Shown piece after piece: positions 1 to 64,000 of a stretch of DNA of 64,000 nt (its first letter is position 1; the number at the start of each line of letters is the position of its first letter). Source of the DNA: Octopus vulgaris (lineage: Eukaryota); assembly GCA_951406725.2 (NCBI GenBank), contig OX597820.1, positions 30,504,001 to 30,568,000 on the forward strand. Reading direction: 5' to 3'. The notes beneath the pieces are model-generated. The model worked only from the letters and a program-made list of their open reading frames with translations, did not search any database and was not told the DNA's origin. The position numbers and the translations under genes were made by a program.

Positions 1-144
1 GAGATAAAGCTTGATTTAAGAAAAATGTCCAGATTTAGTAGACATCATATATGATAGTGTTTCTATAGCTGGTATATGTGGCAAAAGTGTACAAAATCAA
101 GCATTTGATGTGTTCAATATGAAGAATGCATTTCTTTTGTTTGC

Positions 145-327
145 ATTCATCATCGTCTAATGTCCACTTTCCATGCTAGCATGGGTTGGACGATTTGACT
201 GAGAGCTGGCAAACCAGATGGCTTCACAAGACTCCAATCTTGATCTGGCAGAGTTTCTACAGCTGGATGCCCTTCCTAACACCAACCACTCCGAGAGTGT
301 AGTGGGTGCTTTTATGTGCCACCGGCA
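145..327 (-). mobile_element. RTE 3'-tail element (also 39100-39300, 60940-61210, 61715-61910, 62405-62645, 63165-63312)
   Basis: GTTAGGAAGGGCATCCAGCTGTAGAAAC...CCAACCCATGCTAGCATGGAAAG-y-GGAC-r-TTA...GATGATG recurs across the window. Confidence 0.8.
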
Positions 328-814
328 GTGATTAATACTCATTCCTCAAGCTTGATAAGCAGGATAAGACATAGATGACAGGAAGCCTGTCTATTAAAAA
401 AGAAATCACACTCAATCACTAGCACTTTCTGACATCTTGGTAAAATTCTGTCCATTTTGTAAACTAAGCAACATGGACTGATGCAAAAAGCAAAGCACCA
501 TATAACTGTACAGAATGTGCTGAAACCATCCACTGTTTAGTCTGAAGAGATGGAGCATACAAGGTTGACCAGTGCCAGATACACCATTTAAAAACTGTCC
601 GTCTTCAATGATGACCCATCAACCCAATGGATTATGGGATTCAAAATAAAGTAATCTGCTCACAAGGAAACCAATTCTTTTAGCAGGGATTGAGGTTATT
701 TACCAAGTTATACACTCAGGCCATTATGAGCTCTTAAGCTCCAGCCAATAACAGGTTCAGGCTATGAACAACAATGCCAAGGTCATCTATATATACTTCC
801 AATTAAAAAAAAAT

Positions 815-865
815 AATTTATAAACGAAAACAAACAAAATAAAACAAATAAACCAAAACTTTATT
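815..865 (-). terminator. Polyadenylation signal AATAAA plus downstream GU/U-rich element
   Basis: Minus strand reads AATAAA GTTTTGGTTTATTTGTTTTATTTTGTTTGTTTTCGTTT. Confidence 0.5.
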
Positions 866-913
866 TTTCTTTGAAAATATAATGGAAGAATAATAAAGTG
901 ATATTTATCTCAA
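840..913 (-). other. LARP1: Putative alternative terminal exon of LARP1 (Cys-stop, short 3'UTR)
   Basis: Strong acceptor GTTATTTTCTTTTTCAG at 914-930. A phase-2 join gives TG|T TGA. AATAAA lies at 860-865. Confidence 0.5.
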
Positions 914-2744
914 CTGAAAAAGAAAATAACAGTGGAGGGAAGAAAGGAGCACAAGACCTTTCTGGGTCCTTTAGTGCAATAAATATATTTGAGTTTTGTT
1001 TTTGCACACAATATGTTATGCAAACAACAGTGTTGTCTCTTCACACATTAGCATCATGTGAACCATGTTGTACCCTGTGCTGTTTGCATATAAAAACACC
1101 AATAATTAACACCAAATTTCTTTGCCTTCACCTGTGTAAGCACAATGCAAGTCTGCTGTATTCTCATGGAAGAGAAGCTATAACCAAATGCAAGTATTTT
1201 GCAATTTATCAAAATCCATATGCAACGAAAACTGTTGAAAATATCAAGCTGAAACCAATATGACTATGCATTGTGCAATCAGTGCTGCACTGTTGCGCAT
1301 GTGATATTTCCATGTGGCATACAATTGATCCCATATTCAAGTGCACTCCAATCTTTGAAACAGCTATCTGTGCACTTGCTCTCCAAATGGGTTAATAAAC
1401 AGCATATGTATGAATGCACGTGCAAACATGCAGGTATTGTTTGTGTTCATAGAAGTTCTTTGGAAGTGTAAACTATAAAAACCACTCCAAGAGATGAAGA
1501 AATGAGAATGCACAAGAGCAAAGATGATTGAGTGTGAAAAAATGAGAGTGAGCGAGCAATGTTAGAGAGGAATAGAATGAGATGTTAACCCCTTTGTTAC
1601 CAAATTTCTATAGAATATACTGTCTGTTTCAATATAACTTGATGTTCTAGAGGAAAGCTTTAATTTAAATCACTTTAAAATAAAGTTTGTACCATAGAAA
1701 CAATGGTGGTCACAGGTAGGTTGGTATCAAAAGGGTTAAATAAGTGAGAATGAGCATAGTGGTACAAGGAAGAGAAAGCTGAAGGTGGAGCAGAGATAAA
1801 AAGCATTTACCTCTCTATCACAGACCAAATCAACAATTTCAAAAAGAAAACCCATATTGTATAACATTGTGTGATACACTATGGGTTTATATGTATACAT
1901 ATATCAATGATTATGTTCTTCAGAAAACAGTGGAACCTCTTCTATCCCAGGCCTCACAACCAGTTAATTTTTTAAAATATTAGAAGCAGAAATATCAATC
2001 CTTTAGCAATCAGATTACTGTAAGATGTAATGTTTATTCATTCAATTTGTTTTGAATTAATCCTTGCATTATCAAGATATTGATGATGTGGAATATATAT
2101 TTTTAGAATGACATTGTAGGGTAGGTGGAGAGACTAGATCTGGCCAGTTTGAACATAAAACAACATTATGGCCAATCTAAATGCTAGAAGGTTAAAGGAA
2201 GTCATTAACCTTCCAAATCATTGAGGTTCAAGCTTGAATTAATTAGTCAATGACTAAAACACTATTTAGGCCAATGGCTAAAAGTAAATTGTATGAACAT
2301 TTTTTTTTCTAATTGAACCATGAGCAATGTAATATCTGAATATACATTGCTTCAGTGAAATAAGTCTATTAACAGATGAGGGATCAATCATTCAAGATAC
2401 TGATATACAAAACACAGCAGTGAGGATGTGATGTAGATTATATTAGACAGCTTAACCCGACAGAGAAATGAATAACAGAACAAAGCTGTTTGTCATGTCA
2501 AGTTGGTTAGACATCAATTTCTAATGAAACGTTTTAAAGAGGTCAGTTGCTTCTTGTCCAAATGTATGTCCCCCACCCCTACCAAATATCTACACATTGG
2601 TTAGACAAATGGATGGATAGAGAAGTAAATGTATATGCCCTCAGAGTGCAGGAAGGAAATGCTGTCTAACTATGAAGAGGAGCTGTTTTAACAGTCTTTG
2701 ATAAATGTTTAGAAGAATTTGAAAGAAAATCAGAATTGTCCGAC

Positions 2745-2845
2745 CATTCACTGAAGCAGTTGCGTCGTCCAACTTCAAGTTGCTCTAATTCTTCATCAAG
2801 CATAAAATTCAACTCTTCCCGTTCTGTATCATCAGCTTTATCATC
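2745..2845 (-). CDS. LARP1: LARP1 exon 11 (101 nt, phase 0 to 2): DDKADDTEREELNFMLDEELEQLEVGRRNCFSE(W)
   Basis: TAACAG acceptor after a pyrimidine tract. Matches LARP1 EELDFLFDEEMEQMDGRKNTFTAW. The putative donor ATG|GTCGGA at 2744 is weak. Read-through stops at TAG 2666-2668. Confidence 0.88.
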
Positions 2846-3591
2846 CTGTTAAGACAAACCCAAGAAAAGAAGAAAAAGGAAAATATGTTTAGTGAGGTAT
2901 ATAGAAGCAACAATAAAAAAAAACAAAAAAAAAATCTTTTTTAAAGGAAAACAGCAGGTTAAAGGAGCCAACTGTCACCCAGGCTGCTAGAAACAGCACC
3001 AAAACCTCCCTCAAGCCGTATCTTGCCTCCTTAATGGGTGGATGGGTTGGTGAAGTAATGCAGTATCAGATAAAACATTAAGTTGGGAATATGTTGTCCT
3101 TAATTATATTAAAGGGTATCCTGCTAGTGAACCTTAACCAGAATGTAATGTCAGCCAAGAAATAACGAAAGAACCAGCACTAACGTGGTGGGAGGAAAAG
3201 AAGAAAAAAAAAAAAAAGAGACTACCTCAATGAAACAAATTCAGTATTTTTAAAGAGGAAATCATCAGACTCAACAAACTGCAATCTTGATGGCAATTTC
3301 AGAGTGAATTTAGACCAAATATAGGCAGCCTAATATTATGATGTTAAATTGTTGGTAGTTACAGGAACAGATACTAAGCTACATCAACTGTGCAACTTCA
3401 AATCTATGTTGTTATATTCACACAAAATGTATCAGATAATTTATAGTACTTTTTTCAATAATTCAGTACTAGTAGATTTCAGTTTCTGTTAACTTGGTAA
3501 TGGCTGGAATATCTTTGACTTTGGTCAACTTGATGGCAGAGCTGTTCTGGAACTGAATAACAACTCGTGTTTTTTTATTATGCTCATGTTA

Positions 3592-3980
3592 GCAGGAGTG
3601 GCTGTGTGGTAAGTAGCTTGCTTACCAACCACATGGTTCCGGGTTCAGTCCCACTGCGTGGCATCTTGGGCAAGTGTCTTCTGCTATAGCCTCGGGCTGA
3701 CCAATGCCTTGTGAGTGGATTTGGTAGATGGAAACTGAAAGAAGCCTGTCGTATATATGTATATATATATACATGTATGTGTGTGTGTTTGTCCCCCCAC
3801 CATCGCTTGACAACCAATGCTGGTGTGTTTACGTCCCTGACACTTAGCGGTTCGGCAAAAAGAGACCGATAGAATAAGTACTGGGCTTACAAAGAATAAG
3901 TCCCGGGGTCGATTTGCTCGACTAAAGGTGGTGCTGCAGCATGGCCGCAGTCAAATGACTGAAACAAGTTAAAGAGTAAA
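3592..3980 (+). mobile_element. Full-length tRNA-derived SINE (octopus-type, family A)
   Basis: A/B-box-like head TGGCTGTGTGG...GGTTCAGTCC, internal (TA)n/(TG)n and tail ...AATGACTGAAACAAGT. Near-identical copies occur elsewhere in the window. Confidence 0.88.
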
Positions 3981-4079
3981 GTATACATCTTCTACAAACA
4001 TAGTGAGGTTTGAAGAGAACGAGTGTGGCCACATAGTCACTGTTTGTGCCAGACATTCTAATTTTAAAATGTATACTAA

Positions 4080-5341
4080 CCCTTTCATTACTAACCCAGC
4101 CGAAAAATTTTTTGGTTCATAATACCAACCCAGCCTAGAGAACCTATTGTTATTTAAATGTAAATTTGAACCCAAATCTCGTTGGTACATACGTTAAAAC
4201 ATGTGATTTCACATTGTAAATAGTTAAGTTATAGTATCCGACATTGCTTGAAGTGATATCTCAACTCAGTGAATATTGGGAGATTTTTTTCCACATTTTT
4301 TTCGGCATCGATTTTACTTCAACTTTGAAAATGGATAGGAGTTTCATGTTATCAAGCATTGATTCCGAATTTAAAGCTTTTTCAACGGAAAATAGGGAGA
4401 TATCGAGAAAAAGAATCAAATTGGTACAGAAGCACGTGGTGTACAAAATAATGAATAAGATATTTTTTTATCCGAAAATGAAAGCAGCGATTCTGAAGAA
4501 ACAAATCGGCGATGGCGACAGCAAAGATGATTTTACATCGGAATGAAGTAAAAAAACTTTAAAAATGTTATTAGCAATTTTTCTGGGGAGATAGTTTATC
4601 TATAGTCTTTCTTAGAAAGCGAAACCATTAGACTTTTATTTTTTTCAGTATGCTAGTTTGAAGCGACCACTTCAAAACCAAATTTACGCAGATTGTAAAC
4701 AAACACAAAAGTTTGGAAAATTTGTGAAGCAAATACTGGGTACTGTTGTGGAATTAGTTATTATACAGGGAAAATAATGTTAGTCAGCATGGCCTAGGGA
4801 ACGATGTGGTCTGGAATTTATCACTTCCATACCATAACCAGGGCTGTATATTATTTTTTGACCGATTTCTTTAGTTCGGTCAAACTTGCGGTGGATTCCA
4901 GTATTTCAGTTTATTCCACCTTCATGATACACCTGTTGTGCATTAAATTCAACTGATGATCTAGTGATGTGCACAATTCTTCTTTATCAAAATTTTGTTG
5001 CATACCCATTTGAATATTAGCTGATGATTCATTTTCTATGGTGATGTTTAAACAAAATTTTAATATTTTTACCTTTTGCTCAATTTAAAATTTTAATATT
5101 TTTACCTTTTGCTCAATTTACCTGGATTTACCTGTAATTAAAGTCACTTTGAGACAAAAGTTATGCAATAGAATTGATTAAGAACCCTTTCTTTAATTAT
5201 GTTCCAAATATCACATTAATATGTTGATAAGTAAAAAAGTTACAGTTATTTAATGAAACAAGCCTAAATTCATGATTATTTTAGAATTTAATCGAAACTC
5301 ATGAGGGGTATATTTTGGTCAGAAATATAGTAACGAAAGGG
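4080..5341. mobile_element. Non-autonomous piggyBac-type element (1262 bp)
   Basis: TIRs CCCTTTCATTACTA and TAGTAACGAAAGGG (13/14 match), flanked by CTAA and TTAA. Internal 33-bp tandem duplication at 5054-5119. Confidence 0.75.
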
Positions 5342-5629
5342 TTAAGCTGTACGAAAGTGTGAATGCCATGCATTAGTGATGAATTTATATATTTTTGCTC
5401 CAAGCTCTAAAATTTCTGCTCAGTATTGGGAAAAATTAGAGGGAATGCTTATTATTATAAAAATGTAAACGTTTATAAAAGCATCACCATAGATATTCCC
5501 CTTTGTGAAACAAAGGTATATATTTTGAAAGAATCCCACATTTTCTCACACAAAATAATAATCATTTTAAAAGGCAAAACTCATACTTAGATGTTTATGT
5601 AAAGTTATGATTGCATTAAAGACAATTAC

Positions 5630-5844
5630 CTCTCGACTTCGTTTTTCTTTCTGTGCACATTTCTTACGGTTTCGTACCTGAACCCATTCAGCCTGTAAAT
5701 CTGGTGCACTCTGTGAGACGACAGGAGGTATGGTAAGTAAGTTTGAAGGAACACCTTCAAGTGTAGGTTCACTGGGAGTTTCCTCATTTAAGTCTTCAGA
5801 TTCTTTGCCTTCAGTTCCTCCCAGGCTATGGCTATCTTCAGTAT
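5630..5844 (-). CDS. LARP1: LARP1 exon 10 (215 nt, phase 1 to 0)
   Basis: VSQSAPDLQAEWVQVRNRKK resembles LARP1 LSASLPDLDSENWIEVKKR. TTACTAG acceptor and GAG|GTAATT donor. Confidence 0.9.
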
Positions 5845-6567
5845 CTAGTAACAAATTAAAAATAAATTTCATGAGTGTTGCAATTCATTTACATGCTCTT
5901 GCAGTTACTGCAGAATAGTCAGCAAGTTGAATGCCTTACTAGTGCTTATCTTTTTTAAAGCAGACCAAATATAACAGAAATTACTTATGCTAAAGTTGGC
6001 AAAATAGTTAAAATATTTCCGAGGAAGATATACCGATGAACTTAGAAGGGTGAAAGGAAATAATTATTAATCCTTTAACATTCAGATTATTGTCAAATGT
6101 AATGCTTATTTATTCACATTGCTTAGAATAAATCATATATTATGTTGTAACTCAGAGATTTCAATGATATGATTGCTTGATTTTAGACTGACATTGTAGG
6201 GTAGGTGTAGGAGGCCAGATCTGGCCAGTCCGAATACTAAATAACTGTAAATGGTAATAACTAGGTTGCTAGTGTAAAACTATAATGTAATTTGTGCCAT
6301 AATGGAAATGTGTACAACCACTACTGGTTTACATATTTAAGAAATTACTTGAGTTCATTAAATACTACATAAAAAAACAAATTGGTAAAAAACTGTTTCA
6401 ATTATTTTGGTGGAAAAACAATGAAATTATTATGGACATTATTTTTAATAAAGTAAGAGTAAGAAATGAGTAGGAGGAGAGAGATTCTGGTAGGTTTGAA
6501 CTCAGAGAAAGTACAAAAGTAGCTGCAAGGCAGCCTGAAAGAATTTTTTTTTTTTAAATCAACATAC

Positions 6568-6739
6568 TGCGTTCAGGGAATGCATAAGTTTGGCCTGGAA
6601 TAAATTCTGGAACATCTGGGTGAAGGTTACTTTTGGGAGGCAAAACTGGTGCCGAGACAGGCCATTTTGACGGACCTTCCTTAGGTCGAACAGCATTCAA
6701 ATCTACAGAGTATTCAACTGTATCACTGTCTTGAAGTGC
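6568..6739 (-). CDS. LARP1: LARP1 exon 9 (172 nt, phase 0 to 1): end of La motif and PAM2 motif
   Basis: Encodes ALQDSDTVEYSVDLNAVRPKEGPSKWP...SNLHPDVPEFIPGQTYAFPER. CTACAG acceptor and GCA|GTATGT donor. Not in the ORF track. Confidence 0.93.
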
Positions 6740-7586
6740 CTGTAGTAAGGAAAAGATGACAGAATTAAGAGTTATTTTATATAAATAACCGAAGAAATAA
6801 TAACAGCAACTCTCAAAAGCAATGCAACTGTTTGCAGTTCAGAGCAGATGTTGCAATGCGAGAGCAAACTATTAATCTCACAAATAACTGTTGTGGGGAA
6901 ACAGAAAAAACTTGCCAGAGAAATATCCTTCTAAATTCAGTCAAATCTTACATTGGGGGAAAATAATGGCCATGAACCTACATTAGAAAGAAAAGCTCCC
7001 AGTGGGCAAAGTTTTACAACTTTCAACGAAAGAAATAATTTGAATTTATAAATAATTTTTTTTAAATGTCTTAATTTTCATCCCCCGCCCTATTTTATTT
7101 ACCTGTAAGGTAAGTGACAAATTCTACATAATGAAATTAGTGATTTATGTATGCGTGTGCATATTTATGCATACAAGTAGTGTGCACTGATTTATTTACA
7201 TTTTGTAGTTTTCTTCAAAGGTTTTGGAAAATTCCAATATTTTATGGTATTTTACCTTTTGGAGCTCACCTGCTTTAAAGTGACTCCTCAAAGACAGTGG
7301 AAACCCAATAATGTGCACAACATTTCTGTACTACATATCTGTTATATATCCTAGCTGAATATTGGCTAATATTTCTTTGTGAGGTAATATTTAAACAAAA
7401 TTAAATTTTACATCCTGCTGAATTTACTTCTGAGTTGTAGCTGAAGCTGATGGATAGTTTTTGACTTGGAGCCGGCAATTAACTTTTTTTAAAATGTCAC
7501 ATTGATATTATCAGAATCAGAACTAACTGGATCTAAACTTTCCACTGTCACTGAATTATCAGACAGGAAGCAAATTCGAAACTTAC

Positions 7587-7731
7587 CTCAATAATAACAT
7601 CCATAACTTTAGTGGCGTTGGCAATTCGCCGGAACGTTGAGATGAGTGATAAAGGAATCCATCCATCCTGATCCATGTTTTGCCGTAGGAAATAGTCCCG
7701 GTTCAAGTTATCTTCTGACAAATAGTACTCT
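7587..7731 (-). CDS. LARP1: LARP1 exon 8 (145 nt, phase 2 to 0): La motif core
   Basis: EYYLSEDNLNRDYFLRQNMDQDGWIPLSLISTFRRIANATKVMDVIIE aligns with the LaM consensus QIEYYFS-x-DNL-x-RD-x-FLR-x-x-MD-x-x-G. TTTTCAG acceptor and GAG|GTAAGT donor. Confidence 0.96.
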
Positions 7732-9149
7732 CTGAAAATAAAAAAAAAAGATGCAAAATAGAAATACAAAGATATATATATATCATCATTATCATTTAAC
7801 AGATGGCATGATAAAAAAGGAAGGACACATTATAGTCCTAAATATATTACATACGTGTGTGAGGAAATCGAGAGGTGAAACACCTTTGACCATAGGTTTG
7901 CTTAATTATGCTTATCTGAGACAAAACTACCACAACAACCCAACCAGCAACATTTGGTACCATACAGGTCATATGGTTAAAAAAAAAAGTTACAAAATAA
8001 TTTTTTTAAAAATTCAGAAAAGAAAAAAAAAGTTATTAGCACCGAAGTTTCTCATTTCACTGAGAACTCAAGTGTAACACTTCTGCTCTCCCTGCCAGCT
8101 TCTGAATTGTACACATTCACATGTATGAGATAACAACCTGATCTGCATTAATCTACAGTCTTGGACAACTTACAAAACTAATTCTCTATCTGTTTATACT
8201 AAGCTGTACACATAGGATACTAACATTGCTAAATCCTTATACTTTCCAATAGAATTATGCACTGTGTAGCATACTAATTGCACTACTTTTAGAATAGATG
8301 TGTGCACATAACATATATTTTATCCCCAAAATAATATTTAAATAAATTTATACAATACTGTCTAGTACAATGTATTTCAGTATCAATAGTGTATCACTGA
8401 ATTTATTTGGTAATTTCAAGAAATTTTGGGATATGGCTAAAATGATCAAGTCACCTAACTACACATCCTAATATTAAGGGCTATCACCCAACCAAATAGC
8501 AGGAAACTAAACCCGAAGTCCAAGACTCAGTGATTAACCAAATGGGCTACTTCATTAAACTGACAATATAGCTTATTTTATCAACCTCAGAAGGATAAAG
8601 TTATGTTGTTTCTCCAAAATAAGGAATAAATTATCTAGATTGTCTAAAATTGCCACCGTCTCTTCTGAGAGCCATAAAGGGATCTCAAATATAAATAAAT
8701 ACATACAAAATCAATAATTATAATCAGTTACTAACTCCTATTTTAAAGGTTATGAATCCTTCAGTCAATATTATAATATAAACAGTGTAACACAAAACAC
8801 TTGGTTGAATCTTCGGTCAATATTCCATTACAATTAATGTAACACGGATTCCAAGTCAAAAGCGCTGGATTGAGGAGAAAATATTAATCCTCTAACATTC
8901 AAATTATTCTGTCAAATGTAAAGTTTATGTATTCACACCATCTTAAATAATCATACATTATTTCAAGGGTTTGAGATTTCAATGATGTGGTTGTTTATTT
9001 TTAAAATGACACGGTAAGGTAGCTATGAAAGACCATATCTGTCTAGTTTTAATAGAAAACAGGTAGAATATTTTGGCCTGGATATGGCCCATTAAAACAA
9101 TAAAGGGTCAAATAATAATTTAGAGGTAAAGTAAATGGAAAGAACTTAC

Positions 9150-9267
9150 ATTTGACTTTTGATGAACTCTTTCACTTGTGCGTTGTCATAAGACTGAATG
9201 CCATAGTACATGGTCCCATTGAAATAGGCTGTTGGATCATATTGGTAAGGATCATGCAGAGAAAACC
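9150..9267 (-). CDS. LARP1: LARP1 exon 7 (118 nt, phase 1 to 2): Y-rich linker and start of La motif (...VKEFIKSQI)
   Basis: CCCTTTCACTAG acceptor and AAT|GTAAGT donor. Encodes FSLHDPYQYDPTAYFNGTMYYGIQSYDNAQVKEFIKSQ. Confidence 0.88.
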
Positions 9268-10169
9268 CTAGTGAAAGGGTTAAAGGGAGAAACATTAGAG
9301 CAATGAAAATATAATAAAATCAAATATAAAAAACAAGAGCTAAAATCAAAGAAACAGAGCCAACAAAGGTAGCTAAATACCAATGATTCCCAACCTTTTA
9401 TCATTATGACCCAGTCTGATAAAACAACTGCCCACGACACTGCCTTTCTTAAAAATATCCCAATTAAATACAACTAATGTGGTTATTTGGGAGAATGTGT
9501 AGTTTTCCTTTTTTTAAACTTTAAGCAAATATGCCCTGGATGTATTTACAAACATTTGAGTTTTTATAAAATGTTTCACAAGTACAAAATTTTATCATCA
9601 TAACCCTTTCATCGACCCAATTGTTTGAGAAGAGCTGCTCTACATGGTCACACAACCTGTATAGACTAGCAGCTAAATCACCTGTAAATACCCTCACAGC
9701 TTCTAAAAGGGCACATTGCATAACATGGTCTTGGGTTTTGGAAAACAAGATGGCCATAGCTTGAATGCTTTTGATAATAGGTCTGCTTGACCAGGGCTAA
9801 CCTGCAGATAAAAAACAGCATGGAGTCCATGCTTATGTTCTATGCAAAGTTGAATGAAAGACAATTCAGTCAAAATTGTAATCACTTGGTCAATAGATCT
9901 CCTAGTCCTTTTTCAGCTTCTTGTTCAATGATAGATTAAAATCAAATCAACAGAGGACAGGAAACATTTAGGAAATGGAAAATTAAATCCTCAAGATAAT
10001 AAAACATTTCATGAGAGGCACAAAAATGTGTAAATTCACCTATAAACCAGGTGGAACGAGATAGGTGACAGTATGGATTCTCTGTGGTATTAAAAGATGC
10101 CTGATTTAATGATTTAACACACACACATACATACGTGCATGCACACATACATAGATGAAGAACACAAAC

Positions 10170-10304
10170 CCCTTCCACGTCCTCGTCCACTCCCGCCAGC
10201 ACCACGACCGCGGCCTCTTCCTCGACGTCCGCCACGGTAAGATCTTTGCATTTCTTTTGGGCTGAGTGGTGCCATACCGTCTCTCCAGTTGCCAGACTCT
10301 GGGA
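10170..10304 (-). CDS. LARP1: LARP1 exon 6 (135 nt, phase 1-1): NWR motif and RG-repeat tract
   Basis: TTTTTTTTCAG acceptor and GGG|GTTTGT donor. Encodes PESGNWRDG...RGGRRGRGRGRGAGGSGRGRGR, typical of the region just before the LARP1 La motif. Confidence 0.9.
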
Positions 10305-10857
10305 CTGAAAAAAAATATGAAACAATAATAATAAAGAATGCTCCTCTCACCTGAATATATCAATAAAATATTTGCAATATCAAATTTTCCTAATATGCTA
10401 TAAAAATTAATCAGTGGAGATTGTGAGGTTATGACTGACAAGCATGCAAGCACTTCAAGCTGTTAACAATGAAGGATGCCATGACACAGTTGGCTGGCAT
10501 GCTAGAAATAGTAGTTATATCTCCTATTATAGTCTTAAAAAAAAAATTACAGGTGCATTCTCCAGGAGAAAAGCAGTATAGTAACAACTGAAACAGGATC
10601 TATTCAACTGGAGATGACTGGAAGCTAAAAATGAGAACCTAAGTTGCACTGACTATAAATCAAGACTGTCTTTCTAAAGAAACTACCAACTGCATTACAC
10701 CAACAAATAGCTTCCTTTTACAATAACTAAGTCCAGTTTCTGAAAAGATACTTATTTTACAGGCTCTAAATTGGAACACTGTACCAGATACCAACTGAAT
10801 TTTAAAATCATTCAGATAATAAAGATAAAGAAATATTGAAGTATATCAAATGCTTAC

Positions 10858-11016
10858 CTTTGGAGCCAGGTTCTGCTTTTTTCAATTTATCTCCCATCGG
10901 TCTACGAGGAACTGATGCAGTTGATGCACCTCCTCTGCGGCCCTGGCTACGACTGCGTCTGTTTCCGTGAACTTTGGGTGGCTCTATTTCCAGTGGAACC
11001 CATTTCTGTCGACATC
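10858..11016 (-). CDS. LARP1: LARP1 exon 5 (159 nt, phase 1-1): GCRQKWVPLEIEPPK...AEPGSK
   Basis: TTTTTTTGCAG acceptor and AAG|GTAAGC donor. Contains the conserved LARP1 KWVPL motif. Confidence 0.92.
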
Positions 11017-11607
11017 CTGCAAAAAAACATTTTTGTTTAAACAAAATGATGGAATAAAGCTTGTAGTAAGCTAACTTCAGAACCTTACAGACACAAGAGT
11101 TACCAAATCATCTTTTAGGAACTTTGTTCTTACATCATCAGTCTTTCATTTGGCCCTAGTCTAACTCCTATATATATGAAAGGATGCAGAAAAGTTCCTA
11201 GCATTAACAGTATCACAAGAAGGACCACTGCAATAAGTGTGTCAATCTGAGAAGGGAATATGTTGAAAAACATAATTAACTGATACTCCCTTTTTTTCTT
11301 TTACTCAGCAGCCCCGTGTGTGAGTGCATACATACACAAACACTGCTGTAATAGACACACTTCTTAAAATTAAGCACAAGGTGATATATAAAGATACTTT
11401 TTCATTCATTTATTAGAGATAAAATTATCCAATTCCTTTTTCTCTTTTTTTTTTCCTCAATTAAAAATTCATTGTTGAAAAAGCTGGGCAAACAAAAAAA
11501 TGGTTTTAGGTGGAACAACTTGAAATAGAAGTTTGGAATTACCATGAAGTAAATTACCTATATTGGGACTTTCAGTTAAAAGATTGAATGTAAACAGTTT
11601 TACAAAC

Positions 11608-11767
11608 CTTTCTTTTTAGCGCCCTTATTTGCATCTTCTGCAACTGCACCATTCTCCTTATTCTCTTTGGCACTGTCATCTCCTCCAGAGTCATTCTGGC
11701 CATTTGATGATGGTACAGGAGAGTGTGTGTTGTTAGAGGATCGTGCTGATTTCTTTGTAACTTGAAG
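11608..11767 (-). CDS. LARP1: LARP1 exon 4 (160 nt, phase 0 to 1): LQVTKK...DSGGDDSAKENKEN...KGAKKK
   Basis: TTTTACAG acceptor and AAG|GTTTGT donor. Open frame with phases matching both neighbours. The ORF track shows a different frame here. Confidence 0.85.
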
Positions 11768-12222
11768 CTGTAAAACATTTAAGAAAATGCTATCTTATCT
11801 GAACACAGTAAACTGTATATGTCACAATATATGGATTCAGTAATCCGGTATTACTCAAAAAAAGCTCCTTAATGCATCATTCTACAAAACATAGAATATA
11901 TATAGCATGATACAAGAGAAAACGGTAAGGAATATATAAAGTCATAAATGACGTAGCTTAAATTCTGCATTATTTTGAAGAATTTTTTTACAATTTTGCA
12001 TTAATGCAGGCATGTAAATTATTTATTATCAAATATAATAATTCAATGAATCTGATGGTGAAGCAATTATGACAAATTCAGACTAAAATGGTGGGAAGAA
12101 ACACAAGACTGGGAAAAATTTATATTCAAAAGATAAGGGACGAGGTTTTGAACCAAGAAATTAAAATTAAAAAAAAGCATTGAAGAGGAGAAAGAAAAGC
12201 AAAACAACAAAAACCAACTTAC

Positions 12223-12318
12223 ATCAGTTACTTCACTTAAAGCAGGCCAATTGTCATCATGAAAGCCATTAGAACCATCCATATCTGTAGTTGCTGCCAG
12301 TGTTGGTGTGAGGCGAGA
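12223..12318 (-). CDS. LARP1: LARP1 exon 3 (96 nt, phase 0-0): SRLTPTLAATTDMDGSNGFHDDNWPALSEVTD
   Basis: TTTCCAG acceptor and GAT|GTAAGT donor. The F-x-D-x-NWP motif corresponds to LARP1 DFGDAINWPTPGE. Confidence 0.88.
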
Positions 12319-13462
12319 CTGGAAATAAATAAATCTTACTTAGTAATGGAATAAAATAGGGATGTAAAAGGGGTGGAGCATTTTGGTTATTTAGTAGAAA
12401 TCCAGTTTCCCACTGAGCTTTTCTAAATAAGATAACTCTTTAAATATTGTCTATTTATCATCATGATGGTTATATTCAAGGATTGGGGGGGGGGGTCATC
12501 ACAAATACCCCTTCCTGACAATAAGAGAACAAGACCTACCTCAAGTTTAATGAACATTACAAAGCGCACTAATTAATCTATGGTGCTTAAGGAGACAGTA
12601 CATTGGCTTTTAATAATCAGTCCAGCAATTTAGCCTTCTACCAAAGCTTCATAAGAAAGAAGGAAAAGAAAATCTCCAAAATAGACATATCTATTAATAA
12701 GGGGGGTGCTCCAGCACTGCCAGTCAGGTGATTGAAACCTATGCAAGCATACATCAGTGGATGGACAAAATAATCTGCAGCATTTGGTTGCATGCCAAGT
12801 CGACTTTTATTTTAATTTCCCCACTTCCTAGATCATTAAAATAACACCAATCCACAAGAAATGAGATTGATTAAACCTCTTGTGACCTTGAAGGTGGTGG
12901 TCCAGTATTACCACAATTACCCTTTATGTAAAAATGTAATGAGATGTTGTGATACTCCCATCAGAATCAGCTAAATAAAGTGATTTCAATCAAGAATCCA
13001 GACTAGACAATAGATTGTATTTTTAATAGGTGCAGGCATTAGCTAAGATGTTAAGAAGTTTGTTCCCCGGCATGTTTTCAGGTTTAGTCCCATTGCCTAG
13101 GTTGGCCAAAGACTTGTGAGGTGACTTGATAGATGGAAACTGAGACAAGCTCACAGTATACACATGTCTTAAGTATTTTTGTGCATGTGTACATGTTTAC
13201 ATTTGTACACTTCCAAAAAATTGCTGGGTTGCACCATTACATGAAAAACAGGTAGTGGTTGGCAACAGAAAAAGCATCTGGTAGTAAAGCAATGCCTCAA
13301 TAAGATGGTCTAACACACGCTAGCTTGGAAAAATGAATATAAAAAACAAACATTAATTACTACCAATGTAACCCACCACATAACAAATATGCAAAAAACA
13401 GAACCAAACAAACACTAGCCAATGAGAGAGTCTCTGTACAGTTGCTCATCATCCATTGTCAT

Positions 13463-13680
13463 CACTTAACATCCATTTTTCCATGTGGCATGGTTCAGAC
13501 AGAATTTTGTTAAGGCAGATTTTCTATAACTGGATGCCTTTCCTATTGCCAATCTCCACCTATTACAAAGCAAGGTGATATTCCCCCATGAACAGATATG
13601 CTTTCCATGGAAGACTGGAAACAAACATCACTTGCATAATGGCAATGCTCATTCTACTACCACTATGATGAGGGTAGATA
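13463..13680 (-). mobile_element. Older RTE-tail-related repeat (family C; also 16360-16515+, 18560-, 20120-, 20885-, 35060+, 39540+, 57005+, 61980+)
   Basis: Shared consensus TTGCTTGGAAACAGG...GGCAACAGGAAGGGCATC...AAAATCT...GCATGGAAAAGTGGA. Confidence 0.7.
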
Positions 13681-13900
13681 CATCCACCTATAGGACATAT
13701 GGGCAACAAGTCCATTGCAGGGTTAACACTTGGATGCTGTTGATATTCATTTTCAGCTGAGCGAACTGAAAGTGAAATGATGTGCCCTGTACAGAGATGG
13801 TGCATTGTCTAGTCCTGGAAGTCTTGGATCATTGAGGTTCAGCCTGCAATAGATAGCTAGTTAACAGTAGTTTTACACTGAAGAAAAGTAACTCACTCAC

Positions 13901-13950
13901 CTTGGGCACATCTACTTTCTTATCTTGTGTAATTTTAATAACTTTTGTTT
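13901..13950 (-). CDS. LARP1: LARP1 exon 2 (50 nt, phase 1 to 0): ETKVIKITQDKKVDVPK
   Basis: Acceptor CCTTTTCCTTTTTTAG and donor AAG|GTGAGT. It supplies exactly the phase change needed between exon 1 and exon 3. Not in the ORF track. Confidence 0.85.
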
Positions 13951-14049
13951 CTAAAAAAGGAAAAGGAAAAAAACAATTAAGTAAATTTTTAATGACAAAT
14001 CATTTTCACAAACTTAACATTTTTTTAAGGCATGGAAAAACATTAACAG

Positions 14050-14420
14050 CATTGTAATATGTGATCCAGCAGATCCAGATAAGACAAGGTCCATGGATGA
14101 CCAACTGATTAAACACATACATAAAAACATGAAAAGCACAGTTAGTGTTAAAGGCAGCACATCAGAGATGCCATCAACACTTGCAGGTATATTCTATGGA
14201 GAGCTAAGTGACTGGAAGAAGACTAACAGGCTGTCCCATCTGCATTATAAAGATTTCTACAAGAGAGGCACAAAGATTTTTGACATCAACACCAATTGCT
14301 GAAAGGCTGTCGCAACTAATAGCATGAAGTAGAAACACGTTGCACCACCACCAAGTTAGGTAACAGAAACTGACAGACATTGCAGTAAGTAAAGAAGGCT
14401 CACAGAACGCTACAACATAG
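14050..14420 (+). mobile_element. Degenerate RTE/BovB-like LINE fragment
   Basis: IFYGELSDWKKTNRLSHLHYKDFYKRGTKIFDINTNC resembles the RTE C-terminal YGEL..G.R..GRP.LRYKD..KR. Confidence 0.7.
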
Positions 14421-17400
14421 GCACACCTGAAGCCATATAAAAATAACCATAGTCAGCCCTGCCTAAATATGGTAACAAACAAGGTATCACCTGCATAGTA
14501 ATCAAACATGTTAGAAATAGCTAAATATTTCTAAGACTACAACCTACTGTCCTAACACTGCTCCAAAAAATATAAAAAGAGGAAGGTAAATGTAGTCTCA
14601 AATATACTGTGGCTGAATGAAAATATAAGATCACAACTGTTTAATTAGAACTGACCTGGGATTATAACACAAAACACTCCATATTGAAGACTATATAAAA
14701 TATTTGTGCAAAATGGCTAGGAACATGGTATTTTTTAATGAAACAAAAACACGAAGGATTTCAAAATGTGTATAAAAACTCACATGCTAACAGCTGATGA
14801 AATACAAATTAAAACTATGCCTATCACAAAAGTATATGATACAAAGGCAAATAAAAGTAGACTAAATCCAAAAACAGCTGATGGCTTCCCACTATCAATG
14901 TTTCAATCAGCATAATAAGAAAATATATGAAAAAAGAAAGTCTATCAGCAGGGCACCTGTTATATATTTATATCCTATGAGTATATACAAGAGCAAGTAT
15001 GATTGAGTGGTCTAAAAGATTGCTTCACAACCATATGGTTTTAAATTTAATTCTGTGACAACTTGGGTGTCTTCTTTGCAAGTTGACCAATGCATTGTTA
15101 GTGGTATTCAGTAAATAAAAACTAAAAGGAAATCTATTACACGGAAAGAGAAGGGAGGATAGATATGTATGTGTGAAACAATGAAACCAGTGACATTTAT
15201 GTCCAACAGATTTACATACTAGTAGAAAAAGTACCTTACAGGGAAGGGGAAATGCTAATGTAAAAAAAAGGGACATTCAGCCATGGAGTACTGCTTCAAG
15301 AAGTAAATTCATCTAATCCATACCAGCATGGAAAAGCTGAGTGTCATAACCAAAAATCCCTGTTGTTAAAATACCAAACACACACTATGGTTGCAATGGC
15401 TCTACTGTATAAGGAATATAATGCTGGATTACCGTTGAAGTAGTCAGACCTGCTGCCATATACTTTGCTCTGGGTAAGGTATTGAGATTTATGTTATCTC
15501 AGATCATTCAGCTGTTGTGTATAAGGGGAAAATTCTTCTTGAGTCACTGAAACCTAATATTGATCAAATTCCTTTGGATCTTTGAGATTCAAGAGTTAAC
15601 TAGCAAGTGGGATGTTACAAGAAAGAGGAGTATATTATGCATACATGCAATGCATCAGCATGACACTTATATTAGCAATATGAGGTAACCCAGGCAGAGG
15701 AAAATGTGATGATATCATATTTCAGGATTCTGATCACGAAGGATTGTATGGATGGAAAAATATACATTACAATAGACACAGTGTTGGAAGGGAAGAAAAC
15801 AAAAGCCAAAAAACATTAAAACAATGATTATGGAAGTGCCAGTGAGACATGGCTAGTGTTATGAATACAGCATACAATTTTGCTTGAATATCCAAACACC
15901 ATCAAAACAACTGTTTCCACAGAATTACTTTAGCTTGATCATTGTAACACATATCAATAAAGCAGTCTACAGCAGAAAGTATAAATCAAACAAATATGAC
16001 ATGTAAAACAAGTTCCTGTTTACACAGATATTTTACATGCATGTATATTTACTAGGACCAACTCGACCAACAACCTTCAGCATTCTAAAATGAAATCAAT
16101 TCTACATTACTGATATTTATTAGAGGCACAGCTATGGCTGTGTAGTAAGAAATTTGCTTCTTTGCATGGGTCTAGGTTTTGGCACCTTGAGCAAGTGTCT
16201 TTTACTATAGCTCCCTGCTGACCAAAGCCCTGTGAATGAATTTGGTAGATGGAAACTAAAATGCCCATTGCATACTGCTCCATGTGATAGTTGCAAACAA
16301 ATGACACTATGGTGCAAGCAGCGTTCTTTGCTTACCTTCTGTAAAAACCTATCAGGCTGGTGGGGGTTGGGAAATATTACCTTGCTTGGAAACAGGTTCA
16401 GAGCTGGCAGCAAGAAGGGTATTTGGCTGCAGAAAAATCCACCTCAACAAATTCCATCTGACCCATGCAAGCAAGGATAAGTGAACGTTAAAAGATGCTG
16501 CTGCTGATGACGATGACAGAATTGATAAATATACTAGTAATAAACTAAGGCCAACGCAGCCACTCTCCACATGCAAAACTATTTTCTGCTTAGTCATAAA
16601 TCAATTATTGCTATGAATTGACGCAATGATGTAATGATTAAGACAACACCTGGCACTAAGTTTCATACATATTTGTGTTTAGCTGCAAGAGATTTTGTTT
16701 TGACCTTGGGCAAGATGTTTTATTTATATATATTTTAGTCACGTAGGAATATAGGGTCTTTGAGACTGGTGAGTGGGAGTGAGGGAGGAATGTACTCTCA
16801 AACCATAGACTGTGCTTGAATGCTTACAAGCTTACAACATGGTGGGCTTTGCCAAAGCCAACCAAGGTGCTTGGTGGTGGTGTTAAACAAGGCAACATAT
16901 TAACCAAGTAGGTCATGGGGTGGAATTTTAACCCAGAACAAATACCACAAGGTACTAAACCTGACGTTCTCACAGTTCTGTCAATTCACTACCCCAGATT
17001 AATGTACTTTTCTTTTTTTCAATTCTGAAAGGACGAAAAGGCAAAATTGACCCTAGCAGGATTTGAACTCTGAGCACATATGGTCAGAACAAATACCACA
17101 AAGATTTCTATCCAGCACACATGACTATCAATTCACCAAGTATTATCTCCAATAGTACATCTGCAAATTGGGGGGAAATGCTAAACTGACAGTACTGTCC
17201 TATGCTCTTTAAGCTTTTAGTTCAAATAACACATGAAAATAAGTACCACCAACTGAACCCTTCCATTACAAATACTGACCTGGTCAAAAGAAGCCATCAT
17301 TACTAAGGGATCAACTTTGCCTTTATAAGGGTTAATAGCTGATAAAATAAATACAAATCAACTACAGAAACCTCTTAAATTGATCAATATCTTTCCAACA

Positions 17401-18915
17401 AAACACTGATAGTAACTGAAATAATTAGTCAAAATTATTGGTTTTAGGCCCTGGTTAAATTTTCGTCTGTCTTCAATACCTCTCCCCAGGGGCACAAGTG
17501 CCATAACCCTGCTTTCTCACTCCATTAATGGGATAGCCTGCACACACACAAATTCAAGTAGTTCTACTACTACTACCACTACCACCACCACCCACAGATG
17601 AGCAAATAAGTTTACAATTCACTCTCAGCTGAAATAGCTTTTACTCATCATAATGCCCTTGGGAAAGGCATGAATGTTACACCTTCCTGGATCCTTTTTA
17701 AGAAACTGTTACAGAAATACTAATTTAAATATTTCCCAGAAACAACTGCCAGTAGTTTTAGGCTACCATATGGCTTAGTTTATGAACAACAAAAAAATGC
17801 AGTGTCAGCATACTATCACAACAGTCCTAGTATGTTCCTATACTGCTATATATATATGTATATTTCTACACTGATGCACACAGGGAGATTGGCTGCTATT
17901 TCTAGCACATAAAAAATAACAAAGCATCTTAAATATAAAGAAAAATAAATGCCATGCTATTCTCACCTATTTATTACGTTTTTTTAAATACTGGGAAACA
18001 CCTAATTTGCGTGTGTGTGTATCTCAAATGCGTTATAATAGCCTAGGCAAGGTATGGATAACTGAAAACACAAGCAGCCAAACAGCCAACATGTACAGCA
18101 GCTATTACTGATAGCAGAGTGTGTGTATGTGTGAAACAATGATCAAACAGCTGCCACAAATAGCTTGCAGGGTTCCTGTAGGGATATACAAGTAAGGTGT
18201 GTGTACATGTGCATAGATGTGAAGATTGAATATGTGTACAGCTACATGTATATGCAAGCAAGTACAAGTGTGTGTAATTGTTATTGAAATTTAACACTCA
18301 GTAAGAAGGTTTGATTAAACAGGCATATATTCATTCATACAATTTAAACATGTCATTTTGTATTTAAGGACCAGCATTATCTAATGTACCTTGTAAAGCA
18401 GGATTTGAGGAAGATTTGAATGTTGTTTTGAGCAACCACACAGAGGATCCGCTACTGCCTCACAGAATAGGTTATCAGTCCAGCCACATGATATCTGTGA
18501 GATGTTCCGCTGTATTATTAGAGCCAATTTAAAATAACTGATACTTGTTATTACTTCCTCCTTTTCCATATCAGCACGAGTCAGATGGAATTCATTGAGG
18601 CAGATGTCCTTTCTGCAGCAAACCATCACCTGCTCCCAAGCATGGTAATATTTCCCCATTGCCAGACATGCTTTCACAGAAGATTGAAAGTGAAGGATAT
18701 GCTCATACGATAGCCATGCTCATTCACGACTATCATGCAATGTCAAAACAAGGAGATACTAATACACAACATGATTCTTTCAGTTTCCATACTCACAAGG
18801 CTTTGCTCAGCTCAGGGGTATAGAAAATAAAGCGGGATAGAACCTGAAACCATGTGACTGGGAAGTAAATTTTTCAGCCACACAGATATGCTTGTGGCAG
18901 TGATAGTAGTTGTAT

Positions 18916-19140
18916 TTAACCCTTTTGATACCAACCTGCCTGAGACCACTCATAGTTAGTTCTATGTTACAGGCATCCTCTTTGAAAACCATCTCAACTG
19001 AAACCATATCAAAACTTCCATGTTTTCCCAATACCAGTTTAATAATGACAAAATTATTTCATTAAAGTTTTTATTATTTCCAAAACTGATTGAAACAAAG
19101 GTAGTGTATTTCAACAGAAAAACAGTAACAAAAGAGTTAA
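18916..19140. mobile_element. piggyBac-type MITE family 2 (also 1585-1739, about 27130-27334, 25835-25985, 40038-40225)
   Basis: Reads TTAACCCTTTTGATACC...GTAACAAAAGAGTTAA. The termini are related to those of the 4080-5341 element. Confidence 0.75.
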
Positions 19141-21294
19141 TTAGTTAATATTTTATATCACATTTCGTGAACAATAGCATTCTTAATCAGGTTTTCCAAT
19201 GAGTCAATCATTAGTTTACAACAGTTCTTATGGAAAGTGACAAAAGATTGTCAGTGTGCCTTGGGAATATATATCATGCTATTTTTATATTATCCTGGTC
19301 TTTACATGTTTCGCATATCAACATTGAGATATATACACACACACACATAAAATGACTAAGCTGTAACACCTGCCAATTTAGAATCTCATAACCTAAGGAG
19401 ACTCAGATAAAGACCCAACTCATTTCTGTCAATGATAATGATGAAGCATAACTACAGTCCTATATTCATAAGACCAATTACAAATAAAGTTTGGACACCA
19501 TGATTTCATATCAGTATAATGCATAACCAAGAAGAACACACATGCACACTGAAAAGACAATATGGTTATCCATGTGAAGGAAAAGAATTAAAGCTTACAT
19601 ATACATTAACAAGCAAAGTAGCTCATTAACAAAAAGGTGGCTAACAATGTGCTTCACACTCAATATATATTGCAAGAGGAGAGAGAACTCCCTACTATCC
19701 CAGCTATCGAGACCATCAGACCATGCAGTTTCAACCTTATTATGGTCATCTTTGGTGATGGACATTCTTCTGCTAGACAAATAGTTCACCCCAGCTTGCA
19801 ATATATAGAAAATAAGTGACACACAGTCACTGATTTTGCAGCAAGTAAATTAGCTCATTAAAAAAATCTCTATAAGAGACAAAAACAGTATCTATACTGA
19901 GAAGAAATGTTAATTGCCATCTAAACATGGGTGTTCTCTAAGAATGGATAACACTGCTATTTTAACTCCAGGAAGACACCTCCTCCTTTGCAATATATAG
20001 ATGCAAAGTGCACCAGCAACCAGCTGGAGGAGGCATCCTCTTGAGGCGAAAATAGCAGTATTGTCTGTTCTTAGAAAACACTCATGTTTAGATGGCAATA
20101 AACATTACTATATATAATTTAACCTCCACTTTTCCATAGGTCAGACAGAATTTGTTGAGGCAAATTTTTCATGGTTGAATGTCGTTCCTGCAGCCAATTC
20201 TGACGTGTTTCCAAGCAAGATATTTCCCATGGCCAGACATGTTTTCCTTGGAAGATTGAAAACAAACAATATTGTCTGTATGACGGTTGAATATCAGGAC
20301 AAGAGTACAAACACATTATATATATATGCCACACAGTGGGACTGAATCCAAGATATGGTTGGAAAGGAAACTTTTTAACTATGTACCCACACTAGCACAT
20401 CAATATTTTACAAGCATGTCCTGGGTAGATTATTTGAACAGTTGTTTTTATAGCTTGATGTCTTTTCTATTGCTAATCATTCAATCACAAAAACAGAATG
20501 GAGCATGGTTTTTGTTTAGTTGGCACAACATATCTTAAGACTATGTGATCATTTTGTAACCCATATTTAAACCTTGTTTTTACATGAAATGGTAGTACTG
20601 ATGGCCATAAGGCCAAACTATTTCAGATCATCTTGTGCACCATTTAAGATAGGACAGTCATTTCAGCTAAACATACACCATTTCACATACAGACTGCTTT
20701 ACAGTAAGAAGTGTGATCACCTACAACAAAATTGCTAACAATATGATCAAAATTTAAGACTGGAAAACAAATATACAATCATAACAGTATAGTAAAGAGA
20801 GTTTCTTTGCCCGGCCCACCTAACAGCCAGATCAACCAGTGTGATGTTTCTTGTGGTTGAGTGGCTTCCAAACACAAATTTCATCAATCATCATCCACTT
20901 AATATCCACTTCTCCATGCTTGCATGGGTTGGATGTAATTCATTGATGCAGATTTTTTCTAAGGCTGGGTGCCCTTCCTGTCGATGACCCTCACCCATTT
21001 CCAAGTAAAGTAATATTCTCCCATGGCTAAACGTGTTTCCATGGAAGACTAGAAATACAGTCACTGCTTGTATGATGATGATCATTGACAAGTATCACAA
21101 AATATCAAAATAAGACACTAATTCACACAAACATATGGCAGGCTTCAGTCAGCCTGGGACTACAGTTGAAGACACTTGCCGAAGGTGCTACACAGTGGGA
21201 CCTGAAGCCATAGTTGGGGAAGGCTACTTCTTATACAGCCATACCTGTGCCTAATTTCTGCACATTAATTATACACATGATCTTATTTTTAATA

Positions 21295-21740
21295 TGTTCT
21301 ACTCGTTAGATTGTAGCCATGCTGGGGCACTGCCTTGAAGAATTTTAGTCAAATGAATTGACTTCAGTGCTTTTTTCTAAAAAGCCCAATACCCTATCAG
21401 TATATTTTGCTGAAGCACTATGTTACAGAGATGAAAACACACCAGCACCAGGTATCAAGCAATGGTGGGGCACAAACAAATTCAAAGACACATCAGATCA
21501 TCATCATCATTTAGCGTCCGTTTTAAATGATGATGATCTGTATGTGTCTTTGAATACAGATATGCATATATATATATGACAGGTTTCTTTCAGTTTCCAC
21601 CAACCAAATCCACACACAAGGCTTTGGTTGGCCCAAGGCTGTAGTAGAAGACACTTGCCCAAGTTGCCATGTAGGGCGACTGAACCCAGAACCACATGGT
21701 TGGGAAACAAACTTCTTACCACACAGCCTCACCTACATAT
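21295..21740 (-). mobile_element. SINE family A copy (further partial copies near 13030, 16125, 34700, 36270, 39340, 41700, 53155, 56850)
   Basis: Reverse complement of the family A head, core and tail. Confidence 0.8.
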
Positions 21741-22312
21741 AAAAACTTCAATTAATTTGGCCTGGAAGAAGGTGTTTTGCAGCCAATGATTGCAAGAAAA
21801 ATGAGCTGAAAGAAATTCCAGAGAGTTGACATTCTGAAAAGAAATGACTAGATGTAGTGGTTAGAGGAGTACCAGTGGGATTGAACACAATGTGGGTGAT
21901 AGGAAGAGGAGAGATGAATGAATGTCAGAGTAGAGACCAATCAGCAATGGGGAGTGGGGGCCAACTGTAGTTATGGCAGAAATGAAACAACACATCTGTG
22001 GGCCAGAGTGTTTACAAGTGACTGCAACATTAATTACAGATGAAAGATCTTAATTTTGAAGGCACAACATAGCTCGACTAAACTGAAATAAGAATGCTAA
22101 TTTGTAGTATAGCATTGCCTCATTTCAAATGCGTAGACTCTTTGCTTAAATTTTAATTCCAGCATGATATTTGAATACAAGGAAAAACTGTATGTATGCC
22201 TTCAACAATCTTAACCTGGCTCTTTGATAAAAATATATAAATATAAAAAATAAAAATAGCCAATATAAAATCATTTTTGGATAAATGAAAATATGGTTGG
22301 GCAAATTGTTCT

Positions 22313-22515
22313 TTAACCCAGCCATATCCAACCCAAATATTCAACCAGTTTTAAGCCAGCTGGTTCTGGCCTCTCACACCTATCCTGCAATGTCATTCTC
22401 ATAATATAATCACCTCACTGAAATCTTGATGCTACAATATAATGCACGATTAATTCAAAACAATGTGAATAAATAAGCATTACATTTGACAGTAATCTGA
22501 GTGCTAAAGGGTTAA
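22313..22515. mobile_element. piggyBac-type MITE family 1 (also 1996-2195, 6067-6245, 8884-9111, 28143-28372, 30329-30440, 38366-38576)
   Basis: About 200-230 bp. Family termini TTAA-CCCTTTAGCATT...AATGCTAAAGGG-TTAA with a conserved body. Confidence 0.8.
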
Positions 22516-23381
22516 ATGTTACTAATTCATATATTTGGAAATAGGGTGGGGAGAGCCCCAGTATGCACAGCACAGTGGTGGGTATTAGGAAGGGCAACAG
22601 TTGTAGAAACTATGCCAAAGTAGACAGTGGAACATGATGTAGCCCTTAGACCTGCCACATCCTGTCAAACTGCTCACCCTTTGCCAGCAAGGATCATGGG
22701 TGTAAAATATAAGGATGTCGACAAATTTTTAAAATATATCTCAGTATTTAAATAGGTACACCATGTCTTTTATATACTGTTGGAAGCTATTAAAAGGGTT
22801 TTCAATAAAAAGGACACCTGGACATAAAACAGTTTTAGAAAACCTGTCCAACTCATTCATACCAACATGGAAAAGCAGACAGAATGATGACAACAATGCA
22901 AATAATATTGTTTTCTACTCTAGGCACAAGGTCTGAAATTTTGGGGGAAGGGAGTCGATTAGATTGACCCCCAAAAGGATGAAAGTCGACCTCGGTGGAA
23001 TTTGAACTCAGTATGCAAAGGCAGACGAAATATCGCTAAGCATTTCACTCAACATGTTGAAGTTTCTGCCAGCTCACCGTCTAACAATGCAAATAAAACT
23101 AGTGACAGTAAAAGTGCATGTGTATCACTATCTAGACTTTTAAAACCATCAGATTTTAAAACATCAATATCCGATTCATATAAATTAAACATATGCTACA
23201 CATAATTGTTATGCTTAGAGTGGAGTGGGGGTAGGTCCCAAGGACTGAGTCCATAATAGTTAATTATTTTTTTAAATGCAAATGGTGTTAGCAGTTGCTC
23301 ATTACAAGTTAAAAGTACACTTTTCCAAACAAGAATTATTACCAAATTACAAAGCAGTTTTAGATAAGGCTCAGAGTTTTC

Positions 23382-24336
23382 GGATCTTTTCCTTTTGAAC
23401 AGCACATGTCAACACAATTTCTAGTTAACTAAACACTTTAAAACTTCGTATACTGGTAGAATGTGTCAAAATAAAACATTTTTTTCTCTTGGCTTTCTTG
23501 ATAAAATTGTAATTTGTTTGTTTAACGTAGTTTAATTTTTCGAATTTTAACCAATGAATCGCCTCTAGTGAGCTAAAATCATTTGCCGCGTCTAAAACTG
23601 AGACAACATCCTGTCACTAACCCTAAATTTTTTTCTTCTTAATTGTTACGCGTGTAAAAAAAACGAAAGGCTAAAATGAAAGCAATGGAAAATAATTTAA
23701 ACAATTAACAAACAAAATAATTCTATAATTTTATACACACGCTTTTGTATATGTACGTCTAAAACCGAGACAACACCCTCACCCTAACCCTAAATTTTTG
23801 CCTTTCGTTTTTTTTCTTTCTTAATTGTTAAATTAATTTAAGGATAACAATTAAGAAAAAAATAATGAAAGGCTAAAATGAAAGCAATGGAAAATAATTT
23901 AAACAATTAAACAAAATAATTCTATAATTTTATACACACGCTTTTCGTATATGTACGGAAAGCGTGTGTATAAAATTATAGAATTATTTTGTTTGTTAAT
24001 TGTTTAAATTATTTTCCATTGCTTTCATTTCTTTTCTTCTTAATTGTTATCCTTAAATTAATTTAACAATTAAGAAAAAAAAAAACGAAAGGCAAAAATT
24101 TAGGGTTAGGGTGAGGGTGTTGTCTCAGTTTTAAACGCAGCAAATGATTTTTAGCTCAATTAGAGGCGATTCATTGGTTAAAATTCGAAAAATTAAACTA
24201 CGTTAAACAAACGAATACAATTTTATCAAGAAAGCCAAGAGAAAAAAATGTATACATTCTACTAGTATACAAAGTTTTAAAGTGTTTAGTTAACTAGAAA
24301 TTGTGTTGACATGTGCTGTTCAAAAGGAAAAGATCC
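23382..24336. mobile_element. Foldback/Mutator-like palindromic element (955 bp) with 8-bp TSD
   Basis: Ends GGATCTTTTCCTTTTGAACAGCACATGTCAACAC and its exact reverse complement. GAGTTTTC is duplicated at 23374-23381 and 24337-24344. The arms meet near 23950. Internal CCCTAACCCTAA/TTAGGGTTAGGG and a roughly 170-180 bp duplication in the left arm. Confidence 0.9.
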
Positions 24337-27300
24337 GAGTTTTCTTCAGTCTCCTCATAAATAAAGCTCTACTGTCATTAATGTAAGCAGGTTTATTAAT
24401 TAAGTTTATTCTACAAAAGCATTAAAATGTAACCAAGTAGAATTTCACCATTCCATAATGTCAGTTAACTTTGTCTTATAATTTCCAAGTAGATCAGGGC
24501 ATTGCAAGAGACCTTTAGATTGAAACTGGGGAGAATATCATCATAGGGGCTGTTACTGGATGGAAGGCTTAGTCAGCTAGCAATTACATTATCACCACCT
24601 GGCCCTTGGTTTTAGGGTAGGTCCATGAGCCAGTGATAACTTCCCTTTACCAACAAACCTAGAAAGAGCCATGTGCATTCACCTCTTCTGAATCCTCTGT
24701 GTGTGTGTGTGTGTGTGCATGCACACACACACAACTTTTGTAGTATTTTAATTCAAAACAAGAGTCTGCTGTATTCAAAGAATTAAAAGGCTCAACACTA
24801 GAATCAACTATGAATAATATAAAACAACAAAGGAACTCAAGTATTTGTTTGACTAACTATAAATAGCAGAATAGCGGTCAAATACACTCAACCACAATTT
24901 TGTTTTTTGTTTTGTAAGGTGACTCATAATTAAAAGTTCTCAAACTCCATTAGTGGTGCTGCAATAATTAAAACAAAAAATCCTACCTAAAATAAAACTA
25001 AATGTACTGGCAAATCAAATCTACAGAACTCTTTGAAAAGGAATTGGGTTGTATTTGATTAATAGACGAGTGACAAGAGGTGAACAAGAGACCACAAAGA
25101 AACAGGTTAACAACAAAGACAGAGGAATGAAGTAAATAAATTTCATGAAAATTAAAAATCAGGAACTGAAAACTATTTAGCCATCAGTAGAAGAACAATG
25201 ACTCGAATAATGCAACACACAGACTGAGATTAAGAGTTAATGTTCAACTATTTCTTCAGCTAGAACAGCGCTTCAACCATTTTCTAGCTAACACCCTACC
25301 TTGATTTTCCAAGCACAAAAGTGTTACTGTGAAGGAAGTGAGGAGGGAGTGCATGTGTATGAATACAAAAACTTTTTTAATTAAAACTTTATTGCAAGTT
25401 TTATTTACTTGTGATCCATTCCGAAGTAACCTGTGTTTACAACTAACAAAAAGTATTGAACTACAGTAAAAGAAGTAATTTCTTCCTAAAATCCCTATAT
25501 TCTAAGTCTTAAGGCACCTAAGTAAATGCTATAGAACTTAATACATTTCAAGAGATAAGCCTCATAAAAACAAAACATAACTGAAAGCAGTTGTCAAGTT
25601 ATCTTTTGGATTTTAAAACTGCCACACTTGTTGAGGTTGTAGGGATGAAATTCTCAGAAGACAGAATCTAACATTTTTGATGTTAGGAAGAGCATCCAGC
25701 CATAGAAATCATGCCCAAACAGACAATGGAACTTGACAAAATCCCCAGACCTGTTGGATCCTGTCAAACCATCTTGCCATGTCAGCATGGAATATGGACA
25801 CCAAATTATGGTGACGCGAAGGAGGATGATAGCACCCCACCTGAGATCACACCTAGCTCTATGAAACAAATTTCCTGTCTTAAAGTCATCTAAATTAAAA
25901 CCTTCCCTCAAAATTCCATGTTAATTCATGTTTCAATATAACTCAGTTATTCAAATAAATTCTTCATTATTTTCAAAATTAATTTAATTAAAGGTCAAGT
26001 TTTAGTACAAATTCAATATTATTGGCTGTACACAAATTTCTTGTTACCTAAACAATTCTGGGGCTTTATACTTGTAGCCAGAAGAAATAACATTTACAAT
26101 ATCTGAATAAAAAAGTTCTACAAGCTAAATCTTCCCCAAATCACACTAATCAATTCATACTTTGGGAGTGAAATTGGGTAGACAGAAAATGTATAAAAGC
26201 TCACTGGCAGGATTGTGTCTGTACTCAAAAGGTACAATCTCGTCACATACAATGTTATGTTGATTATGCCAGAGAATTATGTTAAGTCTGTGGAATTCTC
26301 AACCAATTACTCATCAATTCAGAAGAACTGATCAAATTGAATCCTCATCAGAAGAGATACACTACTACTAAACATTTCATCTATCAGGTAACCATTATTT
26401 TGGTAGATACCAAAATCTTGTAATAGGTTAGTCCATCATAGACTTGCAAGATCCATGGTAAGCAGAACGGAGAATTATTTCTGGTCATGAAATAATTAAA
26501 ATATATTCCATTCAAAATGCTTAATCTACAGAACAAAATAAGACATTTTTAACAGGTAATTCAGAGGAGGAACAGACTGGTAGCAGAAAATTATCTTCAA
26601 ACTGGAATAAATTCTAGCTCAAATGCTTGTAACAATATGGATTCTACTAAAACCCCAAAGACTAGGTAGGGTGGAGTGAGTTGGATGTTATATTAAGTGA
26701 TTAAGTCCACCAAATGAAAGAAGAGTCTCTCTGGTGGGCTTCCACAGTTTCAATCAACACAGCTTGGCTTCACCCCAGACTTAGAGAATACCTGCCCAGA
26801 ATATTTGTTGCACAGTTGAAAAGCAAATTTAACACAGCCATGCTTGTCTCAATGAAAACACTAAGCACAAGAGGCAGTACGGCCAACTGGTCAGAGAAAA
26901 TTTGAAATGAGTTTTCAAGATAACTGTCTGAGAATTTGAATTCAAACACCATTAAAATACCTCACAATTTCTAACTTCTTTGTTTCAATAAGCTAATGAA
27001 AAAACCTCTATGACCAATTAACTAGCAAGAAATAGCAGTTAAACTACCCTCACCCATCTTTTAAAAGAAATAAACTAGATGATATACTGTATATAGATAG
27101 GTATGTACTGTTCTATTAGTTACAGTACTTTCACTGTAAATAGAATACATGGCCTTTCTCTCAATTTTCAAAATAATGAAAAATTAGATAAAATAATTGT
27201 CGTTATTATGGCTTTCGGAACATCAGTTACCATGAGATTTTGCTGGAAGGTTGTAACTGAGATCTCTCTGAAACAGAAAGTTTATATAATAGAACCTGAG

Positions 27301-27699
27301 ACAGTTTCAGGCAGGCTTGTATCAAAAGGGTTAATTCCACATAGATTTACTTGTTCAAAAATAATTTCCTTATATTAACAAAAAGACAATATAATCATGC
27401 CTATTATTGGTTGGTATTTATTTTATTAACAAGGGGTGGCAGGGACTAAATTAACAACAGATGAATTATAGCAAGCTACTGTGAAACTGGATGCTATACA
27501 ATTTCTGTTGTTGATGCCAATCTCTTATATTGACACTGGACTAAAAGTTTCTAAGGGTGGGGTACAAGCAATTGAACTGATCTCAGTACACCAATTCCTG
27601 AATGACAAACCACAGTCTTAGAGAGATTTTGAACTCAGAATGGTGGGTCACTCACTGTCCCTAATGATTTCTTAAATTAGTACAAAGACCATTCCATTA

Positions 27700-28000
27700 T
27701 AGCAAAAGACAACAGGGTATTCAGAAAAGAGTAATAATGGGATTACCAAAGAAATCAAGACTGTTCTTTGAATATGTCCTAAATGTATGCAAATTTCAAC
27801 ACTCAGGTCAGCAAAAAACAAACAAACAAAATCTATCAAAACAAAACGTCTTCCATCCACAATCATACTATCTTTTTTATGGAATATGTCACCCCCAACC
27901 AACATGACCACGATAGGGGTATCATTGATAGACCACCCTCATTATAGGATCTATTACTGACACCATATTTACACTTTATCCTTGGTTCATAAAATAGGTA
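27700..28000 (+). pseudogene. Highly decayed retroviral-type (Gypsy/Ginger) integrase fragment
   Basis: NGITKEIKTVL*ICPKCMQ resembles the integrase zinc-binding W-x-G...C-x-x-C-Q, followed by WN...IGV-x-LI. Confidence 0.45.
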
Positions 28001-28627
28001 AGAGTCAAGTCTTAAGATGACCAAATTTATCACAAGTGAAATTTGTGTTCAAACTGACCAGTCTAAATTTTTTTTTATGAATTCATAAATTTTTCTCACA
28101 TTACTTAAAAACAGTGCACCGACAGTAATCAGCCTAGCTTCTTGAACCCTTTAGCATTCAAGCCGGCCATATCTGACCTAAGTATTCCACCTGCTTTTAT
28201 GATCAAACCAGCCCAGATCTGGTCTCTCACACCTACTCTATAATATCATTCTAAAAATAAACAATCACATCACCGAAATCTCTTGGCTACCAATTAATGC
28301 ATAATTAATTCAAAACAATGTGACTAAATAAACATTACATTTAACAGAGTAATCTGAATACTAAAAGGTTAATATTTAAATTTCAGCTCAAAAGAAACAA
28401 CACAAAACAAAACTTCATTACAAGGCACATTCTGTGTTGGTTGTTCCAATAGGAATTAGACCAGAGATTAAAACAAACTTTGCTACACTGAAAAATTTGT
28501 TATGACAAAATTTCACTTGTAATAAATTAAGTTGATCCCATTATTATATGATTGGTACATGTTTAATCAACTGAAGATGAGAAATAAGTATGGTATCAGT
28601 AAACCCCTATGATGAGAATGAACTAGA

Positions 28628-29510
28628 TCAGGCGCCAACTTTTTTCACACCAGGCCAGATAACTGCGAGAATGATGAGCACAGACCACATAACAGTTTTG
28701 TTCAATACAATACAGTGATTACGAAAAAACCCAAAAAAACCCAACATATCTATATACCAAAAGGTTATCAAAGAAAGTGACATTAACAATAAGATAGTTA
28801 CATCACACCCAATGCACACATATCTGAATCTCACAAACTAAAGAGCAAAAAAGGTTAGTGCGATTGGTGAAACTGGTGTTTAGCTTAAAAAATAAAATAA
28901 ATGTTTATTTCAATCACAAATAATCTTCGGAAACTCAAGGTTGACATCTGCAATTCCAGTGCGAAACTCTTTGAGACACTGAAAATGAGTTTCCTCCTTC
29001 TGGTTGTGCTTCAAACAATGATAGCTTTCTCTGAAATTATTTGATGATATTATAGATCACAAATAACGTTATCCTTTCCCTGAAAGTTCCAAGTTCAATT
29101 CAGTCATGTGGGACATGATGACAACTAAAAATGACAACCATGAGAGTCTGGTAGAATCTGACCAGAAGTGGATCGGCTCTATCCTTTACAGTGAGAAAAA
29201 TATCTATTTCTCTTCAGAGCTTATAAAAACGAAACAAAACTTTACTGCAGCTGAACCACCTCACTGTTGTGTGATAGTAAGCCACAGAGTTCAGAATTAA
29301 TTTCAAGACAAGTCTGGAACTGGCGGTGATTAAGTGCATGAGCCTAAACGAAATTCACTGCAGAAACAACTGGTTTCATTACTCAAGAAATATGTCTTTC
29401 CCACAGAGTGCTTGCTAATGTATATACAATATGAGTGGAAGGTTACATCCTTGTTGACACTTCAAGAGGTACTGTCAGATATGCCCAATATTTCTTCCAA
29501 TCATAAACTT
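28628..29510 (-). pseudogene. Decayed hAT transposase (SPIN/GTF2IRD2/Charlie-like) with a terminal remnant near 28630
   Basis: Minus translation with stops and frameshifts: QALCGK...VMKPVVSAVNF..AHALNHRQFQ...YHTTVRWFSCSK...ELNLEL.GKDNVICDLY...RKLSLFEAQ. Confidence 0.82.
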
Positions 29511-32500
29511 GAGCAGATACATGATCAAAAGTATTCCAGCTGTGACCATCTCATCTTTTAAAGGTGTTCTCTTTAGGACTGTAAAATGTAATTTGGAAAT
29601 TTGGCCTTATTTTTAGTAGGCTGAACACTCACATATATTCTCCCTCACTATTTCACCATACAGCCAAAATCTGTACTGAAGAAGATGAAACCATTGCCCA
29701 AATTTCATACTTGCAAGAGACTAACAAGGATAAGGAAACTCAAGAAATAATAAGTTAATGAGCCTCTATATGATTGGTTAACATCCTAGAAACAGCCACC
29801 AAACCACCTTCAAATAACAATCACTACCTTAAAACTGAAAAAATACAGATATATAGTATATACCTAGAAAAAAATATACAATGGTTGCAGTTGGAATGTG
29901 TGTGTATATATATATATATACATACATACACACACAAGATTATGGCTGACCTATACAGCAGCAGTAACATTAAACTATTTTTATGGCTCAATGAGAAAGG
30001 CAGCAAAGAAAAGAAGCTTAACTTAACCAACAAGGATGCTTCTAAAAGTTGTTGAACCTGTTAGAAATAGTAGCAAAGTTTTACACAATTCCCATCATTT
30101 TCTCATAATGGACATTACATAATATGTTCCAAGATACACTGTTCCACAATTGAAAATACAAAAAAAGATAGCATGATTATAGCTGGAATGCCTCTTGGTC
30201 ATCTGTCCATTAGATCAGAGCTGATACAGAGGTTAAAATAACATTTGAAAGTAATTAAGAAACCTCTGGGTGGTCGCTCAATTCAACAGAAATAGCTGCC
30301 AAATCTTTCTCAAATGAAACCTCACAATCTTACTCCTTTAGCATTCAGATTACTTTGTCAAATCTAATGTTTATTTACATTATTTTGAATTTATTCATAT
30401 ATTTGAGCCAGATATGGCTGGTTGAAATGCCAAAGCGCTAAACTAAGGACACAATGGATAAAGTTGTTTTGGGTATCCTTAAAAAGACAGCATGGTTATG
30501 GCTGGAATGCATAAGTCTGCTCCTTCTGAGACTACAAAAGCATTTGAAAGAAAGTAATTCAGAACAGAGTATTGCGTCACAAAAATTTGTTTTGTTTTCT
30601 ATTAATTCAAACCAATTAACAAATGTAAATGATGTCTGTATAATATGCGACAACTTTCATAACCTTTGGGAATATGTGGATGTCAATCAAGCTGAAAACA
30701 GAAATAAGTTCAGAAACAAACAAACAAAACTAGCTAAATGTCAAATTACTGATTAACTAATGACTACTAAATAATAAGCAGCTAACTAAAACCAAACTTG
30801 AATAGCCAGGTAAACGAGCCACTAATTTTTATGCAAATGTAACGCTCACCTGAATTTATGATAATGAGACATTATTTAGGCTACACATTTGAAGACTGGT
30901 AGGTGATTTTTAATTACAGTTACTTATATTATACAACAGTCAAAAAAGATATAGCTCAAGTAAAACCAGGAAGATTAAGATTTCATTCAACTGAAATATA
31001 TAAAATATGTTTAACATGCCAAATGTGCCTATCCTGTACCCCCAAATTAACCTTATTTTTCCATTTAAAACCTAAATGATAAATGAAAATTATTGAACGT
31101 CTTTTCTTTTTACGAAAGACATTTTCCCACATTGATAGAAAAGAGCTTACAGCTGAAAGCCAGAGAAAAGTGAAGATTATATAACTATGGGAATGTGCCT
31201 AAAATAGTTTCTAACAATATGAGGACTAGAGAAATAAAGTACAAGATTTCGTTCTTTTCAGATGAATTACAGAAAAAAGTTATTTTCTCAAAACAATGAA
31301 GAAAATGAAAGGACACAGTTATTAAACTGAAGATGGTATTATTGTAAGTAAAAGGTTCATTACAGACTTCTTTAAAATTTATGAACACAAATAGGATTAT
31401 ATTTTGATCAATGGTGCTGAAAACACCAAATTAGAGGGTATAAAGACTCTGTAGGTTATTCTGTATTGTCAGAACAGATTTCTCCATCATTGTGGGTCAG
31501 CTTCATCCTAGACAGGTCAAATGACCATGCTGCTGAAGCATTCTATTTTGACAGGGTTTCTAATGCTGGGTGCCCAGCCATTTAAAGTGTATATGATGCA
31601 GTTTGTTGAGGAACCAACTGGTGAGGAAATCATTTTCTTGACTAGAAATAAAGGGCCCACTATATTGTCAATTTGTTCACCATCCATTTTAGAGTGGATT
31701 AGCACATTTTACCTTCACAGCAATACTAATGAGGTTGCCTTGTACTCCACAATCATACAGCCCTCACTGCTGAGTGTCATATCCATTTATTAAATGCAGT
31801 ATGCTCAAGAGAGAATGAATAACAAGGTGACTGGGGGAAAAAACAAAACTTCAATATGAGAAGAGAGACAGAGCAGACAGTGGTTAATGGAGAGACGGTA
31901 GTAGAGTAGTGTACTAGACAAAAGGTAGTGGCAGTAGCTACATGTTTATAATGATTTAACCACAAGGCAAAGGCAACACAACTGAGAGACATAATTACAT
32001 AATGGTGGTAAAATTTGGTTATTTTTTCAAACACAAATCCCCAACATTTATTTGGAAGGGTGAAAGATAATGTTGAATATCTGACCCCTAAGTACAGCCA
32101 TACTAATCTATATTGTTTTAAGAAACCAAAGTAATATCACTACAAATCATAAAAATTTTTTTCACTGTTAGCAATGTCTATTTTTTTTTTCATGTTTATA
32201 CTTTTATTACAAGGGTGTTTACTGAAAATGGTGCTTTGCACTATTAGAATATGTCAGTAATGTAACTGTTTTAAACTGTAATAAGTAAAATAATTACTTC
32301 TAAATAATGGAGCATGTAAAATATAACCACACCCCTTGAGTATGCTAACATGAATTGCCATTGGATGCAATAGCCAGTTTTGACTTACAACAGGCATATA
32401 AAGTGTATAAATTGTTCTCTCAGTACAACCATCTTAGAAATATTCATTTTCACAGGTAGGTTATTTTATTTTAAAAATTTCTCATTTACACTCGACTATA

Positions 32501-35500
32501 ATGCTACCTCAATCCTGATTTTCTCACATTGTACACAAGCAAATATATCATCATGGCTCTTATTATTGAGGTGGGCTAGACATGGCTGCACAGCTAAGAA
32601 ATTATATTTGCAACTATGTGATTTTAGAGTCAATCCTATTGCACACCACCGTGGGCAAGTGTTATCTAACTAAAGCTTTGTGAATGAACGAAATTTAGGA
32701 GACAGAAACTGAGTGGAAGTCCATCAGAAGAACTGTTCCTTTTGTGTGGTAGAATTAACCCATTACTCTGTATATTTAACAGTACTACACAGCCCTTGGG
32801 TGCCTTTAGTATGGTTTCATTATTACAAGAATTTGAATCTGCTCTGAAGACAACTTCTACCTTCACTCAATCTCAGGGGCTGTGCAAAATGTTATCTACA
32901 CAGCCCTTCCTTCTTCAACTGAGATATATTAAGAAAATAATATCTGAAAATGGAGACATATTTTATTTCACTGATGATTGTAAAAAACTAAGGTAGTAAT
33001 ACACAAGTGAAAATTATCATTGAGCCAATATAAAGAAGAATCTTGTAAGTTGTATATGGCTGCTTAACACCAATACACTGCTAAAAGAAAGCTAGACATT
33101 AAAAAGGATATCTGTAACAACAGATTTTAATGACTGATGTACCTGGAATATCTAGGTCAATCACAACAATTCACCTCAAAACCCAAGGAGCACGACATTG
33201 GCAAGTTTACACAAGAATTGACACGAATGTTCCTGGAGAAAGTACACAATCTTGTTTGCTTATTGTTTAAAAAAAAATAATCAAAATACTCGATCTTATA
33301 ATTTACTCAACTACAAAATATGTCTCAATATCACCATGACCCTCAAAATCATAGAAGCATCCAATCAGGAATAATTAGTGGGGGAGAAGCAAAAAACTAC
33401 CAGACCATCACAGATATGGATGTATATATGTCATTTGTGAAGTTTTTGTTGCTATAGGTTGCTGCTTCTATTCAAAATAATGATTTTCAACTCTGGCCCA
33501 ATGCCACAGGTTTCATGTGGAGGGGGCCATCCCCATAATCAATCAATCAATCAATCAATATCTGACAGGCATTTTGACCACAAAAAAAAAAGTTGATACT
33601 GGCATGATTTTGGCTCAGAACACAAAGAACTGTAACTAAATGATTTCTATCTAAAGTACAATGGTACAAACGCAGAAGGATGGGATTAATTAAAGTGACC
33701 CCAGTAGAAATCAATAATGCAAGGTACTTCATCTGACATTACTGCCATTCACAGGCCTTCTTGTAATAACAATGATTTCTAGCATAAAAAAGACCATGAA
33801 TTATGGTGGAACACATAATGACTACAGTATATAACTGGTACATATTTTACCAAATTCAGAAGGATCAAAAACAAAGACAACTCCAATTGTCTTTAAATCC
33901 AGAAATGTAACTTAATCCTGTGAGGCATTTTCTCCTACCGATTCTGCTGTTAAATAGTTTTTAATCTAAATCGGTACAAAACTTCCAAATTCTATAAAAC
34001 TGTACAACTCCTTGGCAAATGGTTCAAACATTAACATTTTAGCATCTCTAACCTGAGTATACATCACTGTTGCCAACAGCATATACCTGTGGTGTAATGT
34101 ACTAACTATAAGCTTAGTTTATTTTATATCAATGTTGGTGAGACTGAGCCAGCATGTTAGTATTAATATAAATGGGGGTGGATGGAGTGAGCTGTTTCGC
34201 ATAGAAAATAATTACAGGTCTCAAGTTATTTAAATATTTTAAAACTACTAACTTTGTTTCCCCAACATATTCTAAAATGAGAACCTACACATGGTTGCGT
34301 GATCTGCCAGTAACAGTAGTCAAATCAATATCAAATCGTATCCTACTATCTAATAAGAAATAAATTTGATAATATATTTCAAGATACAATATAAGAGGTA
34401 AAAACAAAAAAAACAAGGGGTGCTGATGATAGTTCATGGCTGAAACACTTCCTTTCATTTTAGCACTCAGCTACACAGCTTCAATTTTTTTCTTAGCTAA
34501 TCCTCTTCAGGTCCTATATTCCTGCAATTAAGAGGTCTTGCCTGTATTATTAGAACTCAGAACTATTCTATTAAATTAACAGTCTCAATGCACTTGCTAC
34601 ATACGGCTTGTGGGTTAGGGCAGCGAAGCCTGGCATTTGAATTATAATATAGCTACGTTTTAACCCAAAACAAGGGCAATGCTCCCAAAGTTATTTAAGA
34701 ACAGGTGTAGGTGCGACTGAGAAACTTGCTTCCTAACCATGTGGTTTCAGTTTCAGTCCCACTGTGTGGTACACCGGACAAGCGTCTTTTACTATAACTA
34801 TGAGCTTGTGAGTGAAACTGAAAGGAAGCTGTTGCGTGTAACATTGTCTTGATATCATGTGATAGTTGTAAACAAGCACCACTGCCTGTGAAAAACATGT
34901 CTGACCATGGAAAAATATTGGTTTCAAATTTTAGCACAAAGCCAGCAATTTCAGAGAAAGGAGTTAAGTCAATTATATCAACCCCAATGTACAATTGGTA
35001 CTTATTTTATTGACCCTGAAAGGATGAAAGGCAAAGACAACTTTGGCAGAATTTGAAACCATGGAGAAATACTATCTTGCTTGAAAACAGGCAAAGATTG
35101 GCAACAGGAAGGGAATTCAGCCATAGAAAATCTACCATAACAAATTTCTCTCTGACCCATGGAAAAGTGGATGTTGAACGATGATGAGGCAATTGAAAAC
35201 ATATAGAACAAAGAAAACGAGTGGGAGGGTGATAAATAAAATTATTTCACTAAAAGATCTTGTGAAAAATTCAGGTAACTCGACTGTTTTACAAGATAGC
35301 ACAATGCTTCAAGCTTTAGACATTTTCCACTCAGCTTGCACCACTTAACTTTCATCTTTATCACTTCATCAATTAATAACTACCAGTAATACTCTGATAT
35401 CATGCTCACTGCTATTAGGAAGATTTTCTTATACGAAAATATATTAGTTACTGTTATATTCCTACCACATCCCATCATTCATTACAGGTAGATAGCAAGT

Positions 35501-38500
35501 AATGATTTTTTTTCACACGAAACTAGATTTATAGAGAGAGAGAGAGACAGAGATGTTAAAGACATCACCAATCTAAGTGAAGAATCAGTTCAAGAATTAG
35601 GACTCAAAAACTGGGTTGTGTCTATAGTTTGCTGGCAGCTTACTTCTGCACTAAGGTAAGTAGTTGCTACTAAGTTGTACAGCAATGAGTTGATGCTGCT
35701 TTACTTTTATTAGCAAATAAGTGACAACTGGTTTATAAACTGACAACCTCAACATATTTAATATACATCCTCCCACTACACTGGAGGTATCTGAAGAAGA
35801 AAACAAACTAGTATGTGAATGACAAAATCCTAGAGTGTTGCTCACAAAGAATTAAACTTACTGTTTGTCAAATGAAGATGACTAATTAATTAGTTGCAAA
35901 TTCAGTGAAGTATCATAACACCATGGACACAAGCCATGGAGCAGGTAGGTAGAGTAAAGAATCAAACATCTATAACCTTTGTTGTTGAATGATAAAAATG
36001 TAACACTCAGCATGTATTAAGCAGTTGCTGTATAACCCCAGGCCTGAAGTGAGCAGACCTATGATCAAAAGGATTGCTGTTGTGACTTGTCTTTTTCACA
36101 GACAGTTCAATTATGGCCACATTTTCCAATTTATTTTAAGAACAGTGTGTGGTATGAGAGAGATTTGGCTGCTATTTCAAGTCCATCATGCAACCTTGTA
36201 GAGACTTCCTCACCGACTTGGGAAATGGTCATAAATGAAGACATCCCTCAAAAACATAAGTTATGTCTTATCTTTTTTTTTTGTTTGTCACTGGACTGTG
36301 GTCATGCTGGGGCACTACCTCGAAGGGTTTGATTGAACAAATCAACAGTGCTTACTTAATACTGGTACGTATCCTATCTGCCTATTTTGGCAAACTGCTA
36401 AGTTACAGGGATGTAAACAAACCTAATCGGCGAGGAGGCACATACACACAGACTTCCAAACCAAATCCATTTTCAAAATATTTGTCAGATTGAGCCGATA
36501 ATAGGTGCTTGACAAAAGGTGCCACACCCTAAGACCAAACAGAACCATACAGTTGTAAACCAAGCTCCTTAACCACACAACCACGCCTGTATGAAAAATT
36601 CATTTCTTATATATAAGAACAATCAATGGCAAACAACCTGTAAATTTACACAGTTGTTATATTTCTGGTTTGATCAGAAGAAATATTCAGATTTTCAAAT
36701 GCAGTCTCAGAAAATATGGGGGGAGAAAATAGAAACAACAGTCACAATTCAGAGAGGAACTGACAAAGAACAAGAGGCTCAACATGCAGGTGAAACTAAA
36801 ATCAAAAGATGGTGCTGGAAATTCAAATTTTAAACACCACTGTTTAGTTTCTGCATTATTTTCCAACTAACTATAAATATAGGTCAATTTTATTGACTTG
36901 CTTAAGTTTAATCTTTAAATCTGCAGTATAGTTATCCTCTTCCAAAGTAAACAGATTCACCAGATGAGCCAATTGAAGGGATCCAATCAGCTATTCATGG
37001 CCCAATCACCTTCAAATAACACTACCATCTTAATAGAGGATACATTAGATATCATAGTTCTAGATACTACTGTGTTTGAACAAAGAGTGGTTTACAGCTG
37101 GTATGCATTTGATCACAAATCTCTCAGATCAAAGCCAAACAACATTATCGGATGTATCCGCAAATTTAGATCCCCTCATTGGTGGTGTTTTTGAATGGAG
37201 AACACAGCTTCATTATCTAAAGCCAGATAACTAATCTAAGCAGAAAGTGATACATACTTCAGTGCTCAGATCAAATGTGATTATTTAAATTAGATATATA
37301 CTTACTAACAATTTTAAGTCAACTGTTTAGCTCCAGGTCAGCTCTAAATGAGCAGGACTATGATCAAAAGCATTGAAGTCACGACCATATGATCTGCATA
37401 TGTATATAACGAATTACTAGATTGACCAATGTATTCATCTTCATTCAAAACAGCAGAGTGATGTGAAGGAAGTTTGACTACTATTTCCGAAACAGATCAA
37501 TACCATATAGAGAGGTCCTTTATGTGGATCATCTAAATCAATGCGTGTGTGGGGTGGTGGTGCTCTCTTTTCATTTGCAGGAGAACAGTTCTCTGAAAAT
37601 GCCTGACAGATTTATTAATGCCAAGTGTGACAATTGTATATTGTTATTTGAAAAATTTAACCACATACTAACAAAGAGAGATGTCCTATTACAAAGATAG
37701 CATTCAGATGTCATTTGACAGAGAATCAAGACATATAATGTAATCATTGAATAGATTCAGACATCCAAGTCGCAATATGAATAGCTTACAAAACAGCAGA
37801 TTTTACAGAGTAGGTTTGAAGGTAATGTGTCAATTATGATTCCTTTTAACAAAATTCCAAAACATGCCAAATACCAAAATAAAAACATGGCATCAGACCC
37901 AATTTTCACTTCTACTTTAGTATAAAAAAACACAAAATTTAAGAAATACTGCAAAGGTAAGCACCTAAAAGGCCACTTATATAGTAGTTTGGAAACACTG
38001 AAACGATGTATTTATCAATAACTCTTTCTCTTCTCAAAGTCCCAAGAAAACATAAGGATTTCAACAGCATTAAATATGTTTCTTACCACTAATTACACAG
38101 AGTGGTTCTAAATAGTGATCAAGAAAAAATTTTTTTGACTTTACAACTGTCCACTGACAGGATTTGGACAAGTATCTATAGATTACCAGATGATATAGGT
38201 AATTATAAAGTCTAATAAAATCTTAGTAATTAATTTATAACATGCTTTTGTTAAATGGATACACAACAAACACACTCATGGATGAGAAATGGGATAAGAA
38301 TGAGATGAATAAAGGAACACATTTTAGAACTGGTTAAAATCACCACGACAATGTTTAGTTTTACATTAACTCTTTAGCATACAGACTTTGTCAAATCTAT
38401 TACTTATATGTTCACATTGTTTTGAATTAATCATGCATTATCTTGTAGCTTCGAGATTTCAATGGTGTTTTGTATATTTTTAGATGACATTCTAAGGTAG

Positions 38501-41500
38501 GTGGAAGAAGCCATACATCTGGCCAGTTTCAACATAAAACAGATAAGAATAGTAGGGTAGGATTTGGCCAGATTAAATAATGTCAACATTTCTTATCTAG
38601 GAAATTTAGAAAACAAAAGGGCTTTAAGCAGGCAAGCTAAACAAGGAAGAGACACAGGAGTTACAGTGAATATGGAGATATGACAAAAATAAGTAAACAG
38701 AACATCAAGGATGTTACAAATTATGGGAGACTTTGAAAGGAAACCTGGTTAGATTAATCAATAGATCATGAGATTCACTCCTGACGAAGTAACAAAACTG
38801 ACCAGTTTGATTGGTAAAACCGTTTAAAAAAAATTATTTCTATATTTGAGTTTATAGCATTAAAGAATAAGTACCCAGCCACAAAAGATATTACAACATT
38901 GGAAAACATGCTAGCACAAATCAAGGGAGCCTATGCTATTGCATATGAGGTAACAGCCTTGATTCTCTCCATGTATACACTACCATCTTATAAAAGGAAG
39001 GATGCATTGAGTAATATAGTAACTGTACTTGAGAAGACATCAAACTAAGTAAAATCGCAGTCATCCATACAGGCTTGTCTTTCACAGGTGCCGGTGTCAC
39101 GTAAAATGCAAAAATGCATCCATAGGTTGCATGTAAAAGCCCCCAGCACACACTGTAAAGTGGTTGTTGTTATGAAAGGCATCCAGCCATATAAACCATG
39201 CCACAACAGATAATCGGAATCTGGACAGCTCCCAACAGGCCAGTTCCCTGTCAAACCACCCAACCGATGCCAGCATACAAAACAGATGTTAAATGATGAC
39301 TATAATGATTGGAAAGAGATAAGTTGCCTGATAGGTACAGGTGTGACTATGTGGTTGAGAAACCTGCATCCTAACTACATGGTCTTAGCTTCAATCCCAG
39401 TATAGCACCTTCGGTGTGTGTCTTTTACTATAGCCCTGGGTCAATCAAAGCCTTGTGAGTGAATTTGATAGATGGAAACTGAAAGAAGCCTGTCGTGTCT
39501 GTTTGTGCTTGTCACATCTTGTGACGATTGAAAATGAGCAACTCCAATATACAGGTAATGTTATTTGCTTCTAATTTTTCATGGAAAATATGTTTAAGCA
39601 TGGGAAACATTATCTTGCTTGGAAATAGGTGAAGGCTGGCAACAGAAAGAGCACCCAGAGTAGAAAATCTACCTCGACAAATCCCACATAACCAGAGCAA
39701 GCATGGAAAAGTGAACATTAAATAATGGTGGTTATGGCTGCAACACCTTTGATCAGGTCACCGACCCCAAGCAACACAATGGACGCTATTTCAACATATC
39801 CATTATTTTAATACCAAGCAACAAATCATTAAAAGAAAACACAATTTATTTCATTAAAAGAAATTGTGTTTTCTTTAATATCAAATAAAATGCCTGGCAG
39901 AGAAAAATACCAAAATAAGGGGTATTTGGAATCTAGAATCTATCCAGCCTAGTTTACACTCCATCAGAGACAGCTGTAGAAAAAACACCCAAGCCTTTTA
40001 TAAACAGTTCAATATTTAGTGAATTATCACCTTCTTGACACCAACCCACCTGAAGTTGTCTCTTATTTATACAAAACCTATTTTGTAGTAGTCATACTTG
40101 ATTTAAAACCTTCCAACACCATTTTAACAAGAACCTTTGTAAGTTATGCTGTAAACACTACTACCTTCTTATGATAAAGTTATTTTAATAAACCCTCCAA
40201 GTTCTTATTTCCAAAACAAATGATAACATGAAAAGCAGGATGATCCTAAGTGGAACATTGTTGATCATAGGTCTGTTTAATCACAGCTGACTCTAGGACT
40301 TGACAAAAGATTACCTAAAAAATTTAATCAGGAAAAAAAAAAAAAAAAAAAATAAAGCCATGAAACCAAACTTGGAACAACAAAAATATAGTAAAAAAGT
40401 AAAATGAAACTGAAGCATACCTTGAACTTTCGTCACAGTTTCTAAAAATAGATAGAAAAAGAGATTTTGTAAAATACAAACAAAATAAAGCAATAGTTTA
40501 ATTTATATGTAAACAATGAAGCTAAAATCAACATTAAATTCTAGCTCCATATTTGTTGCTATATAGTTTTCATGACCATAATGTACATGGACATCAAGTT
40601 TAAAGCTCAATGGTCATGGTTTTTACTTGCTCCTACCTGTTGACATAATTGAAACATTTTGAAGTGAAATGGTTGGCATCAAGAAAGGGCACATACAGAT
40701 AATGAAAACACTGGTGACTACTATCATACAGGAGATTATACTTTGAGAGTCTTTTCAGAAACTAGATGGCTGAACTTTAAAACCTTGTTAGAAGCATTGT
40801 TATATTTCTAGGCATACAACTACTTGTCTTAAAGAAAAATATCACTTTATACATCAAAGTTGAGACTTATGTGTAAATCATACTAAAACCAACAAGCGCT
40901 TGTGAAATTAAATAGTTACAAGCATATAGAAAAGTATTTCAACTTCCTGTAAAATGCAAAACTATATTGCATTATTTCAAATTCACTAATGAGGAGGTAC
41001 AACTTATTTAACTTATGGAAAGTTCTAAGTGGCCCTTTATACCAAAAACCAGGTTAACAGGATCCGATCAAGTCACTCCTACTGCATTGTTCAAATGTTT
41101 TAAGTGCTACTGAAAAAGAATGTTGTCATACACAAACCCCTAATACAAACAACTTGCAAATGACAACTAACTTTTTTAGAGAAAGCTTTTATTCAGTGAC
41201 CTGATCCAGTAGGAATAGCTAAATCTCATTCAAACAACACCCTATTTTAGAGAGGACATTCGATAAAATAGTCCTTATAGACATGACAGTCACAACTGGA
41301 ATCACTTTCATCACAGTCCCGTTTATCAAGATTGACCTGGAGATAAAGAAAAACAAAATTTAAATAACAAACAAGACACAAGAAGTGATGCTGAGGCTCC
41401 TGTTTGCCAAGTGTACCAAATACCAAGAGCTTACATATTGCACTTAATTCCCACTACTCAAAATCCAATGCCTAATTATTTAGTTTAATGCTTCATTCAT

Positions 41501-44500
41501 TAAATGTAAATCAGTACCATTAACCATTATACGAGGTATAGTGTTAATCCTGATGGGAGTGGTACCTATAATCAGTTGAATCAACTTCATGTTAATGCTA
41601 CCTATTTCAAAGATACCAGTGAGAAATCAATCTTACACAAACTGACTGAAATATCCGACTAGACACCATAGAGTATCTGATTCCAGCTGATTCATCTACT
41701 CTTTTACTTATTTCAGATATTGGACTGCAGCCTTGCTGAGTTACGCCATTCAAAAATCCAGTCAAAATAGACGCAACTCTTATCTTAAGTCTACAGGTTT
41801 CTTTTTACTGAACTACTAAATTATGCAATTGTAAAATAAAAACAAAAGCTATCACGGATTGTCAAGCAGAGTGTGCGGAGACAAACCTAAATACACATAT
41901 ATTGTTGGTGTTAAGAAAGTCAGCCAGTAGTAGAAATCATGCCAAAGTAGACAGAAACACAACAGTCTTCTGACCTGACAGACCATTCAACGTATGCTAG
42001 TATGACAGCCAGATGTTACAAAATGATAATGATACATACACACTCACACAAATTCACTAGGCCCAAAGGTCTAGTAGGAGACACCTGAGCAAAGTTTCAA
42101 ACAGTGGGACTGAACCCAAAACCACATGGTTTAAACGTCTAACGACTCCATAATTCTCGGACCATAAAACCTCAACATTTCAATACACAAACAACAAAAC
42201 ATTTTAAACTGAGGCAGCGAGGGAAGTAATTCCCTACGTGTTCATTTCAGAAAAAGTGGTTATCTTCCCTTTGCTAGATGTCCTTTATGACGCCAATTTG
42301 TAAAATACCAAAGAACAGTGTATTACTTTGAACGAGGTAAATCAATATTTTTACGTTTCCATACCCAGAAACTACCATGAATTAATTGAACACTAAAAAT
42401 TTATGCCTTCGTTAATCAAAGAAGTTTTTCTTTTAACAACTGCCCTATTTCAACACCAGAGTAAGACTAACCCTTTCTACTCAAAGTAAAACTGACAGGG
42501 AAGTCAGCATTTTCATCAATTTAACGTCTACATTTCCATACTTGCGAGGGTCACATTGGGATTCATTCAAGAAGATTTTTCATGGCTGAATGCACTTCTT
42601 GTTGCCAACCCTCACCAGTTTAAAAGCAAAACAATGTTTGCTCCAAATCTGGACATGGGATTGCAAGCACAGCATGAGGTCAGGCGAGACAGAAACATCC
42701 ACCACACACAGGCTTCTTTTTAGTTTCCGCTAGGTAAATTTACTCACAAGGTTTTGATCAGTGTAGGGCTAGAGTAGAGGACACTTGTACAAGGTACAAG
42801 GTACTGCACTTTGGGACAGTTGTGAAGCTAACTTCTTAAACAAGCAAACATACTGTCTGTACATTTATCGTGTGTCACTCAGAAAAAAATCCTATCAATG
42901 AGCCTCAAGATATAACTAAAAACACAAATCCATGTGTGTGTGTGTGTGTGTACACACACACATGTGTATATCATATATATTTAAAATGTATGTATTGGGG
43001 GTTACTGGTGTTACTAAAAGACCCTGCAAGACTGCAGTCCAATGACTGAAAAAGTAAAATATATAAACAAATATGCATACTACACACATACACAATTATA
43101 TGTGTGTGAAAAATTAATATAAACAGCAGTTTGCAATGTTTCATCAAAAGGGAGATTTATAATTGTCCCCGAGTGTGACTAGGGTGTTAGAAACATCTAT
43201 ATTGTCAGAAATAAGAGCTAAAATGCTCCGATAATGCAGTCAACGCACATAAATGAAACATAAACTAACAGGGACCTTAATCAACCGAAAAATGCCGATA
43301 TACACACACATTCAAATTAAAATATTTTAGCTAATTTTGCCTATTGTTTTTTCTCACTACACATTCGTTGCCCAGAATAAAACAAAGCCGAATAAAATTC
43401 AGAGATTCCATTACAAACTAGCTATTGTAATTAATGTCAGAGCTATTGGTTAAAGTATAAACAAAAGAACTGGTTATAGAAAGCAGTCCTGACTTATTAA
43501 TTCACTTGAAATAAATTTAGTAACAGAACTGTATTAAGTGAGGGAGGGGGTAAATGAAAGGCATCACTAAAGCTACAAAGAAAAAAGAAACCAAACAAAT
43601 TACAAGACGAAATTTAGGATACTAATAATAATAATAATACTTCAATGCAATTTAAATCTGCTTTCTCTATTTTATAATAGCATTAATAAATTTAGGAGTC
43701 TATACTTAAAATATACCCATATTGTAAGAGTATAAGTGTGTACTAACAACTGAAATGTCACTGCTAGAACATTATCTTTCACCTGCAGATATTTGTGTAT
43801 GTGCGTGGGTACGTATGTATTTGTGTGTACACACACCAAACTAAAATAGGAGGTTGAGGAAAATTTTGTAAGTACAATGTACAAGGTCAAATTCGTAAAG
43901 GAGAAAGAAATATTTTTTAAAATATATGTTTATAAGTCCTAAGTCAACTCTGATCATGTTCCTCCCAGGTTTAAGATGCTGGCGTGAGATGAATTGGCTG
44001 CTATTTCTAATAGGTCGAGCGTCCACGAGAGGACTCTTGTCGACTCGAATACATATTTTTGACCCAGATGGAATTTGTACTGAGTATTGAGAGGATCAAA
44101 ACTAAAAACAACCACTGTAAACATACACACACGCACATATATGTGTGTGTGTGAGTGTGTGTGTACTTGTCCAACAGGTAAGTAGGTACTGGGGTATCTT
44201 TTATCGTGCTCCAGTTCGTGTAGATCAAACATTTGAAGTACAAGAAAACAGCAGATGTTATCAAATGAAATACATTCACAGCAACAATCCCACACAGACA
44301 AGATTAAACAGGAAATTTTAGCATCTAGTCAGAGGTAAAGAGCAAACTCAAACGGTAAACAAAATGAGATTTAGAGGAAAGTACTCATTAGTCGAACCTA
44401 GACGAAATGGTAAAAGGTGAAATAGTAAAAATTTACCAACAAGGTAAAAAATGTGAGAGATGGAGACTCTTAGCGTGTCGTGTCCACAACTGGAAAACAA

Positions 44501-44989
44501 ATGTTTTTACTGGATAAAATTACGTGACATAATCAATAGGTATATTATTATAAATGTTGCGTAAATCCAGTAGCAACATGACGGCGTTTATATTTCATAC
44601 ACACACAATATTAAATACATAATTTAATGACAGTTAAAATATTTTTATGTGTGTGTGTGTACACATACATACATACATATTCACTCTCGTATATCTAAAA
44701 ATCTCCTTTCATGTTTATTACTAAATTCTTACAAATGTTTCCGTTACCAAAGTGACCTGATTAACCAGTAGAAGTGGGGTGTTCCTGAAGAACTAGCTAA
44801 AGAACGGATGTGAATAAAATCAGGAGCTATTATTTCTGCTAGCAAGAAAGGGATTTATATATGATGCTTGTGTACGTGATGCAATGCTGCACAGAAGCAA
44901 AAAAAAAGGGGGGGCACTGAATGCACATGATGTGCGAAGACTGACAAGAAGAGATGCGAGTCTGTTGCACTAGATGAGTAATGGTGTGT

Positions 44990-45310
44990 ATTAACAATGA
45001 CTAAGGAAAGAAGAGCTGAGACAAAAACTGTACAAGATCAAAAGTAGCTAACAAGAGAATATTGCGATAATACGGACATGTGATGTGTATGGTGGATGGC
45101 TGTTGGGTATAGAAGCGCTGAGCGATCCTAGTAGAAGGAACCTGCGGAAGAGGAAGACTCAGAAAGGCAGAAACGGTGAATACCGATGTCAAAGAAGCTG
45201 AACGGAACAAAAGAGATGCCAAAGGACCTGAACGAATGGCGAGACGCTATGTTAGAAAACGACTAGTCTAAACATCATGCAAGCATGGAAAATAACAGAC
45301 GTAAAAATGA
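44990..45310 (+). mobile_element. Degenerate RTE LINE 3' end
   Basis: YGHVMCM...LVEGTCGRGR-like translation followed by the CATGCAAGCATGGAAAA...GACGTAAAAATGA tail. Confidence 0.7.
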
Positions 45311-47739
45311 TTTTTGTTTTTGCATGAGAAAGGCGTGTACAGATAACACAGGTACAACAACAATGAACGTGTGAAGCAATTAGAGTTTCCACATCTTATA
45401 CTTACATACTACAATACACAAATACACGACAATGAATATAATTTTAGGTCTTGGGCAATTAACAGCCTACCAGTACAAATCACATAACTATTTATACTAA
45501 TAATACATGTAGAGTATAGGAGCTTACTAGCACGAATTGCTGCCACTGACTGACTGACATGTTAGAATTTACACAAGCCCGTGTTCGGTTAGTAAAAGCA
45601 AGAGGAGGACTAGATTACCAACTCCATTTAATCCTGAAAAGCTAGCCATAAGTGATACGATGCCACGATATTAAACAGCTGATTCAGTAATAGCGGATAG
45701 AGAAATGTGTACGGTGGAAATGGGACGCTACTCTTTAAATGAATATTGCACAAGCACACGCAAATGTACGCGCGCGCACACATATATACATCTATATATA
45801 TACGTACACACAGACACATCTACGGTTAGGAAGCATATCTAAAATAGTAGCCACTAGGAAATAAGTTTTCACATATCTTTAATACAAAAGGGAGAGAAAA
45901 AAAATGTATCGACCTTCTCGATTTTCAAGAAGGGTACTGACAACCTATGTGGAAACTGTCCCAAAGGGCCCACGATACGCATTTTCAACAACTCACGTAT
46001 AATCCACCTCCTTTAACCACCACCATTCCCGGAGAGAGAAAAAAAAATCGGTTAGTCAGCGAGGATGTAAGCAACCCCTGGAGGACAAGGACAAAAATAC
46101 GACCCTTGTCTATATTAAGATCGCACATTCAGCTCGATACTTGCGATCCAATCAGAAACAATTAAATAAAAGCTAATTACAATCACTGACTGTTTTATTA
46201 ATTAAGAAAGAACTTTTTGAAAATTAGAATGCTGAAACGAATACATAAGACTGGATGATTTTCTATACTCGCGTACTGTGATGCACACACCATATACATA
46301 CACACACATTATATATATATATATATATATATATCCGCTGTAGAGAGCTAGTCTCCCTTGTCAGTCATTAAGATGATGCTGTCTGTGGTTATTGAGTTGT
46401 TTTGACTCTTATTTCTAGCAATGCTGGTACTACTTAGTACCCTGTCACTTTAGTGACGCCTATAATTTTATCTAAGCCATCCATACATATATATGCACAT
46501 ACAAAGAATGGGAAAAGCAGTTAAATGAAGTATTCAATACATCGAGTAATGAAGATGGCGGTGTGTGCGTGTGCGTGCAGTGAATTATTACATCATAAGC
46601 AGAACCCTATATAAGTGATGAAAGAAGTAAATACAAGAGTGATGTCTCCCCAAATGGCATTACTGTCGTATGTAATCCAACTGGAAATCGAAATCACATC
46701 TCGTCTCATGACACCCTCTGAGACATACATTAACAACCGAACACGTTTACATCCGCAAACAAACGAGTACCACACATGTACTAACGAAACAGCCTTCATG
46801 ACTCGTTTACTTAGTTTACAAATAAGCAACCTAATTTCCTTGAATTTCCACTCTGACGTCTAGAAGAAAGGGACTCGTTTAATGATCCAGTCTCAGATAC
46901 GAGGTAACGACTGGAACACCCTTTCCCTACAGGTCGACTAAATTAGGACCTAAGATACACAATAATAATACCATATTTGGGTGTTGAGATAAAAAAAAAA
47001 GAAAGGTTGAAAATATCGAAAAAGGTAACTGTTAGAGTTCCGAATGTGAAAGAAAGCATTAAGTGTGCACGTGAGAAGAAGAGAAAAGACAATCAATCAG
47101 ACTTTAATGCGATAAATTTGGTTATCACCCGAGTCTTACAGGAATCCGACCTTGCTTTTCACTCCCTACAAAAGGGGGCTGACAAAGTAGCTATCAGTTG
47201 TTTATAGTCAACACTGATCGAACAGACTTGTGATCTAAGACTTTTTAGTTGTGGTTATACCCAACGTGTATCTCCATTTTTGACACGGTGGGAGTTTTGG
47301 CTGTTATTTCTAGCTGTCAGAACGACCGTGTAGGAAGAGAGGTTTTCCTTTCATTATACTGAAACACTAGAATCTAAGAAAATTAATAATAGTTTGCGTC
47401 GGCAAATACCAAGCACAAAAGTTCACAAAGTGGAACACCTCACTTTGTCATGAGAAGCCTGTCTCCAACAGGACCCCTTCATCGGACAGATGAATGTTTA
47501 CATTAGGTGGTTGTTGAGGCCCAGGTCAGTAGCGATTGAGCACATTTACATTCATGTCGCGATTACCGCTTTGTATACACCGTGGACAAATACTATATTC
47601 ACCAATGTGTCCTTCTTAAAGACGATAAGAATGTAAATTGTAGAATACTCAGCTGCTATGTCTAGCAGGTCAAGCGACTAGTTGAAGGCTCCCTCGTGAC
47701 TCGCCCTGCCTTAGGTTCTTTGAAATATAAACGGGCATC

Positions 47740-48020
47740 TTCTTACTGCCTCCTCCGTCCTAAATGAAAATGCATGCCTCTTCAAAATGTTGAGACGGTG
47801 TTTAGGACGAAATGGAGTACTGTCACGTGACATGACCGCCATATTGCCGACAAGAAATTTTAGAAAAAGATAAATAAAAAAACATGGCCGCTGCTTCGTT
47901 GAAAAAGGAACGAGATGGGTGGTTTCCTTTCGAATGTTTACTAGGGAAGGAAAATTTGACAGTAAATTCAATGTCAAAATCCTAAGCAGAGATATTGCTA
48001 AAAGATTTAGACCAATAGCG
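47740..48020. promoter_or_regulatory. Intronic promoter/enhancer-like island
   Basis: Palindrome TGTCACGTGACA at 47821-47832, YY1-like AATATGGCGG (minus, 47836-47845), AACATGGCCGC (plus, 47881-47891) and CCAAT near 48012. Confidence 0.4.
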
Positions 48021-49034
48021 AGATTGAAAACGTTAATCTCGGAACTGAAAAGCTCTATATCACATATATGGACTGATTATTATATAAGAAACTCGAGTAG
48101 TATTTATATTGATTAATCTAGTGTACGTTTGTGCTGTTCACAAGTTTGCGTTGTCATGGGGGAGAGAAGACAAGACTTGTTCTGGGACTGTACCGCTTTC
48201 CCATCCATCACAGAGAAAAATATCTAACGTTCTGTGATTGTGTCTTAACGAAACCAAGAGTAAAATACTAAATGCATGTATGTAAATGGGTGCATAGATA
48301 CGTGGGAATTTTGAAGTTTTAAGAAATACTTTTAATCGATCTATAATCGTGAAAAAAATGCCAAAGGAATAAATGAAATATAATTTATAATAAATAAATC
48401 TAGTCTTTAGATGGAAAATTTAAATCAGGAAAAATTGTTAAAGCGTTATATTAATGAACGATATCAAAATGCTTCAACAAATATACAGCATAAGAATTTA
48501 TAAATCTAAATAAAATAATTTTGATAACATGATTTGTAGTGAAGAAACGTATTCTCTAACTTAGGTTATATGTATTATATCAATGTCTCATGAGCTACTT
48601 TCTTAAGGCAAAAAGAAAAATAGTGCTGATTACAAAGTTTCTTAATCAAACAAGGCGATCGGGGAACTAAATCAATCCCTTGAAAGCATTCTACAATATT
48701 AAATCATCCCTTTTTCAATGGTAGAGAGGTTAAAATAATCGATTAAGATCGATGTACCAGCGAAATCAGCATGGCTGAGAGACGAACCTCCCAAAATGTG
48801 AGAACACGTGGTATTCAAAATGGACGTTCAGGAGGCGGAGAACGTGGAGTCATGGAAAGCTACACTAAGAAAAACTAATATCTTAGTGACGAAGAACAAC
48901 AGTAAACACACAACCACCCCACTGAGTACATGCACACGTATATATAATAATTACAAATACAACAGATACACACACATATATAAAGGTATCGAACACATGT
49001 CTAGTGGATTTATTTAGCTACAAGTTACCATACG

Positions 49035-49250
49035 GTTGTCGTTTGGACCCAGGTCAAACTTGACCGAGAGACCTATGATCAAAGACAGTCTTCCATCCAT
49101 GACAAACATTTTTTCCCCACAGATACAGTGTGCATATCTACATTCTCAAACGTGTCCCTTTTTTAATAGAGTAGCATATGATTTTAAACAGATTCGGTTG
49201 ATATTTCTAGCAGGGCAAGCCAACACGTAGAGACAGGCTCCTTCTTGGCT
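49035..49250 (+). repeat. Dispersed ~200-bp repeat, family D (also about 9630-9810, 14490-14670, 30050-30240, 36025-36220, 36965-37140, 37320-37520, 41195-41345, 47190-47340, 47505-47700)
   Basis: Consensus CCCAGGTCA...GACCTATGATCAAAG...ATGACC...GATTTGGCTGCTATTTCTAGCAGG recurs in both orientations. Class not determined. Confidence 0.7.
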
Positions 49251-49290
49251 CGAGTTACCTACCATACGCTAAATAACTTTTGTTGTATGT

Positions 49291-49293
<3 letters not shown>

Positions 49294-49340
<47 letters not shown>

Positions 49341-49353
49341 TGTGTGTGTGTGT
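49294..49353. repeat. (TA)n then (TG)n microsatellite
   Basis: Directly visible. Confidence 0.95.
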
Positions 49354-50037
49354 CTGTATAATCACACAAACATATGCTCTATATAGGACAGTAGCAACTT
49401 ATGCTCAATAAATTTTTAAGGATTAGAAAATGAAACTCAAGATCATTAAACTATGTAGAATAGCATCAGAAAAATCGAACAGGATTTTTCTTCGAATACC
49501 ATTAATAGATAGCAGTAGGACTGGATGGTTATAATAACCTCAGAGCAAGAAAAAAAATCTAAAGTTCAAAGATCAAGTATGTCTAAATCTGAAACGTAAA
49601 ATCAAAAAATAAAACCACGTTTAAAAAACAAAACGTTATATTCTTTACATTCGTACAGCATACATAATGCTGTGTGTGTATGTATGTATATATATCGGTG
49701 AGTGTGTGTACATACACACACAATGTCGTAATTCCACGAATCGAGAGCTATTAATAGACAAAATATGAATACAAAACCAACGTAATTAAGTGGATCAAAG
49801 CAACTTTAATTATAAATTGCTAATAAATGTAATTTAAATACATATAAAACAAAGTACACTATCGCAAGTGCGTGGGTACATGGAGATACGAGGTGCAAGA
49901 TACAAGTGAAACATATGGACACATGTGGTCGACATGACCACATCTAGTCAAATTTATACCCTCCTCTTCGTGCAAGGATGCCACCCAACACCAAACCAGA
50001 TTTTTAAAAAAAAATACGATTATTGATTTACACTTAC

Positions 50038-50482
50038 CGATCGGTGTAGGATTAGCTTGTTTGCTGTTTCCAGTTTTACCCTTATTCCATGGATTGTGCT
50101 TCGGCAGGGGAGCTTCGACATATGTTTTGTTGTCGAATTTCTTCACTTCGACACGTGTTTGCGTGTTTGATCCTTTACTGGAATCTGACTTGGAGTTCCT
50201 CTTCCCATCGTCAGCTGTCGAGGTATTATTATTATTATTATGACTACTATTAGTAGCAGAGTGTCCGTTGGGGCCGGAAGAGGCTACTGCGGTTGGAGAG
50301 GACATAGTTGTGGGATGGGTATTGGCACTAGCCGTGGGACTGGCGTTGGTTTCGCTCTTTGACTTTCTCTGGTTCTCGGCGACTGTTTTATTTCGATGAG
50401 TGCTGCTGCAGTCCGGAGAGGAGACGAGGTGTGTTGTTGACGATGAGGTGCCCGTCGACTGTGATGAGACCTTTGTCGCCAT
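50038..50482 (-). CDS. LARP1: LARP1 coding exon 1 (445 nt, ends in phase 1)
   Basis: ATG at 50482 in AATATGGCG context. Low-complexity S/T/N-rich N-terminus followed by VEAPLPKHNPWNK, matching the LARP1 N-terminal EAPPPKVNPW motif. Donor TCG|GTAAGT at 50037. The ORF track runs past the donor. Confidence 0.88.
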
Positions 50483-51624
50483 ATTGAACGGTTTCTCGAG
50501 AAAAGACTGATCAAAGCAAGATATGTCTTTTGTGTCTCCCCGAACGTGCTTCAGGTTAACTAAAAGTCCTTGTCAGACTGGTGGTAGTTAAAGCACATAG
50601 AAAATACCATACATAGATGATGGTGGAAGTTTTATTTTGCTCTTAGATCTAGTAATGACGACAATTATAGTGGTTATAATGATTATTATTATTATATAAA
50701 CAATATAAAAAGCGCTTTTTAACTTCAGCAAGAATTGCAAAAAGGAAACAAAGTTTAATAAAAAGAAATTAATACGATTTCAAATGTATCTTATTTAGGT
50801 TCATACACACCAAAATTTTAAAAACATTTGAATAATCGTAAGAGAGGAATAAATCTTGCTTAAGCAGCAACAAAATTTGTGATTCAAAGCTTGTATCTTT
50901 TTCTTTTCTCTTTCTTTGCAAAATTAAGAAGAGATTAAAACGAAAAATAATCAGAATATTAATAACAATAATAATAGTAATCCTGGTTTTGAGGAATTTC
51001 CAATTAATAAACGGAATTAGCTACTTTTGGAGGGGGGTTATATATGCAGAGCTTTTTTTTTTGGTTTGATTTTAAAATAGCATTCCGTGTTTTATCCTTC
51101 ACCAACGTATTTTTTTTAAAATTGTCCTTTTTTTTGTACTATATAGATGTACTTTATGTAATGTATATAATATACACACACACAAACGAGCACTAATGCT
51201 TTATATGTATATATAGTTTTCTATAGCTAAATATATGCGCTGTATGTATGTATATGAGTGTGTGTAATTAAGTATATATACACACACAAATGTCTCTTAT
51301 AGTAGAGTTTTTTTCATCAAAATATTTAAAAGGGATCCTCTTTTTTTTTCCTTACTTGTTATCGTTTTTCTCTCCTGAAATAACTGAGGCAGACAGACAG
51401 AAAAAAAAAATGTCTTTTTTTTTCTCTTCTTCAAATTTTTCCCCCAAAGATGTGTCTTGTGGGAAGACACAAATTGTTGCGGGTAAAGTCCGTTGTATCA
51501 ATCAGTAAGTAAAATCCCAGTAGCGAAAAAAAAAATTTCAGTTTCAAGCTGCACAGCTCACACCCGCTCAGCCCACAAACAGCTTAAATGCCGTCTCTCC
51601 TACAAGTGGACTCCCTGCAAAAGC

Positions 51625-51790
51625 ACATGTCGCCATTACACGAGAGAAGGAGAATCGCGCATGCGTACCGAACAACAGTGGCGGGGGTGTTTGACTGTCG
51701 GTGTGGACGGAAGCGGTGGGGTGGTGGGGACGGCGACGGTGGACGTGAACAGTGTCACGTGACTGACCAGTACAGTAGCCATTGGTGCAG
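51625..51790 (-). promoter_or_regulatory. LARP1 core/proximal promoter
   Basis: CpG-rich patch containing: YY1-like AATGGCG (51631-51637, minus), pyrimidine tract (51642-51654, minus), NRF1-like GCGCATGCG (51657-51665), ETS CGGAAG (51708-51713), E-box/CLEAR GTCACGTGAC (51754-51763) and CCAAT (51781-51785, minus). It lies about 1.15 kb upstream of the ATG. Confidence 0.7.
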
Positions 51791-53818
51791 GAGAAAGAGA
51801 GAAAGACAGACAGACAGAGAGAGAGAGATGAAAGGTGAATAGAAAGAGGTTTAGAGATAGATAGAAAGGCAGAGAGCGAGGGAAACGAAGAGGAAATTTA
51901 AGGAATTAGAAAAAGAAACCCGAAGATAGGTAAATCGATGGGGAAAAAAATGTAGTAGGGAGAGGTGTAAACGCAGAAAACGTCTATAGTGTGATAGAGA
52001 GGGACGTAAACATAGATTGTGAACAACTGAGAGGGTAATTGCTAGAAAGAAGCAAAGTAACCAGAGAGAAAAGGATATAGTAAAACACTAATAACGAAAT
52101 ATACAATGAGAGGGAGTGAAACAAAGTGAGAGCGGGAGAGAGAGAGAGAGAAAGACAAAGTAAGCGGAAAGGAGGAGGAGGAAATTACTGAAAGAATCGT
52201 TAGTGAGGAAGAAATGCAGAGAAAGAAGGGAAAAGACAGACTCTGAAGAGGAGTACATTTAGAGGAACGACGGACAAACGCCAAATGTGACAGGATTGGA
52301 AATAGGACAAATATATATTTAATAGATAGATAGAGAGAAACAGGACGGTAGAGAAGGTCTCTGGATCCTAAAACAAAAGAAAAGCAGTTGTACCAGAATA
52401 CGAAGATAAGAAAATTAAATGAGAAGTCAAATGAAGCAATAGAAAAAAAGAAACAATAAGGAATTAGAGGGGGACTGTGTGTGTGTGTGAAATAGTGAGC
52501 GATATACATAGCTAGTTAGAAGAGAGAAAGGAAGACTTAGTGTGAAAGAATTAGTTGTTTTGTAGCTGTTGTTAATTTCTTAAGCACTGTTTGACTACCA
52601 TAAGTTAATAGTAGAGGAATAAGAAGTGTGAAAATTTACCGTGTAGCACGTATATGGTTTGTTTCTTTTACTTATAATTGCATCATTTGCTTGGATGTGT
52701 AGGGAGAGGTCGGACAGTTTCTAGTTTGGGCGAAAACTAATAGCTGCTTATCAATTAACAATTTAATATAATGGTATACATATATAGAAGCGTAATTGCA
52801 GGCATCTCGTTAGATCTCAGGACAATACACCTAATTAAATATGCATCAGTTCACCTATCAGCGGGGAATGCTATCTACAGTGTACTGGTGTCCTATCCAG
52901 GGTGCGTAGAGGTGATCAGCTCGCATACACTTACAAAATACAGAGCTGGTAACAGCTTTATGAGTTCATGGAGATATTTATCATTTCATTTGATTTTATT
53001 CTCAAAATTTATCTTGTACGGGGAAGAGAAACTGGCATGTGTTTCATTGACCTCAATGAAAGGACATAGAATGCAAATTTGACTCTTTGAAATTGAATTC
53101 TGAAACGTGCGAAAGACAAACAGGAGACTGTGTACTAGCTTTTATCTTTTACAAGACTCAATCTGGCTCTTTTTGTTGAACTGCTAAGTTATGGTGACAT
53201 AAACAAACCAACGCCAGTTGTCAAGCAGTGGGGTAACAGACACAAAGATGCACACATATGTGACAGAATTCTTTCCATTATCGTCTACCAAATCTCACAA
53301 AGCTTTGGTTGGTCTGAGGCTACAGTGCCGTGTTGTGGGACTAAATCTCAAACTATGTAGTTGGGAAACAAACTGCTTACAACACAGTCATAGGATTCTC
53401 GCCTTTTTTACTATTCTAGATCACTGAAAAGATTGCTCAATATGTCCCAGCCATTCTTCACCAGTCCTTTTAAGTGCCAGTATGAATTTAGAAGCTGACA
53501 ATAGATTTTACTTTACATATAGATAAACAGGAAAGAAACTCATAAGGATTTTGTGTTGTCTTTTTATAGAAAGCAATACTAGAAATCCAATCTCATTCCC
53601 TATCCTTTGCAAACTTTGGTTCCCATAGCTCTTTCTCTATTAAGAACTAAATTAATGTTTCTAACTGCTTTGGAGCCTAAAACACTACCCTGTTCTTCAA
53701 AGATTTCCGGCCGATGGTTTTTGAAACATTTTTTACCATGGAACCCTTTGATTCCTCTTTTACTCAGATGGACCCCCATAGCCATTCAATGTTTAAAAAG
53801 TCTTACTTTATTTCTAAT

Positions 53819-54178
53819 ACTCTTTACTTGTTTCAGTCATTTGACTGCAGCCATGCTGGAGTACTGCATTTAGTCGAGCAAATCGACCCCAAGACTTATT
53901 CTATCGGTCTCTTTTGCCAAACAGCTAGGTTATGAGGACATAAACACACCAGTTGTCAAGCGATGTTGTGGGGACAAACACAGACACACATACATATATA
54001 TATATATACATATATACGACAGGCTTCTTTCAGTTTTGTCTACCAAATCCACTCACAAGGCTTTGGTTGGCCCGAGGCTACAGTAGAAGACACTTGCCCA
54101 AGGTGCCACGCAATGGGACTGAACCCGGAACCATGTGGTTGGTAAGCAAGCTACTTACCACAGAGCCACTCTTATGCC
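53819..54178 (-). mobile_element. SINE family A copy, inserted in a probable hAT-type MITE (about 53710-54312)
   Basis: Reverse complement of 3592-3980. The flanks show a CAGTGGTTCTCAAC-like terminus near 54300. Confidence 0.85.
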
Positions 54179-54436
54179 TAATATTTAATATTATTAGGAA
54201 TTGTATAAAAAAATATTGTTAGAATATTTTGTGTATTCTAGAAGTATAAGCAATTTATTGCAGATAAATTTGAACCAGAAAATTTTATATGGACCTCAGT
54301 TGAGAACCACTGATTTAGACCAACTCATCAATCTCTCAAATCTAGAAGACCTGCACAAGTCATGGAAACTCTTTCTTCTTTCTCTTCAGATTGCTTTATT
54401 TGAATATTAAAAAAAATCTATTCCTGATACTTTTTT

Positions 54437-55493
54437 TTAACCCTTTAGCATTTAAACCAGCCATATTAGGCCCAAATATTCTATCTGTATTATGTTCAAA
54501 CTGCTCAGATCTAGCCTCTCCATACCTCCTCTACAATGTCATTCCAAAAATAAACAATCACATCATTGAAATCTTAATTCTATGAGATAATGCATGATAA
54601 ATTCAAAACAATGTGAATAAATAAGCATTACATATGACAGAGAGGGAAGGCATGTGGCTAAGCGGTCAGGGTATTCAGCTTACAGGTGTAAAGTTGTGAG
54701 TTCAATTCCTGGTAGTGTGTTGTATCTTTGAGCAAGACATTTTATTTCTTGTTGCTCCAGTTCACTCAGCTGGAAAAATTGAGCACTACCTGTATTTCAA
54801 AGGCTGAGCCTTGTTACATTCTGTGTCATGCTGAATCTGCTTGAGAACTACATTAAGGATCAATGACGAAAGGCTGAGAGATGCTGTGACTGCAAAGACC
54901 TGACAATTGAAGTGAGTTCATGGTTTGCAGGACAGCCTGCTGTGTTAACCTTGGATCATAGGGTGACCTGCTGTGCTTGAGGAGACCTATTGAGTCAAGT
55001 ACATCAACATCAAAATAAAAATCAAATGGAATTTTAGTTGTGATACCGTGCCGGTGGCATTTAAAAAGCACCATCTGAACGTGGCCGATGCCAGTGCCAC
55101 CTGACTGGCGTCCGTGTTGGTGACACGTCAAAAGCACCAACTGCCAGCCTTCTCTGGCCCCTGTGCCGGTGGCACATAAAAAGCACCCACTACACTCACG
55201 GAGTGGTTGGTGTTAGGAAGGGCATCCAGCTGTAGAAACACTGCCAGATCAGACTGGAGCCTGGCACACCTCCTGGTTTCCAAGACCCCGGTCGAGCCAT
55301 CCAACCCATGCTAGCATGGAAAACAGACGTTAAACGATGATGATGTCTGTGGAGTGCTCAGCCACTTATGCATTAATTTCATGAGCAGACTGTTCTGTTG
55401 ATTGGATCTATTGGAACCCTCATCATCGTAACCGATAGAGTGCCAGTTATTTAGTTAGTACATATGACAGTAATCTGAATGCTAAAGAGTTAA
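54437..55493. mobile_element. piggyBac-type MITE family 1 copy split by a SINE insertion
   Basis: TTAACCCTTTAGCATT at 54437 and AATGCTAAAGAGTTAA at 55478-55493. The body resumes after the 12-bp duplication. Confidence 0.82.
54641..55458 (+). mobile_element. tRNA-SINE (different family) carrying a nested RTE-tail insert (about 54859-55344); 12-bp TSD
   Basis: TACATATGACAG is duplicated at 54629-54640 and 55459-55470. The uninterrupted SINE body is seen at about 26210-26370. Confidence 0.8.
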
Positions 55494-55974
55494 TGGTTTT
55501 TGGTAAAGAAGAACAAGTGCTGTCTTGAAGTTTGCAGTCCCTTGGGAAACTAATGATATTGACGTAGTTGAGGTTTAGCTTTTAAGAGCTGTAAAACATT
55601 AGTAAGAATGGAATTTTACTTGGTTGGGACAAGGAAAAAGGATCGGACAAAATTGTGGGGAGAAAATTTTAGGAGGTAAGACTGTCAGTCTAATATATCA
55701 CTGTGAGCACTCTAATGTTTTCACAGTGAACATACCAGTCACTGTGAACATTTGGTAAAGAGTACCCTTAAAAGAACTGTATAGGTTGGCAGATTAACAA
55801 TCATCTGGTTCCGAGGTGCCTTTAGCAAAGCTCAATCTGTTGTAGCATTTGAACCAGACACTTTCTGGTTCCTTTTCCACTTTTTCTGCAGGCATTAAAT
55901 CACATTTGTTCAGACTTGGTACCAGTTTAGTAGGGTTTGTAAATATCATGAAAATTACTTCTGCTCTGATTCAC

Positions 55975-56410
55975 TTACAGCAAATTTGTTTTTTTTTCCT
56001 GAGTGATAGGATTGAGGTGATTTATATTCAACTTAAACTTCTGCAAACCAATTCTTGTGGATAAAATGTAGACAGGAAGGGTATTCCAAAGGATTGGAAG
56101 AAGGGGAAGGATAAGAAAAAGTGGGAAGTGACAGGCTTGCAATGGGCAGTACAGAACATATGACAAGGATATGTTGGGTGATCTTGAGTGAAAATGGAAT
56201 GCAACTATTTAACTCTGAGGAGTGAAGGTCATTATAATGTGGTAGAAGAAGTAGAATGAGGAGACAAGATGTCTGTGGGCAATGGACTGTGGAGTATATT
56301 GGTGTGGGAGTCCCTTACCAATTATCAGAATGGCATTCTTTTGGTTGTGGCTAAAGATGTTTTCACATGTAACAGCAGCATTGTCCCAGATATGGGAGAT
56401 ATATTTCATT
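55975..56410 (-). mobile_element. CR1/L2-group (Crack/Daphne-like) LINE 3' remnant
   Basis: MKYISHIW...QKNAI...QSIAHRHLVSSFYFFY and LWNTLP...LQKFKLNINHL match RT C-terminal motifs of this group. Confidence 0.65.
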
Positions 56411-57207
56411 GATATATTGATTGAACGATGCTACATTGATTTTATCTTATTTCTGTAGTGATTTTGATTGATTAAACACTAATTACATTTTCAATAATAG
56501 TCGAGTTGGCTAAGTCAGTAGGGTACTCAGCAACAAGAGATCAGAGGTTCATTTAACTTTCAAATAACCCCAGCTCACCTAGTACTGTTTAGTACTCTTG
56601 CAATTATACATTGGCTGTCAATTCATTTACCATTATGTAAATGAATTGTGCCTAGGCACATATTTATATTTTAATAAGTAAAATGGTTTACTGGTATTTT
56701 ATCATATTTGGAGGCAGATGTAAGCGAGCCTGTTAAACTGTAAAGGAAAAAAACCAGTCAGTTTTAACCTCATCTGAAGCTGCCATAAAGGCCCCCATTG
56801 TCCTTTTTTATGGTAGAACTAATACATATAAATAGAAGTTTTCCAAGCCATGTGGTTTGAGGTTCAGTCCCACTGCATGGCACTTAGGGCAAGTGTCTTC
56901 TACTAAATGCCAGGGTTGATCAAAGTAAGTGGGTTTGATGGATGGAAACTGAAAAAAAGCCTGTCACATGTATAAATATATGCATATATGTGTGTCTCCT
57001 CTTACAAGGGATGTCATTCATTTCTGATCTGCAAAACCATGTCTGGCCATTGAGAAATAGTACCTTGCTTGGAAACAGATGAGGGTTGGCAACAAGTAGG
57101 GCATCTAGCAACAGAAAATCACCACAATGAATTTTGTCAGACCCGTGCAGGTGTTGAAAAGTAGATGCTAAAACAATGGTGATAATGTTGTTGTTGATGA
57201 TGATGAT

Positions 57208-57307
57208 AGGCATAGGAGTGGCTGTGTGGTAAGTAGCTTGCGTACCAACCAAAGCATTGTGTGTGGATTTGGTAGATGGAAACTGAAAGAAGCCTGTTGT
57301 ACATATG

Positions 57308-57381
<74 letters not shown>

Positions 57382-57592
57382 CGTGTGTGTGTCTGTGTTT
57401 GTCCCCCTAATATCACTTGGTAACCGATGCTGGTGTGTTTAGGACCCCGTAACTTAGTGGTTCAGCAAAAGAGATCCATAGAATAAGTACTAGGCTTACA
57501 AAGAATAAGTCCTGGGGTCAATTTGCTCGACTAAAGGCGGTGCTCCTGCATGGCCGCAGTCAAATGAATGAAACAAGTAAAAGAGTAAAGAG
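57208..57592 (+). mobile_element. SINE family A copy with internal deletion and expanded (TA)n(CA)n
   Basis: Collinear with 3592-3980. Confidence 0.85.
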
Positions 57593-58164
57593 AGAGTATG
57601 TGAATGCCAGAAACACTAGACCAGATGTTACAAAACATCTATTTTAACTCAGTTGTCTGTTTGTTATTGTTATCTCCACAATATTGTACAGTATCTAACT
57701 ATCATAGTGTTAGCTACAAAACTTTGCTATTGCTGCCCCCACAACAGTTATTGATATTACCCCTTTATACATGCTGAGTTGAAATCCCACTGAGCTCAAA
57801 TTTTACCTTCCATCTTTCTAGGATTCATTGAATAATGCAGCAGAAAATCCTGGGTTTGAGTTTATCAGATATATAAACCCGCTCAAGATTTGTGACATTG
57901 TGCCAATGACATAAATCAATATTATGATGATTACTATAACTATAACTAATACTTACTGTTTCTAGTTCACTTCAATCACTATCACTACAACCAATGCAAC
58001 CCCCACCATCATTATCACCATCACCTCCACTACCACCACTATCGCCGTAGAAGCAAAAGCAATAGTGCACAGATCTCAAAAAGACAAAAGTGCATCTGGT
58101 GGCATGAGGAAAAACTCACATGAACCAACTAAAAATAAATAAATAAATAGTAATAATAATGATA

Positions 58165-59227
58165 TTATTTTTAAAATAAAATATGGTCCGTTGTCTTCTG
58201 CTGAACTGGGGTCATCTCATCTCTTGACCCTAGGGTCACAGCAGGTCCTCATCTCATGGAGAGTACACGGCGTAAAATGTGTGCAGAACCTAGCAACACT
58301 ATTTTCTGAAGTTCTCACATGTTAACACTGCAAAGGAGTTTGTTGAGCTACTTATCAAGGCCCTTTTTAATTAGCCCTCACGCTCCAATCACCACTAGTG
58401 CTGTGCTGCTTTTCATTCTCCACATCCTGGTCACTTCTATTTCTAGGTCTTTGTACTTAAATAACTTCTCAACTTCTTTAATGGACACATTTCTCTCTGC
58501 TGGTACTGTCACATCTATCATTAAGCATTTCTTATTCCCATCTTTGAGGATTATGTCTGGCCTGTTTGCCTTGATTTCTTTATCGGTGTTGATTGGCATG
58601 TCCCAGAGTACTGTTACATCATCTTCTCTGGTCACAGTTTCAGGTTTATGCTGGTACCATCTTTCTGAAGTTGGAAGCTGGTAGTGTTTACATATCTTCC
58701 AATAGATATGTTGTGCTACTCTATTGTGTCTATGAATATATTCGGTTTTTGCAAGCGCTGTGCATTCAGTTAAGATGTGGTCCACTGTTTCATCCTGCTC
58801 ATGACACATTCTGCATTTCGGGTCAGTGCCATCGTTCATTATTTTGTTGTGGTAAACCTTGGTTGCCAAGCTTTGATCTTGTGCTATGATAAAACCTTTG
58901 GCTTCAGCCTCCAGTCCTGTGCTCTTCATCCATACATGAGTGTCTCGTTTTTCTACATCTGGTTTCTTCACTCTACATGGGTATCAGCGATGCATCGGTT
59001 TTTCTAGCCATTCTTCTTTGCTCTTCTTCTGGGCTTGTTTTTTCATCTCTTTCTTAACTCCTTTAGCAAACTGGGTTACTTTCTCACTCGCCTTCATCCT
59101 AGGTTCTTCCGTCATCAGTTGTTTCCCAAACTGTACAGATTCTTTGTATACCGAGTATAGCTTCTTTACTTTATCATGCTGGTGCACAAGCTTCATTAGA
59201 GGATCTTCTGACAGCTCAAGATATGCA
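58165..59227 (-). mobile_element. 5'-truncated R4/Dong-like non-LTR retrotransposon (CCHC knuckle and restriction-like endonuclease), disrupted
   Basis: CRMCHEQDETVDHILTEC, RHN, RPDIIL...IDVTVP, KYKDL and a frameshifted LQKIVLLGSAHILRRVL. TAA/ATT repeats lie on both flanks. Confidence 0.9.
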
Positions 59228-59256
59228 TTTATTATTATTATTATTATTATTATTAA

Positions 59257-59470
59257 GGTAGTGAGCTGGCAGAATCGTTAGCACGCCGGGCGAAATGCTT
59301 AGTCGTAGTGCATCTGTCTTCACTTTTTTGGGTTCAAATGTCGCCAAGGTCGACTTTGCCTTTCAACCTTTTGGGGGTTAATAAACTAAGTACTAGTTAC
59401 ACACTGAGGTCAATGTAATTGACAGGTACCCTCCCCCCAAATTTCAGGCATTGCGCATGTTGTAGAAAGA
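59257..59470 (+). mobile_element. tRNA-SINE with Deu/Nin-type core (second copy 22912-23080, minus)
   Basis: GGTCGACTTTGCCTTTCAACCTTTTGGGGGTTAATAAACTAAGTAC resembles the Deu/Nin core GCCTTTCATCCTTTCGGGGTCGATAAA-x-AGTACC. Confidence 0.7.
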
Positions 59471-59689
59471 ACTACTACTACTACTACAATAACGACAATA
59501 ATAATAATTGTGTCTTTATTACTCACAGAGACCCATATATACAATATAAAATGTGTCACATAAAAGAAGTTACAAAACATGTAGGGATGTGAACATGTAT
59601 GCATAATGCATTATGAATGGGGAGCAAGTGGCTTCTTACTAATCTTGTGTTAAAGGTTGTGATCTCTCAGCTTCTCATGCATCATCAGT

Positions 59690-60010
59690 CGCTTTTGTAT
59701 GTGGCCCTGGGGAGAAAGTGATTTTGCATCTACGAAGCAATTGCCCCAGCTCCCCTTCAGGGTTGGTGAAAGCGATGTGGTGGACAACGAAAAACCTGGC
59801 TGGTGACAGTCAAGGCTGATCTGGAACCCAACCGAGGCCCCCATATATACAGCGTTCGCTGCCGGAATAAGGAGTGGTTGGAGATCACGCGGTCGTTAGC
59901 CTCAAATCACCAGGTCTGGTCAGCGTTTGTGAGAGATGCAGCATTGAGGCTGAATGAAGCCAATTCAACCCACCCCTGGTGAATGCTGTCTCAAGACAAG
60001 AAGACAAAGT
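59690..60010 (+). mobile_element. RTE-clade LINE 3' end (distinct family, CAAG-type tail)
   Basis: Translates as GGQRKTWLVTVKADLEPNRGPHIY...WSAFVRDA and ends CAAGACAAGAAGACAA. Confidence 0.7.
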
Positions 60011-60793
60011 GATTTTATTTGCTTCTGTTCTAGCACTCCTCAAAGTTATGACTGTTAATCCCCTGGAAACATCGGTAATAGCAGCCATGGTCTTTACCTC
60101 TGGAACCTTCAGTTCAGGTTGTTGCTGTTTCTGCTGGTGTCTTCCACCAACTTTTCTTTCTTTTTACTTTTCCATATTCTTTGAAGTAGAATGTTCTCCC
60201 TTTTGTTTTACATGTTGTCCACTCCTTCACTTTTTCCTTCAGTTGGCTCAAATCAAGATGATTCTTTGGCCAGATGAAAGGTTTTTTTTTTTTATAGTGG
60301 TGTAATTGGTACTATTAATACAATTTTTTACATTCAGATGAATGTTTAAAAACCTTTCTTGTGTGTGTGTGTGTGTATGTGTGCATGTGTTCCATTGTAC
60401 AACTGCATTGTGTTTAAGATTGAAACTTTGTATGTTTATTTTTTTAATTTTTTCTTTGTTTTGTTTTTGTTATCAGTTTTTAAATTTCAATTCTGACATT
60501 TTTTTCATTTGAAGATAATTTGAGGGCGTGTTTGTTTACATTAATGAGACTACAACCACCACTACAATGGAGAGCACCTCTTCCTACTACTTCAGAAGCA
60601 GTTATCTTGCAATGCTTGAAAATATTGTAGAGGCTATTTGCCAAAGATGTATAAATTGCTAAAAATGTCTGAAGACAAACCTTTCAATCAAACATTTCAG
60701 TCATACTGTAACATCTCTTATCCTTCACTCACCCTAGGACACTGGGTGCATTTCAGCGAGTGATTGTAACAAACATTCAGATTAATGTAATTA

Positions 60794-60794
<1 letters not shown>

Positions 60795-60836
<42 letters not shown>

Positions 60837-60852
60837 CAACAATAATAATAAT
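60795..60852. repeat. (AAT)n microsatellite
   Basis: Directly visible. Confidence 0.95.
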
Positions 60853-61231
60853 GATTTCAAATTTTTGGCACTAGGCCAGCAATTTTGGAGGAGGTGGTAA
60901 GTCAATTACATTGAACCCAGTGTTCAACTGGTACATATATCATCATCATCATCATCGTTTAGTGTCCACTTTCCATGCTAGCATGGGTTGGACGGTTCAA
61001 CTGGGGTCTGGGAAGCCAGAAGGCTGCACCAGGCCCAGTCTGATCTGGCAATGTTTCTACGGCTGGATGCCCTTCCTAACGCCAACCACTCCATGAGTGT
61101 AGTGGGTTCTTTTTACGTGCCACCGGCACAGGTGCCAGACGAGACTGGCAAACGGCCACGATCGGATGGTGCTTTTTACGTGCCACCGGCACGGGGGCCA
61201 GACGAGGCTATATATATATATATATATATCA

Positions 61232-61680
61232 ATCATCATCATCATCATTTAACATCCTTTGTCCATGCTGGCATGGGCTGGATGGTTTGACCAGGGCTGG
61301 CAAGCTAGGGGGTTGCACAAACTCCAGTCTGATTTGGCATGGTTTCTACAGCTGCATGTCCTTCCTAACACCAACCACTCCAAGAGTGTAATGGGTGCTT
61401 TTTACATGCCGGTTATGTGACACCAGTGTCAGCCTTTACTACAATTTCACTTGACTTGAGAGGTTTTCTCAAGCACTGCATATCACCAACGATCTCAGTT
61501 ACTAGTCATTGCCTCTGTGAAGCCCAAAGTTCAAAGATCGTGTTTTACCACCTCATACCATGTCTTCCAGGGTCTACCACTACTACAAGTTCCCTCCACA
61601 GATAGAGATCGGCACTTCTTTACAAAGCTGTCCTCATTTATTTGCATCACATGACCATACCAGCACAGTCATCTCTCTTG
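61232..61680 (-). mobile_element. RTE-clade LINE 3' end (RT C-terminus, 3'UTR, (GAT)n tail)
   Basis: Minus translation gives WYGHVM...GRPWKTWYEVVKHDL. The tail ...CCCATGCCAGCATGG...GTTAAATGATGATG is shared with many short copies. Confidence 0.82.
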
Positions 61681-62186
61681 CACACACACACACACACACA
61701 TGTACATGACAGTGGCATATAAAAAAGTATCCAGCACACTTGGTCAAATGGTTGGCGTTAAGGAAGGGCATCCAGCCATAAAAACCATGCCACAACAGAC
61801 AGTTGGAGTCTGGACAGCTCCCAGCTAGCCAGCTCCATGTCAAACCATCCAACCCATGCCATCATGGGGAGAGGATGCTAAACGATGATGATGATGACGA
61901 TGATGATGATACACACACAAGTGTGAGTGTGTATTTAGGTGTGAGTGTGCATTTAGGCGTAAGCGTGTGTGTGTGTGTGTCCTTGTCTTCATGATATTGA
62001 TTGCTTGCAGTCTGGATATTAGTACTGTTTGAATAACAGAAGGAAAAATGACCTTGTTCAATACCTGGTGAGGGTTGGTGACAGGAAAGGCTCCTAATAG
62101 TAGAAAATCTACTTCAAAGGATTTCATTTGATCTTTGCTAGAATGGAATAGTGGAGTATAAATCGGTGATGATGAAGATGATGATG

Positions 62187-62189
<3 letters not shown>

Positions 62190-62252
<63 letters not shown>

Positions 62253-62337
62253 TATACATATATATATACATATACATACATATATATATATATATGCATA
62301 TACATATATATACATATACATATATATACATATACAT

Positions 62338-62408
<71 letters not shown>
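62190..62408. repeat. (TA)n/(TATACA)n compound microsatellite (another at 62647-62751)
   Basis: Directly visible. It is the source of the YIYI-type ORFs. Confidence 0.97.
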
Positions 62409-62413
<5 letters not shown>

Positions 62414-62643
62414 CACCATCCGAGCGTGGCCGTCTGCCAGCCTCGTCTGGCACCTGTGTCGGTGGCACATAAAATCACCCACTACACTCTCGGAGTGGTT
62501 GGCGTTAGGAAGGGCATCCAGCTGTAGAAACACTGCCACATCTGACTGGCCTGGTGCAGCCTTCGGGCTTCCCAGACCCCAGTTGAACCGTCCAACCCAT
62601 GCTAGCATGGAAAGCGGACGTTAAACGATGATGATGATGATGA

Positions 62644-62678
<35 letters not shown>

Positions 62679-62717
62679 TATACATATAAATACATATACA
62701 TATATATACATATACAT

Positions 62718-62751
<34 letters not shown>

Positions 62752-63413
62752 TAAGTATAGGAAAGAATGGAGCTGAACGAAGATTTAACAAAATTCCTTT
62801 ATTTTATTTTCGACATATGTTTCGAAGTCTGCAAAGTTCCTAATTCCGATTGAATAAGGAGTCCATTTTGCAGCTTTCTCTCCAGGAAAATCCAGGAACT
62901 TAATTCTCCAAACAAAATGCACAACAAGCTTTTCGACAAATGCTCACGAGGAGCCCATGAAATTAATGATACAGACTGTCTATCTATATAGACATTATAT
63001 TATGTTAACTTATTTATTTACTTACTAAACTGATAATTACAATAATATACATACATATAACATATTATGCTTTACATATAAGATATAAAATATAGTAATA
63101 TATAAGGATACCAGTAATTATTATAAAATAACAAACATGAATCTGGTACAAAATATCTGTATCAGAGCGATTGGCGTTAGGAAGGGCATCCAGCTGTAGA
63201 AACTCTGCCAGATCAAATTAGAGTCTGGTGCAGCCATCTGGTTCGCCAGACCTCAGTCAAATTGTCCAACCCATGCTAGCATGGAAAGTGGACATTAAAC
63301 GATGATGATGATATACGCTTATATATATATATGTATATAAGGAAAATTATTTTAGCATTTTCAACCTAGTCTTATTTTCCTTATACTTTTCCACTCGTGT
63401 TACTTTTCAACCT

Positions 63414-63416
<3 letters not shown>

Positions 63417-63473
<57 letters not shown>
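63417..63473. repeat. (CA)n microsatellite
   Basis: Directly visible. Confidence 0.97.
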
Positions 63474-63475
<2 letters not shown>

Positions 63476-63639
63476 GCGGTTTTTTTTCAATTGCATGAAC
63501 TAAAAGTTGGATGGGGACAGGATACACTACTGGCATCAACTTGCTATATAATCAAGGAGTAATTTTACCTTGTCCTTATTCTTAGTGCAAGTTTTGAAGA
63601 GTGCAGTTTGATTTTAACAATTATTTTTTCAAAGCTATA

Positions 63640-63930
63640 ATGGAAACGACAAAGGAGCATATTTTGCTTTATGAGTTCAACAAAGGCATTGACACAATGG
63701 AAAGAGCAAGGAATATCAATGCAGTATATGGGGATCAGACACTAAGTGTAAGTTAGTGTCGGCAGTGGTTCCAGAAATTCAGAGCCGGAAATTACAGCCT
63801 AGAAGATGAGCCTCATCCTGGAAGATCTGTAGAGCTTGACAAAAATGTCCAGCAAACCCTGGTGGAACAAAATCCCATCGTAACTATTGAAGAACTAGCA
63901 GAAAAGCCTGGATTTAGTCATTCAACCAGT
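63640..63930 (+). pseudogene. Mariner transposase N-terminal remnant (in-frame TAG at 63754-63756, truncated)
   Basis: ILLYEFNKG...ARNINAVYG...CRQWFQKFRAGNYSLEDEPHPGRS...NPIVTIEELAEK carries the mariner HTH/LED-x-PR-x-GRP signature. Confidence 0.88.
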
Positions 63931-64000
63931 CATTCAAGAATGCAAAACATCCGGACAGCTAGGTGATACAAAAAGGGACAACAAAACATCCAGATAGACG

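Follow-up and report, generated by a model that had tools for sequence, protein, structure and literature searches.

The mechanism considered here, intronic polyadenylation, is itself ordinary and known. In composite terminal exons, RNA runs from an exon into the 5' part of the following intron up to an intronic poly(A) signal, while skipped terminal exons combine a strong 3' splice site ahead of the poly(A) signal with low cover of the 5' part of the intron (definitions as given in the available sections of PMC10227441). The same combination of a weak 5' splice site, an intronic poly(A) signal and continuous exon-intron RNA is described for intron 3 of CstF-77, where the site is conserved and where the available sections of the report attribute no apparent protein to the short RNAs (PMC3708835). 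Short members of the LARP1 family have been described as well. The LARP1-S proteins of yeasts and plants, encoded by separate genes, carry a C-terminal La motif without DM15 and are tied to translation (PMC12645190). Human LARP1B, a minor paralogue with 40-fold lower levels in HeLa cells (PMC2938220), has isoforms of 512 and 358 aa (PMC2938220, PMC12645190), and nine LARP1b isoforms are listed without detail in the accessible part of PMC4693254.

LARP1 itself combines two roles, repression of TOP mRNA translation through DM15 and stabilisation of poly(A) tails through the La motif and PAM2, which in the literature examined have so far been split via engineered fragments. A human fragment comprising residues 310-540 suffices to protect poly(A) and to stabilise mRNA (PMC9458460, citing Mattijssen 2021), and DM15 is essential for TOP regulation in human cells (PMC9458460). 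The ribosome-binding region of human LARP1 covers residues 660-724 (PMC11649897) and RAPTOR binds mainly the C-terminal part of the protein (PMC8034618).

Here, we describe intron 12 of the LARP1 gene of Octopus vulgaris, which probably serves as part of a composite (read-through) terminal exon with polyadenylation near 840, yielding a predicted LARP1 of 631 aa without the ribosome-binding region and DM15. The window is a stretch of 64,000 nucleotides (contig OX597820.1, positions 30,504,001 to 30,568,000), and its relevant features are collected in Table 1. The original prediction had proposed an intronic poly(A) site giving a DM15-less LARP1 with La motif and PAM2; this core idea fits the RNA contigs and the signal statistics, but the proposed route, splicing from 2745 to 913, gives way to read-through.

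Table 1. Positions of LARP1 features in the window that bear on the short form.
Feature	Position	Strand	Details and basis
LARP1 coding exon 12	2745..2845	-	101 nt, residues 573-605 + two bases of W606; 21-exon model, RNA joint 5629-2844
5' splice site of intron 12, ATG/GTCGGA	2739..2747	-	lowest of 19 donors scored
Read-through coding extension	2666..2744	-	completes W606, +25 residues (SDNSDF...APLHS), TAG at 2668-2666; open frame, predicted translation
Inferred 3'UTR of the short isoform, 1826 nt	840..2665	-	contig cover in 4/4 runs
Pyrimidine tract + CAG + T-TGA	910..945	-	acceptor-like; crossed unspliced in 4/4 runs
AATAAA poly(A) signal	860..865	-	sequence; X5 contig ends 20 nt downstream, at 840
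U/GU-rich downstream element near inferred cleavage (about 840)	810..859	-	35 T + 13 GT-type trimers in 50 nt
Exons 8-10, La motif + PAM2-like motif, kept in the short form	6568..9267	-	exon map, PF05383, human LARP1 alignment
21-nt micro-exon = coding exon 2	40421..40441	-	between introns of 9.6 and 26.5 kb; required for P0001

The host gene, which encodes a translation regulator and lies on the minus strand, was identified as octopus LARP1 by a frame of 59 aa at 2845-2669 (minus) that matches P0001, a predicted Octopus vulgaris protein of 1032 aa, in a search of proteins of 105-2000 aa. A model of 21 exons, built using the window and 100 kb further left, translates exactly to P0001 and extends from 50482 to 12.4 kb past the left edge of the window. 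Within P0001, the La motif (PF05383, 71.8 bits against a cut-off of 37.1) occupies residues 391-447 and the DM15 or LARP1 HEAT region (PF21071) residues 837-984. The exons for DM15, which had been predicted past the left window edge, indeed lie 7.8-11.3 kb left of it. Intron 12 measures 4633 nt and separates exon 12, which has one match in the 2.8-Gb genome in a search that scores best candidates only, from exon 13, whose start lies 1889 nt beyond the left edge of the window (L012:5111). At its 5' end, exon 8 offers two acceptors 39 nt apart (9267 and 9228, minus strand), and the deposited protein P0007 is devoid of the intervening 13 residues, which sit just N-terminal of the La motif; in addition, the deposited isoforms P0008 and P0012 with other N-termini imply alternative first exons. 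Besides, several other elements were seen in and around the gene: broken transposase pieces in LARP1 intron 15 (L012 about 680-1300, minus strand) that we assume to be mariner-like, two adjacent open frames of 201 and 97 aa at 58378-59277 (minus) which we take to resemble the end of a non-LTR retrotransposon with zinc knuckle and endonuclease, and, in L008-L011, at distances of 65-87 kb and 96-99 kb from the left window edge, frames presumably of the C2H2 zinc-finger type followed by a GC-rich stretch that looks, to us, like ribosomal DNA.

Information on transcription comes from assembled contigs. Twenty of the 24 runs listed hold 77-90% of the words of 700-3000 and X21-X24 next to none; four runs (X1, X5, X6, X8) from four studies and two coded organisms were compared with window positions 1-8000. 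These runs are strandless contigs whose RNA nature is guessed and which drop rare variants, and since they were chosen by the presence of this same stretch, read-through is over-represented among them. All four contain the spliced joints 7586-6738, 6568-5844 and 5629-2844, and depth is zero in the bins 3205-3471 and 7210-7476 inside spliced introns; therefore, the runs behave as RNA. Intron 12 appears in each of them as unspliced contigs, one from 2771 to 2133 (2098 in X5) and a further one from about 2125 to 298, 840, 495 and 298; in three runs, cover is interrupted for 7-9 nt by a repeat near 2130. For X1, X6 and X8, 2742 is the last position of the spliced contig, which has 30 nt in common with the intron contig, a pattern that we read, from the way contigs are built, as a fork in the assembly graph. 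Since the first letters are GTCT in exon 13 and GTCG in the intron, these two paths part after the common GTC, at 2742, and a path from TG/T to 913 would fork at 2745. The intron contigs hold only 27 letters of exon 12, the bridging rule being 31, so that the continuity of exon and intron rests on the 30-nt overlap. Their depth amounts to 0.43-0.74 of that of the spliced contig, which we only read as intron-reading RNA not being rare in these runs, as contig depth cannot rank gene parts. At 1413 and 1820, the contigs of all four runs also carry letters other than those of the assembly, probably as alleles, and X8 alone shows 2185 T>C, which would read as A>G on the sense strand.

The AATAAA at 865-860 and the U/GU-rich element from 859 named in the original prediction were both found. 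The downstream element comes first among the 49 intronic AATAAA sites in LARP1 and also first among 400 such sites when both strands of 164 kb are taken, by a score picked once the site was known. One of the four contigs, that of X5, ends at 840, and the sole X5 piece listed beyond it (430-666) has a depth of 6 compared to 61. The contigs of the other three runs reach 298-495 with mean depths of 107, 39.7 and 11.6; values of 101, 44.6 and 11.2 are expected if nearly all RNA ends at 840 and 143.5, 56.6 and 15.9 without a stop, a comparison that is a weak check as contig depth is flat. Internal priming is unlikely since the sense strand after 840 is T-rich and not A-rich, and the sole sense-strand A run of at least 8 lies at 2308, not at 840. 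Two features of a composite terminal exon are observed, RNA that runs on past exon 12 into the 5' portion of intron 12 in all four runs and an intronic poly(A) signal with its U/GU element, and the single contig end together with the depth comparison is a weak hint of a drop in cover behind the signal. The intronic poly(A) site is real and probably used. Inside the inferred 3'UTR, a donor-like GAG/GTAAAT (7/9 matches) at 1810 (minus) is traversed unspliced by the contigs.

At the upstream end, the donor of exon 12 is the weakest of those scored. Its leave-one-out score is -0.2 compared to 3.6 for the next lowest in a set of 19 LARP1 donors that leaves aside the micro-exon donor, and it shares 4 of 9 positions with the U1 consensus, compared to 5-8 for the other donors. 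The read-through frame continues as W-S-D-N-S-D-F where the spliced path gives W-S-D-D-E-D-L. Three of the first six residues are identical to the spliced continuation, compared to 0-1 in the other 19 introns. Scored with a profile for which 212 proteins supplied 28 distinct family hexapeptides, this site alone reaches its value among 3838 intronic GT positions, and 2 of 18,557 GT positions on both strands score the same or above; the test is post hoc, as it was devised once the motif had been noticed. The S-D motif at the start of the tail hints, at the level of sequence, at selection on the protein. Coding selection on the first codons of the intron would explain the poor donor, the alternative being a chance resemblance that was then tolerated. 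That the tail arose as a copy of exon 13 was rejected past six codons in shuffle tests (protein p 0.35 and 0.48, DNA p 0.34-0.75). Judged from protein ends alone, the position of intron 12 looks old: the beetle-cluster ORF P0295 ends W-stop where the spliced protein P0113 has C, the unnamed ORFs P0331 and P0332 diverge from the family sequence directly after W, and P0258-P0261, four ORFs of the catfish cluster, continue across it.

The route originally predicted relies on an acceptor at 913, and its signals are present on the minus strand: a pyrimidine tract at 945-917, CAG at 916-914, T913 and TGA at 912-910. With a matrix built from 19 real LARP1 acceptors, the site reaches 12.2, the leave-one-out median of the real ones being 7.8; among the 3089 intronic AG sites present across 62 kb, 7 attain 12.2, of which one is a real micro-exon and two have an AATAAA within 120 nt. 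The 913 site, 48 nt upstream of its AATAAA, thus provides the strong 3' splice site ahead of a poly(A) signal that characterizes a skipped terminal exon of about 75 nt, here encoding a protein of 606 aa ending FSEC, and as contigs lose rare variants and only 15 of 57 joints were shown, such splicing may have gone unseen. However, all four runs cross 913 unspliced, with over 31 letters to either side of it, the junction is absent from the 15 joints shown, the fork in three runs lies at 2742, and 2744-914 is covered in all four, contrary to the low cover of the 5' intron that belongs to a skipped terminal exon (PMC10227441, available sections). As the main route, splicing from 2745 to 913 is therefore very improbable; as a minor or tissue-limited form it is unlikely, if worth keeping in mind. 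The prediction was right about the phase-2 donor at 2745, yet the exon concerned is coding exon 12 rather than 11, and splicing would give a product of 606 instead of 599 aa. Both differences are due to the micro-exon at 40441-40421, which the first reading apparently missed. Compared with the true acceptor region, the 913 region gives p 0.10. A YTRA is absent from -60 to -12 of 913 and present in 16 of 20 real acceptors; we discarded this last, branch-point test because a CTAA at -61 falls just past its limit. Rather than opening an exon, the pyrimidine tract (945-914) may enhance the poly(A) site from upstream, as upstream pyrimidine tracts can stimulate 3' processing at a poly(A) signal via PTB (PMC2724285). 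Other acceptor-like sites occur in the gene, among them a long T run ending GCAG in intron 12, 29 nt left of the window (L012 about 6971, minus), whose score of 19.0 is the highest of all intronic AG sites, and further strong ones in introns 1-2 (minus strand) at 43572, 41336, 35790 and 29863, with an AATAAA 79 nt past 35790.

The same contigs could also stem from an intron 12 that is retained whole or spliced late as a detained intron, with little use of the AATAAA. The weakest donor scored would fit, as would the contigs of three of the four runs, which pass 840 and run out at 298, 495 and 298; a high-copy repeat lies at two of these ends. The stop of the X5 contig at 840, with the tenfold lower piece beyond, speaks against retention, and so do the mean depths of the longer contigs, near the values for a stop at 840 and below those for no stop, weak as this check is; we consider retention quite improbable. 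An independent or antisense transcript overlapping exon 12 is hardly probable at all: the contigs are strandless and a plus-strand AATAAA exists at 2912-2917, but cover begins exactly where the spliced LARP1 contig forks off, is 0-6 in the bin 2938-3204, and has its far end placed behind a minus-strand poly(A) signal. A different question is raised by the possibility that read-through polyadenylation serves as an attenuator that limits full-length LARP1, the short protein being scarce or functionless as for CstF-77 intron 3. Weak donor and intronic poly(A) site match the CstF-77 anatomy, which comes without apparent protein in the available sections of PMC3708835; moreover, the short protein is absent from the deposited entries examined and most of the 25-residue tail resembles nothing. 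On the other hand, the 606 residues that the frame retains include the La motif, intact, and a PAM2-like motif, and the family's acidic S-D motif recurs, at a rarity of 1 in 3838, in the first six tail residues. An attenuator without a functional protein therefore appears unlikely to us, although it is not a marginal case.

According to the composite terminal exon that we favour, the exon 12 donor would bind U1 poorly, so that LARP1 RNA would enter intron 12 unspliced and 3'-end processing at a strong site 1.9 kb downstream would compete with splicing to exon 13 at a distance of 4.6 kb. The poly(A) site would be aided by the pyrimidine tract, and cleavage and polyadenylation would take place behind the AATAAA. 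The resulting short mRNA would have no junction past its stop and would be translated. Its predicted product of 606 + 25 residues (618 in total for the P0007 splice form) includes, after the La motif, the stretch NLHPDVPEFIP, which aligns with the human PEFVP stretch and for which Pfam reports no PAM2 match; we treat it as a putative PAM2. In the alignment, the human ribosome-binding region begins to match at about octopus residue 640, within the part encoded by exon 13, and would therefore be lost together with DM15, a consequence that is absent from the original prediction. As predicted from human data, the short protein would bind PABP and poly(A) ends and stabilise mRNAs, and would be unable to bind the cap or 5'TOP, the 40S channel or, mainly, RAPTOR. 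Poly(A) protection without TOP repression is thus an extrapolation from human LARP1 fragments.

A broader scenario is offered tentatively, with the chances rather against it: the weak donor might be kept since the first intron codons spell W-S-D-x-S-D, a large share of LARP1 mRNA might end there, and a poly(A)-guarding product free of cap/TOP, ribosome and mTORC1 control might compete with full-length LARP1 for PABP, the ratio of splicing to polyadenylation setting how strongly ribosomal-protein mRNAs can be repressed. Since intronic polyadenylation in mammals shifts with mTOR activity (PMC11541570), one may also think of mTOR feedback on this site in octopus, which is speculation. If true, the choice of the 3' end would add a layer of control to the mTOR-TOP axis, and a natural isoform cut between the two halves of LARP1 would, if abundant, be an in-animal test of each half.

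We also looked for the tail or an early end in other collections. Neither was present in the 14 full octopus LARP1 entries from three species (15 of 15 listed cluster members; cluster listings comprise at most 15 members each), in the 270 motif-bearing proteins among 327 collected, or in the 8 matches among 1.84 billion representatives. When metagenomes were scanned with the read-through frame, none of 588 candidate stretches was confirmed; a scan with a LARP1 alignment kept 80 of 356 loci and listed at least 37 motif matches, none of which was useful for intron 12. A protein search over 30-372 aa for short La-motif isoforms returned 4 irrelevant matches. No report on LARP1 intronic polyadenylation or an octopus LARP1 isoform was found in a literature search mostly outside subscription journals. 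LARP1 and LARP1B are absent from four supplement files of PMC5928244, and LARP is absent from the text and four supplement files of the octopus long-read paper PMC9699675, whose transcript annotation could include the isoform.

Compared with the described systems, the octopus locus shares the weak 5' splice site, the intronic poly(A) signal and the continuous exon-intron RNA with composite terminal exons and with CstF-77 intron 3 (PMC10227441 and PMC3708835, available sections). In contrast to CstF-77, the octopus form would keep most of the protein and lose two functional regions. With LARP1-S it has in common a La motif without DM15, but it would be an isoform of a long gene, and about 185 of its 631 residues follow the La motif, whose end is at 447, which sets it apart from the C-terminal La motif of LARP1-S (PMC12645190, accessible part). 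The human LARP1B isoforms are likewise short forms of the LARP1 family, and their lengths of 512 and 358 aa suggest, by length alone, a loss of the C-terminal DM15. The vertebrate LARP1B cut is probably not at this intron, because the four catfish-cluster LARP1B ORFs P0258-P0261 read through the W-S-D position. A vertebrate-type LARP1B fragment of 84 aa (P0330) diverges directly after KKHPGG, before the ribosome-binding helix, and could mark where a short LARP1B isoform ends. Finally, the engineered human fragment 310-540 (PMC9458460, PMC12645190) is artificial and much shorter, whereas the octopus form would be a natural one that retains a long N-terminal disordered and RG-rich region.
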